DNA of 64,000 nt, from the NCBI GenBank assembly GCA_046706305.1, contig JBJKPQ010000162.1, forward strand, positions 13,381-77,380, given 5' to 3'. Positions 1 through 64,000 of this stretch are shown piece by piece. The notes under the pieces were generated by a model. It was not told where the DNA came from. It made no database searches and worked only from the letters and a program-made list of their open reading frames with translations. Every line of letters begins with the position of its first letter. Position 1 is the stretch's first letter. This DNA comes from Bacteroidales bacterium (lineage in GTDB: Bacteria; Bacteroidota; Bacteroidia; Bacteroidales; VadinHA17). A program made the translations under genes and the position numbers.

Positions 1-2
1 TT

Positions 3-1172
3 TGGTCGGGAGCATCGCCAAGCGCACAAATGCTTGTGGTTGCCCGCTTTTTCCTGGGTATAGCAATTGGTGTGTCATCATTTGCAGTTCCCCTTTACAT
101 CGCCGAAATTTCCCCGACAAAAAGCAGGGGGACACTTGTGTCAATGTTCCAGCTGTTGATTACTATCGGTATCATGGTTTCATACCTGAGCGATTCAGCA
201 TTTGCCGTTCCGGATAATGATCCGGCATACCTGACCTGCTGGAGACCCATGTTTTATGTAGGAGTGATTCCTGCAATGATTATGTTTGTCGGGATGATCT
301 TTCTGCCTGAGACACCAAGGTGGCTTATCAGCAAAGGATTTAACGATAAATGCCGTGATGTTCTTGAAAAAGTTGAAGAGCCGCAGCTGGTTGACGAGGT
401 TATTTCAAGGATGAAATCTGATATTGAAGCTGATAAAGAGAACAAAATTAACTGGACCGGTATATTCAAAAAATGGCTGCGTGTACCACTCATAATAGCT
501 ATAGGAATAATGTTTGTTCAGCAGTTTACCGGGATCAATACTATAATTTATTACAGCCCGAAGATTTTTCTCATGTCAGGTTTTGCTGATGCCCAGGCAG
601 CAGTGTGGGCTTCCGTCAGTGTTGGTGTTGTAAACGTTGTATTTACAATACTATCATTATTCATGATAGATAAACTGGGTCGACGTAAACTGTATTTCAT
701 TGGTCTTACGGGACTTGTGATAGCTCTTATTGCGATGGGTACATGTTTTGCCCTTCAATCAACGCTTGGTGATTCGATCAAATGGGTAACAATTGCACTT
801 GTATGGATCTATATAGCATTTTTTGCTATCAGTCTCGGACCTCTCGGATGGCTTATTATCTCCGAAGTGTTCCCGCTAAGTGTAAGAGGGATCGGTTCAA
901 GTATTGGAGCTCTTTCCAACTGGCTTTTCAATGGTGTTGTTGCCTTTACATTTTTCAAAATAGTTAAAGGTCTGACAATGCCAGGAACTGAAATTATGCT
1001 TAAGGGAGAAGACCTTGGTAACCCTGCTGGGGCATTTTACCTGTATGCTCTTGTAGGTATACTCGGACTTATTTGGGGATATTTCTTCATTCCTGAGACA
1101 AAGAATGTTACACTGGAAAAGATTGAGCAGCACTGGAGGGAAGGTAAACTTCCAAGGACTCTTAAAGACTAG
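3..1172 (+). CDS. MFS sugar porter (GalP/XylE-like sugar:H+ symporter), 5' end outside window
   Basis: Frame 3 is open from the window edge (..ASPSAQMLVVARFFLGIAIG..). Multi-TM pattern with sugar-porter motifs PETPRWL, KLGRRK and PETK near the C-terminus. Colinear with E. coli GalP as I recall it. Confidence 0.85.
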   Translation, partial: WSGASPSAQMLVVARFFLGIAIGVSSFAVPLYIAEISPTKSRGTLVSMFQLLITIGIMVSYLSDSAFAVPDNDPAYLTCWRPMFYVGVIPAMIMFVGMIFLPETPRWLISKGFNDKCRDVLEKVEEPQLVDEVISRMKSDIEADKENKINWTGIFKKWLRVPLIIAIGIMFVQQFTGINTIIYYSPKIFLMSGFADAQAAVWASVSVGVVNVVFTILSLFMIDKLGRRKLYFIGLTGLVIALIAMGTCFALQSTLGDSIKWVTIALVWIYIAFFAISLGPLGWLIISEVFPLSVRGIGSSIGALSNWLFNGVVAFTFFKIVKGLTMPGTEIMLKGEDLGNPAGAFYLYALVGILGLIWGYFFIPETKNVTLEKIEQHWREGKLPRTLKD

Positions 1173-1192
1173 TTTGCTAAGGTAATAAGAGG

Positions 1193-1378
1193 CTGTCTTA
1201 AAAGTAATTTTTAACCATAAGTTCGCACAGGGGCATAAAGCTATTTCCCTTAATTCAGGTGCTTTGTGCCCTGTGTGAATCCCGGATGTAATCAAAACCG
1301 GGTGTTCCTGCCAGGGGGAAGTTCGTTCCGGCTGGCATCATGGTTAATGTAATATTACTTTTAAGACAGTTTTTTTTT
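1193..1378 (+). ncRNA. Candidate structured RNA or palindromic element: 16-bp closing stem, three internal hairpins, T9 tail
   Basis: CTGTCTTAAAAGTAAT (1193-1208) is the perfect reverse complement of 1354-1369. Internal hairpins lie at 1226-1241/1261-1275, 1281-1285/1298-1302 and 1309-1314/1332-1337. Nine T follow at 1370-1378. It sits between convergent genes and has no ORF. Confidence 0.3.
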
Positions 1379-1398
1379 GCCATTTCTGGTTTTAAGAC

Positions 1399-1427
1399 AA
1401 AAAAAAAGTGGCGCCCTGGAGCGCCAC
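1399..1427 (-). terminator. Rho-independent terminator of tsf
   Basis: GTGGCGC (1408-1414), loop CCTGGA, GCGCCAC (1421-1427). The A9 run at 1399-1407 becomes a U-run after the hairpin on the minus strand. It lies 27 nt downstream of the tsf stop. Confidence 0.8.
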
Positions 1428-1453
1428 GAGAATATTGAATATGAACTTACGTA

Positions 1454-2284
1454 TTACAAATTTAAAGTGTATCTTTTGAATTCAGTAACTGTAAGGTCTT
1501 TGTTTGCTGACTGCATATATTGTTTAACTGTCATCTTGTTGTCTTTTACAAATTCCTGGTTGAGAAGAGTACTCTCCTTGAAGAATTTTGAAAGCTTACC
1601 CTGGGCAATTTTATCAAGCATGTCTTCCGGTTTCCCGTCACGTCTTGCCTGTTCTTTACCTATCTCTATTTCCTGTGCAACAACCGACTCAGGGACCATG
1701 TCCTTGTCGACGGCAACAGGGTTCATTGCTGCAACCTGCATTGCAACATCCTTGTAAACCTGCACGTCAAGACCTTCTTTTGTAAATCCTACTATTGTAG
1801 CCAGCCTGTTACCCGGATGAACATAAGCCTGAACATAGGGCGCCTCAACCTTCTCATAGTTTGAAAGATCAAGTTTCTCACCTATAATACCTATATATTC
1901 AACAACTTTTTCTTCAACTTTTGCACCTTCAAAAGGCAAAGCCTTAAGCTCATCAAGGGTTGCAGGTTTCTTTTCAACGGCCAGGTCGAGTATCTTGTCG
2001 GCCAGTGCAATAAAATCTGCATTTTTAGCAACAAAGTCTGTCTCACTGTTAAGTACTATTAAAGCACCTGTACGGCCGTCTTCTGATACTTTTGAGATAA
2101 CCACACCCTCAGTGGCCTCCTTATCAGCACGTTTGTTGGCAACAGCCTGTCCTTTTTTACGAATTATCTCTACTGCTTTATCAAAGTCACCATTAGCCTC
2201 TTCAAGAGCTTTTTTACAATCCATCATTCCTGCAAGAGTTGCTCTTCTTAGCTTGGCAACGTCAGCTGCACTTATATTTGCCAT
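1454..2284 (-). CDS. tsf: Translation elongation factor Ts
   Basis: 276 aa. N-terminal UBA-like segment MANISAADVAKLRRATLAGMMDCKKALEEANGDFDKAVEIIRKKG. Immediately downstream of rpsB, the conserved arrangement. Confidence 0.95.
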   Translation of the reverse strand: MANISAADVAKLRRATLAGMMDCKKALEEANGDFDKAVEIIRKKGQAVANKRADKEATEGVVISKVSEDGRTGALIVLNSETDFVAKNADFIALADKILDLAVEKKPATLDELKALPFEGAKVEEKVVEYIGIIGEKLDLSNYEKVEAPYVQAYVHPGNRLATIVGFTKEGLDVQVYKDVAMQVAAMNPVAVDKDMVPESVVAQEIEIGKEQARRDGKPEDMLDKIAQGKLSKFFKESTLLNQEFVKDNKMTVKQYMQSANKDLTVTEFKRYTLNL

Positions 2285-2318
2285 ATTGATCTCTTTATTT
2301 TTATTTACTACTAATTAA

Positions 2319-3218
2319 CTATTCGTCGTCATCCTCCTCGTCGTATACCGACCCGGCATTATCGTCATCATCAGATGAATAATCTTTGTCATCAGCATCA
2401 ATATCTTCATCTCCTTCAAAATCGTCATCATCATCTGATACTTCATCATCAGGAGCAGAAGCAACGGCCTTTGACTCACTGGCCTTTGATGCTTTTTTGT
2501 CTTTCTGAAGTGGTTCCTTATCCTTTTCTATTTTCCTTTCACTAAGACCTTCTTCTATAGCCTGGCAAAGAATTCCCACGATAAGGGATATAGACTTTGA
2601 AGCGTCGTCATTGGCCGGAATGGGGAAATCTATTTCAGAAGGATCCGAGTTGGTGTCGACCATTGCAAAGACGGGGATACCAAGCCGTTTGGCTTCCTTG
2701 ACAGCTATGTGTTCTTTGGATACATCCACAATAAACAGAGCTGAGGGAAGGCGGGTAAGATCGGCTATACTGCCAAGTGTCTTTTCAAGTTTTGCTCTTT
2801 GTCTTGTAACCTGTAGTCTCTCACGTTTCGACAGGTTGGTAAAAGTGCCGTCGGTAGCCATTTTGTCAATAGACGACATCTTCTTAACAGCCTTACGGAT
2901 TGTTGGAAAGTTGGTGAGCATGCCACCTGGCCAGCGCTCAGTTACATAAGGCATATTTACAGCCTTTACCTTTTCTGCCACAATCTCTTTAGCCTGTTTT
3001 TTTGTAGCTACAAACAGTACTTTTTTACCGGATTTGGCAATATGTTTAATAGCTGAAGCAGCCTCATCGATTTTTGTTGCTGTTTTTTCGAGATCGATGA
3101 TATGTATTCCGTTTCGCTCCATAAATATATAAGGAGCCATGGCCGGATTCCACTTTCTTTTGAGGTGACCGAAATGTACACCTGCATCAAGTAATTCTTT
3201 GAAGTTTGTTCTTGGCAT
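2319..3218 (-). CDS. rpsB: 30S ribosomal protein S2 with long acidic C-terminal tail
   Basis: Core S2 sequence MPRTNFKELLDAGVHFGH..RKWNP. I place the start at the internal Met (3218) rather than the ORF-track start (3254). The last ~45 residues are almost entirely D/E. Confidence 0.93.
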   Translation of the reverse strand: MPRTNFKELLDAGVHFGHLKRKWNPAMAPYIFMERNGIHIIDLEKTATKIDEAASAIKHIAKSGKKVLFVATKKQAKEIVAEKVKAVNMPYVTERWPGGMLTNFPTIRKAVKKMSSIDKMATDGTFTNLSKRERLQVTRQRAKLEKTLGSIADLTRLPSALFIVDVSKEHIAVKEAKRLGIPVFAMVDTNSDPSEIDFPIPANDDASKSISLIVGILCQAIEEGLSERKIEKDKEPLQKDKKASKASESKAVASAPDDEVSDDDDDFEGDEDIDADDKDYSSDDDDNAGSVYDEEDDDE

Positions 3219-3332
3219 TTTGTGTGAAGTTAAGTTTACATTCTGTTCAATCAATTGTAAGGTAGTTCCGCTTGGGAAGTCGATACAATTTAGATACTAA
3301 ACTTGCATCTATGACGACTGATATCTTAAAGA

Positions 3333-3719
3333 CTAACGTTTACTGAACTGGAATCTCCTGCGGGCTTTGGGCTGACCGGGCTTCTTCCTTTCAACCTCGC
3401 GCGGGTCGCGTGTTACAAAACCTTCTGCCTTTAATGCTGATTTGTATTCGGGATCGACCTGTATCAGTGCCCTGGTGATTCCCAGACGAAGTGCTTCAGC
3501 CTGTCCCTTTACTCCGCCACCATCGAGATTGGCATTAATATCGTAACTGTCAGTGATATTAAGGTGAACAAGAGGCTGTGTCACTACATATTGAAGTGTT
3601 TCTGCACCAAAGTATTCCTTGTAATCCCTGCCATTGACAGTGATCTTTCCTTTACCATCACTGATATATACCCGTGCTACAGCTGCTTTTCTTCTTCCAA
3701 GAGCATTGATTGATTCCAT
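3333..3719 (-). CDS. rpsI: 30S ribosomal protein S9
   Basis: 128 aa, GRRKAAVARV near the N-terminus, C-terminal KARRRFQFSKR. Confidence 0.95.
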   Translation of the reverse strand: MESINALGRRKAAVARVYISDGKGKITVNGRDYKEYFGAETLQYVVTQPLVHLNITDSYDINANLDGGGVKGQAEALRLGITRALIQVDPEYKSALKAEGFVTRDPREVERKKPGQPKARRRFQFSKR

Positions 3720-3736
3720 GTCTGTTGCTTAATATT

Positions 3737-4180
3737 TTATATTTCAATTGTTTTTGGTTTCTGAGCCTCATGAGGATGTTCGGTGCCGGCATAAACATGC
3801 AGGTTCCTGTAAAGTGCACTTCCGAGCCTGTTTTTAGGAAGCATACCCTTAACCGCCTTTTCAACAAGTGAGATAGGATTCTTTCTTAACAACTCATCAG
3901 CAGTTGCAAAACGCTGTCCTCCAGGGTGCCCTGTATGTCTGATATATACTTTGTCACTCATCTTGTCACCTGTCAGAACAACTTTTTCAGCATTGATTAC
4001 TATTACATTATCACCACAATCAACGTGAGGTGTATAATTTGTTTTATGCTTTCCTCTCAGCATGGAAGCCACAACCGTAGCAAGCCTTCCAAGAACTTTG
4101 CCTTCTGCATCGATAACTACCCACTCCTTATTTACTGTGGCTTTATTCGCTGAAACTGTCTTATAGCTTAAGGTATTCAC
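3737..4180 (-). CDS. rplM: 50S ribosomal protein L13
   Basis: 147 aa with [30 protein letters not shown]. Upstream of rpsI. Confidence 0.95.
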
Positions 4181-4243
4181 TTGTACTTATTTTTTAATTT
4201 ATACACTTATATTTCATGTAATAACCCGGCATTTTAGGGTCTG

Positions 4244-4251
4244 CAAAAATA
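4244..4251 (-). promoter_or_regulatory. Candidate Bacteroidota -7 box (TATTTTTG) for the rplM-rpsI-rpsB-tsf operon
   Basis: The minus strand reads TATTTTTG, matching the Bacteroides TAnnTTTG consensus, about 64 nt upstream of the rplM ATG. No clean -33 TTTG was seen. Confidence 0.4.
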
Positions 4252-4359
4252 CAACATATTTCATAAAAAAAAAGAAATATCGGTATAAAATATCAGTCTT
4301 TTACAAAAGTAATTTATTTTTATGGCCTGATAATAAGAACTAAAATTAATTGCCATAGT

Positions 4360-4830
4360 ATGCCGGATGATATTACTTTTCTTTCCAGGGCTGTCGAGAT
4401 TGCTGCAAAGGGTGTCGGAAATGGGGGTGGACCTTTCGGCGCCGTGATAACAAAAAACGGGATGATCCTTTCAGAAGCATTTAACAGGGTTGTCCTTAAC
4501 AATGATCCCACCGCTCATGCTGAGATTCTTGCAATAAGGGAAGCAGCAGGACTTGCAGAAACTGTGGATCTTCACGATTGTACTCTCTATACCTCGTGCG
4601 AGCCCTGTCCAATGTGCCTCGGGGCTGTTTATTGGTCGGGAATAAGGAAAGTCGTTTACGCAAGCGACAGAAATGATGCGGAGAAAGCCGGCTTCAGCGA
4701 CAAAATGATTTATGATGAGATCAGGCTTGATCCGGCAGACCGGAAAATTACCTTTGTCAGGATAACAGATACCGGTGCCGAGGAGGTTTTCAGAAAATGG
4801 GAAAACCTGGAAGACAAAATACCCTACTGA
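4360..4830 (+). CDS. CDA-fold zinc deaminase, guanine deaminase (GuaD)-like
   Basis: 156 aa with zinc motifs HAE (..DPTAHAEI..) and PCPMC. Near colinear with B. subtilis GuaD (..GGPFGAVI..YTSCEPCPMCLGAIYW..) as I recall it. Confidence 0.8.
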   Translation: MPDDITFLSRAVEIAAKGVGNGGGPFGAVITKNGMILSEAFNRVVLNNDPTAHAEILAIREAAGLAETVDLHDCTLYTSCEPCPMCLGAVYWSGIRKVVYASDRNDAEKAGFSDKMIYDEIRLDPADRKITFVRITDTGAEEVFRKWENLEDKIPY

Positions 4831-4834
4831 TTTT

Positions 4835-5356
4835 ATGGAAGTTGATTGCCGGCTGACAAGGGAATTTTATACCAGGGATGTCCTGGATGTAGCACCCGGT
4901 ATTTTGGGCAAGGATCTTGTTATAAACAGGGAAGACGGATCGCAGGAAAGGGTTTTTATTACAGAAGTGGAGGCATACAGGGGAGAAGAGGATCTGGCCT
5001 GTCATGCTTCGAAGGGACGTACAACACGTACTGAAGTGATGTATGATAATGGCGGGAAGCTATATATATACCTTATTTATGGTATGTACTGGATGCTTAA
5101 TATTGTAGCCGGAGACAAAGATATGCCACAGGCAGTACTCGTAAGAGGAATAAGCCTTGTAAACGGTCCGGGAAGGTTGACAAAACTTCTTGGTATAGAT
5201 AAATCGTATTATGGTGAGGACCTGGTTGTATCACCGAGAATATGGCTTGAAGACAAGGGACGTAAACCAATTGTTACTGCCGGCTCAAGGATTGGTATAG
5301 ATTATGCCGGGGAGTATTGGAGATCAAAACCCTGGAGATATTGCATGGTGAAGTAA
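4835..5356 (+). CDS. DNA-3-methyladenine glycosylase (MPG/AAG family)
   Basis: Motifs FY.RDVLDVAP.LLGK, EVEAY.GEEDLACHASKGRT.RTEVM and GG.LYIYLIYGMYWMLNIV. Start moved to the ATG at 4835, just after the upstream stop at 4828-4830. Confidence 0.85.
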   Translation: MEVDCRLTREFYTRDVLDVAPGILGKDLVINREDGSQERVFITEVEAYRGEEDLACHASKGRTTRTEVMYDNGGKLYIYLIYGMYWMLNIVAGDKDMPQAVLVRGISLVNGPGRLTKLLGIDKSYYGEDLVVSPRIWLEDKGRKPIVTAGSRIGIDYAGEYWRSKPWRYCMVK

Positions 5357-5372
5357 CAATAAAACCTGGTAA

Positions 5373-6536
5373 TCATTTTTTAAGTGTGGCCAGCCTGATG
5401 AGCTTATCGAGGTTAAGATGAAGTGTAAAGGCATAATCGAGGTTCTTCATCTTTAAATCATAATATGTCTCCGCCTCAAGATAAAACTCAAGAAATTTCT
5501 CAGGGAATAATTTAATATAGAGTGTATTGTTTAATATTTCCCTGTCCGGAACCACGTAACCTGATGTATTATCCTTAACACTTGCATATACAGGATTCCC
5601 ATTGGGAGCGAAGAAATCATGAGCTTTCCAGTATGATGCACCAAAGTGAAGACCTTTATAACTGTAATGACCTTTAATCCAGGCGGCATGGCCACTTGTT
5701 ATCCCTGATACTGGCTTGCCGGGGAACTCTTTGTTGATGAAACCTAATACTTCAACTCCCGCTTCACCGTACCTGCCTCCGGCAATATCGAAATCACAGC
5801 CCAGCCCGGTCATCAAATTAAAATAGGTCTCCATATGCCCGGGATAGTTGCTGATCTGACCACCGAAGTGTTTGAATTGCAGTTGTAATGGAATTGATGG
5901 ATGAATAAAGCCCGATATTACCGGGAATGTATATCTGAATGATTCTCCGAAATTTATAATTTCTCTTGTTGTGTCATTGCTGAATATAAAATTGTCCCAG
6001 CTCACATACATGTCATTGAAGATCCTTTTATAATTGCCGGTAACCTGGAATCCTTCCTCGTTGTAATTCTTATAAAGCCTCTCATGGTTAAATACCGGGT
6101 CGTATAATTTATGACTGTTGCTTCCGGAAAGTGTACCCATTATAAGGGTTGTGTTTTTTGTTATTTTAAGCGAGGTGGAAAAAACCGGCATAACCTTTGT
6201 AAAACTGTCTTTTCCCGAGTATTTTAACAGGTAGGTTCCTGCACGAAGTGTCACCCGGTCCGATGGGTTATAGACGAGTTCTGGCTGAACAAAGTAACCA
6301 ATAAGAGTGTAACCTTCTATCCACTGTGATTTATCTGCAAAGCCGGGAAGACTGGAAATGAGTACAAACTTAGAAGAACTGATAGAGTTGAAATACTCAT
6401 CATCCCTAACAAACGTAATGCTTTTTATTCTTAATGACAGGTCACCTGCCACGGATGATGTATCCTGCCCGGCCTGGCCCTTAAGACAGGGAAAATTCAT
6501 TGTCAGTATCAACAGAACAAATGCAGTATATCTCAT
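5373..6536 (-). CDS. Hypothetical secreted protein, probable outer-membrane beta-barrel
   Basis: 387 aa. N-terminal signal peptide (MRYTAFVLLILTMNFPCLKGQ), then alternating hydrophobic/polar strand-like segments rich in aromatic residues and G. No recognised catalytic motif. Confidence 0.5.
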   Translation of the reverse strand: MRYTAFVLLILTMNFPCLKGQAGQDTSSVAGDLSLRIKSITFVRDDEYFNSISSSKFVLISSLPGFADKSQWIEGYTLIGYFVQPELVYNPSDRVTLRAGTYLLKYSGKDSFTKVMPVFSTSLKITKNTTLIMGTLSGSNSHKLYDPVFNHERLYKNYNEEGFQVTGNYKRIFNDMYVSWDNFIFSNDTTREIINFGESFRYTFPVISGFIHPSIPLQLQFKHFGGQISNYPGHMETYFNLMTGLGCDFDIAGGRYGEAGVEVLGFINKEFPGKPVSGITSGHAAWIKGHYSYKGLHFGASYWKAHDFFAPNGNPVYASVKDNTSGYVVPDREILNNTLYIKLFPEKFLEFYLEAETYYDLKMKNLDYAFTLHLNLDKLIRLATLKK

Positions 6537-6555
6537 CAGCCCCCGGTGATTTCGA

Positions 6556-6563
6556 CAAAAGTA
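6556..6563 (-). promoter_or_regulatory. Candidate -7 box (TACTTTTG) for the 5373-6536 gene
   Basis: The minus strand reads TACTTTTG (TAnnTTTG consensus), 19 nt upstream of the start codon at 6536. Confidence 0.45.
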
Positions 6564-6668
6564 GTATTTTTATTCAAGTTAATTTGGTGTTAAATAGAAT
6601 AGTATATAGGTACATATAATATTTTTTTACGTTCTTTGTTCTCGTAATATTTAAAATGTCATAAATAT

Positions 6669-9600
6669 ATGAGTTCAGTTTGGGGCAACTACCGCCGATG
6701 GAACAATCTTACCGGATGGTTTTTATTTGTCTTTGCGTCAATGGTTTACATATTGACGCGTGAGCCGACAGTCAGTTTTTGGGATTGTGGCGAATTTATT
6801 CTATCTGCTTTCAAGCTCCAGGTCGGTCATCCGCCCGGGGCACCCCTGTTCCTTATGATGGCCAGGGTGGCTACTTTTTTTGCAGGTGGTGATACTTCTA
6901 AGGTTGCAATAACGGTCAATACGCTTTCAGCACTTTGCAGCGGCTTTGCAATCATGTTCCTTTTCTGGACAATTACACATCTGGTGCGCAGGGTTTTTCT
7001 TCGCGGGAAAGAGCTTGAGGCAAAGCATGTTCCTGCCATTTTAGCAAGTGGGGTACTTGGAGCTCTTACATATACTTTCACAGATACATTCTGGTTTTCC
7101 GCTGTTGAAGGTGAGCTTTATGCTCTTTCTTCTCTTATTATTGCGGTAGTCTTCTGGGGCATGCTTAAGTGGGAAGATGAAGCTGATAAACCATATTCAG
7201 GAAGATGGATCATACTGATTGCATATATAATGGGGCTCGGTCTCGGTGTACACCGGCTTAACCTCCTCATTATCCCTGTCCTTGTGTTCGTTTATTACTT
7301 CAGAAAATATGAGGTTACCAAAAAAGGTGCCATCAAGACATTTTTACTTGCACTACTTTTGCTCTGGCTGATGGTTTTTGTTATTATGCCCGGGGTACCT
7401 GCGGTGGCGGGATGGTTTGAACTGCTCTTTGTGAATGTATTAGGCCTGCCTTATAACAGTGGCTTACTGTTCTTCCTGGTTCTTCTGTTTGCCGGTATAG
7501 CTTATGGTATATGGTTTACTCTTAAGAAGAAAAAGGTCATTTTAAATTATGTGCTGACATCTTTTCTGGTTATCATGATAGGTTATTCTTCTTATGCAAT
7601 GATTATGATAAGATCATCGGCCAGGCCACCGATGAACCAGAACAATCCTTCCGATGTCTTCTCACTTTCATATTATATTAATATGAAGCAGTATGGAAGT
7701 GCCCCGAAGATATTCGGTAATTATTACAGTGCCCCGGTAACCGGCCTGAAAAAAGTTATTTCCGGATACAACAAGGTGGATGGTAAATACAAGCCTTATT
7801 ATTCGACCGAATATGAATACAGCAGCCAGTTTGAGACTGTTTTCCCTCGTATGTACAGTACTGATGCCGATCATGAGAGCGCATACAAGTACTGGGGTAA
7901 GGTAAAAGGCAGGACCTACACAACCACCAACTCAAAACAACCTGTGGTATGTCCTACTTTCGGTGAAAACCTGCGTTACTTTTTCAGGTACCAGATTGGA
8001 TTTATGTACCTGCGCTATTTCATGTGGAATTTTGCGGGGCGCCAGAATGATATCCAGGGTAATGGAAACCCGATATATGGTAACTGGATAAGTGGCATAA
8101 AGTTTATTGATGAGGCGAGACTGGGTAACCTTGATAAGCTTCCTGATGATCTAAAGAAAAACAGGGGTAATAATAAATATTATTTCCTACCCCTTATTGT
8201 CGGATTGCTGGGGCTATACTGGCAGTACAAAAGAGACCGGAATGGTTTTTGGTTAGTCCTTGGTTTTTTCCTGATGACAGGTCTGGCTATTATTGTTTAT
8301 CTCAATCAGTATCCAAATCAGCCGAGGGAGCGTGACTATGCTTATGTAGGATCATTCTATGCTTTTGCTATATGGATTGGTATCGGATTCATGTTTGTAT
8401 ATGAAGAACTGAAGAAACTGCTCGGAAGAAACCTCTCGCTTGGTGTGACCTTTGTTGCACTGGTTGCGGCTGTCCCGGTGATTATGGCCCAACAGAACTG
8501 GGATGACCACGACAGATCGGGGCGTTATACAGCGCGTGATATAGGTGAAAATTATCTGAAATCATGTGCTCCTGATGCAATATTGTTTACGTATGGCGAT
8601 AATGACTCTTTCCCCGTATGGTATGCACAGGATGTAGAGGGAGTAAGAACTGATGTACGTGTTGCTAACCTTAGCTATATTCAGGCAGGCTGGTATATCG
8701 ATATGATGAGACAGAAAGCCATGAAATCAGACCCTCTGCCATTTACACTTCCACAGAGTAAATATATGGAGGGTGTAAGGGAACAACTGCCGGTAGATGA
8801 GAGGATTAAAAAGCCTGTTGACCTTAAAGATGTTGTACAGTTTGCAGGCGAGGACGACAGGAAATACAAAGTTGATATCAGCGGCCAGGGAGATTGGGTA
8901 AATTATATACCGACAAACCAGTTCATTATCGATGTCGATACTTCACTTGTCCTCAGAAACGGAACTGTAAAAAGCTACTATAAAGACAGATTGCTGAGCC
9001 CTATCATATGGGATTATTCAGATGATTATGCCTTTAAAGGCGACCTTGCTATTATGGATTTGCTGTCGACAAACAACTGGAAGAGGCCTATATATTATTC
9101 GACAACAGTACCATCGAGCCAGTACAAAGGCATTGAAAGCTATTTCGTGCAGGAAGGGCTTGCATACAGGGTTGAGCCTATCAGGATAGATAAACCGGAA
9201 CAGGGAGAGTTTGGCATGATAGATCCTCATATAATGTATGACAACATGATGAACAAATTTACCTGGGGCAATGCACAGGATCCTAAGGTTTATCTTGATG
9301 AAAACAACAGGAGAATGTTCAGTAACTTTCGCAGGATATTCGGTTCACTTGGTAATGACCTAATTGCACACGGCGATACTACAAAAGCAGTTGAGGCGGC
9401 ACACAGGGGCCTGGATATCGTTCCTGCAGAAAAAATGCCTAACGACTTTTTCTCAATAGGTCTTGCTGAAGTCCTTATCAGGGCAGGGAAGAAAGCTGAA
9501 GGTGAAAAAATCATAAATGATATAGTCGCTTATGCGAAACAATATCTCGATTATTCTCTTACCCTTAGTCCGGATGATCGTTACGGAATGGATTATCCGA

Positions 9601-9728
9601 CCGGAATAAACATGCAGACTCTGCTTGATATCTATAACATGGCTCTTAAGCTGAAACTTACGGATCTTACCGGAGCGATGGAGAGTGATATAAATAACTA
9701 TTACGGGAAACTGTATTCGAACAAATAA
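6669..9728 (+). CDS. DUF2723/TMEM260-like GT-C fold membrane glycosyltransferase
   Basis: 1019 aa. The N-terminal half is polytopic with the characteristic SFWDCGEFILSAFKLQVGHPPGAPLF motif. The C-terminal ~400 aa is a soluble helical region. Confidence 0.75.
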   Translation: MSSVWGNYRRWNNLTGWFLFVFASMVYILTREPTVSFWDCGEFILSAFKLQVGHPPGAPLFLMMARVATFFAGGDTSKVAITVNTLSALCSGFAIMFLFWTITHLVRRVFLRGKELEAKHVPAILASGVLGALTYTFTDTFWFSAVEGELYALSSLIIAVVFWGMLKWEDEADKPYSGRWIILIAYIMGLGLGVHRLNLLIIPVLVFVYYFRKYEVTKKGAIKTFLLALLLLWLMVFVIMPGVPAVAGWFELLFVNVLGLPYNSGLLFFLVLLFAGIAYGIWFTLKKKKVILNYVLTSFLVIMIGYSSYAMIMIRSSARPPMNQNNPSDVFSLSYYINMKQYGSAPKIFGNYYSAPVTGLKKVISGYNKVDGKYKPYYSTEYEYSSQFETVFPRMYSTDADHESAYKYWGKVKGRTYTTTNSKQPVVCPTFGENLRYFFRYQIGFMYLRYFMWNFAGRQNDIQGNGNPIYGNWISGIKFIDEARLGNLDKLPDDLKKNRGNNKYYFLPLIVGLLGLYWQYKRDRNGFWLVLGFFLMTGLAIIVYLNQYPNQPRERDYAYVGSFYAFAIWIGIGFMFVYEELKKLLGRNLSLGVTFVALVAAVPVIMAQQNWDDHDRSGRYTARDIGENYLKSCAPDAILFTYGDNDSFPVWYAQDVEGVRTDVRVANLSYIQAGWYIDMMRQKAMKSDPLPFTLPQSKYMEGVREQLPVDERIKKPVDLKDVVQFAGEDDRKYKVDISGQGDWVNYIPTNQFIIDVDTSLVLRNGTVKSYYKDRLLSPIIWDYSDDYAFKGDLAIMDLLSTNNWKRPIYYSTTVPSSQYKGIESYFVQEGLAYRVEPIRIDKPEQGEFGMIDPHIMYDNMMNKFTWGNAQDPKVYLDENNRRMFSNFRRIFGSLGNDLIAHGDTTKAVEAAHRGLDIVPAEKMPNDFFSIGLAEVLIRAGKKAEGEKIINDIVAYAKQYLDYSLTLSPDDRYGMDYPTGINMQTLLDIYNMALKLKLTDLTGAMESDINNYYGKLYSNK

Positions 9729-9734
9729 CATATT

Positions 9735-10349
9735 ATGAGGTTTTTCAGGCCATTCCTGTTAAGCAGCTGGTTATTTCCGGAGGCTGTTACAAGGATCAGG
9801 ACCAGTGAAAAACTTATCTGGCTTACTTTTGATGACGGACCTGATCCGGATTCAACACCATGGATCCTGGAGATTCTGCAATCATATAATATTAAAGCCA
9901 CCTTTTTCTGTACCGGGAAATCAGCCGGCGATTATCCCGAACTGATGACAGGTATCAGAATGGGCGGACATATTATAGGTAACCATGGTTATATGCATAT
10001 TGACGGCTGGTTCACCGGGAAAGAAGATTATATCAGGAACGCTGAAAAAGCAGTTCCTTTTACTTCAGGATGGCTGTTCAGACCCCCCTACGGTCGTCTG
10101 ACACCGGGACAGTATAATATCCTGTCTGAAAAATTCAGGATAATACTTTGGGATCTTATGCCCTATGATTTTGATCGTTCCTTCACTGCCCGTGATTCCC
10201 TGAATATCCTGATGGATAAAATGCGTACTGGTTCAATTATTGTTCTTCACGATAAGCCTGACAGCTCATCCCAAAAATACCTTGATGAATTCATTGGGAG
10301 ATCACTCGATAAAGGCTATGACTTTGTTAGTGTTCCTGATATAAAGTAA
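9735..10349 (+). CDS. Polysaccharide deacetylase (NodB homology domain, CE4-like)
   Basis: 204 aa with LTFDDGPDP, ATFFCTG and GNHGYMH motifs. Starts 6 nt after the DUF2723 gene. Confidence 0.8.
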   Translation: MRFFRPFLLSSWLFPEAVTRIRTSEKLIWLTFDDGPDPDSTPWILEILQSYNIKATFFCTGKSAGDYPELMTGIRMGGHIIGNHGYMHIDGWFTGKEDYIRNAEKAVPFTSGWLFRPPYGRLTPGQYNILSEKFRIILWDLMPYDFDRSFTARDSLNILMDKMRTGSIIVLHDKPDSSSQKYLDEFIGRSLDKGYDFVSVPDIK

Positions 10350-10376
10350 TACTCCTTTATGATCACTACGATTTTT

Positions 10377-11507
10377 TCAGGCATAGCGGAGGAAGGAAGC
10401 TGCCATGGAAAATACTCTGTCAAAACTCCTGTTAACTTCGTCACTTAGTGGAGAGGCAAAGACAGGAAAAGGATTTTCGTGGGAGTATGAATAATTGAAA
10501 TCCCATACTTCGGCGGGTTTATGCTTTGGAGTATTAAGTGTGGCTAACACTCCCCCTGGGGGTATTACAGTATCATTTCTCAATGTAATGGATTGTATCT
10601 GGCTACGGAGCCTGTTAAATACGTTTTCTCTGAATTTTCTGAATCTTCCGAAATCGATCATCGATCGGAATGCCATACCTAATGAGCTGTTCTTAAGGAA
10701 ATCTGTTACCGGCCCTTTTCTCCCGAGACTGTTTTCAAAATCATTCAGATAGTAGTTGTAGACTATATCAAAAGCTTTACTGTCCATTATGAGTTTGGAT
10801 GACCCTCTCATCGAACTGAAAACAGATCCTCCGCAAAAAATGAAAAGTTTTGAATGGGAGAATAAACCCTCAGGATTACCCATTAACATGATCTCGGCAA
10901 GGAAGGCACCAATAGAATATGCAAAGATATTAATGTTGTTTGTCTGAGGTATCACCGGATGTTTTCCTCTTTTTATAGTATTAACAAGAGAAATTATATC
11001 AGCTGCTGTCTGGTATCCGGAATTAAAAAAGCGAAAAGGGTATTCTGTTAGTCTCGTACTAAGGGCTGCATTTGCAAAACTAGACATCATTATATTACCC
11101 CCGGTCATCAGCCGGTCATTCATTATGGCGGCCATTTTTCTAGGATCACGCCACGAATCAGGAGACCTGTTGATATGAAAAGAAATGGGGAAGAGGATAA
11201 CATGGCTCCCAGTCTTTTCTGACAGGCTTAATGCCCAGACGAGATATTTGGCCCACGATCTTTCATTCAAACCGTGTAACAGAATTATGACATCACCTGA
11301 TGTTTTTCCCGTCGGGGAGAAAACAGGGTAGGTGAAGCTTCTGTTTTCAGTAATAAGGGTGTCGGATAAACTTAGAAAATTATTATCGGGGAAATGTGAA
11401 GTAAAATCTATGTTCCTTATATACACTTCTCTCCCGGGAACAGGAATATAACCTGTAGCCGGGTTAAATAGGTTTTTAAGTTCTTTATAGGTTGATGTGT
11501 ATTCCAT
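10377..11507 (-). CDS. Alpha/beta-fold hydrolase, unknown specificity
   Basis: ILLHGLNE (oxyanion region) and AYSIGA nucleophile-elbow variant. The ORF-track start at 11537 is TTG, so I prefer the ATG at 11507 (MEYTSTYKEL). Confidence 0.55.
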   Translation of the reverse strand: MEYTSTYKELKNLFNPATGYIPVPGREVYIRNIDFTSHFPDNNFLSLSDTLITENRSFTYPVFSPTGKTSGDVIILLHGLNERSWAKYLVWALSLSEKTGSHVILFPISFHINRSPDSWRDPRKMAAIMNDRLMTGGNIMMSSFANAALSTRLTEYPFRFFNSGYQTAADIISLVNTIKRGKHPVIPQTNNINIFAYSIGAFLAEIMLMGNPEGLFSHSKLFIFCGGSVFSSMRGSSKLIMDSKAFDIVYNYYLNDFENSLGRKGPVTDFLKNSSLGMAFRSMIDFGRFRKFRENVFNRLRSQIQSITLRNDTVIPPGGVLATLNTPKHKPAEVWDFNYSYSHENPFPVFASPLSDEVNRSFDRVFSMAASFLRYA

Positions 11508-11726
11508 ACCTTCGGAAATTTGTTTTGCCTGTAACAAAGTAACATCCGGATAAAGCTATTGGCAAGTTTTTGTGTTGCACATAAGCACAGAGGGATATAA
11601 ATTGAGAATATGGGATGTAATCGCGTTATTTGTGACCAAATTCGATTATAAATAGCGGCTGTTACAGTGATATATAAGGTCGGGTTACAGAAAAAAATTA
11701 ATTTTGCATAAGCTATATGTTCACAA

Positions 11727-12593
11727 ATGATAGATTTCCAGAAACCGGTACCTCCATATCTCAATGAAAAGGTTAATATCGTTAGGCTGGTAGTATTTAC
11801 CTCCTTATTTGCCCTGGTATTTATAAACCTTTATTCCCCCTTCGGAGCTGATACATGGTTCGACCTTACTCCACTGCAGTTTTTTACTTATTCAAGTCTT
11901 ACAATACTTACTGGTGTTCTTGTGGTAGTAATAAGCAGGGTTATAATGTATATGGTAAGTAAACGACATTCAATTATACTGTGGCAGTACCTGTTATGGA
12001 TCCTGGCCGAGATTTTTTTCATGGCACTTGTTTATGCCCTATTTGAAAAATATGTTCTTAAGGATGCCAGGTTACTGACAGAAATAGTAAAGGTCCTTTT
12101 CAGGAATACGGCACTTGTCCTGTTATTACCATATTCGGTCCTGTGGCTTTATTTCTCATGGAGGGATAAAAAGGAACAGATTGACAGGTTGGCAGATATA
12201 CAGGACTTTAATTCAAATACCAGGGATATGATACCCTTTTACGACGACAAGGGAATTCTTAAGTTTTCAATTAAGAAGGAGAACCTTTTTTATCTGGAAT
12301 CTGCCGAAAACTACGTAAACATTTGCTATCTCAACAAAGGTAAGATATCTAAATATCTGTTACGTGAGACACTCAAGAAAGCCGAGGAGGATTTTACCGG
12401 AACGGAGATCATCAGATGTCACAGATCGTATATTGTAAATTTCGACAAGGTGAGGGTGATAAGAAAAGACCAGGATGGCCTGAAACTTGAATTTGATAAT
12501 CCCGCTGTAATAGATATTCCTGTATCAAAAACATATGTTAATTCAGTGATGCAGACATTTTCAAAATATTCTCATACAAGCGGCAGTATCTGA
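11727..12593 (+). CDS. Membrane-anchored LytTR-domain DNA-binding protein (no receiver domain)
   Basis: 288 aa. About four N-terminal TM helices, then a LytTR domain (..ENYVNICYLN..IIRCHRSYIVNFDKV..). Confidence 0.75.
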   Translation: MIDFQKPVPPYLNEKVNIVRLVVFTSLFALVFINLYSPFGADTWFDLTPLQFFTYSSLTILTGVLVVVISRVIMYMVSKRHSIILWQYLLWILAEIFFMALVYALFEKYVLKDARLLTEIVKVLFRNTALVLLLPYSVLWLYFSWRDKKEQIDRLADIQDFNSNTRDMIPFYDDKGILKFSIKKENLFYLESAENYVNICYLNKGKISKYLLRETLKKAEEDFTGTEIIRCHRSYIVNFDKVRVIRKDQDGLKLEFDNPAVIDIPVSKTYVNSVMQTFSKYSHTSGSI

Positions 12594-12611
12594 ATGAATT
12601 ATTAATACAGT

Positions 12612-12641
12612 TTTGATTGTCGGAATGAAATGTTACTTTTG
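12612..12641 (+). promoter_or_regulatory. Candidate purD promoter (TTTG-N18-TACTTTTG)
   Basis: TTTG at 12612-12615 and TACTTTTG at 12634-12641. The ATG is 25 nt downstream. Matches the Bacteroides -33/-7 consensus, with a slightly short spacer. Confidence 0.5.
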
Positions 12642-12665
12642 ATGTAACAAAACTCAGAACAAATA

Positions 12666-13934
12666 ATGAATATTCTTATCCTGGGATCAGGAGGCAGGGA
12701 ACATGCCATTACCTGGAAGCTGGCACAAAGTAAAAAAGCAGGTGATATTTATATTGGACCCGGAAATGCGGGAACTTCAGCTCATGGCACCAACATAGAC
12801 ATAGACCCTGGTAACTTTGACCAGGTTAAGGAGGCAGTTCTTAAATACGGCATAGGGATGGTTGTGGTAGGCCCGGAAGCACCTCTTGTAAACGGGATAA
12901 GTGATTTTTTTGCTTCGGATGCTGACCTTAAAAACATACCGGTTATAGGTCCGTCAGGCAAAGCGGCACAACTGGAAGGGAGCAAGGATTTTGCAAAATC
13001 ATTTCTTAAGCGTCATAACATACCTACTGCAGCATACAGGAGTTTTGATAAAAATTCTGTCAGTGAAGTTCCCGGTTTCATGCGCAGCCTGCAACCTCCT
13101 TATGTTATTAAGGCTGACGGTCTGGCTGCTGGGAAAGGGGTGCTTATCATTGATGAGTTCGACGAGGCTGTTACAGAGACTAAAGCCATCCTGGAAGGGA
13201 AATTCGGTAATGCCGGGCAGAAAGTTGTAATTGAACAGTTTCTTAAAGGCATAGAGTTATCAGTATTTATATTAACCGATGGTACATCATACAAACTGTT
13301 GCCGGAAGCCAAGGATTATAAAAGAATCGGGGAAGGGGATAAGGGTCTTAACACAGGAGGCATGGGCGCAGTATCACCCGTTCCGTTTGCCGATGATAGT
13401 TTTATGGAAAAGGTAAGGGAAAGGATAATTGATCCGACGATGAAAGGGCTGGAAACAGACGGTATCCTTTATAAAGGATTTATCTTTTTCGGCCTTATCA
13501 ATGTAGAAGGTGATCCGTATGTAATAGAATATAACGCAAGGCTTGGTGATCCGGAATCTGAAGTAATCATACCCCGTATTAAGTCAGATCTCTTTGATCT
13601 GTTTGAAGGAGTTGCAAATGGTGACCTGCATACAAGAAATATAGAAACGGATTACAGATCCGTTACTACGGTAATGCTTGTTTCCGGCGGTTATCCGGGC
13701 AACTATGAAAAGGGGAAATTGATTGAGGGCCTTGACAAGGCAACAGACTGTGTGCTATTTCATGCAGGAACAAAAATCGTTGACGACAGGGTGCTTACGG
13801 CAGGAGGCAGGGTAATTGCCGTAAGTTCATGGGGAAATAATATGGATGAGGCTCTGTCAAAATCATACAGGAATGCAACTCTTGTCGATTTTGAGGGGAA
13901 ATATTACAGAACCGATATAGGATTTGATCTTTAG
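12666..13934 (+). CDS. purD: Phosphoribosylamine--glycine ligase
   Basis: 422 aa. [18 protein letters not shown] start and ATP-grasp core (..[13 protein letters not shown].., ..[10 protein letters not shown]..). Confidence 0.95.
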
Positions 13935-13940
13935 TTATTA

Positions 13941-14936
13941 ATGCTTTTAAGATTTTTTAAGGGGACCGGCCCGGGTGTAATTTTCCTGACAGGGGTTACA
14001 TTGCTGGCTGTCTGGCTCAGTGCGTTCTTTAAGATACAGGGCCATTTCTCATTGTATTTTGATCTTAATCCAATGCCTCTTTATGGTCTGCTTGCCTCAT
14101 TCGTAGGCACCAATCCGCTTCCCGGTGTATTGTTTTCATTATTGCTTGTCTCTTTGATGGCCTTCCTTATGGTTAACCTGAATAATTCTCTTTTTTTTAT
14201 TAACCAGAGAACATTCCTGCCGGCACTTATTTATATTCTTCTTAGCGGGCTTTTCCCCGATTACCAGGTTATGAATCCTGCAATCTTCTCAGCTATGTTT
14301 CTTATGCTGGCGATAAGAAGGATTATGGATTCATACAGGGTTCAGGGTATTTCATACAGCTTTTTTGATGCAGGTTTGCTTATAGCTGCCGGAAGCCTTT
14401 TCTATGCAAATGTAATCTGGTTTGGACTATTAATAATTATCGGTATTGCATTACTCAGGATGAGTAATATGAAAGAAATTCTTATTGCAATTATCGGATT
14501 ACTTACTCCCTGGGTGCTGACTTTCGGTATTTATTATCTGGCAGGCAGGGATCTTAACGACCTCGTAGCAGTTATAAAATATAATCTTTTTGCAAAACAG
14601 ACGGTCTATGTTTTTACAAGGTACTCTGTTGCTGCTATTGTGATAACGGGAATTATTACGGTTATAAGTATTGCAGGGCTAACAATGGAAATGAATAAGA
14701 AAAAGATACAATCGAGAAAGACATTTTCATTATTGATATGGATGTTTCTTATTTCACTTGGAGTGTATTTTATTTTCTCATCAGTCTCCGTTGAGATATT
14801 GTGGATAACAGCTATCCCTGTAAGCTACTTCATAGCCCATTACCTGTTGTTTTCAAAAAGTCGTATTATCCCGGAAATAGTTCTTACTCTTATTTTCCTT
14901 ATGATCTTCCTTGTACAGCTTGTGAATTTCAGATAA
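13941..14936 (+). CDS. Hypothetical polytopic inner-membrane protein
   Basis: 331 aa, 8-9 hydrophobic helices, no recognisable motif. Starts 6 nt after purD. Confidence 0.6.
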   Translation: MLLRFFKGTGPGVIFLTGVTLLAVWLSAFFKIQGHFSLYFDLNPMPLYGLLASFVGTNPLPGVLFSLLLVSLMAFLMVNLNNSLFFINQRTFLPALIYILLSGLFPDYQVMNPAIFSAMFLMLAIRRIMDSYRVQGISYSFFDAGLLIAAGSLFYANVIWFGLLIIIGIALLRMSNMKEILIAIIGLLTPWVLTFGIYYLAGRDLNDLVAVIKYNLFAKQTVYVFTRYSVAAIVITGIITVISIAGLTMEMNKKKIQSRKTFSLLIWMFLISLGVYFIFSSVSVEILWITAIPVSYFIAHYLLFSKSRIIPEIVLTLIFLMIFLVQLVNFR

Positions 14937-14941
14937 GCTTC

Positions 14942-15376
14942 TTATCTGATCATCGATACTACACCCACACCTGCTCCCTGGTGACCGCCGTAAAAATCGT
15001 AATATAGGTTATATATCCCGCTTTTGTTGCATATGAAGTCTACGAAGGGGTATGTTTTTCCGTTAGTATCATATGAAGAAAGTACTACCCTGTTTGAATT
15101 GTCCTTGATTGTAAGGATAAGCCTGCCGCCAGAACCCTGCGCATTACAAAGGGAAAACCTGTATTTTGTGTTTTTCCATAGAGATATGCTGGCTTTGTAT
15201 CTAAGAACAGTCTTATTATCTGCGCTCTTTCCCAGTTCAATACGGAAATCTTTTAAAAACTTGGCATTGGAGCCGGCGCTTAAGGCGCATTCGCTTCTGA
15301 GATCATCAGATACCTGGCCGTATGACATCATGCCTGCCGTAAGTAAAACCGTAAGAGTTAATAAGAACTTATTCAT
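14942..15376 (-). CDS. Hypothetical small secreted protein (beta-rich)
   Basis: 144 aa with signal peptide MNKFLLTLTVLLTAGMMSYGQ. Its start lies 1 nt after the stop of the upstream lipoprotein gene (TAGTATG junction). Last gene of the ABC operon. Confidence 0.55.
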   Translation of the reverse strand: MNKFLLTLTVLLTAGMMSYGQVSDDLRSECALSAGSNAKFLKDFRIELGKSADNKTVLRYKASISLWKNTKYRFSLCNAQGSGGRLILTIKDNSNRVVLSSYDTNGKTYPFVDFICNKSGIYNLYYDFYGGHQGAGVGVVSMIR

Positions 15377-15377
15377 A

Positions 15378-16289
15378 CTATTTATTTAAAATAAGCTTGT
15401 CTCTGATTGATTTTGTAATTTCAACTATACCATTTAGTTGTTCCTTTGTCATTTCAACATTACTTGTTTCTGTCTGCGTAACTACAAGTCCGCCGTTCTT
15501 TTCCTTGCTTACCGGTGCTCCCTGGGTATATGTTATCCTGACGTCCCTGTATTTGTCTTTAATCGCCTGGAGGTCGCTGCACAGGCTTGTATATTCGGGA
15601 TCATGATTACAATAGGGATTGATAAGCATCAGCAAATCATTGAGAATTATCTTCTGCTCTCCAATCCTGTCGCTAAGCATCTTGTCGGGGTAAAGTTTGA
15701 CTACTTGTGTTGCAAGATATTGACCCTCGAGCCATACACCTATAATCATCAGGGCCGATAACTGTCCGCGGTTATTATCCCTCAGATAAGTGTCAATCTT
15801 GTTATACGAATCGATAGAGATGAACAGAAGAGAATCGAGGTTGGATTTGTTCTGAGATAACCTTTTGATTGTTTCAAAGTCGAAAAACTGACCTACATTA
15901 ATATCATCGGCCAGCTTCCTGATAGAGGTAAGAACATCAAGAGATGAACCTGTCCTCTCATAAATATTAAGATATCCCAGATCAGCGCCCAGGACACCCA
16001 GTTTAAGAGCTTTGTCAAAACTTGTGCTCTGTTTGTTGGCATCAATGGAACTGGCCAGGTATTCCTGATTGAAAGGGACGTCAAGAGTCTGAAGCAGGTT
16101 TGCTATCTCTACCGGAGAAGTGATATTTTTTGAAATATCGGCTATTGCCTCCGGACTAAGTTTCTCAGCTTCAGAGACAGGTACCGAATCAGCTTCAGGA
16201 AATACAAATTCATTTTCCTTGTTCGATGAGTTCCGGCATGCGAAACTTAGAACAACAATTAGTGTTATGAAGATTACCTTGCCTTTCAT
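15378..16289 (-). CDS. Hypothetical lipoprotein (mostly helical)
   Basis: Lipobox at MKGKVIFITLIVVLSFAC. Start moved to this Met (16289) from the ORF-track start at 16322. No motif recognised. Confidence 0.6.
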   Translation of the reverse strand: MKGKVIFITLIVVLSFACRNSSNKENEFVFPEADSVPVSEAEKLSPEAIADISKNITSPVEIANLLQTLDVPFNQEYLASSIDANKQSTSFDKALKLGVLGADLGYLNIYERTGSSLDVLTSIRKLADDINVGQFFDFETIKRLSQNKSNLDSLLFISIDSYNKIDTYLRDNNRGQLSALMIIGVWLEGQYLATQVVKLYPDKMLSDRIGEQKIILNDLLMLINPYCNHDPEYTSLCSDLQAIKDKYRDVRITYTQGAPVSKEKNGGLVVTQTETSNVEMTKEQLNGIVEITKSIRDKLILNK

Positions 16290-16342
16290 CCAGGTATTGT
16301 ATAGATTAAAACAAAAATACAAAAAAACAGGTTAACAATGTA

Positions 16343-19300
16343 TTAATTCTTCTTTTTAGAGAATTTTATATTATCAAAAAAATATATCACTTTACCTAAA
16401 ACCTCAAAATAAAGCAGTATATACAACAGTACAGTACTTAAAAGAACAATTGAGATATTGAAGAAAAAAGTGTCGGTTTTAATACCGAAAATGTACTTTG
16501 AAGGAGCATAGAAGTGAGTGCGGAAATCAAAAAAACCGTCTTCTTCCGGATCGAGATATATAGGATCTATGTTCTGGATAAGCGAATTATTATATATAAG
16601 TATCTTCTTCCTTTCATAAGGTTTTGTAACGATTTCCTCCAGTTTATAATTGTAATATTCATTCTCAAGCTTTCTGAGAAGCAGGTCGTTTGCATAATAG
16701 AACCTGTCTTTAATGTCTGTTGCTTCTGCCGAGATCCTGTTGAAAAACAGGTCAGCCCTATTCAGGTAAGTAGTAAGTGAATCGTAAGTATCAGGATTGA
16801 ACCTGTTTGCTGCCAGGTCTTTAATATATGCAAATTCAGGCAGATTGTATTCAGTTGACATTTTGAGGAGCTCATTTCTCAGCAGTGGCAGTTTCGTAAA
16901 AATGGCTTTTACAGTGTTTGATCCGGCCTTAATGTTCCTGTCACCCGTTAACGTATTCCGCCTGTATTCAAAGAGACTTGTCTCAAGTGCATCGCGAAGG
17001 GCTTTCAGCCTGTAAACTTTATTAAATTCGGCTTCATTAATTTTCTTTTCCAGGTCAAAGAACGTGTCACCTGACTTATCATACTTTACCTGGCTGTACC
17101 TGTTATCCTTGAATTGTGAAACCATAAGAGCTTCATAGGTCCATCTTGTTGGCATTAATTCTGCGATCAATGGTACTTTTTCAACATTGCCTATTTCCCT
17201 GTTCAGCTTGTCGAACGGGAACATTGCACCGCTTAGCACCATCATAGGTATTATAAGAAGGGGAATTATTATATAAATTGTTATTGCAGAGTTAAAGGAA
17301 GCTGAAATATTCAGACCTATCATGTTGGCACAAAAGGCCGTTGCAAATAAAGCCATCCAGTAATGAAAGTACATCCCTTTGATGCCAAGGACAGAATTGG
17401 CAATAATAATGAAAAGGAGTGATTGCAGCGATGATATTATTATGAGTATACTGACCTTTGATAAAAGATAACTCGAGCGGCTGAGATTTAAAAAATGTTC
17501 CCTTCTGATTATTTTCCTGTCGCGGAATATTTCTTCCGCACTTATTGTAAGGCCCAGGAAAAGGGCAACAATAATGCTCATGAAAATATAAATAGGTATG
17601 TTTTCATTCTCGGAAAAGATATAAATATTGGAGTCGGGATCAGGTATATATCTTATCAGGAACGACAGAATAAAACCCAGTACAGGTGCTTCCAGGAGTG
17701 TAAGGAGTACATATTGCCTGTTGGAAATCTTACTCTTAATATCTCTGGTGAGATAGATCAGGTACTGGCCTGTCTTACCCGGCCTGTTCAGGTTCTTATG
17801 AGGCGGCTCATGTATATCCGGCAACTTTTTGAAAGGATGTTTCTCATTGAATTGCCTGGCCCATTCCTGCGGACTTGTTTTTCTTTTATCAGTGTATTTA
17901 CCAAATTCATCAACAACCTGTGTGTCGATAATATTAAATATTGTCTCGGGATTTACATTGCCACACAGCGGACACTCACCCAGGCTGGCATTTATCTGCG
18001 AATCCACAGTTTTAAAGTAAACCACAGCATCAACAGGATTGCCGAAATAAGCCATACATCCATCCTGATCAAGAATTATTACTTTGTCAAACATCTTGAA
18101 GATTTCGGAAGAGGGCTGATGGATCACTGTGAAGATCAGCGTTCCTTTAAGAGTGAGATCGCGGAGTATGTCCATAAGGTTCTCAGAATCTCTTGAAGAC
18201 AGACCGGAAGTCGGCTCATCTATGAACATAACTGCTGGTTCTCTTATCAGTTCAAGTGCAATATTGAGTCTCTTTCTCTGTCCTCCGCTGATGACTTTAT
18301 TATAAGGAGTTCCTACCTTCAGGTTCTTTTTCTCAAGTAATCCAAGGTTTGACAGTGTTGTGTCTACCAGGGCTGTAATTTCCTCTTTCGTTTTGTCTCT
18401 GAAACAAAGTCTGGCAGCATAATACAGATTATCAAACACAGTTAGTTCTTCTATCAGAAGATCATCCTGAGGTATATATCCGAATACCCCTTCCATCAGT
18501 TCATCTTCACTGTATATATCTATCCCGTTTACATTAACAGTCCCCGAATCGGGTCTCTGCATGCCGCTTAACAGGTTAAGGAGTGAGGTTTTACCGGAAC
18601 CGCTGGCTCCCAGGATACCCACGAGCCTGCCCACTTCAATAGCAAAACTTACGTCATTAACAGCAGGCTGACCTTCATGGAACTTATAGGTCAGGTGCTC
18701 TGCATTGAATGATAACTTGTGAATGATTATCCCAGATAAAAACCTCGAGTTAATATCGCTGTAATAGAAAGGATGTCCCTGCTGCGATCTTATAGAACTT
18801 CCCTTCGCCAGGGAATATACTACCCCCGAAGTAATAGGAAGTCCATTTAAATAAAGCTGATCATTTGAAATATATTTGACAAAATACAGGTCTACACTTG
18901 CAATCCTAAGGATTATAATACTTGTATCGTTATAACCGGTATGCATCCTCCTGCATAGATCACATTCACTGTTTTCCCTGTTGAGAACAAGAATGGAAGG
19001 GTTTTTCAGCTTAGCGGGATCATCATTTTTGACAAACTGCTCAGCTGATGCAAATTCGGATTGTGATATCCTGAAAACCTCTGCTACGGTATTGATGATA
19101 TTCATTCTCTGCACTGTGAACCCTTTATCGGCATTTATAAGCTCATAAAGCCTGATAAGTACCACAAATTTCTGAGCCTGGTTGAGAGTACGGTTTATCT
19201 TTTTACAAATTCCCAGGATCTGCACAGAGTCCTTTACTGAAGGAGAGGCATTTGTCTTTACTGTGGACCTTTTGATAACAGGTCCCGCATGTTTTTCAAA

Positions 19301-19450
19301 CAGAGCCATATATTCATCCACACTTTCCCGGGAAAGCTGTTTACTAAGGAATTGCATTACATACTCACGCTCGTTTATGAGTATACCTCCGTCCTGTTTG
19401 ACAATCAGGGCAAACAATTCCATTAAGGCTTTCAGGATCTCTTCACTCAT
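16343..19450 (-). CDS. ABCG-type (NBD-then-ABC-2 permease) transporter with TerB-like N-terminal domain and a large extracytoplasmic loop
   Basis: 1035 aa. Residues 1-135 hold two TerB/DjlA-N-like helical repeats. Walker A is GASGSGKT (aa 281-288, about 18587-18610), signature is SGGQRKRL, Walker B is MFIDEPTSGLS. The ABC-2 type TM block spans aa ~560-760, followed by a ~240-aa hydrophilic insertion before the last TM (FFFNISIVLLSTVLLYILLYF). Confidence 0.85.
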   Translation of the reverse strand: MSEEILKALMELFALIVKQDGGILINEREYVMQFLSKQLSRESVDEYMALFEKHAGPVIKRSTVKTNASPSVKDSVQILGICKKINRTLNQAQKFVVLIRLYELINADKGFTVQRMNIINTVAEVFRISQSEFASAEQFVKNDDPAKLKNPSILVLNRENSECDLCRRMHTGYNDTSIIILRIASVDLYFVKYISNDQLYLNGLPITSGVVYSLAKGSSIRSQQGHPFYYSDINSRFLSGIIIHKLSFNAEHLTYKFHEGQPAVNDVSFAIEVGRLVGILGASGSGKTSLLNLLSGMQRPDSGTVNVNGIDIYSEDELMEGVFGYIPQDDLLIEELTVFDNLYYAARLCFRDKTKEEITALVDTTLSNLGLLEKKNLKVGTPYNKVISGGQRKRLNIALELIREPAVMFIDEPTSGLSSRDSENLMDILRDLTLKGTLIFTVIHQPSSEIFKMFDKVIILDQDGCMAYFGNPVDAVVYFKTVDSQINASLGECPLCGNVNPETIFNIIDTQVVDEFGKYTDKRKTSPQEWARQFNEKHPFKKLPDIHEPPHKNLNRPGKTGQYLIYLTRDIKSKISNRQYVLLTLLEAPVLGFILSFLIRYIPDPDSNIYIFSENENIPIYIFMSIIVALFLGLTISAEEIFRDRKIIRREHFLNLSRSSYLLSKVSILIIISSLQSLLFIIIANSVLGIKGMYFHYWMALFATAFCANMIGLNISASFNSAITIYIIIPLLIIPMMVLSGAMFPFDKLNREIGNVEKVPLIAELMPTRWTYEALMVSQFKDNRYSQVKYDKSGDTFFDLEKKINEAEFNKVYRLKALRDALETSLFEYRRNTLTGDRNIKAGSNTVKAIFTKLPLLRNELLKMSTEYNLPEFAYIKDLAANRFNPDTYDSLTTYLNRADLFFNRISAEATDIKDRFYYANDLLLRKLENEYYNYKLEEIVTKPYERKKILIYNNSLIQNIDPIYLDPEEDGFFDFRTHFYAPSKYIFGIKTDTFFFNISIVLLSTVLLYILLYFEVLGKVIYFFDNIKFSKKKN

Positions 19451-19507
19451 ATATTGGTTGCGACACTTGTATTATTCCGAAAAACCGAAGTTAAAAAAAA
19501 TATGGTT

Positions 19508-20587
19508 TTATCTGTCAACAGTTCTTACAAATTTAGACCTTATCCAACCCGGAATTATCAACACTCCGGCAAGTAAAAAGGGATAGTAACTTATTATTCG
19601 CCAGATGAGTGCCATTGCCAGGGCAACTCCTCCCGCATTCGACTGGCTTACCGGTATAAGGTCTGATAAATACCTGCCCAGGATTACTTCGGCAAAACCG
19701 CTTCCCCCGGGAGTAGGGCTTACTATCATCATTATCCACATCACAAGCTGGCGTGCAAATATCAGCAGGTGGTCCTTTATTGAAAAGAATGCGACAAGTA
19801 TTGCATTAACAACAAGATACCTTGCTGTCCATGTTATAAATGTTGTTGATGCTGCTTTTAACCAGAATCCGGTTGTCTTCTTCTTCAATTCCCGTGAACT
19901 CTTAATTATATCGTCACCAGCCCTTTCTGCACCACTTTGCCAGCGTCTGATAACCGGAAGTTTAAAAATTCCGACAAGTATTTTTTTTATTGCGTGGGGA
20001 TTAATAAACAGGCCATATCCCGATAGAAGGACCCAGGCAAGTATTATCAGATATCCGGCCACAGCAATTATCACAAGGTTATTCAGAAAAATTGTGCCGG
20101 TACCTTCCAATGTAGTAACGAAGATCGTTTTCCCTCCTATAATCAAAAGCAGAACAGGGAATAACAATACAAAATACAGTTCGTCGAGAAATGAGGTTAC
20201 CAGTACTACCGCAGTACTGCGGCCAATGTTAATGCCTTCCTTGTGCAGGAACACAACGGCAAAACCCGTACCGCCTACTGTTGAGGGAGTTATGGCTGAT
20301 GTGAATTCCCAGAGCATAGTAATTCTGAATGCCTGAAGCCACGTGATATCTCCATCGGTCAGCACCTTTATGCGTGCCATATATCCCAGGGTTCTGAGAC
20401 CAACAAAAAGAAAGGCAATTATAATCCAGAAAAGTGAATTCCATGTGAAGTCTATTTCATTTAATACCCCGGCATCTATATCACGTGCAATCAACCATCC
20501 AAGAACAGCCAATCCAAGCACTACGGGAAAAATCACTTTCCCCGGTCTGAGCTTACTTACCATATTGTAATGACTGTCGTTTGTCAT
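19508..20587 (-). CDS. Flippase-like (LPG_synthase_TM / YbhN / MprF-flippase-type) membrane protein
   Basis: 359 aa, ~8 TM helices, with TPTPGGSGFAE and TPSTVGGTGFAVV motifs typical of the UPF0104 family as I recall it. Lies 57 nt upstream of the ABC gene on the same strand. Confidence 0.7.
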   Translation of the reverse strand: MTNDSHYNMVSKLRPGKVIFPVVLGLAVLGWLIARDIDAGVLNEIDFTWNSLFWIIIAFLFVGLRTLGYMARIKVLTDGDITWLQAFRITMLWEFTSAITPSTVGGTGFAVVFLHKEGINIGRSTAVVLVTSFLDELYFVLLFPVLLLIIGGKTIFVTTLEGTGTIFLNNLVIIAVAGYLIILAWVLLSGYGLFINPHAIKKILVGIFKLPVIRRWQSGAERAGDDIIKSSRELKKKTTGFWLKAASTTFITWTARYLVVNAILVAFFSIKDHLLIFARQLVMWIMMIVSPTPGGSGFAEVILGRYLSDLIPVSQSNAGGVALAMALIWRIISYYPFLLAGVLIIPGWIRSKFVRTVDR

Positions 20588-21027
20588 ACAGATATTCTTA
20601 CTTTCACACCTTGCCGGATAAAGCAGTTGATTTCTGTATTATTATTTACCCGGCAATAGTTTTTGTTCCATTTGATCACTAACCGGGATCCGATTATTCC
20701 GGTCGGCTTTATGGGGAGGGTCAAAAAGTTAAAGATGGTTAATTTTCACATTATTTGCAATATCATGACTGTCGCGGGTGGAATATTAATACCCGTTCCT
20801 TGTGAGTATTTTGTTTAAATTTGAATCTGGTCATATAGTTACTGGATAAAAAAACAATAGTCTAACTGCTCTGCAGTTGTATTTAACGGTTCAGCCGGCT
20901 AAAATTACTATTCGGACTTTAAGAGTTTTTTTGCGGGATCAAAAAAGTTTATTTTGTAATTGAAAAATTTAAAACCCAGATATCCTTTCCCTGTATCAAT
21001 AAGGATCTAAGAGTAAGATAAAAAGAC

Positions 21028-22077
21028 ATGAAAAACATTACCCTGCATGATGTGATGAACCAGCGAAAACCGCTTTCACATATACTGTTTATTCTCTTTT
21101 CACTTATTGTGGCTGTTTGGTATGTATTTTTTGGCGAAGAAGATTCCGGTACCACAACATTTTTGAGTCTTTTCATCTTGTTATCTCTTCAGCTTGAAGT
21201 GTTTATCTTTTTCGGGAATCTCCTTTTTTCAAATTTTAATTTTGAAAGAAGTCCGGGAATCGTTACCCGCATGGTACTGACACGGTTTATGCTTTTTCTT
21301 GCATTATGCCTTTTTGCTTCATTTGTCCTTTATATGCTTCTTGAATATTCTTTAATACTTATTAATGGCGGAGATTTGGCAGATGTTTTCCCGACTTTTG
21401 TTAAAAATAAAGCGTCTGGTTGGGTTAAATCCACATTGACAGGATTCTCATTCGGGGCTGTCATCTTTATCGTAATTCTCTGGCAGGATGCTCTTAGAAG
21501 AGAACAGAAGCTCAAAGAGCAGAACCTGATTTTCCTTAACGAAACATTAAAGAACCAGGTCAACCCTCATTTCTTATTTAACAGCCTGAATACTCTCTCC
21601 TCCCTTATCCCTACAAGTCCGGATACAGCCGAACAGTTTATACGTAAACTTTCGTCTATATACAGGTATATACTCGAGAACAGTCGCAGGGACAGGATTT
21701 CTCTGACGGCCGAGATGGAGTTTATAGATGATTATTTTGAACTTTTCAGGATACGCGATGCAGGGAAAGTCTTTCTCGGGATTAATGCAGATGAGGCTGA
21801 AAAGTATTCAATTCTACCTGTGTCTCTTCAGATCCTTGTTGAGAATGCCATAAAGCACAACATGGCTACAAGAGAACATCCCCTGAAAATATCGATATTC
21901 ATTGAGGGCAACTATGTTGTTGTTCGGAATAATCTTCAGAAAATGGCATCTTCTGTCAGATCCACACGTATCGGGCTTAAAAACCTAGGTGAAAGGGTAA
22001 GGATTATTTCCGGACGCGACCTGGTTATCGAAGAGACAGCAACTTTTTTTACTGCCAAATTACCTTTACTGCCATGA
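21028..22077 (+). CDS. LytS/YehU-type sensor histidine kinase
   Basis: N-terminal TM helices, His_kinase motif QVNPHFLFNSLNTLSSLI and HATPase N-box LQILVENAIKHN. Confidence 0.85.
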   Translation: MKNITLHDVMNQRKPLSHILFILFSLIVAVWYVFFGEEDSGTTTFLSLFILLSLQLEVFIFFGNLLFSNFNFERSPGIVTRMVLTRFMLFLALCLFASFVLYMLLEYSLILINGGDLADVFPTFVKNKASGWVKSTLTGFSFGAVIFIVILWQDALRREQKLKEQNLIFLNETLKNQVNPHFLFNSLNTLSSLIPTSPDTAEQFIRKLSSIYRYILENSRRDRISLTAEMEFIDDYFELFRIRDAGKVFLGINADEAEKYSILPVSLQILVENAIKHNMATREHPLKISIFIEGNYVVVRNNLQKMASSVRSTRIGLKNLGERVRIISGRDLVIEETATFFTAKLPLLP

Positions 22078-22829
22078 ATATACTTGTTGTAGAAAATGAA
22101 ATGCCCGCAGCTGACAGGCTTGTGAGGCTCCTTAAAAAAATCGACCGCTCTGTTAATGTTACAGGTGTTGTTGAGACGGTGGAAGACACGATTAACAAAC
22201 TCCGAGAAGAGCCGGGTCCAGACCTTATTCTGATGGACATCCAGCTCGATGACGGCCTCTGTTTTGAGATCTTTGAAACCATCAGGGTAGATACACCGGT
22301 GATCTTTACCACCGCATTCGATGAGTATACTCTAAGGGCATTTAAGGTTAACAGCATCGATTACCTTCTGAAGCCAATAGATGAAGAATCACTTACAACA
22401 GCGCTGGCCAAGTTCAGGAAGCTTTATGCTGATAATGACCCCCTGAAAAGAGATTTCAGGCAGCTCCTTCACGAATTCAGGAACCAGTACAGGTCGAGAT
22501 TTCTTATTAAGATAGGAGAGAGGTATAAGTCTGTACCGGCATCAGAGATATGTTATTTCCATATTTGCGAACGCAGTGTCTTCCTGAATGATACAAATGG
22601 GAAGGACTACGGACTCGACTTTTCACTGGAACAGCTTGAAGGTATTCTCGATCCAAAAAAGTTCTACAGGATAAACCGTGAATGCATTGTAAATATTGAT
22701 TCAATATCATATATGAACAGCTATTCCTCAAGCCGGCTGCAACTTGCTATTAAGAACAGAAAAGAGGATGAACAATTTGTTGTAAGCCGCGATAAAGTAT
22801 CAGCGTTTAAAAAATGGATCGACAGGTGA
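22074..22829 (+). CDS. LytR/AlgR-family response regulator (REC + LytTR)
   Basis: ATGA overlap with the kinase stop. Receiver motifs (VVENE.., LILMDIQLDDG, PVIFTTAF, DYLLKP) and LytTR domain (FYRINRECIVNIDSI). Confidence 0.9.
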   Translation: MNILVVENEMPAADRLVRLLKKIDRSVNVTGVVETVEDTINKLREEPGPDLILMDIQLDDGLCFEIFETIRVDTPVIFTTAFDEYTLRAFKVNSIDYLLKPIDEESLTTALAKFRKLYADNDPLKRDFRQLLHEFRNQYRSRFLIKIGERYKSVPASEICYFHICERSVFLNDTNGKDYGLDFSLEQLEGILDPKKFYRINRECIVNIDSISYMNSYSSSRLQLAIKNRKEDEQFVVSRDKVSAFKKWIDR

Positions 22830-23053
22830 TTCATTAACAAGTCCAACCTAATCTCAAATTCTGTATACGGATTATCGCAATAAACCGTTTAATCACATGT
22901 TGGTACCGCTTTGATCACCGAAATATGTTTAGCTATCAAATTCCTTATTATTTCTTTGGTAAGCCAGCCAAAAATGATCAATTTTGACAAATAACCTATA
23001 TTAAGGGACTGACTGATTTTAAGGAAGAAGAACGATAGGTTGTTTGAAATAAA

Positions 23054-23419
23054 ATGAAAATACTGATTTGCGAGGATAACAGGCTGGCCAGAACAACTCT
23101 GTCTTATATTCTTAAGAAAGAGGGATTTGAATTGGAAGGTGCCGAGGATGGCAGGGAGGCACTAACGCTTTTAAGTAAGAATGTATACGACCTGATTATT
23201 GTGGATATTCATCTGCCCTTCAGAAGCGGGCTTGAATTGATACAATATGTCAGGTCCGAACTTTAACAAAAAACACCGGTGATAGTCCTTACGGCCTTCA
23301 GCGACCCGCAGATGCAGCAACAAGCCGGGGAGTTGGGCATTAGCGGTTATATTGTAAAACCTTTTAATCCGGCAGATATTATACTTCAGATCAATTCTAT
23401 TCTTACTGAAGGGAAATGA
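23054..23419 (+). pseudogene. Stand-alone receiver (CheY-like) domain gene interrupted by an in-frame TAA at 23264-23266
   Basis: The same frame reads MKILICEDN..LIIVDIHLPFRSGLELIQYVRSEL, then the stop, then QKTPVIVLTAFSDPQMQQQAGELGISGYIVKPFNPADIILQINSILTEGK. Together these form a complete REC fold (acidic pocket, D, T, K). Its TGA at 23417-23419 overlaps the next ATG. Confidence 0.75.
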
Positions 23420-24495
23420 AAAGGTTCTTAAATCATTATTTGATATCATTATTGTTTCTTGGATTTTTCAGGATTGTCCCTCTGGTTGCCCAGGGTAGTC
23501 ACAACCCTGAAGCAGAGTTCCAACGTATACGTACTCTTGCTTTCAGTGGTGATTATTCTACGGCTGCCTCGGAAGCCAGGAAACTAGTTAACATGTATCC
23601 CTCGTATGGAGATGCCAGGATACTGCTCGGACGTATACTTGCATGGCAGAAGGACTACAGGGATGCTGCAGCTGTTATAGATACACTCCTGATGACCGAG
23701 CCGGGTAACCTCGATGCACTGTCTGCCCGTCGCGATATAACTTTGTGGTCGAAAGATAATACACCCGTATCAACCGATCTCAGGGCCGGTTATTCCTTCG
23801 ACACCTTCAGGGAGCCGTATTCAAGGTACTGGCAGGTTTTCAGTGCCGGTGCAGGGCACCGGTTTAATTGGGGTCCGGCTTCGGCAGGTATTAATACCGG
23901 TAATCTGATATCAGGTGCAGCACAAGCGAATAATACCACTGAGATACAAATTGAAGCCGAAGCTTACCCTCATCTTTCCGATAAAAACTATGCATTCTTA
24001 TCATATGCATTCAGCCCGGGTACCTATTTCCCGAAACACCGGGCTGCATTGGAGTTATGGCAGATATTAAATTCGGGCTGGGCCGTATCAGCCGGATTAA
24101 ATTACTACCATTTCAACCGTGATTTCTATATTGCAAATCTGGCTTTGGAAAAATATATTTCAAACTACTGGTTTGCACTTAAAGGATTTGTATATTTCAA
24201 AGATAACGGGCCTACTGCATCGGCATATCTTAATGCAAGACGATATCTTAATGATAAGGATTATCTGCAGCTGACCCTTGGAACAGGTACAGCTCCCGAT
24301 GAACCCTTTGATATACAGGAGCATCTTATGCGCCTTAGTGCACACAGTCTTAGACTGGCATATAATAAGCAAATATCATCACGGATAGTATTACGCTTAA
24401 ATGCAGGCTTCTCGAGGGAAGAGTACAGGGCGGATACTTGGAGGAACAGGTTTGAAGGAGGTATAAACTTCACATACGCTATTAAAATGAAATAA
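23416..24495 (+). CDS. Outer-membrane protein: signal peptide, TPR region and C-terminal beta-barrel (YaiO/PgaA-like)
   Basis: 359 aa. Signal peptide, ~100-aa TPR-like helical repeats (..ARILLGRILAWQKDYRDAAAVIDTLL..), then ~240 aa of alternating strand-like segments rich in Y/F/G/N. Confidence 0.6.
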   Translation: MKRFLNHYLISLLFLGFFRIVPLVAQGSHNPEAEFQRIRTLAFSGDYSTAASEARKLVNMYPSYGDARILLGRILAWQKDYRDAAAVIDTLLMTEPGNLDALSARRDITLWSKDNTPVSTDLRAGYSFDTFREPYSRYWQVFSAGAGHRFNWGPASAGINTGNLISGAAQANNTTEIQIEAEAYPHLSDKNYAFLSYAFSPGTYFPKHRAALELWQILNSGWAVSAGLNYYHFNRDFYIANLALEKYISNYWFALKGFVYFKDNGPTASAYLNARRYLNDKDYLQLTLGTGTAPDEPFDIQEHLMRLSAHSLRLAYNKQISSRIVLRLNAGFSREEYRADTWRNRFEGGINFTYAIKMK

Positions 24496-26081
24496 TGAAG
24501 TATGCATCTCTGTACATATTATTCCTTCTTCTGCCATTTGCTGTTCCGGTTTACGGAATGAGTATGGATACCCCGTCAAAGACTGAAAAGAATTTGGTTC
24601 CTGGTTTGAAGGAAGAACTGTCAAAGATCATTCCTGATGGATTTATCACCGTAAAAGATCCGAGATATTCAGTTCAGCTTGGAGCCTTCAGGTTAAAATC
24701 AAATGCTGAAGCTCTTCTGAAAAAAATTGCCGGGCACCTGGGGAGAGAAGCAGTTATTGTTAGAGAAGACGGCTTTTATAAAGTCAGAGTACCAGATACC
24801 CCGGAGAAACCCGACACACTGGCAAAACCTTCAGCTTCGAAATTGGTACAGTCTGATTCACTTTTGATATACGGGATCCTGAGCAGGTTTTGTATAAGAC
24901 CTGATTTTTTCAATGATGACGGTTTTTTTTCAGGTGTGATTGATACACTGAAAAAGTCAGCCGCTTCCGTAGGAAGAATATTTTTTATCAGGGGAGACAG
25001 CCCCTGGCTTAAGAGGATTAACTATTTCGGCAAATCAGTATCATTTGTCAATGTTCTGATTGTGGCTATTGTGAGCTCTATTACAATTATGTTCATACTT
25101 CTTTTCATAATACTTCTTAACAGGAAAAGGCTCGAAAAGGAGGAGAAGTTACAACAGTTTCTCCTTGAAAAATACCAGAGTATGATAATTGACTATTTGT
25201 ACGGGAATACAACAGCAGATGAATTTCGGGATATTGCGTCCGATACATACAGGCGACAGGTACTTATTGACCAGTTGATTGATGTGAGTGTTAATTTAAA
25301 AGGTGATGCCAGCGCAAAACTGCTGACCCTTTATAAGCATCTTGGCCTCGACAGGGACTCAATAGCCAGGGCGCATGATCACAGGTGGCATAAGAAAATA
25401 AAGGGCTTCCGTGAGCTTGCTTTCATGGATATTAAGGATGCCAACACTGCTATCTATAAAGCTCTCAATTCATCAAATGAGATACTCAGGATGGAGGCCC
25501 AGATAGCCCTTGTAAGGCTTAGTGATGATAACCCTTTTGAATTTCTGACACATCTTACAAGGCCTTTCTCGTTGTGGGAACAGATAACCCTTCATGAGCT
25601 TATTATTCAGCATGACCTGCCAATTCCATCCTTCCAGGTATGGCTTCATTCTACAAATCCTACCGTCGTAATGTTTGCGCTGCGGATGATAAGGGAATTC
25701 AAACAGATGGACTCCGAAAATAAAATAAGAGAAGTTCTTCTTCATCCCGACGCGGCAGTCAGGAAGCTGGCTGTACAGGTCGCCGGAGACCTGCATATGC
25801 GCACTGCATGCGATGTTATGAGAAGTATGTATAAAAACCAGGATTATAATATCTGCCTGGAGATAATCAAATCGCTGGGTAAAATGCCTGATCCGTCTAT
25901 GATAGGATTCCTGAAACTTGTTATCGACAAGGAAGATGATGTACAACTCCAGATAGAAGCCACCAAAGCAATGGAAAACATAGGAGAAGAAGGAATAAGT
26001 GCACTCGTAAAACTAATGAAATCGGAATACAAAAACTACAATATTATTATCAGGCATGTGCTTGACAGAAGAATATATTAG
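24495..26081 (+). CDS. Bitopic protein: periplasmic SPOR domain, one TM helix, cytoplasmic HEAT-repeat array
   Basis: TAATG overlap with the upstream gene. Signal peptide, SPOR-like YSVQLGAFRLKSNAEALLKKI..FYKVRV, TM VNVLIVAIVSSITIMFILLFIILL followed by NRKRLEKEEK (positive-inside). At least five HEAT/PBS-lyase-type repeats (..NEILRMEAQIALVRL.., ..DAAVRKLAVQVAGDL.., ..QLQIEATKAMENIG..). Confidence 0.65.
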   Translation: MKYASLYILFLLLPFAVPVYGMSMDTPSKTEKNLVPGLKEELSKIIPDGFITVKDPRYSVQLGAFRLKSNAEALLKKIAGHLGREAVIVREDGFYKVRVPDTPEKPDTLAKPSASKLVQSDSLLIYGILSRFCIRPDFFNDDGFFSGVIDTLKKSAASVGRIFFIRGDSPWLKRINYFGKSVSFVNVLIVAIVSSITIMFILLFIILLNRKRLEKEEKLQQFLLEKYQSMIIDYLYGNTTADEFRDIASDTYRRQVLIDQLIDVSVNLKGDASAKLLTLYKHLGLDRDSIARAHDHRWHKKIKGFRELAFMDIKDANTAIYKALNSSNEILRMEAQIALVRLSDDNPFEFLTHLTRPFSLWEQITLHELIIQHDLPIPSFQVWLHSTNPTVVMFALRMIREFKQMDSENKIREVLLHPDAAVRKLAVQVAGDLHMRTACDVMRSMYKNQDYNICLEIIKSLGKMPDPSMIGFLKLVIDKEDDVQLQIEATKAMENIGEEGISALVKLMKSEYKNYNIIIRHVLDRRIY

Positions 26082-26087
26082 AGGATA

Positions 26088-27506
26088 ATGCAGTTTATTT
26101 TTGCAAATATAATTTTCATACTTACGATCATCCTTTTCGGATCGTACCTGATACTGGGGATATTTTCTGCTATTGCTCTTCGAAAATATCTGAGGAAAAA
26201 CAGTTATGTCAATTTTAATTCTTTGATGTTGTCCCCCCTGAGTCCTAAAATTTCAATCATTGCCCCTGCTTTTAATGAGAGTAAAACTATAATAGATAAT
26301 GTACGGACGCTACTTTCTCTGTACTATAATAATTTTGAAGTTGTACTTGTAAATGACGGTTCTACAGACGACACATTTGAAAAAATTAAACATGAGTATG
26401 AACTGACAAGAGTCAATTACTACTTTGATTACAGGATTCCCTGTGAGAGGATCAGGGGCGTCTATAAATCAAAAAATCCGTCTTTCAACAGGCTGACAGT
26501 GATAGACAAGAATAACGGAGGCAAGGCTGATTCATTAAATGCCGGCATAAATATTTGCAAGAGCAGTTTGTTTGTTTCAGTGGATGCAGATTCCATAATA
26601 GAGCCCGATTCGATACTGAAGCTGGTCAAACCTTTTCTTGAGGAGAAGGACAGAAAGGTTATTGGAGCGGGAGGCGTAATAAGAATTGTAAACTCATGCG
26701 ATGTTGAAAGTGGTCATATCAGGGAGATACATCTTCCTCGGCAGATACTACCGCGATTACAGGTTCTTGATTACACAAGGGCCTTTCTTCTGGGACGAAT
26801 GGCCTGGAGCCAGCTCGACGGACTTATGCTTATCTCCGGGGCCATGGGAATATTTGATCGCGAAACAGTTATCAAAGCAGGAGGTTACAGTATTAAAACA
26901 GTTGGGGAAGATATGGAACTGGTACTTCGTATGAGGAGGAAGATGGCAGAGGAGAATGTGAAATATGAGGTTACTTACATCCCGGATCCTCTCTGCTGGA
27001 CAGAAGTACCATCGGATTTCAAATCGATGAGAAAGCAGCGCACAAGGTGGACACGCGGACTTGTTGAGTCATTAAGAGCTCATCGGAAGATGTTTTTTAA
27101 CCCCAGGTATGGAAGACTAGGCCTCCTTGGATACCCCTACTGGTTTTTCTTTGAATGGCTCGCACCTTTAATTGCTTTTTCCGGGTTTTTATATACAATT
27201 TACCTAATACTCTTACATTCTATTAACTGGCCACTTTATCTTCTGCTTTTTCTTTTTGTGTATACCTTTGCCGTCTCCCTGTCAACATGGGCGGTATTGT
27301 TTGAAGAGGTCACCTTTCATAAATACAAGAAGAAAAGAGATGTGCTGAAATTATTTGCCGCCGCACTGGTGGAACCTTTCTTTTACCCGATGCATACATA
27401 TTTTGCCGTTAGAGGGAATATTGAAGCCCTTAGAGGTAAAAAGGGTTGGGGGTCTGCTAAAAGAAGCGGTTTTGTGAAACACAAGAAACAGGACAGTAAC
27501 AAATAG
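26088..27506 (+). CDS. Processive family-2 glycosyltransferase (PgaC/IcaA/NodC/BcsA class polysaccharide synthase)
   Basis: 472 aa. N-terminal TM, NDGSTDD, DADS, GEDME and QRTRW (27036-27050), with ~4 C-terminal TM helices. Confidence 0.85.
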   Translation: MQFIFANIIFILTIILFGSYLILGIFSAIALRKYLRKNSYVNFNSLMLSPLSPKISIIAPAFNESKTIIDNVRTLLSLYYNNFEVVLVNDGSTDDTFEKIKHEYELTRVNYYFDYRIPCERIRGVYKSKNPSFNRLTVIDKNNGGKADSLNAGINICKSSLFVSVDADSIIEPDSILKLVKPFLEEKDRKVIGAGGVIRIVNSCDVESGHIREIHLPRQILPRLQVLDYTRAFLLGRMAWSQLDGLMLISGAMGIFDRETVIKAGGYSIKTVGEDMELVLRMRRKMAEENVKYEVTYIPDPLCWTEVPSDFKSMRKQRTRWTRGLVESLRAHRKMFFNPRYGRLGLLGYPYWFFFEWLAPLIAFSGFLYTIYLILLHSINWPLYLLLFLFVYTFAVSLSTWAVLFEEVTFHKYKKKRDVLKLFAAALVEPFFYPMHTYFAVRGNIEALRGKKGWGSAKRSGFVKHKKQDSNK

Positions 27507-27530
27507 AAGGGTTTACATCAAGATAAAAAA

Positions 27531-27565
27531 GAACCGGACATGTTTTAAAGTGTCCGGTCCTTTCT
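27531..27565. terminator. Bidirectional terminator hairpin between convergent genes
   Basis: ACCGGACA (27533-27540), 10-nt loop, TGTCCGGT (27551-27558). An A-run lies on the left and a T-rich tract on the right. Confidence 0.7.
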
Positions 27566-27599
27566 GAAAAATCTGCTTATTTAAAAATACAGGTAAAAA

Positions 27600-29585
27600 C
27601 TAATTTATCTTAACATCACCAAGAGAGTTGTTTGAATAAGTGTTCTGGTCAAGAACAGGATTTACTCCGACTCCCAGCCATAACCCCCATGCTTCTGAGT
27701 ACGAGAAGGTGCAATTGGTGATGGTTGGTATTCCATCAGGTGTCTGCAGGCATGATACCAGTCCGGATTGTGACGAATACCCGCCTCCGTATGAAAAGTC
27801 GCAATAGTTAAGTACTGAACCATTGGCTGTACCATCGTCGAAGAAGATACCTTCCCACTGTCCGGGTGATTCACTTCCGGTGGCTGCACTTGTTGTAAAG
27901 GTAATCCTGTCCGTTGAAGTACCGTTCGCCACAAGTACCCCGTACTGGTTTGTACTGTAACCCACTCTGAATGCACCCTGCTGCTCCAGTTTTATTGTAG
28001 TACCTGCCTCTATTGTAAGTTTGGCAGTTGTCGGGCTCTGAACATAAATAGTACTTGTAATAACATATGGGCATGTTTGTTTAAGCCAGGTCTCATCGGC
28101 ACGATCGTAGGTGTCACCATTTACTTCAATACCCATGGTGCTTTCAATGTTATTACCTGCTCCGATTGTGTGAACATTATTGGAAAAGACACTCATAGCA
28201 AAATTATTATTATCGTGCAGGTGGTTGTTGGTGAATGAGCTGAATAATCCCTTGATGCCTGCTCTTATCCCGTAACTGTCGGCGTAGCTGACTTCGCAGT
28301 TCTCCATGGTGATCGAGCAGTTATCCACTACAACCATTCCTTCCGATGAACTGTAACCACCACCATATTCAATATTACAGTATTTAAGGGAAGTATTGGA
28401 GCTTGTACCATTATAGAAGCCGATCCGGTCCCAGCTGCCCGGAGCCTTGTTTGTCCAGGCCGAAGTTATTACTATGGGTTCTGTTGCGGTACCTACCGCG
28501 ATAAGAGTTGCAACAGAGCTTGAAGAATAGGCAACCAAAATACTTGTGTTCGATTCAAGGGCAAGAGTAACCCCGGGAGATAAAGTCAGGGTTGAGCCCG
28601 TTCCATTTCCTATATATATGTCTCCCGTAACAATATACTGAACTCCATGGTTCAACCATGTTGCATTATCAAGATCAAAGTCACCGCTTTTTATTTCTAT
28701 ATCCTGTCCGGTGGCAATGTTATTGTTTGTGCCTATAGTTGATACGGCATCGGGGAATACCCTTATTGAGAAATTGGCACAATTGTCAATACTGTTGTTT
28801 GTAAATGATTCAAAATATCCGGTACCATCAACATTGATCCCTGAAGAAGCACTGTATGAGATATCACAGTTTTCAATTGTTACTGATGTGGATCCCAGGT
28901 TTATCATAGAGCTTGAATTGCTGTAACCACCCCCGAAACTTATCTGGCAATAAGTCATACTAGATGTTGTCATTGCCCCGTCGTCAAAGCTTATCATGTC
29001 CCAGTCGCCTGGCGAGGGAATGTCTGCACTGGATGTGAAGATAATCGGCTTATCCTGTGTTCCGTCTGCTATCATTGCGGAGTTGTCATATCCCTGTCCT
29101 ATTATGAGAGATGTCCCTTCCTGAAACTTAACAACAGCTCCCGGCTTGACAGTCAGTATTGCCCCTTCAACATAAACGGTACTCGTAATCAGATGGATTC
29201 CTTCATCCCATGTCTCATCAGCATCTATTACACCGGAATGTTCCGTTACCAGAGAGGGTGCAATTGTAAGACCGGATGTCCTTGTGGCGGTATTCCCGTC
29301 TGCGTCAGTTACTATGAGAACTACATCGTATAATCCTGCAGATGCATATACATGGCCGGGATTAACATCAGTTGAATGTGACCCGTCTCCGAAATCCCAG
29401 TAATACGACTGGGCTGCTTTGGAACAAGAAGAACTGAATGTAACACTTGTCCCGGCATTAATAACTTCAGGCGATGTTGTGAAACATGCTTCAAGCCCGC
29501 TTGAGTTATTCTTTGTCTGATCCTCACAGCCAATAAGCGCAAGAAGGATCAATGCTAAAAAAGAGATACGTTTTACTAACATCAT
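27600..29585 (-). CDS. Lipoprotein with PKD domain and three tandem ~180-aa parallel beta-helix-like modules
   Basis: Lipobox MMLVKRISFLALILLALIGC (start moved to 29585). PKD motif WDFGDGS..NP.H.Y...G.Y.V.L.V.D. Three repeats each carry ETW, I.FTS, PG.W..I.F.DG, YC.I.YGGGYS, ENC..SYS and F.SFTNN. Confidence 0.75.
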   Translation of the reverse strand: MMLVKRISFLALILLALIGCEDQTKNNSSGLEACFTTSPEVINAGTSVTFSSSCSKAAQSYYWDFGDGSHSTDVNPGHVYASAGLYDVVLIVTDADGNTATRTSGLTIAPSLVTEHSGVIDADETWDEGIHLITSTVYVEGAILTVKPGAVVKFQEGTSLIIGQGYDNSAMIADGTQDKPIIFTSSADIPSPGDWDMISFDDGAMTTSSMTYCQISFGGGYSNSSSMINLGSTSVTIENCDISYSASSGINVDGTGYFESFTNNSIDNCANFSIRVFPDAVSTIGTNNNIATGQDIEIKSGDFDLDNATWLNHGVQYIVTGDIYIGNGTGSTLTLSPGVTLALESNTSILVAYSSSSVATLIAVGTATEPIVITSAWTNKAPGSWDRIGFYNGTSSNTSLKYCNIEYGGGYSSSEGMVVVDNCSITMENCEVSYADSYGIRAGIKGLFSSFTNNHLHDNNNFAMSVFSNNVHTIGAGNNIESTMGIEVNGDTYDRADETWLKQTCPYVITSTIYVQSPTTAKLTIEAGTTIKLEQQGAFRVGYSTNQYGVLVANGTSTDRITFTTSAATGSESPGQWEGIFFDDGTANGSVLNYCDFSYGGGYSSQSGLVSCLQTPDGIPTITNCTFSYSEAWGLWLGVGVNPVLDQNTYSNNSLGDVKIN

Positions 29586-29680
29586 AGTGAAATGATTAGG
29601 TTTAACAATGAAAGGCTGCAAGATAAGCAGACAGTAATACCGAAAATTGTAAAAAATCGGCATTTGCTTATTCAGACTAT

Positions 29681-30508
29681 TTAAAGATTAGCATGTTTCC
29701 CGGAATAGAAACTAACCGATAAATGAGTGTTTGAAAAGAATTCTCCCGGAGTCTCTCCCGTAAAAGCAGAAAACTCCCTTATCAGGTGAGCCTGATCGTA
29801 ATATCCGCATTCATAAACAATGTCCTGCCATGAAGTGCTTTTGCCTGACTGTAATAAGCGGAAAACATGGTTGAACCTCATTATTTTGGCATAATATTTT
29901 GGAGTGAAACCTGTCTGTTTCCTGAAATTTCGTTCAAGGGATGATATACTTATCCCGGCATTATCAGCCAGGTCAGATATGTTTACATCGCCACCGCTGA
30001 TTATTATTTTATTCTGGGCATTTTCTATCTGCAAGTTCCTTCTGATCACCGTGGCAGTAAATCTTTCCAAAAGGAAATGGTTTACCCTTTTAACCTTGTT
30101 TGTAATATCTGTTATCGATTGTATATCGTACATGAGACGATCCGTTCCAGGCCCCAATAGCTGCCCGGCATCGACGGTTAAATTTATAAGTTCATGAGAT
30201 GGAGTTTTGAGAAAGTGGTAAAGCCCTGAAGGATAAAAATTTACAGCTATGGTTCCTATATTCCCCAGCCCTTCAATAATAACGGGCTGATCAGTAAGTC
30301 CGGCAATAAACATTCCTGGAAGAACCCTTGTACCGTTTACCCCGTCAGTTTGAAGACATGGATCCTTATAATGCATTATAAGACCGGCAAAGCCATAAGG
30401 TACTATCTTGTGTCCGCCGCGATTTTCCGACGTGTTTACTTCCATGACCTGTATGGAATGTATGAAGGGCTTTAATAGTTGAGGAGGACTGAAAACTTTA
30501 AAAAACAT
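29681..30508 (-). CDS. AraC/XylS-family transcriptional regulator
   Basis: C-terminal double HTH (..ISDLADNAGISISSLERNFRKQTGFTPKYYAKIMRFN..GYYDQAHLIREF..TGETP). The ORF-track start is TTG, so I prefer the ATG at 30508. Confidence 0.85.
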   Translation of the reverse strand: MFFKVFSPPQLLKPFIHSIQVMEVNTSENRGGHKIVPYGFAGLIMHYKDPCLQTDGVNGTRVLPGMFIAGLTDQPVIIEGLGNIGTIAVNFYPSGLYHFLKTPSHELINLTVDAGQLLGPGTDRLMYDIQSITDITNKVKRVNHFLLERFTATVIRRNLQIENAQNKIIISGGDVNISDLADNAGISISSLERNFRKQTGFTPKYYAKIMRFNHVFRLLQSGKSTSWQDIVYECGYYDQAHLIREFSAFTGETPGEFFSNTHLSVSFYSGKHANL

Positions 30509-30777
30509 GAACAAAAACAACAATTTAATTTTAAACCACTGATTACCGTTGCCTGAACAGACTTCCGGAAACAGTTGATTGATTGGTTATTTATATACTC
30601 CCTCTAACATATTTAATTTATTGCATAATTAAATGTAAAATGATTATTACAAGCTATTTTAAATACTAAAGGAAATTTTTTTATAAAAGATATTACCAGT
30701 TGCATTCGCCGGGACAGAAGTTGTACCTCTATATCATTTCAAAATCATTAAATTTGGTCTTAGAAAAAAGACACCCG

Positions 30778-31296
30778 ATGGAATATTCAGAATTAATAAG
30801 ACTTCGCGAGAGTGTACGTAATTATGATCCCGCCAAACCGGTACCTCATGATATTATAGCAAAGATACTGGATGCAGGACGTGTGGCTCCTTCGGCGAGC
30901 AATTTGCAACCCTGGAAATTTCTTGTTATTTCTTCCCCTGAGATGCTTGACAGGATAAGGAAATGTTACAGGAGGGATTGGTTTGCCAATGCTCCCCATG
31001 TGCTTGTTGTGACAGGAGAAAAAAATCATGCATGGGTACGCAGATATGACGGGTACAATTCACTTGAGACAGACCTGGCAATAGCTATGACTCATATTGT
31101 TCTTGCCGCCACAGACGAAGGGGTGGGAACTTGCTGGATAGCAGCCTATGATCCTGAAATACTTGGAGAAGTTTTGGGACTGGATGATAATTTTAAGGTA
31201 TATTCAATTACCCCGCTTGGTTATCCTGAGGATGGATACCAGAAACCTGCCAGAAGGGAAAGAAAGCCGCTTGACGAAATTGTGGAATATCTCTAG
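30778..31296 (+). CDS. Nitroreductase-family FMN oxidoreductase
   Basis: R.S.R.Y and AP.SASNLQPWKF motifs. Start moved to the ATG at 30778 (MEYSELIRLRESVRNY). Confidence 0.85.
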   Translation: MEYSELIRLRESVRNYDPAKPVPHDIIAKILDAGRVAPSASNLQPWKFLVISSPEMLDRIRKCYRRDWFANAPHVLVVTGEKNHAWVRRYDGYNSLETDLAIAMTHIVLAATDEGVGTCWIAAYDPEILGEVLGLDDNFKVYSITPLGYPEDGYQKPARRERKPLDEIVEYL

Positions 31297-31327
31297 GTGC
31301 CGTGTGTGGAACCATGTCATTCTTGGT

Positions 31328-31347
31328 CTCCCGAAAGCTTTCGGGAG
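31328..31347 (+). terminator. Perfect 20-nt palindrome downstream of the nitroreductase gene
   Basis: CTCCCGAAAG/CTTTCGGGAG forms an 8-bp GC-rich stem with a GAAAGC-type loop, 32 nt after the stop. No U-tract follows, so terminator function is uncertain. Confidence 0.4.
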
Positions 31348-31623
31348 GGCCTCCGGCAGTCATTCATGATCATTATTCATATAATAAAAACCAATAACCA
31401 TTGAATAACCATAAAGTGGCGACCGAATGACTACTAATTATCCCTGTTAATAAAAAGCGCTTTGTTTTCTGAAATCCCCGTCCGGCATCTTCCCATTAAA
31501 ATAAATTTGACAAAAGGTTATTGTAAATGTATTTTTACATTATAAGTTGATTTATAATGTTTATAACGAGCTATTGCTAAATCTTTCTTTTAATATCCTG
31601 AGTTTAACAAATATTTGAATGAT

Positions 31624-32937
31624 ATGGGACATTTAGTTGGAAAAGATGTTTACAAAAGCCTTGGGGATAAACTTGATAATCTGTCAGTCAGGGTCAATAA
31701 GAATAAGGTGCTTTATAATATACTGAAGGAGTTATATTCCCCTGAAGAAGCTCAACTGGTTGCAGGTATGCCATATACACTGTCTCCTTCTGATGAAATT
31801 GCCAGGTCTGCAGGAATTGAAAAAAGCAAATTAAGATCCATCCTGGATAGCCTGTGTGATAAAGGGCTTGTAATGGATTTATGGATAGAAGACAGATATT
31901 TTTATATGCCCTCACCCATGTTTGTCGGCATTTTTGAGTTTACAATGATGAGGACGGGCCCTGATGTTGATTCAAAAAAACTGGCAAAACTCTTTTCTGA
32001 GTATATGAACGATGAAAAATCAGTTAAGATCAATTTTGGATCAGGACAACAGATATCTCCTCTCAGAACCATGCCTCATGAAGGCACAATACTTGAAACA
32101 GATTATACCGAAGTACTGGATTATGAAAAGGCTACGTCGCTAGTTGAATCAAACCAGAAGTTCGCTGTTGGTTTATGTTCCTGCCGTCATGAGAAGCTGC
32201 ATTCCGGAGAAAAGAAATGTGAAGTTCCGCTGGATACATGTATTACATTCGGAGAGTCTACAGATTATATGGTAAAGCACAACTTTGCAAAAGCTGCAAC
32301 AAGGAGCCAGGTTCTTGAAAATATTGCAAGGTCAAGGGAAATGGGTCTGGTATTTAGTTGTGATAATGTCAGGAATAATGTCTCTTTCCTGTGCCAGTGC
32401 TGTGGCTGTTGCTGCAATGTACTGCTTGGTCTTACAAGGTTTGGTTATCCGAACGCAGTTGTTACTTCCAGTTTTATTGCAAGTGTCAATAATGTTACAT
32501 GCGACGGGTGTGGTAAATGTGCGAAAGCATGTCCGATAAATGCTATCGAAATGATTCCTGCAGGAGATAATGGGACACGTAAAAGAAAAGTAGCGAAAAT
32601 AAATACAGGAATCTGCATCGGGTGCGGCGTATGTTCCTTACAGTGTACAAAAACAGGTTCTCTGAAATTAATCAAACGGAAAGAGAGAGTTATTCATCCT
32701 GAGACAACTTTTGAGAGAATCATTTTACAATGTCTGGAGCGCGGCACACTTCAACATCAGATTTTTGGAAATCCGGAAAAAATATCCCAGAAAATGATGA
32801 AGGGATTAGTTGGTGGATTTCTTAGACTCACACCCGTAAAAAGAGCTCTGATGAGTGAGAAGCTGAGGTCTTCATTTCTGGATGCCATGAAAAAAGGAAC
32901 TGTTAAGCAAAATAAAGGATTTATTCTGGAAATTTAG
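31624..32937 (+). CDS. Iron-sulfur protein: N-terminal wHTH-like region, Cys-rich core and 2x[4Fe-4S] ferredoxin domain
   Basis: CDGCGKCAKACP and CIGCGVCSLQCT ferredoxin motifs, plus CSCRHEK..C.....C and the dense cluster CQCCGCCC. The ORF-track start at 31615 is TTG; an ATG lies at 31624. Confidence 0.7.
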   Translation: MGHLVGKDVYKSLGDKLDNLSVRVNKNKVLYNILKELYSPEEAQLVAGMPYTLSPSDEIARSAGIEKSKLRSILDSLCDKGLVMDLWIEDRYFYMPSPMFVGIFEFTMMRTGPDVDSKKLAKLFSEYMNDEKSVKINFGSGQQISPLRTMPHEGTILETDYTEVLDYEKATSLVESNQKFAVGLCSCRHEKLHSGEKKCEVPLDTCITFGESTDYMVKHNFAKAATRSQVLENIARSREMGLVFSCDNVRNNVSFLCQCCGCCCNVLLGLTRFGYPNAVVTSSFIASVNNVTCDGCGKCAKACPINAIEMIPAGDNGTRKRKVAKINTGICIGCGVCSLQCTKTGSLKLIKRKERVIHPETTFERIILQCLERGTLQHQIFGNPEKISQKMMKGLVGGFLRLTPVKRALMSEKLRSSFLDAMKKGTVKQNKGFILEI

Positions 32938-33028
32938 CCTTATCGCCGGCTCGTGGAAGGGCTGAAAAAAAGGATCAGCATAAATAAAATAAAAAACCCT
33001 CATTCGCCAAGGCTACAGAGGGCGGATG

Positions 33029-33102
33029 TGGAGATTACCGGAATCGAACCGGTGACCTTGTGACTGCCAGTCACACGCTCTAGCCAACTGAGCTAAACCC
33101 CC
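33029..33102 (-). tRNA. tRNA-Ala (anticodon GGC)
   Basis: Minus strand folds as GGGGGTT TA GCTC AGTTGGCTA GAGC G TGTGA CTGGCAG TCACA AGGTC ACCGG TTCGATT CCGGT AATCTCC A. The G3:U70 alanine identity pair is present and CCA is not encoded. Confidence 0.9.
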
Positions 33103-33115
33103 ATTATTGTGATGC

Positions 33116-33123
33116 CAAATGTA
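33116..33123 (-). promoter_or_regulatory. Candidate -7 box (TACATTTG) for tRNA-Ala
   Basis: The minus strand reads TACATTTG (TAnnTTTG), ending 13 nt upstream of the tRNA 5' end. Confidence 0.5.
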
Positions 33124-33356
33124 AGAAAAAATTGAAAATAATAAAACACTTACAAAACTGTATATTATTTGTTTTGGCATAAATACACTATTTAGTAATT
33201 TTGCTCGTCTGTTACATTACAGGTTTAATAATACAGCCAGGGTATCAAATTGTGGCTGCTGTTTATTATGGATTTAGGAAAAAATTTTGGGCAGGTACTT
33301 CTTATCATTCACTTTTACCTTTAAGTGGTTTTAAGCAGGCATAATCAACCATATAT

Positions 33357-34145
33357 ATGTTTGATAATCTTAGGCATGTTCTTGATTTTGATGATCTGCT
33401 GTTTGAAAAGCGGAATAAGGAATATGGTGCTTATCAGCTCAGGAAGAAATATAATGGAGTTGTGTTTGCTTCAATAATCATTGCTTCCCTGATTGTCAGT
33501 TCACTTGTAGTTATTCCTTTTGTATTATCCAGGCATAATGACCGTGTTCTCGGAGGAGGCGGTCGTTATGTGACAGTTAACATGGATCACTTTGAACCAC
33601 CTGCCGACCAGATATTTGTACCTCCTGCACCCCCGCCTCCCGGCGCTAAACGGCCCCAGGATATAGTTAAGTATATCCCGCCGGAGATCGTCGACAGTGT
33701 CAAACCAATAGAGAACCTGCTTCCAACAGCAGACGAAGCACTTGATCAGACAGATGTTGATATAAAGGAAATAACAGGAAGTGGTGCAGGCGATAATATA
33801 ATACCCGGAGAAGGAGGTGAGGGATCCGATCAGCCTTTCTTTTTTGTTGAGGTGATGCCTTCATTCAGGGGAGGGGATATAAATAAATTCAGGCAATGGG
33901 TGCAGATGAGAACCAACTACCCCCAGGAAGCTGTGGAAAAAAGGATTAAAGGAAGGGTTTACCTTACTTTTATAGTCGAGAAGGATGGATCAGTTTCACA
34001 TGTGTCGGTTGTAAAGGGAGTTGATCCGCTGATTGATAATGAAGCTGTAAAGGTTATCCAGTCATCGCCCAAATGGTCGCCGGGTTTGCAAAGAGGGCAT
34101 CCGGTGAGGGTAAGATATTCCATATCACTTCTTTTTGCTTTCTGA
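33357..34145 (+). CDS. TonB-family energy transducer
   Basis: N-terminal anchor helix, Pro-rich spacer (PPAPPPPGAKRP) and TonB C-terminal domain (..MPSFRGG..YP.EA....I.GRVYLTFIVEKDGSVS.V.VVKGVDP.LD.EA.....SSPKW.PG...G.PVRV). Confidence 0.85.
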   Translation: MFDNLRHVLDFDDLLFEKRNKEYGAYQLRKKYNGVVFASIIIASLIVSSLVVIPFVLSRHNDRVLGGGGRYVTVNMDHFEPPADQIFVPPAPPPPGAKRPQDIVKYIPPEIVDSVKPIENLLPTADEALDQTDVDIKEITGSGAGDNIIPGEGGEGSDQPFFFVEVMPSFRGGDINKFRQWVQMRTNYPQEAVEKRIKGRVYLTFIVEKDGSVSHVSVVKGVDPLIDNEAVKVIQSSPKWSPGLQRGHPVRVRYSISLLFAF

Positions 34146-34318
34146 TTTAAATGTTTCCTGCCGATAGATTATATCACTATTTGTTTTTTGCATGTTTTTA
34201 TTACCTTTATCGGCATATAATCAGTCAAAGTATTGTAGCACAGGCATGGATGTGAAAAATTCCTTGTTTATTAACCCGCAAACCCGGGAAGTTATTTAAC
34301 AATCAATATTTAAAACCT

Positions 34319-35491
34319 ATGAGAAAAGTTGTACCCTTTTTTTTCATCTTAACCTTATTGCTTGGTGGCTGCGGTTCTTCAAAGAAACAACTGCAGCGGG
34401 GAAATTATGATGCTGCTATCGCAAAGGCTGTAAAACAGTTACGTAAGGATCCGGGCGATACTAAGCAGATAGATATTCTTACAAGGTCGTACCAGGTGGC
34501 TAACGATCAGGATAATGAGAGAGTGCGTTTTCTGAAAATGGAAAACAAACCCGGTAACTGGGATGAAATATACCTGGTCTATAAAAGGCTAAGTGACAGG
34601 CAGGCTCTGGTTAAGTCAGTAACACCTCTTAATGAAAACGGCAGGTCGGTTGATTTTCCATACGTGGATTATATGCCTGAAATGGTTAATGCCAAAAGGA
34701 AGGCAGCAGATTATTATTATGCCCATGGTATTGAATTGATGAAAAGCGGACTTAAGGATTCTTACCGCCAGGCCTATGCCGAATTTGTAAGGGCTAAGAA
34801 TTATGTAGGCGACTATGAAGGTATAGATAATATGATTCAGGAAGCCAGACTAAAGGGAATGAGCAGAGTCTTTGTATCAATAGATAATAAATCTCTTATC
34901 AAATTCCCGGAAGACTTCCAACACGACCTGCTGGCACTTGATTTTCCAAGTCTCAACTCCGACTGGGTTGAGTTCTATACCGAGAATCTGAATGGTAATA
35001 CAGAATACGATTATTTTATTAATGTGACAATTAAAAATGTCGCTGTAAGTCCTGATAATACTGTTCAAAGAGATTCAGTTATTAAAAGGGATGTGGAAGA
35101 TGGGTTTACCTATGTGCTTGACAAGAAGGGCAACGTGATGAAGGACTCACTGGGCAATGACATTAAACAAAAAAAATACAAGACTCTTCAGTGTGCTCTT
35201 GTGGAAACTATTCAAACCAAAGCATGCCGTATTGACGGCGATGTGGAACTGATCCAGGCAAACCCTGATAAAATGCTGAAAAAGGACCCGATAGGAGCTC
35301 AGTCGACATTCGAAAATATTTCATCCAGGGCCCTCGGTGACCTCGGAGCTCTTAATGCCCAGCAGGTTGAAAGAACAAAAACCTCTGTCGTGCCCTTCCC
35401 AAGTGATATCGAAATGGTTGTGCGTTGTACCGAATCGCTTAAGAAGGCAATAAGGGGTGCTATATACAGCGACAGGAGATTTATTATGTGA
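34319..35491 (+). CDS. Hypothetical lipoprotein
   Basis: 390 aa with lipobox FFILTLLLGGC. No catalytic motif recognised. Confidence 0.6.
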   Translation: MRKVVPFFFILTLLLGGCGSSKKQLQRGNYDAAIAKAVKQLRKDPGDTKQIDILTRSYQVANDQDNERVRFLKMENKPGNWDEIYLVYKRLSDRQALVKSVTPLNENGRSVDFPYVDYMPEMVNAKRKAADYYYAHGIELMKSGLKDSYRQAYAEFVRAKNYVGDYEGIDNMIQEARLKGMSRVFVSIDNKSLIKFPEDFQHDLLALDFPSLNSDWVEFYTENLNGNTEYDYFINVTIKNVAVSPDNTVQRDSVIKRDVEDGFTYVLDKKGNVMKDSLGNDIKQKKYKTLQCALVETIQTKACRIDGDVELIQANPDKMLKKDPIGAQSTFENISSRALGDLGALNAQQVERTKTSVVPFPSDIEMVVRCTESLKKAIRGAIYSDRRFIM

Positions 35492-35493
35492 GT

Positions 35494-35549
35494 AGTTAGA
35501 AGTTAAAAGTAAATAGTGAGAAGTGAGGAATGGGTAGCGAACAGGGATT
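35494..35549. repeat. Degenerate 7-nt tandem array (8 units, AGTNARN-like, purine-rich)
   Basis: agttaga agttaaa agtaaat agtgaga agtgagg aatgggt agcgaac agggatt, starting 3 nt after the lipoprotein stop. Confidence 0.7.
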
Positions 35550-35570
35550 TCTCTATTTGATCTTTAAACC

Positions 35571-35679
35571 ATTACACCATTGCGCCATTACGCCTTTACG
35601 CCATTACGCCGTTGTGCCTTTACGCCGTTACACCATTACAATTTTACACCCCTGCGTCTTACGTCTTACGCCTTATGTC
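35571..35679. repeat. 8-nt tandem array (about 11 units, NTTACRCC), decaying into three 7-nt units (TTAYGYC)
   Basis: attacacc attgcgcc attacgcc tttacgcc attacgcc gttgtgcc tttacgcc gttacacc attacaat tttacacc cctgcgtc ttacgtc ttacgcc ttatgtc. Ends 10 nt before the hflX ATG. Confidence 0.8.
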
Positions 35680-35688
35680 TTAATATAA

Positions 35689-36891
35689 ATGATAGAAACC
35701 GGAGTACCTGTGGAAAGGGCAATCCTTATAGGGATTTCATATCCCGGACAGGATGAACGTGAAGTGGATGATTTTCTTGGAGAACTTTCTTTTTTGACTG
35801 AAACAGCGGGTGCAGTTCCCGTTAAAAGATTTGTCCAGAAACTCGAGTTTCCCAATCCGCGGACCTTTGTAGGTTCGGGGAAAATTTCAGAAATATCTCT
35901 TTTTGTAAAGGAAAATAATATTGATATAGCCGTTTTTGATGATGAACTCTCGCCATCGCAGATACGGAATATTGAGAAAGAACTGGGTTGCCGTATTCTT
36001 GACAGGACAAATCTGATACTCGATATATTTGCACGCAGGGCACGTACCTCTCATGCCCGTACACAGGTTGAGCTTGCACAATACAAGTACCTGTTGCCCA
36101 GACTTACAGGCATGTGGACGCACCTCGAAAGGCAGCGTGGAGGTATCGGACTGAGGGGACCAGGGGAGACTGAGATAGAGACAGACCGGCGTATAATTCG
36201 CGACAAGATAACCTTACTGAAGGAACAGCTTAAAAAGATCGATATACAGATGGCAACAAGACGTAAGAGCAGGGGTAAAATGATCAGGGTAGCCCTTGTC
36301 GGATATACCAATGTTGGCAAATCGACAATCATGAATCTTTTAAGTAAATCTGACGTGTTTGCTGAAGATAAGCTCTTTGCCACCCTCGATACAACTGTGA
36401 GGAAGGTTGTTATTAAAAACCTTCCCTTTCTTCTTTCAGATACTGTAGGTTTCATTCGGAAACTGCCTCACGACCTTGTCGAATCATTTAAATCAACTCT
36501 TGATGAGGTCAGGGAGTCAGATCTTCTCATTCATGTTGTTGATGTGTCCCATCCCGGCTTTGAAGATCAGATTAAGGTAGTGGATGAGACGCTCAAAGAG
36601 CTGGAAGCACATAATAAACCTGCAATCATTGTCTTTAATAAGATCGATATTTTCTCATACCAGGCAAAGGATGAATACGACCTGACTCCCTACCAGAGAG
36701 AGAATTATTCTCTCGATGATCTTAAAAAGACATGGATGGCCGCAGATAAATATCATAACACTGTTTTTGTTTCGGCCAGGTTAAAAGAGAATGTGGAAGA
36801 ATTACGTAACCTGCTCTACGAAGAAGTCAGGAAGTTACATGTGAAAAGGTATCCATATAACGAGTTCCTCTATGAGACAGGAGATCAGTAA
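35689..36891 (+). CDS. hflX: GTPase HflX
   Basis: 400 aa. HflX N-terminal domain (..RTNLILDIFA.RA.T..A..QVELAQ..Y.LPRL) and G domain motifs GYTNVGKST and DTVGFI. Confidence 0.92.
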   Translation: MIETGVPVERAILIGISYPGQDEREVDDFLGELSFLTETAGAVPVKRFVQKLEFPNPRTFVGSGKISEISLFVKENNIDIAVFDDELSPSQIRNIEKELGCRILDRTNLILDIFARRARTSHARTQVELAQYKYLLPRLTGMWTHLERQRGGIGLRGPGETEIETDRRIIRDKITLLKEQLKKIDIQMATRRKSRGKMIRVALVGYTNVGKSTIMNLLSKSDVFAEDKLFATLDTTVRKVVIKNLPFLLSDTVGFIRKLPHDLVESFKSTLDEVRESDLLIHVVDVSHPGFEDQIKVVDETLKELEAHNKPAIIVFNKIDIFSYQAKDEYDLTPYQRENYSLDDLKKTWMAADKYHNTVFVSARLKENVEELRNLLYEEVRKLHVKRYPYNEFLYETGDQ

Positions 36892-37874
36892 AGCCTGTTG
36901 GAAGCCATATATTCAGCTATCTGTACCGCATTTGTCGCTGCTCCCTTTCTGATATTGTCTGATACAATCCACAGGTTAAGACACTTTTCCCTGGAATTGT
37001 CGCGCCTTATTCTCCCCACGAAAACATCATCCCTGTTATGAGCCATAATTGGCATCGGGTATATATTCTCAGAAGGATTATCATATACGGTGTTCCCGGG
37101 GAATCCGCCTATCAGGTTTACAACTTCATTAATATCAAATTCATTTTCAAATTCCACATTTACAGCTTCTGAATGGCCTCCTACAACAGGGATCCTGACA
37201 ACAGTTGCAGTTACCTGTATCGACTGATCACGAAGAATCTTGCGCGTTTCATCCACGAGTTTCTGTTCTTCAGTGGTGTAGCTGTCGGACTGGAAGGATC
37301 CTCCGTGTGGGAAACAGTTCATATCTATTGGATAAGGATAAACCATATCACCCTTGATCCCCAGCCTTTCATTTTCCATTTGCTTAACTGCTTTGACACC
37401 GGTACCGGTAACTGACTGGTATGTGGAGATGACAAGCCTCCTTATCCTGTACTTCTTATGGAGTGGCGCCAGTGCCATTACCATTTGTATGGTGGAACAG
37501 TTTGGGTTTGCTATTATCCTGTTCCCTTTCTTTATTACGTCGCTGTTGATCTCAGGTACTATCAGTGGAACATCCTTATCCATCCTCCAGTAAGAAGAGT
37601 TGTCAATAACAACAGTACCTTCACTTGCAAAGAGAGGAGCCCATTCCTTTGATACCGAAGCACCGGCTGAGAAAATGGCGAATTCAGGTTTAGCTGCAAC
37701 AGCTTCCTTAACAGTAACAACCTTAACCGGTTTTCCCCTGAAAATTACTTCCTTACCCGCCGATCTATCCGATGCAGCAGGGATAAGTTCAGTAACAGGG
37801 AAATTTCTTTCTTCAAGAACTTTAATCATTGTCCGGCCAACCATGCCGGTAGCTCCAACAACAGCTGTTTTCAT
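36885..37874 (-). CDS. asd: Aspartate-semialdehyde dehydrogenase
   Basis: 329 aa with MKTAVVGATGMVG, active-site NPNCSTI and IRKGAA near the C-terminus. Confidence 0.93.
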   Translation of the reverse strand: MKTAVVGATGMVGRTMIKVLEERNFPVTELIPAASDRSAGKEVIFRGKPVKVVTVKEAVAAKPEFAIFSAGASVSKEWAPLFASEGTVVIDNSSYWRMDKDVPLIVPEINSDVIKKGNRIIANPNCSTIQMVMALAPLHKKYRIRRLVISTYQSVTGTGVKAVKQMENERLGIKGDMVYPYPIDMNCFPHGGSFQSDSYTTEEQKLVDETRKILRDQSIQVTATVVRIPVVGGHSEAVNVEFENEFDINEVVNLIGGFPGNTVYDNPSENIYPMPIMAHNRDDVFVGRIRRDNSREKCLNLWIVSDNIRKGAATNAVQIAEYMASNRLY

Positions 37875-38051
37875 TTATGAGTCTCTATTAATACTGGTTT
37901 ATATTTTTCTGAGTTAACAGCTCCGCGTTATCCCGCATTGCCGTTATCTGTGTTCATCAGTTATTTGTTTGGATTAATGTTAGTTATTTAATAAATTTAT
38001 ACTGACTAAAAACGGGTCAAAATTAACTTTTTTTTCAATCCGACCCGCTGC

Positions 38052-40667
38052 ATGAAAAAAGTTATTTTGTTGTTTGTCTTTTTGCCACTGCTGGCAAAGG
38101 GTCAGGTATTTGAGAATTTTGAAGCCGGTAACACCGGAAACTGGACGCAGATACCCTCCGGGCGATGGATGGCTGATACATTATCACCCTTATCCGGAAA
38201 GGCATCACTTCATCATGTTTTTGATAACAACGAGGCTTCATCTGACTTAATATCACTGCCACTGTCCAATCTTCATATTGATGAAGGTACTACGAAATGG
38301 GATTTTTTAATCAGGTACGGGTATTCCCCGTCTGCTTCAAATAGCTGGGTGGTTTTTCTTCTTGCCGCAGATGATACGGCCGGTACTGAGCCGGGAAATA
38401 TCGATGGCTTTGCAGCCGGAGTGAACCTTGAAGGCTATGACGATACACTGCGGGTATGGAAGGTAAACGACGGGAGAGCTGAAGCTGTGGTTGAAAGCCA
38501 TCTCAACTGGCAGAATGATATTGGTACAGACAGTGTTGCCAGTATCTCCGTTACAAGGTCTGCTGGCGGCGTATGGGATATGCTTGTTGAATGTTGTAAT
38601 GGCAGTATCTCAGACCAATCCTCAGGATATGATCCCGACCTTGTTAATCCCGGAAGCTTTATAATTATGTACAGGTATACTTCATCATGCGACAGGCTAC
38701 TCTGGTTCGACGATCTCAGTATAACAGGAGTATTTCATGATGATAACAGCCCCCCATCAGTCACAGGCTGTAAGACATGCGGACACAGGCAAGTGTTGTT
38801 ATCACTGGATGAGGAGCCTTTGGCAGGATTCGCTGATCCGGGTAACTTCCTGTTGAACAGTAATGAAACTCCAGCAATAAAGGTAACCCGGACCGGTTCA
38901 TTGCAATGGGTTATTGAGTTTAATAATGAATTCAGGAATAAGGCTGAAAACCACATGCTTATACGAAACCTTTGCGACAATAATGGTAACTGCCATACCG
39001 ATAAAACTGTTGCTTTTAATGTTCTCTGGCCGGAAGCCGGGGATGTGATAATATCGGAGATAATGGCAGATCCTGAACCGGCAGTGTCCCTTCCCGTTTC
39101 GGAGTATATTGAACTGACTAACAGGACGCTGTTTCCCTTTGATTTAAAGAACTGGTCTTTATTATCTGGCAGCCAGGTTGTATTGCTGCCTTCCTGTGTA
39201 ATTTCACCGGGAGAAGAACTGATCTTATGTTCCGTACAGGATACTGCCTCTTTGAGTAGCTATGGAATGACACTGGGGGTCAAACCATTTCCGGTTCTCC
39301 CCGATGCCGGGAAAATTCTATGCCTGTCAGACAGCAACGGAGTTTTTATTCATGGTGTGGAATATGCCGGTTCATGGTACCAGAGCGATCTTAAATCCTC
39401 GGGAGGATGGTCACTGGAAATGATTGATACTGATTTTCCATTTTCCGGGAAGAAGAACTGGACGGCGAGTACCGGCTGGTCAGGAGGAACGCCGGGAGTA
39501 ATAAACTCGGTTGCCGCTTATAACCCTGATGTCTTTTTTTACGGGATTGATAATGCTTTCCCGATTGATAGCAGAACTATAAGGCTGTCGTTCAGGGAGC
39601 CTGTCGTTCCCGGGAACAATGCTGAATGGCTCAGTATTAGTGGTGCTGACATAGCTGCTGCCACGGTTTCGGACCCTCTCTGCAGGGAATATACTGTTAC
39701 ACTTAATAGTGAACTGAAAGAAAAAAATACCTATGAAATAGAGCTAAGCAACGATGTTAAGGACCTATCTGGTAACCCTGCTGAAAAAAAAGATTTTCTT
39801 TTTGGTATCCCGGAGGAAACAGCTTCTCATGACATACTATTCAATGAGTTGCTCTTTAATCCTTTTCCCGGCGATCCCGATTTTATTGAAGTGTACAATG
39901 CTTCGGGAAATATTACTGACCTGGCACGATTGGTAGTTGCTTCTGTAAATGATGATACAGGAGATACTTCCGGCGTTTTCGCCCTTTCAGATCACAACAG
40001 GTGTTTTCTTCCGGGTAATTATTTTGCCTTTTCGACAGACAGGGAAAAAATTCTGCAACGCTATTTTTCTTCAGACCCTGATAAGTTGTTTGCAGTTGAA
40101 TCTATGCCTTCAATGCCCGATGCAGGCGGTCATCTCATACTCCTCAGCCGCAGGCTCGGTTTGGTGGATGAGGTTCTTTATACTGATAAGATGCATAATC
40201 AGCTTTTATCTGATGATGAAGGTGTATCGCTGGAGAAAGCTGTGCCGGGAAGTGCCTCAGGTGATAAATCAAACTGGCATTCTGCTGCCGGAATTGCAGG
40301 GTGGGGAACTCCGGGTGCTCCTAATTCTGTAATGACAGATATTCCTGTTGAAAAGGATGTAATAAGCCTTTCTTCAACAATGATAACTCCCGATGGTGAC
40401 GGGAATGATGATTTCCTGGAAATAATGGTTCGGATGAATGGAAGCGATAATGTGCTTTCTGTTGAGATCTTTGATGAGGCGGGAAGTTATGTGAAAAGAA
40501 TTGCCAGGAATCTGTTGATAGGACAGGAGGCAATTCTGTCATGGGATGGTACTGCTGATGATGGATCATATGTAAGGAACGGGATTTATATCCTTCTCGC
40601 AACAATCTATAATGAAGATGGAAAAACGGAGAGGTTCAAAAAAGTCTGCTCTGTAGTAAGGAAATGA
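38052..40667 (+). CDS. Secreted protein with two lamin-tail (LTD) domains and a T9SS type-B (CHU_C-like) C-terminal sorting domain
   Basis: Signal peptide. LTD motifs IISEIMADPEP..SEYIELTN and ILFNELLFNP.PGDPDFIEVYN. The C-terminal ITPDGDGNDDFLEI..SVEIFD..G..V..I resembles gliding-associated C-terminal domains. Confidence 0.7.
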   Translation: MKKVILLFVFLPLLAKGQVFENFEAGNTGNWTQIPSGRWMADTLSPLSGKASLHHVFDNNEASSDLISLPLSNLHIDEGTTKWDFLIRYGYSPSASNSWVVFLLAADDTAGTEPGNIDGFAAGVNLEGYDDTLRVWKVNDGRAEAVVESHLNWQNDIGTDSVASISVTRSAGGVWDMLVECCNGSISDQSSGYDPDLVNPGSFIIMYRYTSSCDRLLWFDDLSITGVFHDDNSPPSVTGCKTCGHRQVLLSLDEEPLAGFADPGNFLLNSNETPAIKVTRTGSLQWVIEFNNEFRNKAENHMLIRNLCDNNGNCHTDKTVAFNVLWPEAGDVIISEIMADPEPAVSLPVSEYIELTNRTLFPFDLKNWSLLSGSQVVLLPSCVISPGEELILCSVQDTASLSSYGMTLGVKPFPVLPDAGKILCLSDSNGVFIHGVEYAGSWYQSDLKSSGGWSLEMIDTDFPFSGKKNWTASTGWSGGTPGVINSVAAYNPDVFFYGIDNAFPIDSRTIRLSFREPVVPGNNAEWLSISGADIAAATVSDPLCREYTVTLNSELKEKNTYEIELSNDVKDLSGNPAEKKDFLFGIPEETASHDILFNELLFNPFPGDPDFIEVYNASGNITDLARLVVASVNDDTGDTSGVFALSDHNRCFLPGNYFAFSTDREKILQRYFSSDPDKLFAVESMPSMPDAGGHLILLSRRLGLVDEVLYTDKMHNQLLSDDEGVSLEKAVPGSASGDKSNWHSAAGIAGWGTPGAPNSVMTDIPVEKDVISLSSTMITPDGDGNDDFLEIMVRMNGSDNVLSVEIFDEAGSYVKRIARNLLIGQEAILSWDGTADDGSYVRNGIYILLATIYNEDGKTERFKKVCSVVRK

Positions 40668-40681
40668 CTGCTTTATAAAAA

Positions 40682-40855
40682 ACCATTTAACCGCGAAGGT
40701 ACACGAAGGATAGCCCTAAGGATCACAATGGCATTTTGCAATTTGTGACGTAGTGTAATAAAGACAGAAGGGGTTAATTATTTCAATAACAATGCAATAT
40801 ATTTAAAGGCTTTGGTGTCCTTTGTGAAGCTCTTTGAGACTCTTTATGGTTAACA
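40682..40855. repeat. Inverted pair of ~45-nt AAGG-periodic elements (REP/MITE-like)
   Basis: The left arm is TTAACCGCGAAGGTACACGAAGGATAGCCCTAAGGATCACA. The reverse complement of the right arm is TTAACCATAAAGAGTCTCAAAGAGCTTCACAAAGGACACC. The arms share the TTAACC head and AAG periodicity, are ~80 nt apart, and lie between convergent genes. Confidence 0.5.
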
Positions 40856-40870
40856 AGCAGATAACAATAA

Positions 40871-41686
40871 CTAAAGGGACCTTATAAGATCATCCATTAT
40901 CGCAGTCATGCGTGCTTCCGTTTTAGCAGCTTCCATCTGGACCGACTCATGAGTAGTATACTCAATCTTACCCTCCACGCCAAGGTCGGTGATAACACTT
41001 ACAGCAAAGCATGGCAGCCTCATATGTCTCGCCACGATAACCTCGGGGACTGTCGACATTCCAACTGCATCAGCACCAATTATTCTAAAATATTTGTATT
41101 CCGAAGGTGTCTCAAATGTCGGACCCGATGTCGCAAGGTAGACCCCGGTATGAACCCTGATACTCTTTGATTCCGCAATTTCAGCCGCCCTTTCAATCAG
41201 TTTCTTATCATAGGCTTCCCCCATGTCCGGGAAACGCGGACCTATCCGGTCATCATTAGGACCGAGAAGAGGGTTTGGGAGTAGGTTTATATGATCACGA
41301 ATTATCATGATGTCGCCAATACGGAAATCTGGATTTACCCCTCCGGCAGCATTCGAGAGGAAAAGGGACTTAATACCCAGATATTTCATCACTCTCACCG
41401 GCAAAGCAACCTGCCCGGGACCATATCCCTCATAATAATGAAACCTGCCTTTCATGGCAAGAATCTTTTTGCCTCCGAAATCGCCGAAGATCAGCTTGCC
41501 GGCATGTCCTTCAACTGTTGATACGGGGAAGTTGGGGATGTTCTTATAATCAATCTCTATACTGTTCTCAATTTTAGATGCCAGCTCTCCCAATCCGGTA
41601 CCAAGTATAATCCCGGCTTCAGGATCAATGATGCCTTCAGATCTCAGAAACTCTGTTGTTTCTTTTATTTTTTCTAACATAATCAA
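40871..41686 (-). CDS. Purine nucleoside phosphorylase (trimeric PNP/PunA type)
   Basis: 271 aa with GIILGTGLG, FP.STVEGHAGKL.FG, GRFHYYEG and MSTVPE motifs. Confidence 0.9.
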   Translation of the reverse strand: MIMLEKIKETTEFLRSEGIIDPEAGIILGTGLGELASKIENSIEIDYKNIPNFPVSTVEGHAGKLIFGDFGGKKILAMKGRFHYYEGYGPGQVALPVRVMKYLGIKSLFLSNAAGGVNPDFRIGDIMIIRDHINLLPNPLLGPNDDRIGPRFPDMGEAYDKKLIERAAEIAESKSIRVHTGVYLATSGPTFETPSEYKYFRIIGADAVGMSTVPEVIVARHMRLPCFAVSVITDLGVEGKIEYTTHESVQMEAAKTEARMTAIMDDLIRSL

Positions 41687-42737
41687 TTATCAGGTTATCA
41701 AATTCATCCCTGTCGTCGTTAAGAAAATCTATGCCGACAGGAATATAATAAAAGGCTGTTTTTATCGATTCTGCAATATTACTAAATTCCCGAAACCTGA
41801 CAGCATCTTTCTCGGTGGTTATTATATATTTTACAGACGATTTGAGTGAATTCCAGGCATTTATTATTTCTTTAAGGTCATCTTCACTGTAGTTATGGTG
41901 ATCGGCATATGTAAGGTGTACAATTTTTCTGTTTTTATTTGCGAGATATTTTTTCAGGGGATCGGGGTTTGCTATTCCTGTTACAAGTAAAATGTCACAA
42001 TCCTCCGGTTCTTCTGCAAGCAGAGTGGGACAACCATTTTCCTGTCCGAAAACGGGGAGAGGATCTTTATAAACAATTGTTGTGAAATAAAGATTCTGGT
42101 AAGGAGCCTTTTCCATTTCCTTTACTATAAGTCTTCTTTGTATCGGTGAAAGGTTTTCAGGTGATTTGGTAACAAGTATAATGTCGGCCCTGTGCATGTT
42201 GGAAGCACTCTCACGCAGATTCCCGAAAGGGAGCATATAATCATATACAATTAGTCTGTCATAATCCGTTAGAAGTATTGAAAATCCCGGGGTTATCTTC
42301 CTGTGCTGGAATGCGTCATCGAGAATTATTACGTCAGTATCAGGTTTTTCCTTCAGTATCTTCTTAACACCATTTACTCTTTTTCTGTCGACAGCCACAG
42401 TAATACCCGGGTATTTACTGAAGATCTGCAAAGGCTCGTCACCAATCTCATTTACTCCCGACCCGGGTACAGCGATCCGGAAATCCTTTGTTTTTCTTTT
42501 GTAACCCCTGCTAAGAGTGGCGACCCTGAAGTTATTCCTTATAAGCAGATCGACCAGGTATTCGGTATGCGGTGTTTTGCCTGTGCCTCCAACAGTGATG
42601 TTGCCCACACATAATACAGGCAGGTCAAATTCTTTTGATGCGAGTATTTCCTTATCATAAAGAAAATTTCTTACAGAGGTAGCCAAACCGTAAAGCAGTG
42701 ATAATGGATATAAAAGGATGTGTCTTTTCTTAACCAT
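41637..42737 (-). CDS. lpxK: Tetraacyldisaccharide 4'-kinase
   Basis: 366 aa with the P-loop VGNITVGGTGKTP. Its 3' end overlaps the PNP start by ~44-50 nt. Confidence 0.88.
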   Translation of the reverse strand: MVKKRHILLYPLSLLYGLATSVRNFLYDKEILASKEFDLPVLCVGNITVGGTGKTPHTEYLVDLLIRNNFRVATLSRGYKRKTKDFRIAVPGSGVNEIGDEPLQIFSKYPGITVAVDRKRVNGVKKILKEKPDTDVIILDDAFQHRKITPGFSILLTDYDRLIVYDYMLPFGNLRESASNMHRADIILVTKSPENLSPIQRRLIVKEMEKAPYQNLYFTTIVYKDPLPVFGQENGCPTLLAEEPEDCDILLVTGIANPDPLKKYLANKNRKIVHLTYADHHNYSEDDLKEIINAWNSLKSSVKYIITTEKDAVRFREFSNIAESIKTAFYYIPVGIDFLNDDRDEFDNLIIDYVRKNKRNNRVSEI

Positions 42738-42740
42738 TAT

Positions 42741-44510
42741 TTAATGAATCTCAATAAAATAAGGAAGCCTTGCCTGTATGCCTGACATATTTTTAATCTC
42801 CTCAACCATGTCAAAGTACCTGTATGATTCCCCGAGACTTTTCCTGATAATCTTCATCCTCACATCGCCTGTGAGCTGTGTCAGCAGTTTGGTATAGGGA
42901 TCGACAGGTACAGGCAGTTCCCTTATTGTGTAGGTTACAATATCTGCAAGCTGTGCAGCTCCTTTTATAGCATCCTCCAGTCCGCCTATCGAATCTACAA
43001 GGCCTATCTCGTGTGCTCTGAGGCCACTCCAGACCCTTCCCTGGCCGATACTGTCAACGGATTTTTCCTGCATCTTTCTTCCTTCTGCAACTTTTCCAAC
43101 AAAGTCGCTGTATGTATTTTCCACACTGGTCTGCATAATGTCTCTTTCGTACGTTGTTAGAGGCCTGAATACCGAAGGAAAATCAGAATGCGTATTTGTA
43201 TTTACAACGTCAGTTGTTATGCCTAATTTCTGACCGAGCAGTTTTTTAGCTTCCGGGAGAAGGCCAAAGACACCAATAGACCCTGATATTGTTGTAGGAT
43301 CGGAATAGATAACTGTTGCCGGTGCCGAAATGAAATATCCGCCTGAAGCTGCATAATTACCCATAGATACGACTACCGGCTTTACTTTTGCCGCCAGCTC
43401 CAGCTCTCTCCACATAATATTTGCCGCTATTGCATTTCCTCCTGGTGAATTCACCCTAAGAACAATAGCTTTTACATTTGAATCCTTCCTTTCGCCACGT
43501 ATTATACCGGCGAAATAATCTCCACCTATGTTATTATCTGTTCCCTTTCCTGTTACAATGGTGCCTGAAGCATATATCACGGATATCCTGTTCTTTGTAT
43601 ATTCTGCTTTAACCTGGTCGGGGACATTTGAATATTTTGTCATCGACACCATATTAAGATCATCGTCGGATGAGATCCCCGACAATGATTTGAGTGTATC
43701 AATAAGCTCATCACGGTAAACTAGTCCGTCAACCATCTTATTCTCCAGTGCAGTAGAAGCAATTGTGCCATCGAGATTATCAGCCATTGTGTTAAGACTT
43801 GCGACCGGTATATCCCTCGATTGCGATATGTTCTTCAGAACATGATTCCAGATAGATCCTGTGTAGTCTTTTATCTGTTCGCGGTTATCCTTGCTCAGCT
43901 TATCAAGCATATAGGGCTCAACAGCACCTTTGAATCTGCCATGTCTTATTACCTGTACCTGTACTCCCAGCTTGTCGAGGGCATCCTTATAAAACATCAC
44001 CTCACTGCTTAGACCCTTAAAATCAATCATGGCAGAGGGATTAATGTAGATCTTATCGGCTGCTGTTGAGAGATAATAACATTCCTGTGTAAGGACATAA
44101 TCGCTGTATGATATTATGAATTTACCGGATGCCCTGAATTTTTCGAGGGCATTCCTGATTTCTTCTGTTGTTCCCCATCCTGAAGAAAGAAGCCCGTTCT
44201 CAATAAGTATGCCTTTTATCTTGTAGTCAGAAGCTGCCTTTTTTATGTTATTCAATATATCATTTAACCCTGGAGTGGGAGTAAGAGTCATATTGAAGAT
44301 ATCGACACCAGCAATTGGATTGTCATTGCCCCTGTCGGGTATTGTAGCACCTGCTTTAAGCACGAGTACGGAGTTTTCATTAATTGAAGCGGGTTTGTTG
44401 CCGGAAGAGACAATTGCACTCAGGCTCGACAGTAATATTACGAAGAACAGGATTGATACAAGTATTATCCCTGTAATTACTGCCAGCGTGTATTTCAGAA
44501 AATCTTTCAT
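42741..44510 (-). CDS. sppA: Signal peptide peptidase SppA, 67K type
   Basis: 589 aa. N-terminal TM and two S49 domains (..NSPGG.., GNYAASGGYFISAPA, SGSIGV). Confidence 0.88.
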   Translation of the reverse strand: MKDFLKYTLAVITGIILVSILFFVILLSSLSAIVSSGNKPASINENSVLVLKAGATIPDRGNDNPIAGVDIFNMTLTPTPGLNDILNNIKKAASDYKIKGILIENGLLSSGWGTTEEIRNALEKFRASGKFIISYSDYVLTQECYYLSTAADKIYINPSAMIDFKGLSSEVMFYKDALDKLGVQVQVIRHGRFKGAVEPYMLDKLSKDNREQIKDYTGSIWNHVLKNISQSRDIPVASLNTMADNLDGTIASTALENKMVDGLVYRDELIDTLKSLSGISSDDDLNMVSMTKYSNVPDQVKAEYTKNRISVIYASGTIVTGKGTDNNIGGDYFAGIIRGERKDSNVKAIVLRVNSPGGNAIAANIMWRELELAAKVKPVVVSMGNYAASGGYFISAPATVIYSDPTTISGSIGVFGLLPEAKKLLGQKLGITTDVVNTNTHSDFPSVFRPLTTYERDIMQTSVENTYSDFVGKVAEGRKMQEKSVDSIGQGRVWSGLRAHEIGLVDSIGGLEDAIKGAAQLADIVTYTIRELPVPVDPYTKLLTQLTGDVRMKIIRKSLGESYRYFDMVEEIKNMSGIQARLPYFIEIH

Positions 44511-44614
44511 AATCAGGAACCTTTTATTAAAATATTAAATATATGAAAAATCAGATTGATTATGTAAAGGTATATATATCTATTTAATACTTTTATCATT
44601 GTGAATAATTGAAT

Positions 44615-45100
44615 ATGGAGATAATATATCTGGGTATAGGTACTAACCAGGGCAACAGGGAAAACAACCTGTCTAATGCACTGGAACTCATTGAAAAAAA
44701 AGCAGGTCGTTTGATCAGCTCTTCATCGGTATATGAGACGGATCCCTGGGGGTTTGAATCATCACAACTTTTCCTGAACATGGTGGTAAAGGTCGAAACT
44801 GAACTGTCGCCATATGACTTACTCGATGCGGTTCATTTAATTGAGTCAGAACTTGGCAGGAAGAGGGGAAAAACAAGGTATGTCTCGAGGATAATGGATA
44901 TTGATATTCTGTTCTATGGTGAAGAAGTGATTGCTGCTGAAGACCTTGTAATTCCTCATCCCCTGATATGTGACAGGAAATTTGTTCTAATACCGCTTGC
45001 AGAGATCGAATCCGCGTTTGTCCATCCTGTGTTCAAAACGACGATAAAAACACTACTTGACTCTTGCAGGGATAATAGCAGGGTTAACAAGGTGTATTGA
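44615..45100 (+). CDS. folK: 2-amino-4-hydroxy-6-hydroxymethyldihydropteridine diphosphokinase
   Basis: IYLGIGTNQGNR..NL, S.VYETDPWG, R.MDIDIL and IPHP motifs. I prefer the ATG at 44615 over the TTG at 44609. Confidence 0.88.
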   Translation: MEIIYLGIGTNQGNRENNLSNALELIEKKAGRLISSSSVYETDPWGFESSQLFLNMVVKVETELSPYDLLDAVHLIESELGRKRGKTRYVSRIMDIDILFYGEEVIAAEDLVIPHPLICDRKFVLIPLAEIESAFVHPVFKTTIKTLLDSCRDNSRVNKVY

Positions 45101-45109
45101 ATGTATAAT

Positions 45110-45793
45110 CTACAGAAGGCCATTGTCAGCAAAGCTGAAATAATCTTTTCCTGATATTATCAGGTGATCGAGCAGTTGTATGTCCATCAGGTTTCCTGCC
45201 TCTTTAATTTTCATCGTTATTTTTGAATCTGATTCACTGGGATTCAGGTTTCCTGACGGATGATTGTGACATACTATTATACCGGATGCGAGATATTCAA
45301 CGGCTTTTTTCATTATAATCCTTATGTCAGTCACAGTTCCGCTTATACCTCCCTGGCTTAGTTTCATCCTGCTTATCACCCTGTTCGATCGGTTCAGAAA
45401 CAGTATCCAGAATTCTTCATGGGAGAGATCGGACAGCAGAGGGTGGAATATCTCAGCCGCATCTCCTGAACATTTTATCTGGCTCGTTTCAGATACTTCA
45501 GAGAGTTTCCGCCTCCTTCCCAGCTCCAAGGCGGCAGCTATGGTTACTGCCCTGGCCAGCCCAATTCCATGCAGTTTTGTCAGGTCGTTTATACTAAGTT
45601 TACCTAGGCTGTTGAGATTGTTGCTGACCATACCCAGCAGTTCGCGTCCAAGTTCAACGGCCGATTTATCTTTGGTTCCGGAATTAATAAGAATGGCCAG
45701 CAACTCAGCATCACTGAGACTGGAAATGCCTTTCCTCACCAGTTTTTCCCTGGGTCTGTCTTCAACAGCCCATTCGGTTATTTTAAGTGACAT
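45110..45793 (-). CDS. radC: RadC-like JAB-domain protein (UPF0758)
   Basis: 227 aa. HhH region (..LSDAELLAILI.SG..) and JAMM-like motif HNHPSG...PS..D. Confidence 0.85.
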   Translation of the reverse strand: MSLKITEWAVEDRPREKLVRKGISSLSDAELLAILINSGTKDKSAVELGRELLGMVSNNLNSLGKLSINDLTKLHGIGLARAVTIAAALELGRRRKLSEVSETSQIKCSGDAAEIFHPLLSDLSHEEFWILFLNRSNRVISRMKLSQGGISGTVTDIRIIMKKAVEYLASGIIVCHNHPSGNLNPSESDSKITMKIKEAGNLMDIQLLDHLIISGKDYFSFADNGLL

Positions 45794-45856
45794 GCAGCGA
45801 GATAATTAGAAATGCAGATGCAATATAAGAAATGACCTCTGTATTTCAAAATAAAA

Positions 45857-45893
45857 AGAGACCGTCTCATAAGTGATTGAGACGGCTTTTTCT
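45857..45893. terminator. Hairpin with flanking A- and T-runs (bidirectional terminator-like)
   Basis: CCGTCTC (45862-45868), 10-nt loop, GAGACGG (45879-45885). AAAAAG lies before it and CTTTTTCTTT after it. Confidence 0.5.
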
Positions 45894-46026
45894 TTGTTTC
45901 GTTTAGCTTCGCTGAGCTCCTAAAAGCCTATGAATAATAGTCATTAATATATTGTTATTGCTCGGTCCTTTTTTGACGAACAAAAGAACCGGAGCGAGGC
46001 AGAGCTCGACGCAGTCGAATGAAAAG

Positions 46027-46063
46027 ATAAAAAAGAAGGTGTCCTTTTGAGACACCCTCTTCT
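46027..46063 (-). terminator. Rho-independent terminator of rpsT
   Basis: AGAAGGTGTC (46034-46043), loop CTTTTGA, GACACCCTCT (46051-46060), with one mismatch. The A-run at 46029-46034 gives a U-tract on the minus strand. About 20 nt downstream of the rpsT stop. Confidence 0.7.
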
Positions 46064-46083
46064 GCTTTTGTATATTTTGTTAC

Positions 46084-46335
46084 TTATAAGCTGCTTACAT
46101 GTTTTGTTATGGATGACTTCAGATTGGAAGCTTTCTTTTTATGTATGACATTCTTTTTTGCAAGCTTGTCGAGCATGGAAGTAAGCTTTGGCAACATATC
46201 GGCCGCTTCTTCCTTATTAGTGGTGGAACGTATTGATTTCAGAGCATTACGCATTGTCTTTGCATAATACCTGTTACTCTCTCTTCTTGTCTGAGTCTGC
46301 CTGATCCTTTTTTCTGATGACTTGTGATTTGCCAT
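46084..46335 (-). CDS. rpsT: 30S ribosomal protein S20
   Basis: 83 aa, [14 protein letters not shown]...N. Confidence 0.93.
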
Positions 46336-46372
46336 GCCTTTATTTTATAATCTTCAAAATTAATAAAAATTG

Positions 46373-46444
46373 TAGTCCATAGGGGAATCGAACCCCTGTT
46401 ACCAGGATGAAAACCTGACGTCCTAACCACTAGACGAATGGACC
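46373..46444 (-). tRNA. tRNA-Glu (anticodon UUC)
   Basis: Minus strand folds as GGTCCAT TC GTC TAGTGGTTAG GAC G TCAGG TTTTCAT CCTGG TAAC AGGGG TTCGATT CCCCT ATGGACT A. The D-arm is typical of tRNA-Glu and CCA is not encoded. Confidence 0.88.
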
Positions 46445-46542
46445 ATGCAAAGAACTTTAAAATGAGGATGCAAAGAAAAGATGTTTTTTTGTATCTGCAA
46501 AATATTTTTGGCTAAAAAAGGGTGGGTTCATTAAATGATTTA

Positions 46543-47889
46543 TTAATCAAGAATTCGCGACAGGCTAAAACCGTCAAAATCACCTGAACTCATAAACAGG
46601 AAAACAGGTTTGCTGAATCCCCTGTCGATAATATCAGAAATAAGTTCGCAACTGCTGTTGTGGACAACCAAATTTGAACCACCGAATGCTTTTTCCACGT
46701 ATTCTTTGGTAAGGGGTTCAAGTTTTTTCATTTGTATGGCATGGGGATTGAAAAATACGAAAGCGTATGCAGCATTTTTCATTGTATCCCTGTACTGAGG
46801 AAGAAAATCGCGGCTAAGACTTGAATAAGTATGCAATTCAAGACAGGCTATTACCTGCCGGCCGGGATATCTTAAAACCACGGCATCTACAGTTGCTTTC
46901 ACTTTTGAAGGAGAATGGGCAAAATCGAGGTAAATTATTCCCTTTTCATTTTCCACAAGTTTTTGAAGCCTTTTTGCAGTACCTCTGAAGTTACTTATGG
47001 AACTGTAGAAGTCTTTTTCGTCAATACCTGCTGCAATACATACTTCCCTTGCCGCAGACAGGTTCTGCATATTATGTTCCCCGAAGATCTGAAGAGGGAT
47101 CTTCAACTCATCTTTTGTTGCATAGAAACCGGTTTCGTCCTGTAGAAAGCTGTGAATGCCATATGGTATTTTTTTAATATTTTCTCCTGTTTGCTCAGCA
47201 ATCTTTTTCACCTCGCTATCATCTTTATAATATATAAGAGTGCCTTTATCTTCAATCTTGCCGGTGAAAATCCTGAACTGCTCCAGGTAGTTGTCAAACG
47301 TAGGGAAAACATTTTTATGGTCCCAGGCAATCCCGTTAAGAACTGCAATATCCGGATGGTACAGGTGAAATTTGGGCCTTCTGTCGAGAGGCGAGGTAAG
47401 ATATTCATCTCCTTCAAAAACGGCTGTTTCAGATTCGTCTGATAATCCAACCATTGTATCAAAGCCATCAATAAGAGAACCGACCATATAATCAAATTTC
47501 ATATCCAGCGACTTGAATACATGCATTATCATAGCCGTAGTAGTTGTTTTACCATGGCTTCCTGCAATAACAATCCTCTTTTTGTTTTTTGTCTGTTCAT
47601 ACAGGTACTCAGGGAATGACATTATCCTGATTCCCAGCTTACGTGCTTTTATTAGTTCAGGATTGTCCGACCTGGCATGCATCCCGAGAATAATTGTCCC
47701 GATATCCTCAGTTATATTTTCAGGGTGCCAGCCGAATTTTTCCGGAAGCAGGTTAAAGCTTTCAAGTCTGGATCTTGATGGCTCGAATATTTCATCATCA
47801 GAACCCGTTACCCGGTAACCTTTTTTATGCAACGCTATTGCGAGATTATGCATAACGGCCCCGCCAATAGCAATAAAGTGAACTCTCAT
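46543..47889 (-). CDS. mpl: Mur ligase family, UDP-N-acetylmuramate:L-Ala-gamma-D-Glu-meso-DAP ligase (Mpl)-like
   Basis: MRVHFIAIGGAVMHNLA..GY.VTGSD N-terminus resembling E. coli Mpl, and P-loop AGSHGKTTTT. Start moved to 47889. Confidence 0.8.
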   Translation of the reverse strand: MRVHFIAIGGAVMHNLAIALHKKGYRVTGSDDEIFEPSRSRLESFNLLPEKFGWHPENITEDIGTIILGMHARSDNPELIKARKLGIRIMSFPEYLYEQTKNKKRIVIAGSHGKTTTTAMIMHVFKSLDMKFDYMVGSLIDGFDTMVGLSDESETAVFEGDEYLTSPLDRRPKFHLYHPDIAVLNGIAWDHKNVFPTFDNYLEQFRIFTGKIEDKGTLIYYKDDSEVKKIAEQTGENIKKIPYGIHSFLQDETGFYATKDELKIPLQIFGEHNMQNLSAAREVCIAAGIDEKDFYSSISNFRGTAKRLQKLVENEKGIIYLDFAHSPSKVKATVDAVVLRYPGRQVIACLELHTYSSLSRDFLPQYRDTMKNAAYAFVFFNPHAIQMKKLEPLTKEYVEKAFGGSNLVVHNSSCELISDIIDRGFSKPVFLFMSSGDFDGFSLSRILD

Positions 47890-48143
47890 ATTTTTATTAT
47901 ACATCGCATACCCGGATGCACCTTCATGGTTATTAAAATTTATCCGTTCGCGAAGTTACAAATTCCTGCCCAACAAATCCTGAATAACCGTTATTACTAA
48001 CAGATGCATTTCATCTGACAGGTTTAATTACCAAAGGCAGGAGTTTTTGTTCCTGTCGTTTGGACCAGTCAGGATCAGAATATTCCGGTAAAGTCATGTT
48101 TCAGGATGTATAGACCGAAATGCTCATTTCTTATTTAAAATTA

Positions 48144-48151
48144 TATATTTG
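48144..48151 (+). promoter_or_regulatory. Candidate -7 box (TATATTTG) for the PLD/cardiolipin synthase gene
   Basis: TAnnTTTG match 28 nt upstream of the ATG at 48179. No clean -33 TTTG. Confidence 0.4.
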
Positions 48152-48178
48152 TGAAAGGGTCGTACAGCTAACAGGCAG

Positions 48179-49372
48179 ATGAAGGTTACATCCAGACATG
48201 AATACAAAGGAGGCCATTCAGTGGAACTCCTTCGCAGTGGCAGTAGTTATTTTGATGCCTGTGAAGAGCTTATTAATGAAGCAAAAAACTTCATCCATTT
48301 CCAGACTTATATTGTTGATGATGATTCTACAGGGAGAAGGTTTGTGGATGCTCTTGTAAGGGCAGCCGGGAGAGGGGTGAAAGTTTATTTCCTGCTTGAT
48401 GCTTACGGGGGCAGCAGCTTTTCCAGAAACCTGAGAAGCACAGTTGAAGAAGCAGGTATTAGTTTCAGAATGTTCTCACCGGCATTCATCACAAAAGGTT
48501 TTCAGCTTAGCCTGCGTCTTCATCATAAGGTTTTGCTGGCCGATGGGGAGGTGGCTATTATAGGAGGTATGAATGTGGCTGACCGCTACCATGGAACACC
48601 TGAGCACATGGAATGGCTCGATTTTGCCGTAAGGATAAAAGGACCTGAATGTGCACATACCCTTTTTATACTCAAGCGGCTCTGGAATAAAGCATTTATT
48701 TCCAGGAAAGAACGCTCGCATGAGACTGTTCACCATCCTGTTATCTTTCCAGAAGATGTTAATGTTAAGGTACTTCAGAATAACTGGTATCGCAATAAAA
48801 TAGAGATACTTAAGAGTTACAGGTCCGCAATCAAACATGCAGGGAGCAGGATAATTATTTTTGCCAGCTATTTCCTTCCGGGAAGAAATGAAAGGAAACT
48901 GTTGCGGAATGCGAGCCGGAGGGGAGTGGATATAAAAATTGTGCTTGCAGCTGAATCAGATGCTCCTGTCTTTAAGAGAGCCACAAACTTCCTATATGAT
49001 TTTATTCTTCGGAACAATATAAAAATATATGAATACCTGCCTTCAAATTTGCACGCCAAGGTGGCAACGGCCGATGGCAACTGGAGCACAATAGGCAGCT
49101 ATAATATGAACCACCTTAGCGATTATGGCAGTGTGGAGACAAATGTAGATATCTTCGACCATGATTTTGCGGGGATATTCGAAAAAATCCTGCTCAATAT
49201 AATAAAGAAAGACTGTCACCAGGTTACCTTCAGTGAATACAGTAAGCGAAGAACATGGCTCTTCCAGGTTATCGACTGGATATCATATCAGATGATAAGG
49301 CTTGCAATGAGGATAATGTTCATGCTTACTTCACGTAAGTCGTCTATTCCTCATTCTGATGTATCCATGTAA
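48179..49372 (+). CDS. Phospholipase D family protein, ClsB-like cardiolipin synthase
   Basis: Two HKD motifs (HHKVLLADG..GG.N and LHAKVATADG.WSTIGSYNMN) and no N-terminal TM helices. Confidence 0.85.
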   Translation: MKVTSRHEYKGGHSVELLRSGSSYFDACEELINEAKNFIHFQTYIVDDDSTGRRFVDALVRAAGRGVKVYFLLDAYGGSSFSRNLRSTVEEAGISFRMFSPAFITKGFQLSLRLHHKVLLADGEVAIIGGMNVADRYHGTPEHMEWLDFAVRIKGPECAHTLFILKRLWNKAFISRKERSHETVHHPVIFPEDVNVKVLQNNWYRNKIEILKSYRSAIKHAGSRIIIFASYFLPGRNERKLLRNASRRGVDIKIVLAAESDAPVFKRATNFLYDFILRNNIKIYEYLPSNLHAKVATADGNWSTIGSYNMNHLSDYGSVETNVDIFDHDFAGIFEKILLNIIKKDCHQVTFSEYSKRRTWLFQVIDWISYQMIRLAMRIMFMLTSRKSSIPHSDVSM

Positions 49373-49382
49373 CCTGCTTTGT

Positions 49383-50246
49383 TCAGAACTGGTGGAACCC
49401 CATCGATACGAAATGCAGGACCTCCGGTAATGCAGTCCGCCAGTAAACCCATGTATGACTTCCGTCACGCGTCCTGTACTCATGGGGTATTTCTTTTTCC
49501 CTCATGGCTATATGAACAAGGCAGTTGCCCTTATAAAGGAAGTCGTCATCGCCACAGTCGATATACCATCTTACAGCTTTTTTCTGATCATCAGGCATGT
49601 TGTTAACGAGGTATATGACACTGTTCCTGTTGAAATAGGATTCTTTGTCCTTATCCGCAATTTTGTCAACTCCGGGCCATAGTACATAATCCTTCATCTT
49701 GTCAATTGATTCCGGCCCCGTTGCAGCACTCAGGGGACAAGCTGCTGAAAACAATTCCGGATGGTGAAGTGCATATATGAAGGTTCCTTCTCCACCCATA
49801 GACAAACCTGCTACTGCCCTGAAGCGTTTTTCTCCCTTAACCCTGTAGGTCTTCTCAATAAATGGCATGAACTCCTGGAAGAAGAAATCTTCATAGCGCC
49901 ATTCCCCGGAAGGATCATTAACATATCCCCTGTGTACTGTGTTAGCATCCGGCATTACAATAACCATAGGAGTGGCATTACCAGATTTGATTGCTTCATC
50001 GGCTATCCTTAATACCTCCCCGAACTGTATCCAGCCTGTCTGATCATCTCCGTACCCGTGAAGCAGGTAAAGTATTGGATAACTCCTTTGCGATGTTTCA
50101 TAATCGGGAGGAAGGTATACCGCATATTTCCTGTCCATTTTAAGTATTTTGCTTGTCATCGACAGGTTGTCAAATACCTTTCCTGTCTGAGCCATCAGGC
50201 CGGAAGCCAGGAAAAGGATTGAAAAAACAACGGAAATCTTTTTCAT
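49383..50246 (-). CDS. Secreted esterase (esterase D / putative-esterase family)
   Basis: Signal peptide MKKISVVFSILFLASGLMAQ, YP.LYLLHG and nucleophile elbow GLSMGG. Confidence 0.75.
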   Translation of the reverse strand: MKKISVVFSILFLASGLMAQTGKVFDNLSMTSKILKMDRKYAVYLPPDYETSQRSYPILYLLHGYGDDQTGWIQFGEVLRIADEAIKSGNATPMVIVMPDANTVHRGYVNDPSGEWRYEDFFFQEFMPFIEKTYRVKGEKRFRAVAGLSMGGEGTFIYALHHPELFSAACPLSAATGPESIDKMKDYVLWPGVDKIADKDKESYFNRNSVIYLVNNMPDDQKKAVRWYIDCGDDDFLYKGNCLVHIAMREKEIPHEYRTRDGSHTWVYWRTALPEVLHFVSMGFHQF

Positions 50247-50477
50247 CAGATATGGTTTTTTGGTTATGGTTAATATCAATTATCAACCGACAAGGTATTA
50301 TAAAATATCGTTATAAAAAACCACGACTGGCCATGTTCAAAACATTAATGCATGCCGGTTGTTTAAAAATCATAATGAAATCTCTGATATATAATATCAA
50401 AGGGATATCCTGAAGGAGAAGATGATAATGATAAATTTCTTTTTGGATACCGGAATGCGTATAATTGCAATGTAAAC

Positions 50478-51332
50478 ATGATTCAGATGAAGGTACAGTT
50501 ATTTAATATTGCTGATTTCAAGGTCGACGGAGGAGCTATGTTCGGTGTGGTACCAAAGGTTTTGTGGTCGCGTAATTATCCCTCCGACGAAAATAACCTT
50601 ATAGTCCTTTCCCTGCGCTCTCTTATTGTGGAGACCGGAGGACATATAATTTTGATTGATACAGGCTGGGGCGATAAACAGGATGAGAAATTTTTCAGTC
50701 ACGTATATCTCCACGGAGGAGAGGGCCTGGTTCAGGGACTTAAAAACAGAGGATACAGACCTGAAGATGTAACAGATGTGTTCCTTACCCATCTGCATGC
50801 CGACCATTGCGGAGGTGCTGTATACAGGGATAATGAAACGGGGGCATATAAATTAACTTTCGCCAGGGCCATTCACCATATAAGCCGTACACAGTGGGAA
50901 TGGGCAGTGGCCAATAATCCAAGAGAGGCAGACTCATTTCTCGAAGAAAATATCCTGCCTATTGGTCACAGCGGACAGCTCAACCTTGTGGATGACGATG
51001 ATGAAGAACTTTTCCCGGGATTTTCTGTTATGATGTGCTATGGTCATACCCCGGGGCTGATGATACCGGTTCTTAACACCGGGGATAAGACTCTTGTTTA
51101 TACCGGCGATCTGATACCTACAATATCACATCTTCCTCTTATCTGGAATATGAGCTACGATATAGAATCTCTTAAAAGTATAGCTGAAAAAGAAAGACTA
51201 CTGAACAGGGCACTGGAAAATAATTATTACCTTGTATTTCAGCATGATGAATATGTTGAATGTTGTGACCTGAAGATGACCGACAAAGGTATCAGGGCTA
51301 ACAGGAAATGTGTATTATCCGAATTATTATGA
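50478..51332 (+). CDS. MBL-fold metallo-hydrolase
   Basis: HLHADHCGG (HxHxDH) motif, 284 aa. Confidence 0.8.
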   Translation: MIQMKVQLFNIADFKVDGGAMFGVVPKVLWSRNYPSDENNLIVLSLRSLIVETGGHIILIDTGWGDKQDEKFFSHVYLHGGEGLVQGLKNRGYRPEDVTDVFLTHLHADHCGGAVYRDNETGAYKLTFARAIHHISRTQWEWAVANNPREADSFLEENILPIGHSGQLNLVDDDDEELFPGFSVMMCYGHTPGLMIPVLNTGDKTLVYTGDLIPTISHLPLIWNMSYDIESLKSIAEKERLLNRALENNYYLVFQHDEYVECCDLKMTDKGIRANRKCVLSELL

Positions 51333-51507
51333 GCTCTTACCGGAAACAAGGTAAAAAAAATTATACCTGCATAGTTTCAGTTTTCCTGTAATCCTTCAGT
51401 TACCTTTTTATCTTAATAATACCGGTTTTTATTATTTTTCTCATTGCCGGAACACCATCCGGATGATCATACCTTTCATTTTATTGCAGCGATTGTATAA
51501 TTCTTAT

Positions 51508-51515
51508 TATCTTTG
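51508..51515 (+). promoter_or_regulatory. Candidate -7 box (TATCTTTG) upstream of the fumarase gene
   Basis: TAnnTTTG match 69 nt upstream of the ATG at 51584. Confidence 0.35.
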
Positions 51516-51583
51516 ATATAGGGATATTTAGATATTTTTATATATATCCCTGATTAATTACCAGTTAATAAACTTAAGCGATC

Positions 51584-53194
51584 ATGGCAGAATTTATTTA
51601 TGAGAAACCATTCCAGGTACAGAAGGATACTACTGTTTACAGAAAACTAACTTCTGATTATGTAAAAGTAATAGACCAGGGAGGCCGTAAGGTATTGAAA
51701 GTAGATCCGGCGGCTTTGGAAATGCTGGCTAAAGAAGCTGTTTCGGATGTTTCCTTTTTTCTGAGAACGGCCCATCTGGAAAAACTGGCAAGGATAATTG
51801 ATGATCCGGAGGCAACCGATAATGATCGTTTTGTCGCTTATATGATGTTGAAGAATACAGTTGTCTCTTCCAAAGGGGATCTGCCATGGTGCCAGGATAC
51901 CGGCACTGCGATAGTCATTGGTAAAAAAGGGGAGGATGTATGGACAGGAGGAAACGATGCAAAATCGCTTTCACGTGGGATATTCGACACTTATCGTACA
52001 AGAAACCTGAGATATTCTCAGATTGTTCCTTACACCATGTTTGAAGAAAAGAACACAGGAAGCAATCTCCCGGCGCAGATAGATATTTATTCGACTGAAG
52101 GCAGGAAATATGAATTCCTTTTTGTGACCAAGGGTGGAGGGTCTGCTAATAAGACATTCCTTTATCAGCAGACAAAGTCATTACTGAATGAAGAGTCATT
52201 AACGAAATTTGTCAAAGAAAAGATAAGGGATCTCGGGACATCTGCCTGCCCTCCATATCATCTCGCCCTGGTAATCGGAGGTACTTCAGCCGAAGCTACC
52301 CTGAAAGCCGTAAAGGAAGCATCTGCCGGTAATTATGATAATTTGCCTGTTACAGGGAACGACAGTGGAAGGGCTTTCAGGGATTTGGAATGGGAAAGTA
52401 AAATAGAGAAGATTTGCCATGAATACGGGGTTGGAGCCCAGTTCGGAGGGAAATACTTTGTTCATGATGTTCGTGTTATAAGAATGCCAAGACATGCAGC
52501 TTCATGCCCCGTTGGCCTTGGGGTTAGTTGCAGTGCCGACAGAAATATAAAAGCCTATATAGATGAGAACGGCATATTTCTCGAACAACTTGAGAAGAAT
52601 CCTGAAAAATTCATGCCTGCCAAAGCTCCTGAACTGGATAAGCCCGTTGAAATTGACCTTGACAGACCCATTAGGGAAGTCCTGTCAGATCTGACAAAAT
52701 ATCCTGTAAAAACACGTTTAAGCCTAACGGGAACTCTTGTTGTGGCACGAGATATCGCCCATGCCAGGATCAGGAAGATGCTTGAGGAGGGGAAACCTAT
52801 GCCCGATTATTTCAAGGAACATCCTATCTATTATGCAGGACCGGCCAAAACACCTGAGGGCATGCCTTCCGGTAGTTTCGGCCCCACCACTGCCGGGCGG
52901 ATGGACACTTATGTTGACCAGTTCCAGGGTATGGGCGGGTCTTTGATTATGGTTGCTAAAGGCAATCGAAGTCAACAGGTTGTGGATGCATGTAGGAAAC
53001 ACGGAGGCTTTTACCTGGGCTCAATCGGCGGTCCGGCTGCAATACTGGCAGCAGAGAATATAAAATCTGTCGAGGTGGTTGATTTTGAGGAACTGGGTAT
53101 GGAAGCTGTACGTAAAATACGCGTTGAAAATATGCCTGCCTTTATTATTACTGATGACAAGGGTAACGATTTCTTTGACGGGTATAATAAATAA
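51584..53194 (+). CDS. Class I (Fe-S dependent) fumarate hydratase
   Basis: 536 aa, fused alpha/beta type, with motifs [20 protein letters not shown] and GPTTAGRMD. Confidence 0.92.
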
Positions 53195-53218
53195 GGCTTA
53201 AGAAAATTATATATGAAT

Positions 53219-53330
53219 GGCTTCGTCACTTCGTTACCCGCAATGACACTGGACTAAAGGATTTTAATCTATAGATTTTAACAGTCGGTACTTAAATAGA
53301 TTGTCATTGCGAGGAGCAACGCAACGAAGC
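53219..53330. repeat. Imperfect palindromic intergenic element (GCTTCGT..CGCAATGAC arms)
   Basis: The left arm is GGCTTCGTCACTTCGTTACCCGCAATGAC (53219-53247). The reverse complement of the right arm (53303-53330) is GCTTCGTTGCGTTGCTCCTCGCAATGAC. The arm ends match perfectly (7 and 9 nt) and the interiors differ, with a 55-nt loop. It lies between convergent genes. Confidence 0.55.
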
Positions 53331-53334
53331 TATC

Positions 53335-54771
53335 CTACCTTATTTCCTCAATGGTAAATATATTGTGCCGGTCAAGTTCGAGCCAGTATCTTATTGTATT
53401 CTTTCTTACAAGTTCCCAGTAAATATTGCTGTCGAGCCCGTATACATAGTTAATCTCCTTTAACTCTCCGAGTATTTTCTTTGCAAGATCAGGTCTGAGC
53501 GTCAGACGAATCTTCCTGTTCATATATGTGAACTCCACAGATGGACCAAGGGGAGGATCATTGTCCACGGTAAGCAACCCGTGGCCGGGCGTTGCCCCTG
53601 TACTTACCTGCAAACCGTCATTCATACAACTTAGGGGAGGCGTAGATCCTGCATGCGAAAGAGCCGTGAATTCATCAACACCCGTATTAAAATATTCCCT
53701 TGCCCGGATACCCATTTTAACCCCTATAATGGCAAAAACACCTAAATGCCGGTGAAGTTCATTGGCAATAACACCTGAAGTCCATTCATCCATCCCGTAC
53801 CTTTTTATAATTGATGTAACGGAAGGTTCAATATCGGTAAAGTAAAATGAGGGATCAACTGGGAATTGCCTTATTACCTGGTTTTTGGCAACTGTGAGCC
53901 CGGCGTAAATTTGTACGGCCCTGGTTCTCAGGCTATCTAAATTACCGGGGGTGCAAATTAGATTGTCTCCTGAAGGAACAGTTGTAAACAGTGAAGGAAA
54001 ATGCAGCCAGAGCACGGCCATTTCATCTCTCCCTTCCCTGGAATACTGATGGTCTGCTGCCTTATCCGACTCAAGGAATGCGGAAATTTTAGTTGCGTAA
54101 ACAGAAGGAACTTCGGCTAATTTGTCAAGAAGTAATTTGTTATAGAATACTTCATTGCCCATACCTTTAACAATCCTTACAGGTATTTTCCCTTTAAGGA
54201 CCCTTGAAGCTGATTTCCTGTCAATGTTATAGTTGAAACCATTATTATCAGCCGGATCAGTGGAACTCCAGATTATCTCTTTCACCTGTTTCCTGAAAAC
54301 AGGCAGATTATTTATTGCATTGTCAGCAGTAGACATACTGCCAAGACAAATAAAACTTATCTTCGTCGATTCATGGGTCAGCATGTCATTTATTACACTA
54401 TCGGCGTCGGGAGCATACGTATAGTCAATACCTGATTCATCTCCCCACGATGCATTTGCGGCGGTTTTAAAATCAGGAGAGGTATAGATACCTTCTTTAT
54501 AAACACCTACGGGTATACCTTCATGGTAGTAACTATTCAGCAGGCTTTTAATCTTTTTGTAGGCTGTTGAAACGTCAAGCACTCCAGGGGATACTGTGAT
54601 AGCCAGTACCCTGACATCAGGCGATGCCAGTAGCATCGAGACAGCTTTAATATCATCAATCCCTCCGTCAGTATCAATTATAACATAATGACCTGGTTTC
54701 CATGGATGTGAAAACAGCACCAGGCTGAATGACAATAAAATAAGTACCGAAGATATTTTTTTCATGAGCAT
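53335..54771 (-). CDS. Secreted fusion protein: nucleoside-hydrolase-like N-domain plus degenerate FmdE-like C-domain
   Basis: Signal peptide, then IUNH aspartate cluster IIDTDGGIDD. The C-terminal ~150 aa reads ..HRHLGVFAIIGVKMGIRA..SCMNDGLQVSTGATPGHGLL.., colinear with FmdE/FwdE motifs (HGH.CPG..G.R, C..D.IQ..TGCT.GKGNL), but with most Cys replaced. Confidence 0.6.
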   Translation of the reverse strand: MLMKKISSVLILLSFSLVLFSHPWKPGHYVIIDTDGGIDDIKAVSMLLASPDVRVLAITVSPGVLDVSTAYKKIKSLLNSYYHEGIPVGVYKEGIYTSPDFKTAANASWGDESGIDYTYAPDADSVINDMLTHESTKISFICLGSMSTADNAINNLPVFRKQVKEIIWSSTDPADNNGFNYNIDRKSASRVLKGKIPVRIVKGMGNEVFYNKLLLDKLAEVPSVYATKISAFLESDKAADHQYSREGRDEMAVLWLHFPSLFTTVPSGDNLICTPGNLDSLRTRAVQIYAGLTVAKNQVIRQFPVDPSFYFTDIEPSVTSIIKRYGMDEWTSGVIANELHRHLGVFAIIGVKMGIRAREYFNTGVDEFTALSHAGSTPPLSCMNDGLQVSTGATPGHGLLTVDNDPPLGPSVEFTYMNRKIRLTLRPDLAKKILGELKEINYVYGLDSNIYWELVRKNTIRYWLELDRHNIFTIEEIR

Positions 54772-54920
54772 CCTGTGATGTAAAATATAATCAAATCATT
54801 TCTTTGCCGGTAAAAGTATATAACTCTGCAATTTCTTAAATATTATTTCGGGTTAAAATGATTTATCTCTTTATGTGGGAAAGAATAATTTCATATCTTA
54901 AGCCCTGTTAACCAGACCAG

Positions 54921-56453
54921 ATGAAAAAAATTTACTTGTTATTTGTCCCCGGCATAATTGTAGGGGTTCTGCTTGTTGTTACAGTTAACAAGGCTGTAAA
55001 GATGACATCAACAAATGATTATTGTGTCTCATGTCATATTCACCCTGAGGCAGATGCATTATGGAAAAGATCGACTCACTATGATACCCGGTCAGGATAC
55101 AGGGCCAACTGTGTCGATTGTCATCTTCCACCAAAAGGTCATGGCTACCTTATGGCTAAGGTAAGGACTGGTTTTCGGGATTTGTGGAGCTACTGGACCA
55201 GGGATTCGGCGTCATTCGACTGGAAAGGCCGCAGAAGCCTGGAAGAAGCCAGGACTTATGTTTATGAAAGCACCTGTGTGGATTGTCATAAGAATCTATT
55301 CCCAGTCAGCCTTTCCAAAGAAGGTTCGGAAGCACACCTTTATTATAACCGTACCAGGGAGAAGGAAAACCTGAACTGTATAAACTGTCATCTAAATGCA
55401 GGGCACTATATAGATGGCTATACGCATGGAAGCAATAAGAACTTCGGTACAGAAGTATCATCGGGCAAGGAAATTTATACGAGTCCTTCCACGGTTAGTT
55501 CCTTCGGCAATTTTACCGAATATATACCCGGCACTTCCGTATCCTTCAGAATGATAGCTATACCCGGCGGCAAATTCAATATGGGTAGTCCCGAAAATGA
55601 ACCTTTCAGGAACGCAGACGAAGGTCCAGTACATGAAGTTGAGGTAAGTGGATTCTATATGGCTGAAACGGAGACTTCGTGGAATGAATACCTGGCCTTC
55701 TATTCACAAACGGCAGCTGAAGGACGGTCTACTGATACAGAGGGGATCAGGATCAAAGGGTCAGCTTCAACAGATGCTATTTCCGGTGCCACACCTCCTT
55801 ATGGACAGCCCGACCAGGGATGGGGCCTGGGAGAAAGGCCTGCAATATCTTTTTCATTTCATGCTGCCGAGACATACTGCAGGTGGTTATCGCGGGTAAC
55901 TGGGAAAAATTACCGTCTTCCTACAGAGGCAGAATGGGAATATGCCTGCCGGGGAGGCAGCCCGGATCCCTATTTTTTCCAGGGCGACCCGACAAAATAT
56001 CAGAGAACAGGTTTTCTTTCACGCTTTTTAAAAAATGACACTGCAATTATTAATTCCTATATCATTTACAGAGGTAACAGCCCTGGAAAAACACAGTTAC
56101 CTTCCAGGGTAAAAGCAAATCCGTTCGGTTTAAAAAACATGTCGGGCAATGTGGCTGAATTTTGTTCAGACTGGTACAGCGAAAATGCTTATGCACAGTA
56201 TACGGGTAGAGTTGTAAAAGACCCTTCCGGTCCTGCATCAGGTGAAGAACATGTTATCAGGGGTGGCTCTTTCCTGAACACGGCAGGTGCAGTCAGAAGT
56301 GCTGCCCGCGATCATACCCGGACAGATGCCTGGCTGAAGACAGATCCCCAGATGCCTAAAAGTATCTGGTGGTACTCCGATTGCTTCAATGTTGGCTTCA
56401 GGGTGGTCTGTGAATTTGATGAAAAGACGGGAGATAATAAAATACCCCGATAG
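54921..56453 (+). CDS. Membrane-anchored tetrahaem NapC/NirT-type cytochrome c fused to an FGE/SUMF1 (formylglycine-generating-enzyme-like) domain
   Basis: N-terminal TM and four CxxCH motifs (CVSCH from 55023, then CVDCH, CVDCH, CINCH) within the first ~165 aa. An FGE-sulfatase-type domain follows (..MIAIPGGKFNMGS.., YRLPTEAEWEYACRGG, GNV.EFC.DWY, IRGGSF). Confidence 0.8.
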   Translation: MKKIYLLFVPGIIVGVLLVVTVNKAVKMTSTNDYCVSCHIHPEADALWKRSTHYDTRSGYRANCVDCHLPPKGHGYLMAKVRTGFRDLWSYWTRDSASFDWKGRRSLEEARTYVYESTCVDCHKNLFPVSLSKEGSEAHLYYNRTREKENLNCINCHLNAGHYIDGYTHGSNKNFGTEVSSGKEIYTSPSTVSSFGNFTEYIPGTSVSFRMIAIPGGKFNMGSPENEPFRNADEGPVHEVEVSGFYMAETETSWNEYLAFYSQTAAEGRSTDTEGIRIKGSASTDAISGATPPYGQPDQGWGLGERPAISFSFHAAETYCRWLSRVTGKNYRLPTEAEWEYACRGGSPDPYFFQGDPTKYQRTGFLSRFLKNDTAIINSYIIYRGNSPGKTQLPSRVKANPFGLKNMSGNVAEFCSDWYSENAYAQYTGRVVKDPSGPASGEEHVIRGGSFLNTAGAVRSAARDHTRTDAWLKTDPQMPKSIWWYSDCFNVGFRVVCEFDEKTGDNKIPR

Positions 56454-56566
56454 TTTAATAAATATTAAACCAATAAATATTATCTAATCAGAAATACTTT
56501 TTACATTTGATTAAACCAATATTCACTTGAACCATACTAACTTAAAGAATTAAAAACTAACCTGAA

Positions 56567-57925
56567 ATGAAAAAAACAAGTATTTCCCGGCGTAACTTTC
56601 TTGGTAAGGCTGCGGCGGCGGGGGTGGCTGGTATTGTAGCTCCCACAATTCTAACCAGTTGCAACCGTGAATCAAAGAAAACAGTGGCAGTTCCCGTGAT
56701 GCTCGACCAGGCTCCGGATGGCCCGGTTCTGAAAGCCGGAGTAATCGGATGTGGTGGTCGTGGTACCGGTGCCGCTATTAATTTCCTGAGTGCAGGGCCA
56801 AATCTGCAGATTACGGCTCTCGGCGATACATTCCAGGATCGTATAGATTCATGCCGCAGTGAAATTCTTAAACAAAAGGGGCAGGAAGTACCTGTTGAAA
56901 ACTGTTTTGTAGGTTTTGACGCCTACCAGAAGGTGATAGATTCCGGTGTCGATATTATAATAACTGCAACCCCTCCTTTCTTTCGTCCCCTGATACTGGA
57001 AGCAGCAATACAGGCTAAAAAACATGTTTTTGCTGAAAAACCTGTTGCTGTAGATCCGGAAGGAGCCAGGTCGATTATGGCAACAGCACAAAAGGCAAAA
57101 GGGATGGATCTTTGTATAGTGACCGGGACACAACGTCGCCATCAACGTGACTATATTGCAGCATGGCAACAGGTAGCTGAAGGTGCAGTAGGAGAAATAA
57201 CGGGTGGTAATGTTTACTGGAATGGGGGCAAGCTGTGGCACCGCGATCCAAACCCGAAATGGAGCGAAATGGAATACATGATACGCAACTGGGTTAACTG
57301 GACATGGCTTTCAGGCGACCATATTGTGGAACAACATGTGCATAATATTGATGTTATGAACTGGTTCACAGGTTCTCATCCTGTCAGTGCTCTGGGATTC
57401 GGATCAAGACTTCGCAGGGTGACAGGTGATCAATATGATAATTTCAGCGTCGATTTTGTTTTTGATAATGGTATTCATTTTCACAGTATGTGCCGGCAAA
57501 TTGACGGGTGTACAAATAATGTATCAGAACATATCCAGGGTACAAAAGGATCATCTGACTGCCGAAGCAATATTGTAGACCTGGCTGGGAATGTTCTGTG
57601 GAAATATGATTATCCAAAGGACAAAGACGGTAATCCAACAAACCAGGTCAGCGTTGATCCTTATGTCCAGGAGCATATCGACCTGGTTACTGCTATACGT
57701 ACCGGTAAACCTGTCAATGAAGCTGAAGCCACTGCAATTTCTACCCTGGTCGCCATTATGGGACGTATTTCAGCTTATACAGGTAAGGAAACAACATGGG
57801 ATGAAATGATGAATTCAGATCTTAAGCTTGGTCCGAAAGTATTTGACTGGGGTCCGGTAGATATAGATAAGTCAGTACCACTGCCGGGAGTAGCTTATAT
57901 ACCTGAAACAACACAGGGTTCATAA
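56567..57925 (+). CDS. Tat-exported Gfo/Idh/MocA-family oxidoreductase
   Basis: Twin-arginine signal SRRNFLGKAAAAGVAG, Rossmann GVIGCGGRGTGAA and EKP motif (FAEKPVA). Confidence 0.85.
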   Translation: MKKTSISRRNFLGKAAAAGVAGIVAPTILTSCNRESKKTVAVPVMLDQAPDGPVLKAGVIGCGGRGTGAAINFLSAGPNLQITALGDTFQDRIDSCRSEILKQKGQEVPVENCFVGFDAYQKVIDSGVDIIITATPPFFRPLILEAAIQAKKHVFAEKPVAVDPEGARSIMATAQKAKGMDLCIVTGTQRRHQRDYIAAWQQVAEGAVGEITGGNVYWNGGKLWHRDPNPKWSEMEYMIRNWVNWTWLSGDHIVEQHVHNIDVMNWFTGSHPVSALGFGSRLRRVTGDQYDNFSVDFVFDNGIHFHSMCRQIDGCTNNVSEHIQGTKGSSDCRSNIVDLAGNVLWKYDYPKDKDGNPTNQVSVDPYVQEHIDLVTAIRTGKPVNEAEATAISTLVAIMGRISAYTGKETTWDEMMNSDLKLGPKVFDWGPVDIDKSVPLPGVAYIPETTQGS

Positions 57926-57946
57926 TATTTATAAAATACCCGAGTT

Positions 57947-58891
57947 ATGGAATTTAACAGACGGAAATTCATAAAAAAAGCAGCAACAACAGGAGCAGCC
58001 TTGATGGCAGCTCCTGCCCTTCTCTCTTCTGCAAATGGTGTAACCTCTCCTGGAAAAATGGATGAAGGTGAGCCCTTCAAACTTAAATATGCGCCTTCAT
58101 TTGGGATGTTTAATGAACATGCAGGAAAGGATCCTGTTGACAATATCAGGTTCTGTTATGATACAGGGTTCAGGGCTATGTTCGATAATGGGCTGAAAGA
58201 CAGGCCTGTGGAAGAACAGGAGAAAATAGCCAATGAGATTAGCAGCCGTGGAATGGAACTGGGCCCCTTTGTGCTGTATGCCGATTTCGGTGTTACATCC
58301 TTCGTTCTTAACAAACCGGATATCCGTGATATGCTTATCAATAAAATGAAGGAAGGTGTTGAAGTGGCAAAAAGGACTGGTGTTAAATGGGCTCTTGTGG
58401 TCCCGGGAAGATACGATGAAAGATTACATCACGATTACCAGACAGCCAATGTAATTGATAACCTTAGGTACTGCTGTGATATTACAGGTCCGGCAGGCCT
58501 TACAATTGTCCTGGAACCTCTTAATACAATCCACGATCATCCTGGTTTATTCCTTAACGGAATACCCCAGGCATATGAAATATGCCGCGCAGTAAACAAC
58601 CCTTATTGTAAGATTGTGGACGATATTTACCACCAGCAGATCACCGAGGGTAATCTTATTCCTAATATTGAAGCAGCCTGGTCGGAAATAGCTGCTTTTC
58701 ACCTTGGTGATAACCCCGGTCGTAACGAACCCACCACGGGTGAGATAAATTATAAAAACATATTTAAATATCTCTACAATCGCAACTATAATGGTGTACT
58801 GTGTATGGAACATGGTATGAGCCAAAGATCGAAGGAAGGAGAAGAGAGAGTTATACAGGCATACAGGACATGTGATGATTTTGAAGTTTAA
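57947..58891 (+). CDS. Tat-exported xylose-isomerase-like TIM-barrel protein (sugar phosphate isomerase/epimerase or hydroxypyruvate isomerase family)
   Basis: Twin-arginine signal NRRKFIKKAATTGAALMAAPAL. ~270-aa barrel with LEPLN and HLGD-type metal-site motifs. Confidence 0.75.
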   Translation: MEFNRRKFIKKAATTGAALMAAPALLSSANGVTSPGKMDEGEPFKLKYAPSFGMFNEHAGKDPVDNIRFCYDTGFRAMFDNGLKDRPVEEQEKIANEISSRGMELGPFVLYADFGVTSFVLNKPDIRDMLINKMKEGVEVAKRTGVKWALVVPGRYDERLHHDYQTANVIDNLRYCCDITGPAGLTIVLEPLNTIHDHPGLFLNGIPQAYEICRAVNNPYCKIVDDIYHQQITEGNLIPNIEAAWSEIAAFHLGDNPGRNEPTTGEINYKNIFKYLYNRNYNGVLCMEHGMSQRSKEGEERVIQAYRTCDDFEV

Positions 58892-59023
58892 TTAATATTT
58901 CATACCGCTTACTCACTGATTTTAAAGGGATCTTCTTACCTTTGGGTTATAACTGTTTTTTCACGGTAGCTATCGCTATTAATACAACCTTCGGGCTGGC
59001 TTGTTTAATCTAAATTAATTAAA

Positions 59024-60136
59024 ATGAAAAAGTTAAATCTGTTATTGCCTGTGTTCTTTTTATTCATGATGCTGATGACTGCATGTAACTCTCCTTCAAT
59101 AAGACTCTTTGCCGGAAGATATAATGATAAAGGAGGTAAGGGCCTGTACCTGTACGATGTAAACCTGGACAGAGGAACTTTCAAGCCTGTCACCGAAGCT
59201 GATGCAGGACCGGATCCTTCCTATTTTTGTATATCTAAAAAGACCGGTTATATCTATGCTGCCAACGAAGTGATGGATTTTCAGGGTGCCAAAGCGGGTG
59301 GAGTGACGGCATTAAGTTATGACTCCAAGACAGGTAAAATTGAAAAGCTAAAGGATCTTGTTGTACCTTACGGAGGGCCTTGCTTCATCTCCTTATCACC
59401 CAATGATGATTTCCTTTTGATGGCCAACTATTCCAGCAGCTCGGTGTCTGTTGTGAAGCTTGATGATAAGGGTCTGCCGGAAGCTGTTACTGATACAATT
59501 CTTTTCAATGACAGGGAAGGAAAGGTATCTCATCCTCATATGATGATGTTCGGACCCGATGGTGAACATGTATATCTTACCGACCTGGGTTACGACAGGG
59601 TAGTGGTTTACGATTTTGATAATATCAACGGCAGGCTACTGCAACTTGATAATGGTATTGTGGATTTTCCCGAAGGAACGGGTCCTAGGCATTTTACATT
59701 TAGCCGTGACGGAAGTAAGATGTATGTTATTTGCGAGCTCAATTCAACAATATCCGTTCTCGATGTCGACGAGGGTGGCAGACTTAGTATTATTCAGACT
59801 CTTTCTACAATTACAGATGATTTCAAGGGTAAAAGTTTTTGTGCGGATGTTCATTTTGGTAATAGCGATCAGTATCTGTATGGTTCCAACAGGGGTGAGA
59901 ATGATATAATTACATTTAAGGTTGGAGAAGACGGCAAGCTTGAAATTATTGGCAGAACTCCCTGTGGAGGCGACTGGCCCAGGAATTTTGTTATTGATCC
60001 TTCGGGGAAATTTATTCTCGTCGGAAATCAGCGTTCAGGAAATATCTCCCTTCTTAAAATTGATGAAAAAACCGGAATACCTGCGGAAACAGGGAAAGGC
60101 TGCAAAATAGTTACTCCTGCATGCCTTAAATTCTAG
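59024..60136 (+). CDS. Lipoprotein, 7-bladed beta-propeller lactonase family (6-phosphogluconolactonase-like)
   Basis: Lipobox FFLFMMLMTAC. Repeated propeller blades (..GPRHFTFSRDGSKMYVICELNSTISV.., ..PRNFVIDPSGKFILVGNQRS..). Confidence 0.8.
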   Translation: MKKLNLLLPVFFLFMMLMTACNSPSIRLFAGRYNDKGGKGLYLYDVNLDRGTFKPVTEADAGPDPSYFCISKKTGYIYAANEVMDFQGAKAGGVTALSYDSKTGKIEKLKDLVVPYGGPCFISLSPNDDFLLMANYSSSSVSVVKLDDKGLPEAVTDTILFNDREGKVSHPHMMMFGPDGEHVYLTDLGYDRVVVYDFDNINGRLLQLDNGIVDFPEGTGPRHFTFSRDGSKMYVICELNSTISVLDVDEGGRLSIIQTLSTITDDFKGKSFCADVHFGNSDQYLYGSNRGENDIITFKVGEDGKLEIIGRTPCGGDWPRNFVIDPSGKFILVGNQRSGNISLLKIDEKTGIPAETGKGCKIVTPACLKF

Positions 60137-60174
60137 AGAAAAACCTGATCACAATAATATGGTTTAAATATTGG

Positions 60175-60221
60175 GGCTGTATTAATTGTCAGTTTATAAC
60201 TTTTTTATTTTTAATACAGCC
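60175..60221. terminator. 11-bp perfect hairpin between convergent genes
   Basis: GGCTGTATTAA (60175-60185) and TTAATACAGCC (60211-60221) with a 25-nt T-rich loop. Confidence 0.4.
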
Positions 60222-60226
60222 TCAAT

Positions 60227-60835
60227 TCATTTGTCATACAAACGATTCTGATTTTCATTTATTATTTTCAGGTAGTCAGAAGTGTTTTCAACCTCCGCAT
60301 AACTTTTAAGTGTATTGAGTGTTGAAAAATGGACATCTGCCGCTTTTATTATCCTGTCGCCATACCTCAGATCCCTTGTGGCGCAGGCATCACCTATAAG
60401 TATACATTTATACCCGAAATCACTCGCGGCCCTTGTCGCGGCTTCAACACACATATGGGTCTGCATCCCGCATATAACGAGAGTGTCTATCCCTGCTGAA
60501 ATAAGGTAATCGTGCAATCCGGTATGGAGAAAGGAGTTAACTTCGTCTTTTGAGAAAATCTTTTCCCCGCTGATTGGTTTTACCAGATCATTTATCTTGC
60601 CCCCGGGCTCAAAATTGTGCCGTACATAAATCACAGGCTGATTATTATGCCTGAAATCTTCAAGCAGAAGAGCGGCATTTGCCGCTGCTTTTCCAGGTTC
60701 TACAAGTTCTGCTTTTCCTCCCGGGAAATAGAAATCCTGTATATCTATTATTAGTAATGCCTTTTTACCTGTTTGGGCATCGAGGTGTCCAAGGCTCATA
60801 GAAAGGACTATTGCGGCAATAAAAATCTTTTTCAT
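60227..60835 (-). CDS. Isochorismatase-family cysteine hydrolase with signal peptide
   Basis: Signal peptide MKKIFIAAIVLSMSLGHLDAQ, ALLIIDIQ and catalytic region VICGMQTHMCVE. Confidence 0.8.
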   Translation of the reverse strand: MKKIFIAAIVLSMSLGHLDAQTGKKALLIIDIQDFYFPGGKAELVEPGKAAANAALLLEDFRHNNQPVIYVRHNFEPGGKINDLVKPISGEKIFSKDEVNSFLHTGLHDYLISAGIDTLVICGMQTHMCVEAATRAASDFGYKCILIGDACATRDLRYGDRIIKAADVHFSTLNTLKSYAEVENTSDYLKIINENQNRLYDK

Positions 60836-61099
60836 AACAGTTATTATTAACTTGCAGGAATAAATTACCTAAACCATAAAAGTAATGTATAATTTTGAAT
60901 TACAGGTATTCATCCAAAACATGGATTTTTTTACTTTCCCTTTATCTTAATAATTATTAATTGTGATTTGGTTTAATTGCATCAGGCAATTCCCTGATGA
61001 TCTGTCTCTCCTTTTTAATATAAAGGATCCTGTGCCTTAAACATTGTTTTTGAATTCTTAAAATTTCTCCGTATTATTATTATCAAATTTTTCTTTTAC

Positions 61100-62659
61100 A
61101 TGAATCGTCAGTCTTTCCTGAACAAAATAAAAGCACAACCGGATCTACTCTTTGATATTGTAGTAATTGGAGGGGGAGCAACAGGTCTGGGTATAGCATT
61201 TGATGCTGCCACCCGGGGATACAGGACACTTCTTTTCGAGCAGTCGGATTTTGCCAAAGCCACATCTTCGCGAAGTACAAAGCTTGTGCACGGAGGTGTA
61301 AGGTATATGGCGCAGGGCGATCTGCTCCTTGTAATGGAGGCTCTTCATGAACGGGGTATTATGATGCAAAATGCCCCGCATTTGACGTTCAACCAGGAAT
61401 TTATCATTCCGGTATATACCACCTGGGATGTCATCCTTTATACAGTCGGGCTGAAGTTTTATGATCTGATGGCCGGCCGGCTAAGTATGGGTAAGTCTTA
61501 TTTTATTAATAAGAAGAAGACTCTTGAACGCCTCCCCATGCTTAAAGGTGAAGGTCTTAAGGGAGGGGTGGTTTATCACGATGGACAATTTGATGATTCA
61601 AGGATGGCCTTTTCTCTGGCCTCAGGATGTGATGTCCATGGCGGTATGGCCGTTAATTACTGCAGGGTAGATGGTTTCCTGAAAGACCCGTCCGGAAAGA
61701 TATCGGGGGTGAAGGTAAAAGATATTGTTACAGGCGAAGGGTTCGAGGTAAAGGCTAAGCTGGTTATCAATGCAACCGGTGTGTTTGCAGATGAGGTAGC
61801 CCATATGGATAATCCTGAAGCAAGGCCAACCATACGTCCGAGCCAGGGTGTCCATATCGTTCTTGACAAATCTTTCCTCCAGGGAGATTCTGCCATAATG
61901 ATACCCAAAACAGATGACGGACGTGTTTTATTCGCAATCCCCTGGTACGATGAAGTTGTTGTGGGGACTACTGATACGCCTCTCGAAAAAGTCAGCCTTG
62001 AACCTGTTGCACTGGAGGAAGAGATTGATTTTATTCTGCGGACAGCGGGTAAATATCTTATGAAGCCGCCTAAGCGAGAGGATGTGCTATGCATCTTTGC
62101 CGGGTTACGTCCGTTGGCTGCTAATCCTGCTAATCCAACCTCCACAAAGGAGGTGTCGAGAAGACATAAGATCACACTTTCTCAGTCCGGCCTCCTGTCT
62201 ATTGTGGGTGGTAAATGGACAACATACAGGAGAATGGCTGAAGAAACAATAGATAAAGGGATTAGTGCAGGAATAATTGAAAAGAGAAAATGTGTCACTC
62301 ATGGGATGAAACTTATCCCTGATCCGCCGCAGGTATCATCGGGAAGACTTCATATCTATGGTGCCGGGATGCCTGAGATAGAAAAAATGATAACTGAAAA
62401 GCCTGAACTGGGACAACAACTTGATAAAAGGCTTCCTTACACCAGAGCCGAGATAACCTGGATATGCCGTAATGAAATGCCCGTTAACGCGGAGGATATC
62501 CTGGCTCGGAGGACAAGGGCCTTGTTCCTTAATGCCAGTGCAAGTGCCGATATGGCACCGGAGGTGGCACAAATTATGGCCAGTGAATACGGTCACGGAC
62601 CAGAATGGGTTGAAAACCAGGTAGAATCATACAGGCAACTTGTCAGGAATTATTTATAG
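61100..62659 (+). CDS. glpD: FAD-dependent glycerol-3-phosphate dehydrogenase
   Basis: 519 aa with FAD fingerprint DIVVIGGGATGLG.A.DAA.RG, SSRSTKL.HGG.RY and a C-terminal alpha-helical domain. Immediately upstream of glpK. Confidence 0.88.
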   Translation: MNRQSFLNKIKAQPDLLFDIVVIGGGATGLGIAFDAATRGYRTLLFEQSDFAKATSSRSTKLVHGGVRYMAQGDLLLVMEALHERGIMMQNAPHLTFNQEFIIPVYTTWDVILYTVGLKFYDLMAGRLSMGKSYFINKKKTLERLPMLKGEGLKGGVVYHDGQFDDSRMAFSLASGCDVHGGMAVNYCRVDGFLKDPSGKISGVKVKDIVTGEGFEVKAKLVINATGVFADEVAHMDNPEARPTIRPSQGVHIVLDKSFLQGDSAIMIPKTDDGRVLFAIPWYDEVVVGTTDTPLEKVSLEPVALEEEIDFILRTAGKYLMKPPKREDVLCIFAGLRPLAANPANPTSTKEVSRRHKITLSQSGLLSIVGGKWTTYRRMAEETIDKGISAGIIEKRKCVTHGMKLIPDPPQVSSGRLHIYGAGMPEIEKMITEKPELGQQLDKRLPYTRAEITWICRNEMPVNAEDILARRTRALFLNASASADMAPEVAQIMASEYGHGPEWVENQVESYRQLVRNYL

Positions 62660-62677
62660 GAATTAATCAACGATAAC

Positions 62678-64000
62678 ATGGAAAAGTTTATTTTGGCACT
62701 TGACCAGGGTACAACAAGCTCAAGAGCGATCATATTCGACAGGAATGGTAAGCCGCTTGTTACAGCACAAAAAGAATTCAGACAGTTTTTCCCCAGACCG
62801 GGTTGGGTTGAACATGACCCTGAGGAGATATGGTCTTCACAGGAATCGGTTGCAAGGGAAGCAGTGAAAAAAGCCGGTATCAGCAGCGATCTTATTGCTG
62901 CTATTGGTATTACAAACCAGAGGGAAACAACTCTTGTGTGGAACAGGAAAACAGGAAAACCTGTTCATAATGCAATTGTTTGGCAGGACAGGAGAACAGC
63001 TGCCTTCTGTGATGAGCTTAAAAACAAGGGGAAGAGCAGGACAATACGTGATAAAACAGGGCTTATAATCGATGCCTATTTTTCCGCTACAAAGATAAGG
63101 TGGATACTCGATAATGTTGATGGTGCCAGGGACCTTGCCGAAAAGGGGGAACTGGCATTCGGCACTGTTGATTCATGGCTGGTCTGGAAACTGACAGGTG
63201 GTAGACTTCATGTAACCGATGTAACAAATGCATCGCGTACAATGCTTTTCAATATTCATAACCTGCAATGGGATGATGAGCTGCTCGGTATTTTTGGAAT
63301 CCCTTCTTCAATGCTTCCGGATGTGAAATCATCAAGTGAGATATATGGCAACACAGATAATCTTTTTGAAACATCGGTACCTGTGGCAGGAATAGCAGGT
63401 GATCAGCAGGCTGCACTCTTTGGTCAGATGTGTACCGACCCGGGAATGGTCAAAAACACATACGGCACAGGCTGCTTTATGGTTATGAATATAGGGGATA
63501 AACCGATTGAATCAAAGAACCAGCTTTTAACCACAATAGCTTGGCAGATAGACGGAAAAACACAGTATGCACTCGAAGGCAGTATATTTATAGCAGGTGC
63601 TGTGGTTCAATGGCTGCGCGACAGCCTGGGTGTTATTAAACAATCGGGTGATGTGGAGAAGCTGGCAGCAGAGGTGTACGACAGCGAAGGCGTATATTTT
63701 GTACCGGCCTTTGCAGGTTTGGGGGCGCCTCACTGGGACCAGCATGCCAGGGGGACTCTTGTTGGAATTACAAGGGGATCAACATCAGCTCATATAGCAA
63801 GGGCTGCTCTCGACAGTATTGCATACCAGACACTGGACGTACTTGAGGCAATGCAGCAGGATTCCGGTTTGCATATTAAAGAACTGAGAGTCGACGGAGG
63901 TGCGACAGTAAATAACAAGCTGATGCAGTTCCAGTCTGATATTCTTCAGGCTGATGTCGTCCGACCAAAAATAACCGAAACGACAGCGTTGGGAGCGGCC
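62678..64000 (+). CDS. glpK: Glycerol kinase, 3' end outside window
   Basis: Absent from the ORF track because no stop occurs before the window end. The ATG at 62678 gives [46 protein letters not shown].. and the frame stays open for 441 codons. Confidence 0.93.

Follow-up and report, generated by a model that had tools for sequence, protein, structure and literature searches.

Within the window, the 64,000-nt stretch of Bacteroidales DNA that was analysed, an open reading frame on the forward strand (54921..56453) encodes a 510-aa protein (P0001) free of internal stops, whose translation, Pfam matches and homologues describe a membrane-anchored tetrahaem cytochrome joined to a cysteine-less domain with the fold of formylglycine-generating enzymes (FGEs). 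The only transmembrane helix lies at the N-terminus (residues 4–22, 54930..54986), where it was placed by the hydrophobicity maximum and where the AF2 model has a helix at residues 2–29. It is followed by a NapC/NirT-type tetrahaem domain (54987..55415; PF03264, NrfH alignment) with four CxxCH motifs at residues 35, 64, 119 and 153 (nt 55023–55037, 55110–55124, 55275–55289 and 55377–55391). An interdomain linker (residues 166–197, 55416..55511), variable in the alignment and with pLDDT below 50 at residues 169–182, leads into the FGE-fold domain (residues 198–500, 55512..56420), which was delimited by PF03781, Foldseek and alignments to FGEs in the PDB and is devoid of the catalytic cysteine pair. 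Two motifs stand out in this domain, namely DAISGAT (D285–T291, 55773..55793), with T291 as the predicted FMN attachment site, and the family-specific DPQxPKSxWW (residues 475–484, 56343..56372), which is nearly invariant in the family alignment and absent from generic FGE domains. Three genes follow on the same strand, encoding a 452-aa Tat-exported Gfo/Idh/MocA oxidoreductase (56567..57925; PF01408/PF22725, twin-arginine signal SRRNFLGKAAAAG), which is the conserved partner of the fusion protein, a 314-aa Tat-exported xylose-isomerase-like TIM-barrel protein (57947..58891; PF01261, Tat signal NRRKFIKKAATTGAA), and a 370-aa seven-bladed beta-propeller lactonase, probably a lipoprotein (59024..60136; PF10282, E = 1e-90). 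Homologs of the TIM-barrel protein occur near the module in many loci, and the lactonase is syntenic in close relatives. In a simple scan, the 113 nt that separate the fusion gene from the dehydrogenase gene proved free of terminator-like sites, which is weak evidence either way; the few sites that the scan returned all lie inside ORFs, and their number equals that expected by chance. The first-pass annotation of this DNA mentioned neither the DAISGAT flavinylation motif nor the operon partner.

That annotation had described a one-ORF fusion in which a transmembrane helix and four CxxCH motifs within about 165 aa precede a domain with FGE hallmarks, and the translation and the PF03264 match agree with it, the hallmarks being present as PGGKFNMGS, RLPTEAEWEYACRGG and IRGGSF. 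It had also named a frameshift joining two genes as a possible artefact. A non-functional or artefactual join is already refuted and retains virtually no probability; no point in its support was found, and an intact frame is kept in more than 120 database clusters, at no fewer than 80 genome loci and in a paralog. The fused architecture, for which a domain-architecture search had been suggested, is common to those >120 clusters at 68–86% identity, and all of the 120 best clusters have both domains and four CxxCH motifs in 503–563 aa. The full-length fused form is encoded at each of the ≥80 loci, the second fused copy in the same genome is 57% identical, and the fused forms group as one clade in the tree (SH-aLRT 100). 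A search of a representative library returned mostly giant multi-FGE-repeat proteins and few further fused clusters. The fusion protein is real, widespread and uncharacterised: no published description of a NapC–FGE fusion or of its pairing with a dehydrogenase was found in the literature searched, nor did a characterised member turn up there, as had been supposed from the start.

The tetrahaem module matches Cytochrom_NNT (PF03264) over residues 3–163 (E = 4.7e-29, 101.8 bits against a cutoff of 24.1), nearly the full length of the model (positions 7–170 of 174). In the alignment with NrfH, K80 and D87 align with K82 and D89, the quinol-site residues near haem 1, and both are majority residues in the family alignment; together with the Pfam match, this upholds the initial assignment of a NapC/NirT-like module. 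H41 occupies the position of NrfH M49, the haem-1 ligand. Orthology to NapC, NrfH or TorC is not supported, all NCBIfam equivalog scores being far below cutoff (NrfH 73.8 against 134; NapC/NirT 59.7 against 310; TorC 77.8 and 77 against 455 and 478). As in the NapC/NirT family at large (NrfH, CymA, NapC, TorC, cytochrome cM552), an N-terminal anchor is combined with four CxxCH motifs in about 165 aa, and an extra C-terminal domain is present as in TorC, but here this domain has the FGE fold and is not a haem domain, and the partner is a Gfo/Idh/MocA dehydrogenase instead of a nitrate, nitrite or TMAO reductase.

The C-terminal region matches FGE-sulfatase (PF03781) over residues 211–467 (E = 2e-42, 146 bits). 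The AlphaFold monomer model (pLDDT 81.7) contains a true FGE-fold core, with Foldseek giving PvdO as the best match (TM 0.77) followed by FGEs (TM about 0.65, probability 1.00), so that the fold proposed at first sight, and the presence of its core, are both confirmed. The sequence reads RGGSFLN453 where FGEs have GGSxLC, the alignments to solved FGEs in the PDB stop at N453, and the copper-binding cysteine pair is found in 0 of 48 family members. The first-pass annotation had suggested checking for conserved copper-binding cysteines and for co-varying sulfatase or copper-enzyme genes: both cysteines are missing family-wide, neither C162 nor C188 carries any of the approximately six full-length sulfatase genes of the genome, none is among the annotated neighbours of the fusion gene, and no copper enzyme is linked to it. 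With its copper ligands gone and no sulfatase gene in linkage, the domain is not a formylglycine-generating enzyme. It shares fold and sequence hallmarks with FGE/SUMF1 but has neither the copper site nor the sulfatase link, and it resembles PvdO, SUMF2/pFGE and PorK/GldK in the loss of the catalytic cysteines. From all of these it differs in the DPQxPKSxWW motif and the flavinylation-type loop, as well as in its cytochrome fusions and its dehydrogenase partner; it looks like a docking and flavin-carrying adaptor and not like a maturase. Several known functions of the fold were considered and rejected, with model scores below cutoff and a different gene context in every case: sulfatase maturation, a PorK/GldK-type T9SS ring protein (GldK 99.6 against 350), an EgtB/OvoA sulfoxide synthase and orthology to PvdO (88.1 against 500).

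The pairing with the dehydrogenase gene is conserved well beyond close relatives. Of 20 loci drawn from across the phylum, 18 have a homolog of the Tat-exported Gfo/Idh/MocA protein directly 3′ of the FGE-like gene. Among 47 orthologous loci, with the FGE-like gene either fused or alone, 40 have such a homolog at position +1 (−1 in a single case); these loci belong to at least six phyla (Bacteroidota, Planctomycetota, Verrucomicrobiota, Acidobacteriota, Gemmatimonadota and others). The 52 generic FGE-domain ORFs retrieved along with them, used as controls, all lack a neighbour of this kind. Roughly one in three close relatives has no dehydrogenase gene next to the FGE-like gene; of five such genomes that were checked, three carry one on the same strand about 9–20 kb further downstream, a fourth probably does so too, and the fifth has only a fragment with a stop. 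The dehydrogenase gene often travels with 3-keto-glycoside pathway genes, and the module loci contain 3-keto-disaccharide hydrolase, ThuA, xylose-isomerase-like TIM barrels, SusC/SusD and glycosidases. Of these, ThuA, the DUF1080 3-keto-disaccharide hydrolase and the TIM barrels are shared with the periplasmic glycoside 3-dehydrogenase systems LacABC, ThuAB and BT2158. LacABC differs in being FAD-dependent with its own cytochrome c subunit. BT2158 of Bacteroides thetaiotaomicron and ThuB are, like the partner described here, Tat-exported Gfo/Idh/MocA proteins, but the score of the partner (56567–57925) with NF058561, the model of the BT_2158 family, is 24.6 bits, far under the cutoff of 750, and does not support membership of that family. 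It further differs from BT2158 in having a dedicated haem (probably also flavin) subunit encoded alongside it; for the electron acceptor of BT2158, only an unidentified sugar could be proposed (PMC8121099).

Complex modelling of dehydrogenase residues 40–452 with FGE-like residues 186–510 suggests that the two proteins bind each other. Three runs gave ipSAE values of 0.75, 0.00 and 0.81 (median 0.75), one of them thus scoring nothing, and none of three controls rose above 0.00. The partners had a pLDDT of 80 or more, and a minimum of 28% of contacts was shared between the runs. When the method was calibrated, the mark was attained by 58 of 80 solved complexes and by 2 of 110 mismatched pairs, counts that hold only roughly here because own alignments were used and ligands rode along. 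The predicted interface sets loop 291–300, the former active-site region (residues 452–457) and the DPQ motif (residues 473–479) against Rossmann loop 63–72 of the dehydrogenase, so that the flavinylation-motif loop and residues 473–479 would contact its NAD-binding loop. By sequence, no similar complex is present in the PDB.

The surface loop at residues 285–291 is an exact instance of the ApbE flavinylation motif D-x-x-[ST]-G-A-[ST] (PMC12052999) and lies downstream of the sole transmembrane helix. It is kept as DA[IV][ST]GAT in 120 of 121 close homologs and also in the paralog, and its last residue is S or T in 48 of 48 family members. Only some members of the fused clade have the canonical G-A form, and the others have G-P; most stand-alone orthologs, including those beside ApbE, carry the form [ST]RP[ST], which is no documented ApbE motif. 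Elsewhere in the genome the motif is found only in RnfD, NqrB and one FMN_bind protein. The strict motif occurs five times genome-wide against 5.2 expected by shuffling, with a per-protein chance of 0.26%; it is not enriched, and the argument for flavinylation therefore rests on conservation and not on occurrence itself. A gene for the flavin transferase ApbE lies no more than four genes away in 19 of 35 orthologous loci that lack the NapC fusion, whereas none of 52 generic FGE ORFs has one at that distance. Of the 19 ApbE assignments, 13 were confirmed by Pfam (E ≤ 1e-61), and no other carrier of the strict seven-residue motif lies within five genes of those ApbE loci. For an association of canonical G-type motifs with the absence of a local ApbE, the tree offers only two or three independent contrasts, and the DAISGAT loop has low pLDDT in the monomer model. 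The genome described here has a single ApbE (C27:9247–10083), located about 3 kb from the NqrB gene, which on the strength of motif conservation probably flavinylates DAISGAT at T291.

Known ApbE-flavinylated extracytosolic electron-transfer proteins include NqrB/C, RnfD/G, NosR, PplA, DUF2271 and DUF3570 (Meheust et al., 2021, PMC8238504). P0001 shares with them the exact motif on an extracytosolic domain and the tie to a membrane electron-transfer module, and ApbE genes likewise travel with orthologs of the FGE-like gene. Its carrier, in contrast, has an FGE/C-type-lectin-like fold and not that of FMN_bind (PF04205), which finds no match in the 510-aa protein, and many of its orthologs have the undocumented R-P or G-P variant. 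The flavinylation papers examined make no mention of FGE, sulfatase or Gfo. In Acidobacteriota and Verrucomicrobiota, the orthologous domain is also fused to PSCyt1 or to cbb3-type mono- or di-haem domains, and in other loci a YceI or Tll0287-like haem protein adjoins the FGE-like gene. The separate NapC/NirT, PSCyt1 and cbb3-type fusions are counted here as support for an electron-transfer role.

The protein would accordingly be read, on balance and with some reserve, as a haem–flavin wire that connects a sugar dehydrogenase of the periplasm with the quinone pool. Most likely, the exported sugar dehydrogenase specified by the neighbouring gene docks on it, and the electrons of that enzyme enter respiration through it, probably by way of a covalently bound flavin. 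As a membrane electron-transfer subunit of a periplasmic sugar dehydrogenase, probably of a glycoside or 3-keto-glycoside pathway, it would be anchored in the inner membrane by its N-terminal helix, and its four-haem domain would exchange electrons with the quinone pool, menaquinone being the quinone expected in Bacteroidales. The C-terminal domain, its FGE catalysis lost, would be the adaptor on which the Tat-exported Gfo/Idh/MocA dehydrogenase docks with its NAD(P), and FMN on T291 would mediate between bound NAD(P)H, a two-electron hydride donor, and the haems, which take up one electron at a time. Electrons would thus, we infer, pass from the sugar to bound NAD(P)H, FMN-T291, the four haems and quinone, and on to fumarate reductase or other acceptors. 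In support, the genome encodes a b558 subunit of fumarate reductase, and it has many other multihaem proteins. A point against is that a search of the 94%-complete assembly for MenA (TIGR00751) found none, although three UbiA-family prenyltransferases are present.

Other routes for the electrons have to be weighed against this wire. The FGE-like domain might only bind the dehydrogenase or another periplasmic partner, with electrons passing directly between partner cofactor and haems or with the conserved loop being structural or ligand-binding, and with ApbE in related loci serving another target or flavin trafficking. Such a wire lacking flavin would accommodate the [ST]RP[ST] form of most orthologs, the chance-level motif count and the low confidence of the modelled loop, but it is unlikely: by established biochemistry the hydride of NAD(P)H normally needs a flavin or similar mediator to reduce one-electron haems, ApbE recurs beside the module across phyla with no other strict-motif target nearby, and the final residue of the motif is always S or T. 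A reversal of the flow, in which the cytochrome would oxidise menaquinol like NapC or NrfH and feed a periplasmic oxidoreductase that reduces 3-keto sugars or another periplasmic acceptor, is improbable. Transfer from menaquinol (about −74 mV) to bound NAD(P)+ (about −320 mV) would be uphill by textbook potentials, the fumarate reductase and many other multihaem proteins could act as sinks, and cytochrome cM552 is a NapC/NirT member that works toward quinone. Most characterised NapC/NirT members are nevertheless quinol dehydrogenases. The 3-keto-glycoside pathways also include a reduction step (PMC8121099).

The first-pass annotation had instead hinted at anaerobic, quinone-coupled maturation or substrate oxidation by the FGE-like domain itself. 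Its target could be a protein or a small molecule, its chemistry would be sulfatase-type cysteine oxidation or a dehydrogenation like that of PvdO, and the haems would take up the electrons. In favour of this, the domain does have the FGE fold, its best structural match is itself a cysteine-less FGE-like protein, and the NCBIfam name of that match, PvdO, is dihydropyoverdine dehydrogenase. Against this stand the family-wide loss of the copper-binding cysteines, the location of the sulfatase genes on other contigs, the PvdO and GldK/PorK scores far under their cutoffs, a conserved partner that is itself a dehydrogenase, and the position of the former active-site region in the predicted interface, all of which leave a catalytic domain very improbable. 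The idea of a quinone-linked oxidation that does not depend on O2 fits the wire proposed here; FGE maturase chemistry, with the cysteines gone, does not.

The NAD(P) of exported Gfo/Idh/MocA dehydrogenases is a trapped cofactor, and its route back to the oxidised state in the periplasm is an open question in the field. If the wire is correct, the haem (and probably flavin) subunit would make periplasmic glycan oxidation energy-conserving in anaerobic Bacteroidales, a new fold would be added to the flavinylated proteins, and the sequence specificity of ApbE would possibly be wider. As a broader and tentative proposal, the FGE fold may represent an unrecognised class of ApbE-flavinylated electron-transfer domain that, whether joined to c-type cytochromes or acting alongside them, makes respiratory sugar:quinone (or sugar:cytochrome c) oxidoreductases out of NAD(P)-bound, Tat-exported Gfo/Idh/MocA sugar dehydrogenases in no fewer than six phyla. 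Many members of the class would be flavinylated at a non-canonical [ST]-R-P-[ST] by a dedicated ApbE, and the proposal would explain the way in which periplasmic Gfo-type glycoside dehydrogenases get rid of their electrons. Hundreds of genes are misnamed as "formylglycine-generating enzyme", "sulfatase modifying factor 1" or "SUMF1/EgtB/PvdO family nonheme iron enzyme".

The gene at 54921–56453 on the forward strand is open throughout and encodes a product of 510 aa, in which residues 4–22 form the sole strongly hydrophobic stretch, CxxCH occurs four times (residues 35, 64, 119, and 153), and Pfam recognizes both Cytochrom_NNT (residues 3–163; 101.8 bits against a cutoff of 24.1) and FGE-sulfatase (residues 211–467; 146 bits). 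Both domains and all four CxxCH motifs are found in 120/120 best protein clusters (68–86% identity, 503–563 aa), the full-length fused form is encoded in 80 species-level genomes, mainly Bacteroidales MAGs, and a second fused copy (57% identity) is carried on another contig of the same genome. These full-length clusters, genomes, and paralog bear out the single-polypeptide fusion of a NapC/NirT module to an FGE domain described in the first-pass annotation, and the fusion is genuine, not a sequencing artefact. The AlphaFold model has an FGE-fold core (pLDDT 81.7), with PvdO (TM 0.77) and solved FGEs (∼0.65) as its top structural matches, confirming that the C-terminal domain has the fold assigned to it. 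K80 and D87 of the tetrahaem module correspond in alignment to K82 and D89 of NrfH, and H41 occupies the position of the NrfH haem-1 ligand, M49.

Alignments of the fused protein to solved FGEs end at RGGSFLN453, where FGEs have GGSxLC, and the cysteine pair is missing at this position in all 48 family members, so that FGE identity was rejected for the C-terminal domain. The ∼6 full-length sulfatase genes of the genome all lie on other contigs and none is linked to the fused gene. The idea in the first-pass annotation that the domain serves as a quinone-coupled maturase therefore fails. The fused protein also falls far under every cutoff of the NCBIfam models for GldK/PorK, PvdO, EgtB, SenA, and OvoA, and likewise for NapC, NrfH, and TorC. 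The database names "formylglycine-generating enzyme" and "SUMF1/EgtB/PvdO family nonheme iron enzyme" are misleading for this family.

A Gfo/Idh/MocA oxidoreductase of 452 aa with a twin-arginine signal (56567–57925, forward strand) is encoded 113 nt 3′ of the fused gene on the same strand, followed by a xylose-isomerase-like TIM barrel with a Tat signal and then a beta-propeller lactonase. Within a phylum sample of 401 genomes, the fused form occurs in three, the window's own included, and stand-alone orthologs of the C-terminal domain (310–370 aa) occur in dozens, with a dehydrogenase homolog (39–62% identity) directly 3′ in 18/20 such loci. A second locus fetch, seeded by stand-alone forms, extends the orthologs to Planctomycetota, Verrucomicrobiota, Acidobacteriota, Gemmatimonadota, KSB1, and others; in both sets combined, the dehydrogenase adjoins the FGE-like gene in 40 of 47 orthologous loci, and it was found beside none of 52 generic FGE-domain ORFs. 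Among five genomes of close relatives with SusC/SusD 3′ of the fused gene, three have a same-strand dehydrogenase gene ∼9–20 kb downstream, a fourth probably does likewise, and the fifth has merely a dehydrogenase fragment with a stop. Orthologous loci contain 3-keto-disaccharide hydrolase (DUF1080), rhamnosidase, and fucosidase domains, with ThuA in the paralog locus, and this content therefore points to a pathway of the periplasmic 3-keto-glycoside type, as in BT2156–BT2160 and ThuAB (PMC8121099). Downstream of the paralog (C188:26484–28019, reverse strand; locus L081, 7985–9520), which keeps DAISGAT unchanged, lie a separate Gfo/Idh/MocA gene and a gene of the ThuA family (PF06283), and the genome thus holds two such modules. 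In a Phycisphaerales MAG, the FGE-like/dehydrogenase pair adjoins a 1178-aa ORF (L135:3664–7200, reverse strand) combining ApbE, 3-keto-disaccharide hydrolase, and alpha-L-fucosidase, which could be a true fusion or an ORF-calling read-through.

Complex prediction with dehydrogenase residues 40–452, FGE-like residues 186–510, NAD, and FMN gave ipSAE values of 0.75, 0.00, and 0.81 (median 0.75), and the best of three controls gave 0.00; the calibration mark, reached by 58/80 solved complexes and 2/110 mismatched pairs, is a rough guide here, since custom alignments were supplied and ligands included. The partners had pLDDT values of 80 or higher, and at least 28% of contacts recurred between runs. 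The predicted interface comprises, on the FGE-like side, the flavinylation loop (291–300), the old FGE active-site position (452–457), and the family-specific DPQxPKS motif (473–479), and on the dehydrogenase side, the glycine-rich NAD-binding loop (63–72) and residues 218–227, 313–319, and 354–366. A search by sequence found no comparable complex in the PDB, so that memorization of a solved structure by the predictor is an unlikely source of the score. The prediction supports, rather than shows, that the two proteins bind each other.

Residues 285–291 of the fused protein, DAISGAT, exactly match the ApbE flavinylation motif D-x-x-[ST]-G-A-[ST] (PMC12052999), and DA[IV][ST]GAT is retained in 120/121 close homologs and in the paralog. 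The family-wide consensus is D-A-[IV]-[ST]-[GR]-[AP]-[ST]-x-P-[YFW], with the final S/T invariant as a class and position −2 being G in all NapC-fused members and R in most stand-alone ones. Of 35 loci lacking the NapC fusion, 19 have an ApbE gene no more than four genes away (13 assignments backed by Pfam), scattered over the tree with 13 state changes; ApbE was found near 0/52 generic FGE ORFs, and the strict seven-residue motif is carried by no further ORF up to five genes from these loci.

These data are most economically read as a wire of three cofactors: NAD(P)H bound by the exported dehydrogenase would reduce FMN on T291, which would pass electrons through the four haems to the quinone pool. 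The substrate, the direction in which electrons flow, and the participation of flavin are inferred. The main rival retains the docking and the haem wire and dispenses with the flavin. The strict motif occurs five times genome-wide against 5.2 expected by chance (0.26% per protein), and no NapC-fused locus has an ApbE gene nearby; the other strict-motif proteins of the genome are only RnfD, NqrB, and one FMN_bind protein, and its single ApbE lies ∼3 kb from the NqrB gene. The canonical motif seemingly accompanies the lack of a dedicated ApbE, with just two or three independent contrasts on the tree. Alternatively, the cytochrome would oxidize quinol and send electrons toward the dehydrogenase, but this direction is thermodynamically uphill toward NAD. 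For the quinone-reducing wire, the encoded fumarate reductase b558 subunit and many other multihaem proteins could be downstream electron sinks.

The fused protein is akin to NapC/NirT cytochromes carrying an additional domain and, with its predicted flavin, to flavinylated extracytosolic electron carriers, and the module to membrane-linked periplasmic sugar dehydrogenases. Neither the fusion nor the FGE-like/Gfo-Idh-MocA/ApbE pairing is described in the papers searched, which covered flavinylation surveys and a review, the Bacteroides 3-keto-glycoside work, GapMind, and any work linking NapC to SUMF1.

The orthologous domain is joined to c-type cytochromes in two distinct ways, as NapC/NirT tetrahaem fusions forming one clade (SH-aLRT 100) and, in Acidobacteriota and Verrucomicrobiota, as fusions to PSCyt1 or cbb3-type mono-/di-haem domains; elsewhere, either a YceI protein or a haem protein resembling Tll0287 adjoins the gene. 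A YceI-like protein (PF04264, a family that binds isoprenoids/quinones) is the immediate neighbor of the stand-alone gene in four loci (L084, L089, L091, and L109), three of which (L084, L089, and L109) have no adjacent dehydrogenase gene and have large two-haem ORFs close by. Multihaem cytochromes are also plentiful in the window's genome (C134:4723–7449, C33:8687–10669, and contigs C30, C82, C84, and C43), among them a cytochrome b/c fusion of 660 aa and a protein of 908 aa that pairs a cytochrome b domain with 11 CxxCH motifs, which suggests a versatile respiratory chain unusual for Bacteroidales.

Two genes upstream of the fused gene, a class I (Fe-S) fumarate hydratase (51584–53194, forward strand) is syntenic with it in 64/81 loci of close relatives, a proximity that may be merely inherited synteny. 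A 478-aa ORF transcribed divergently from the fused gene (53335–54771, reverse strand), syntenic in 51 of the 81 loci, unusually combines inosine-uridine nucleoside hydrolase (PF01156) and FmdE (PF02663). Distant matches in the representative library are mostly giant proteins of 1,000–4,400 aa with up to 22 FGE-domain repeats (P0122, P0123, and others), which appear unrelated to the module. Fused forms outside Bacteroidota occur in one Acidobacteriota MAG and one unclassified MAG (L139:6458–7939 and L143:426–1838, both forward strand), the L139 copy having CxxCH just three times and R instead of the first D of the flavinylation motif.
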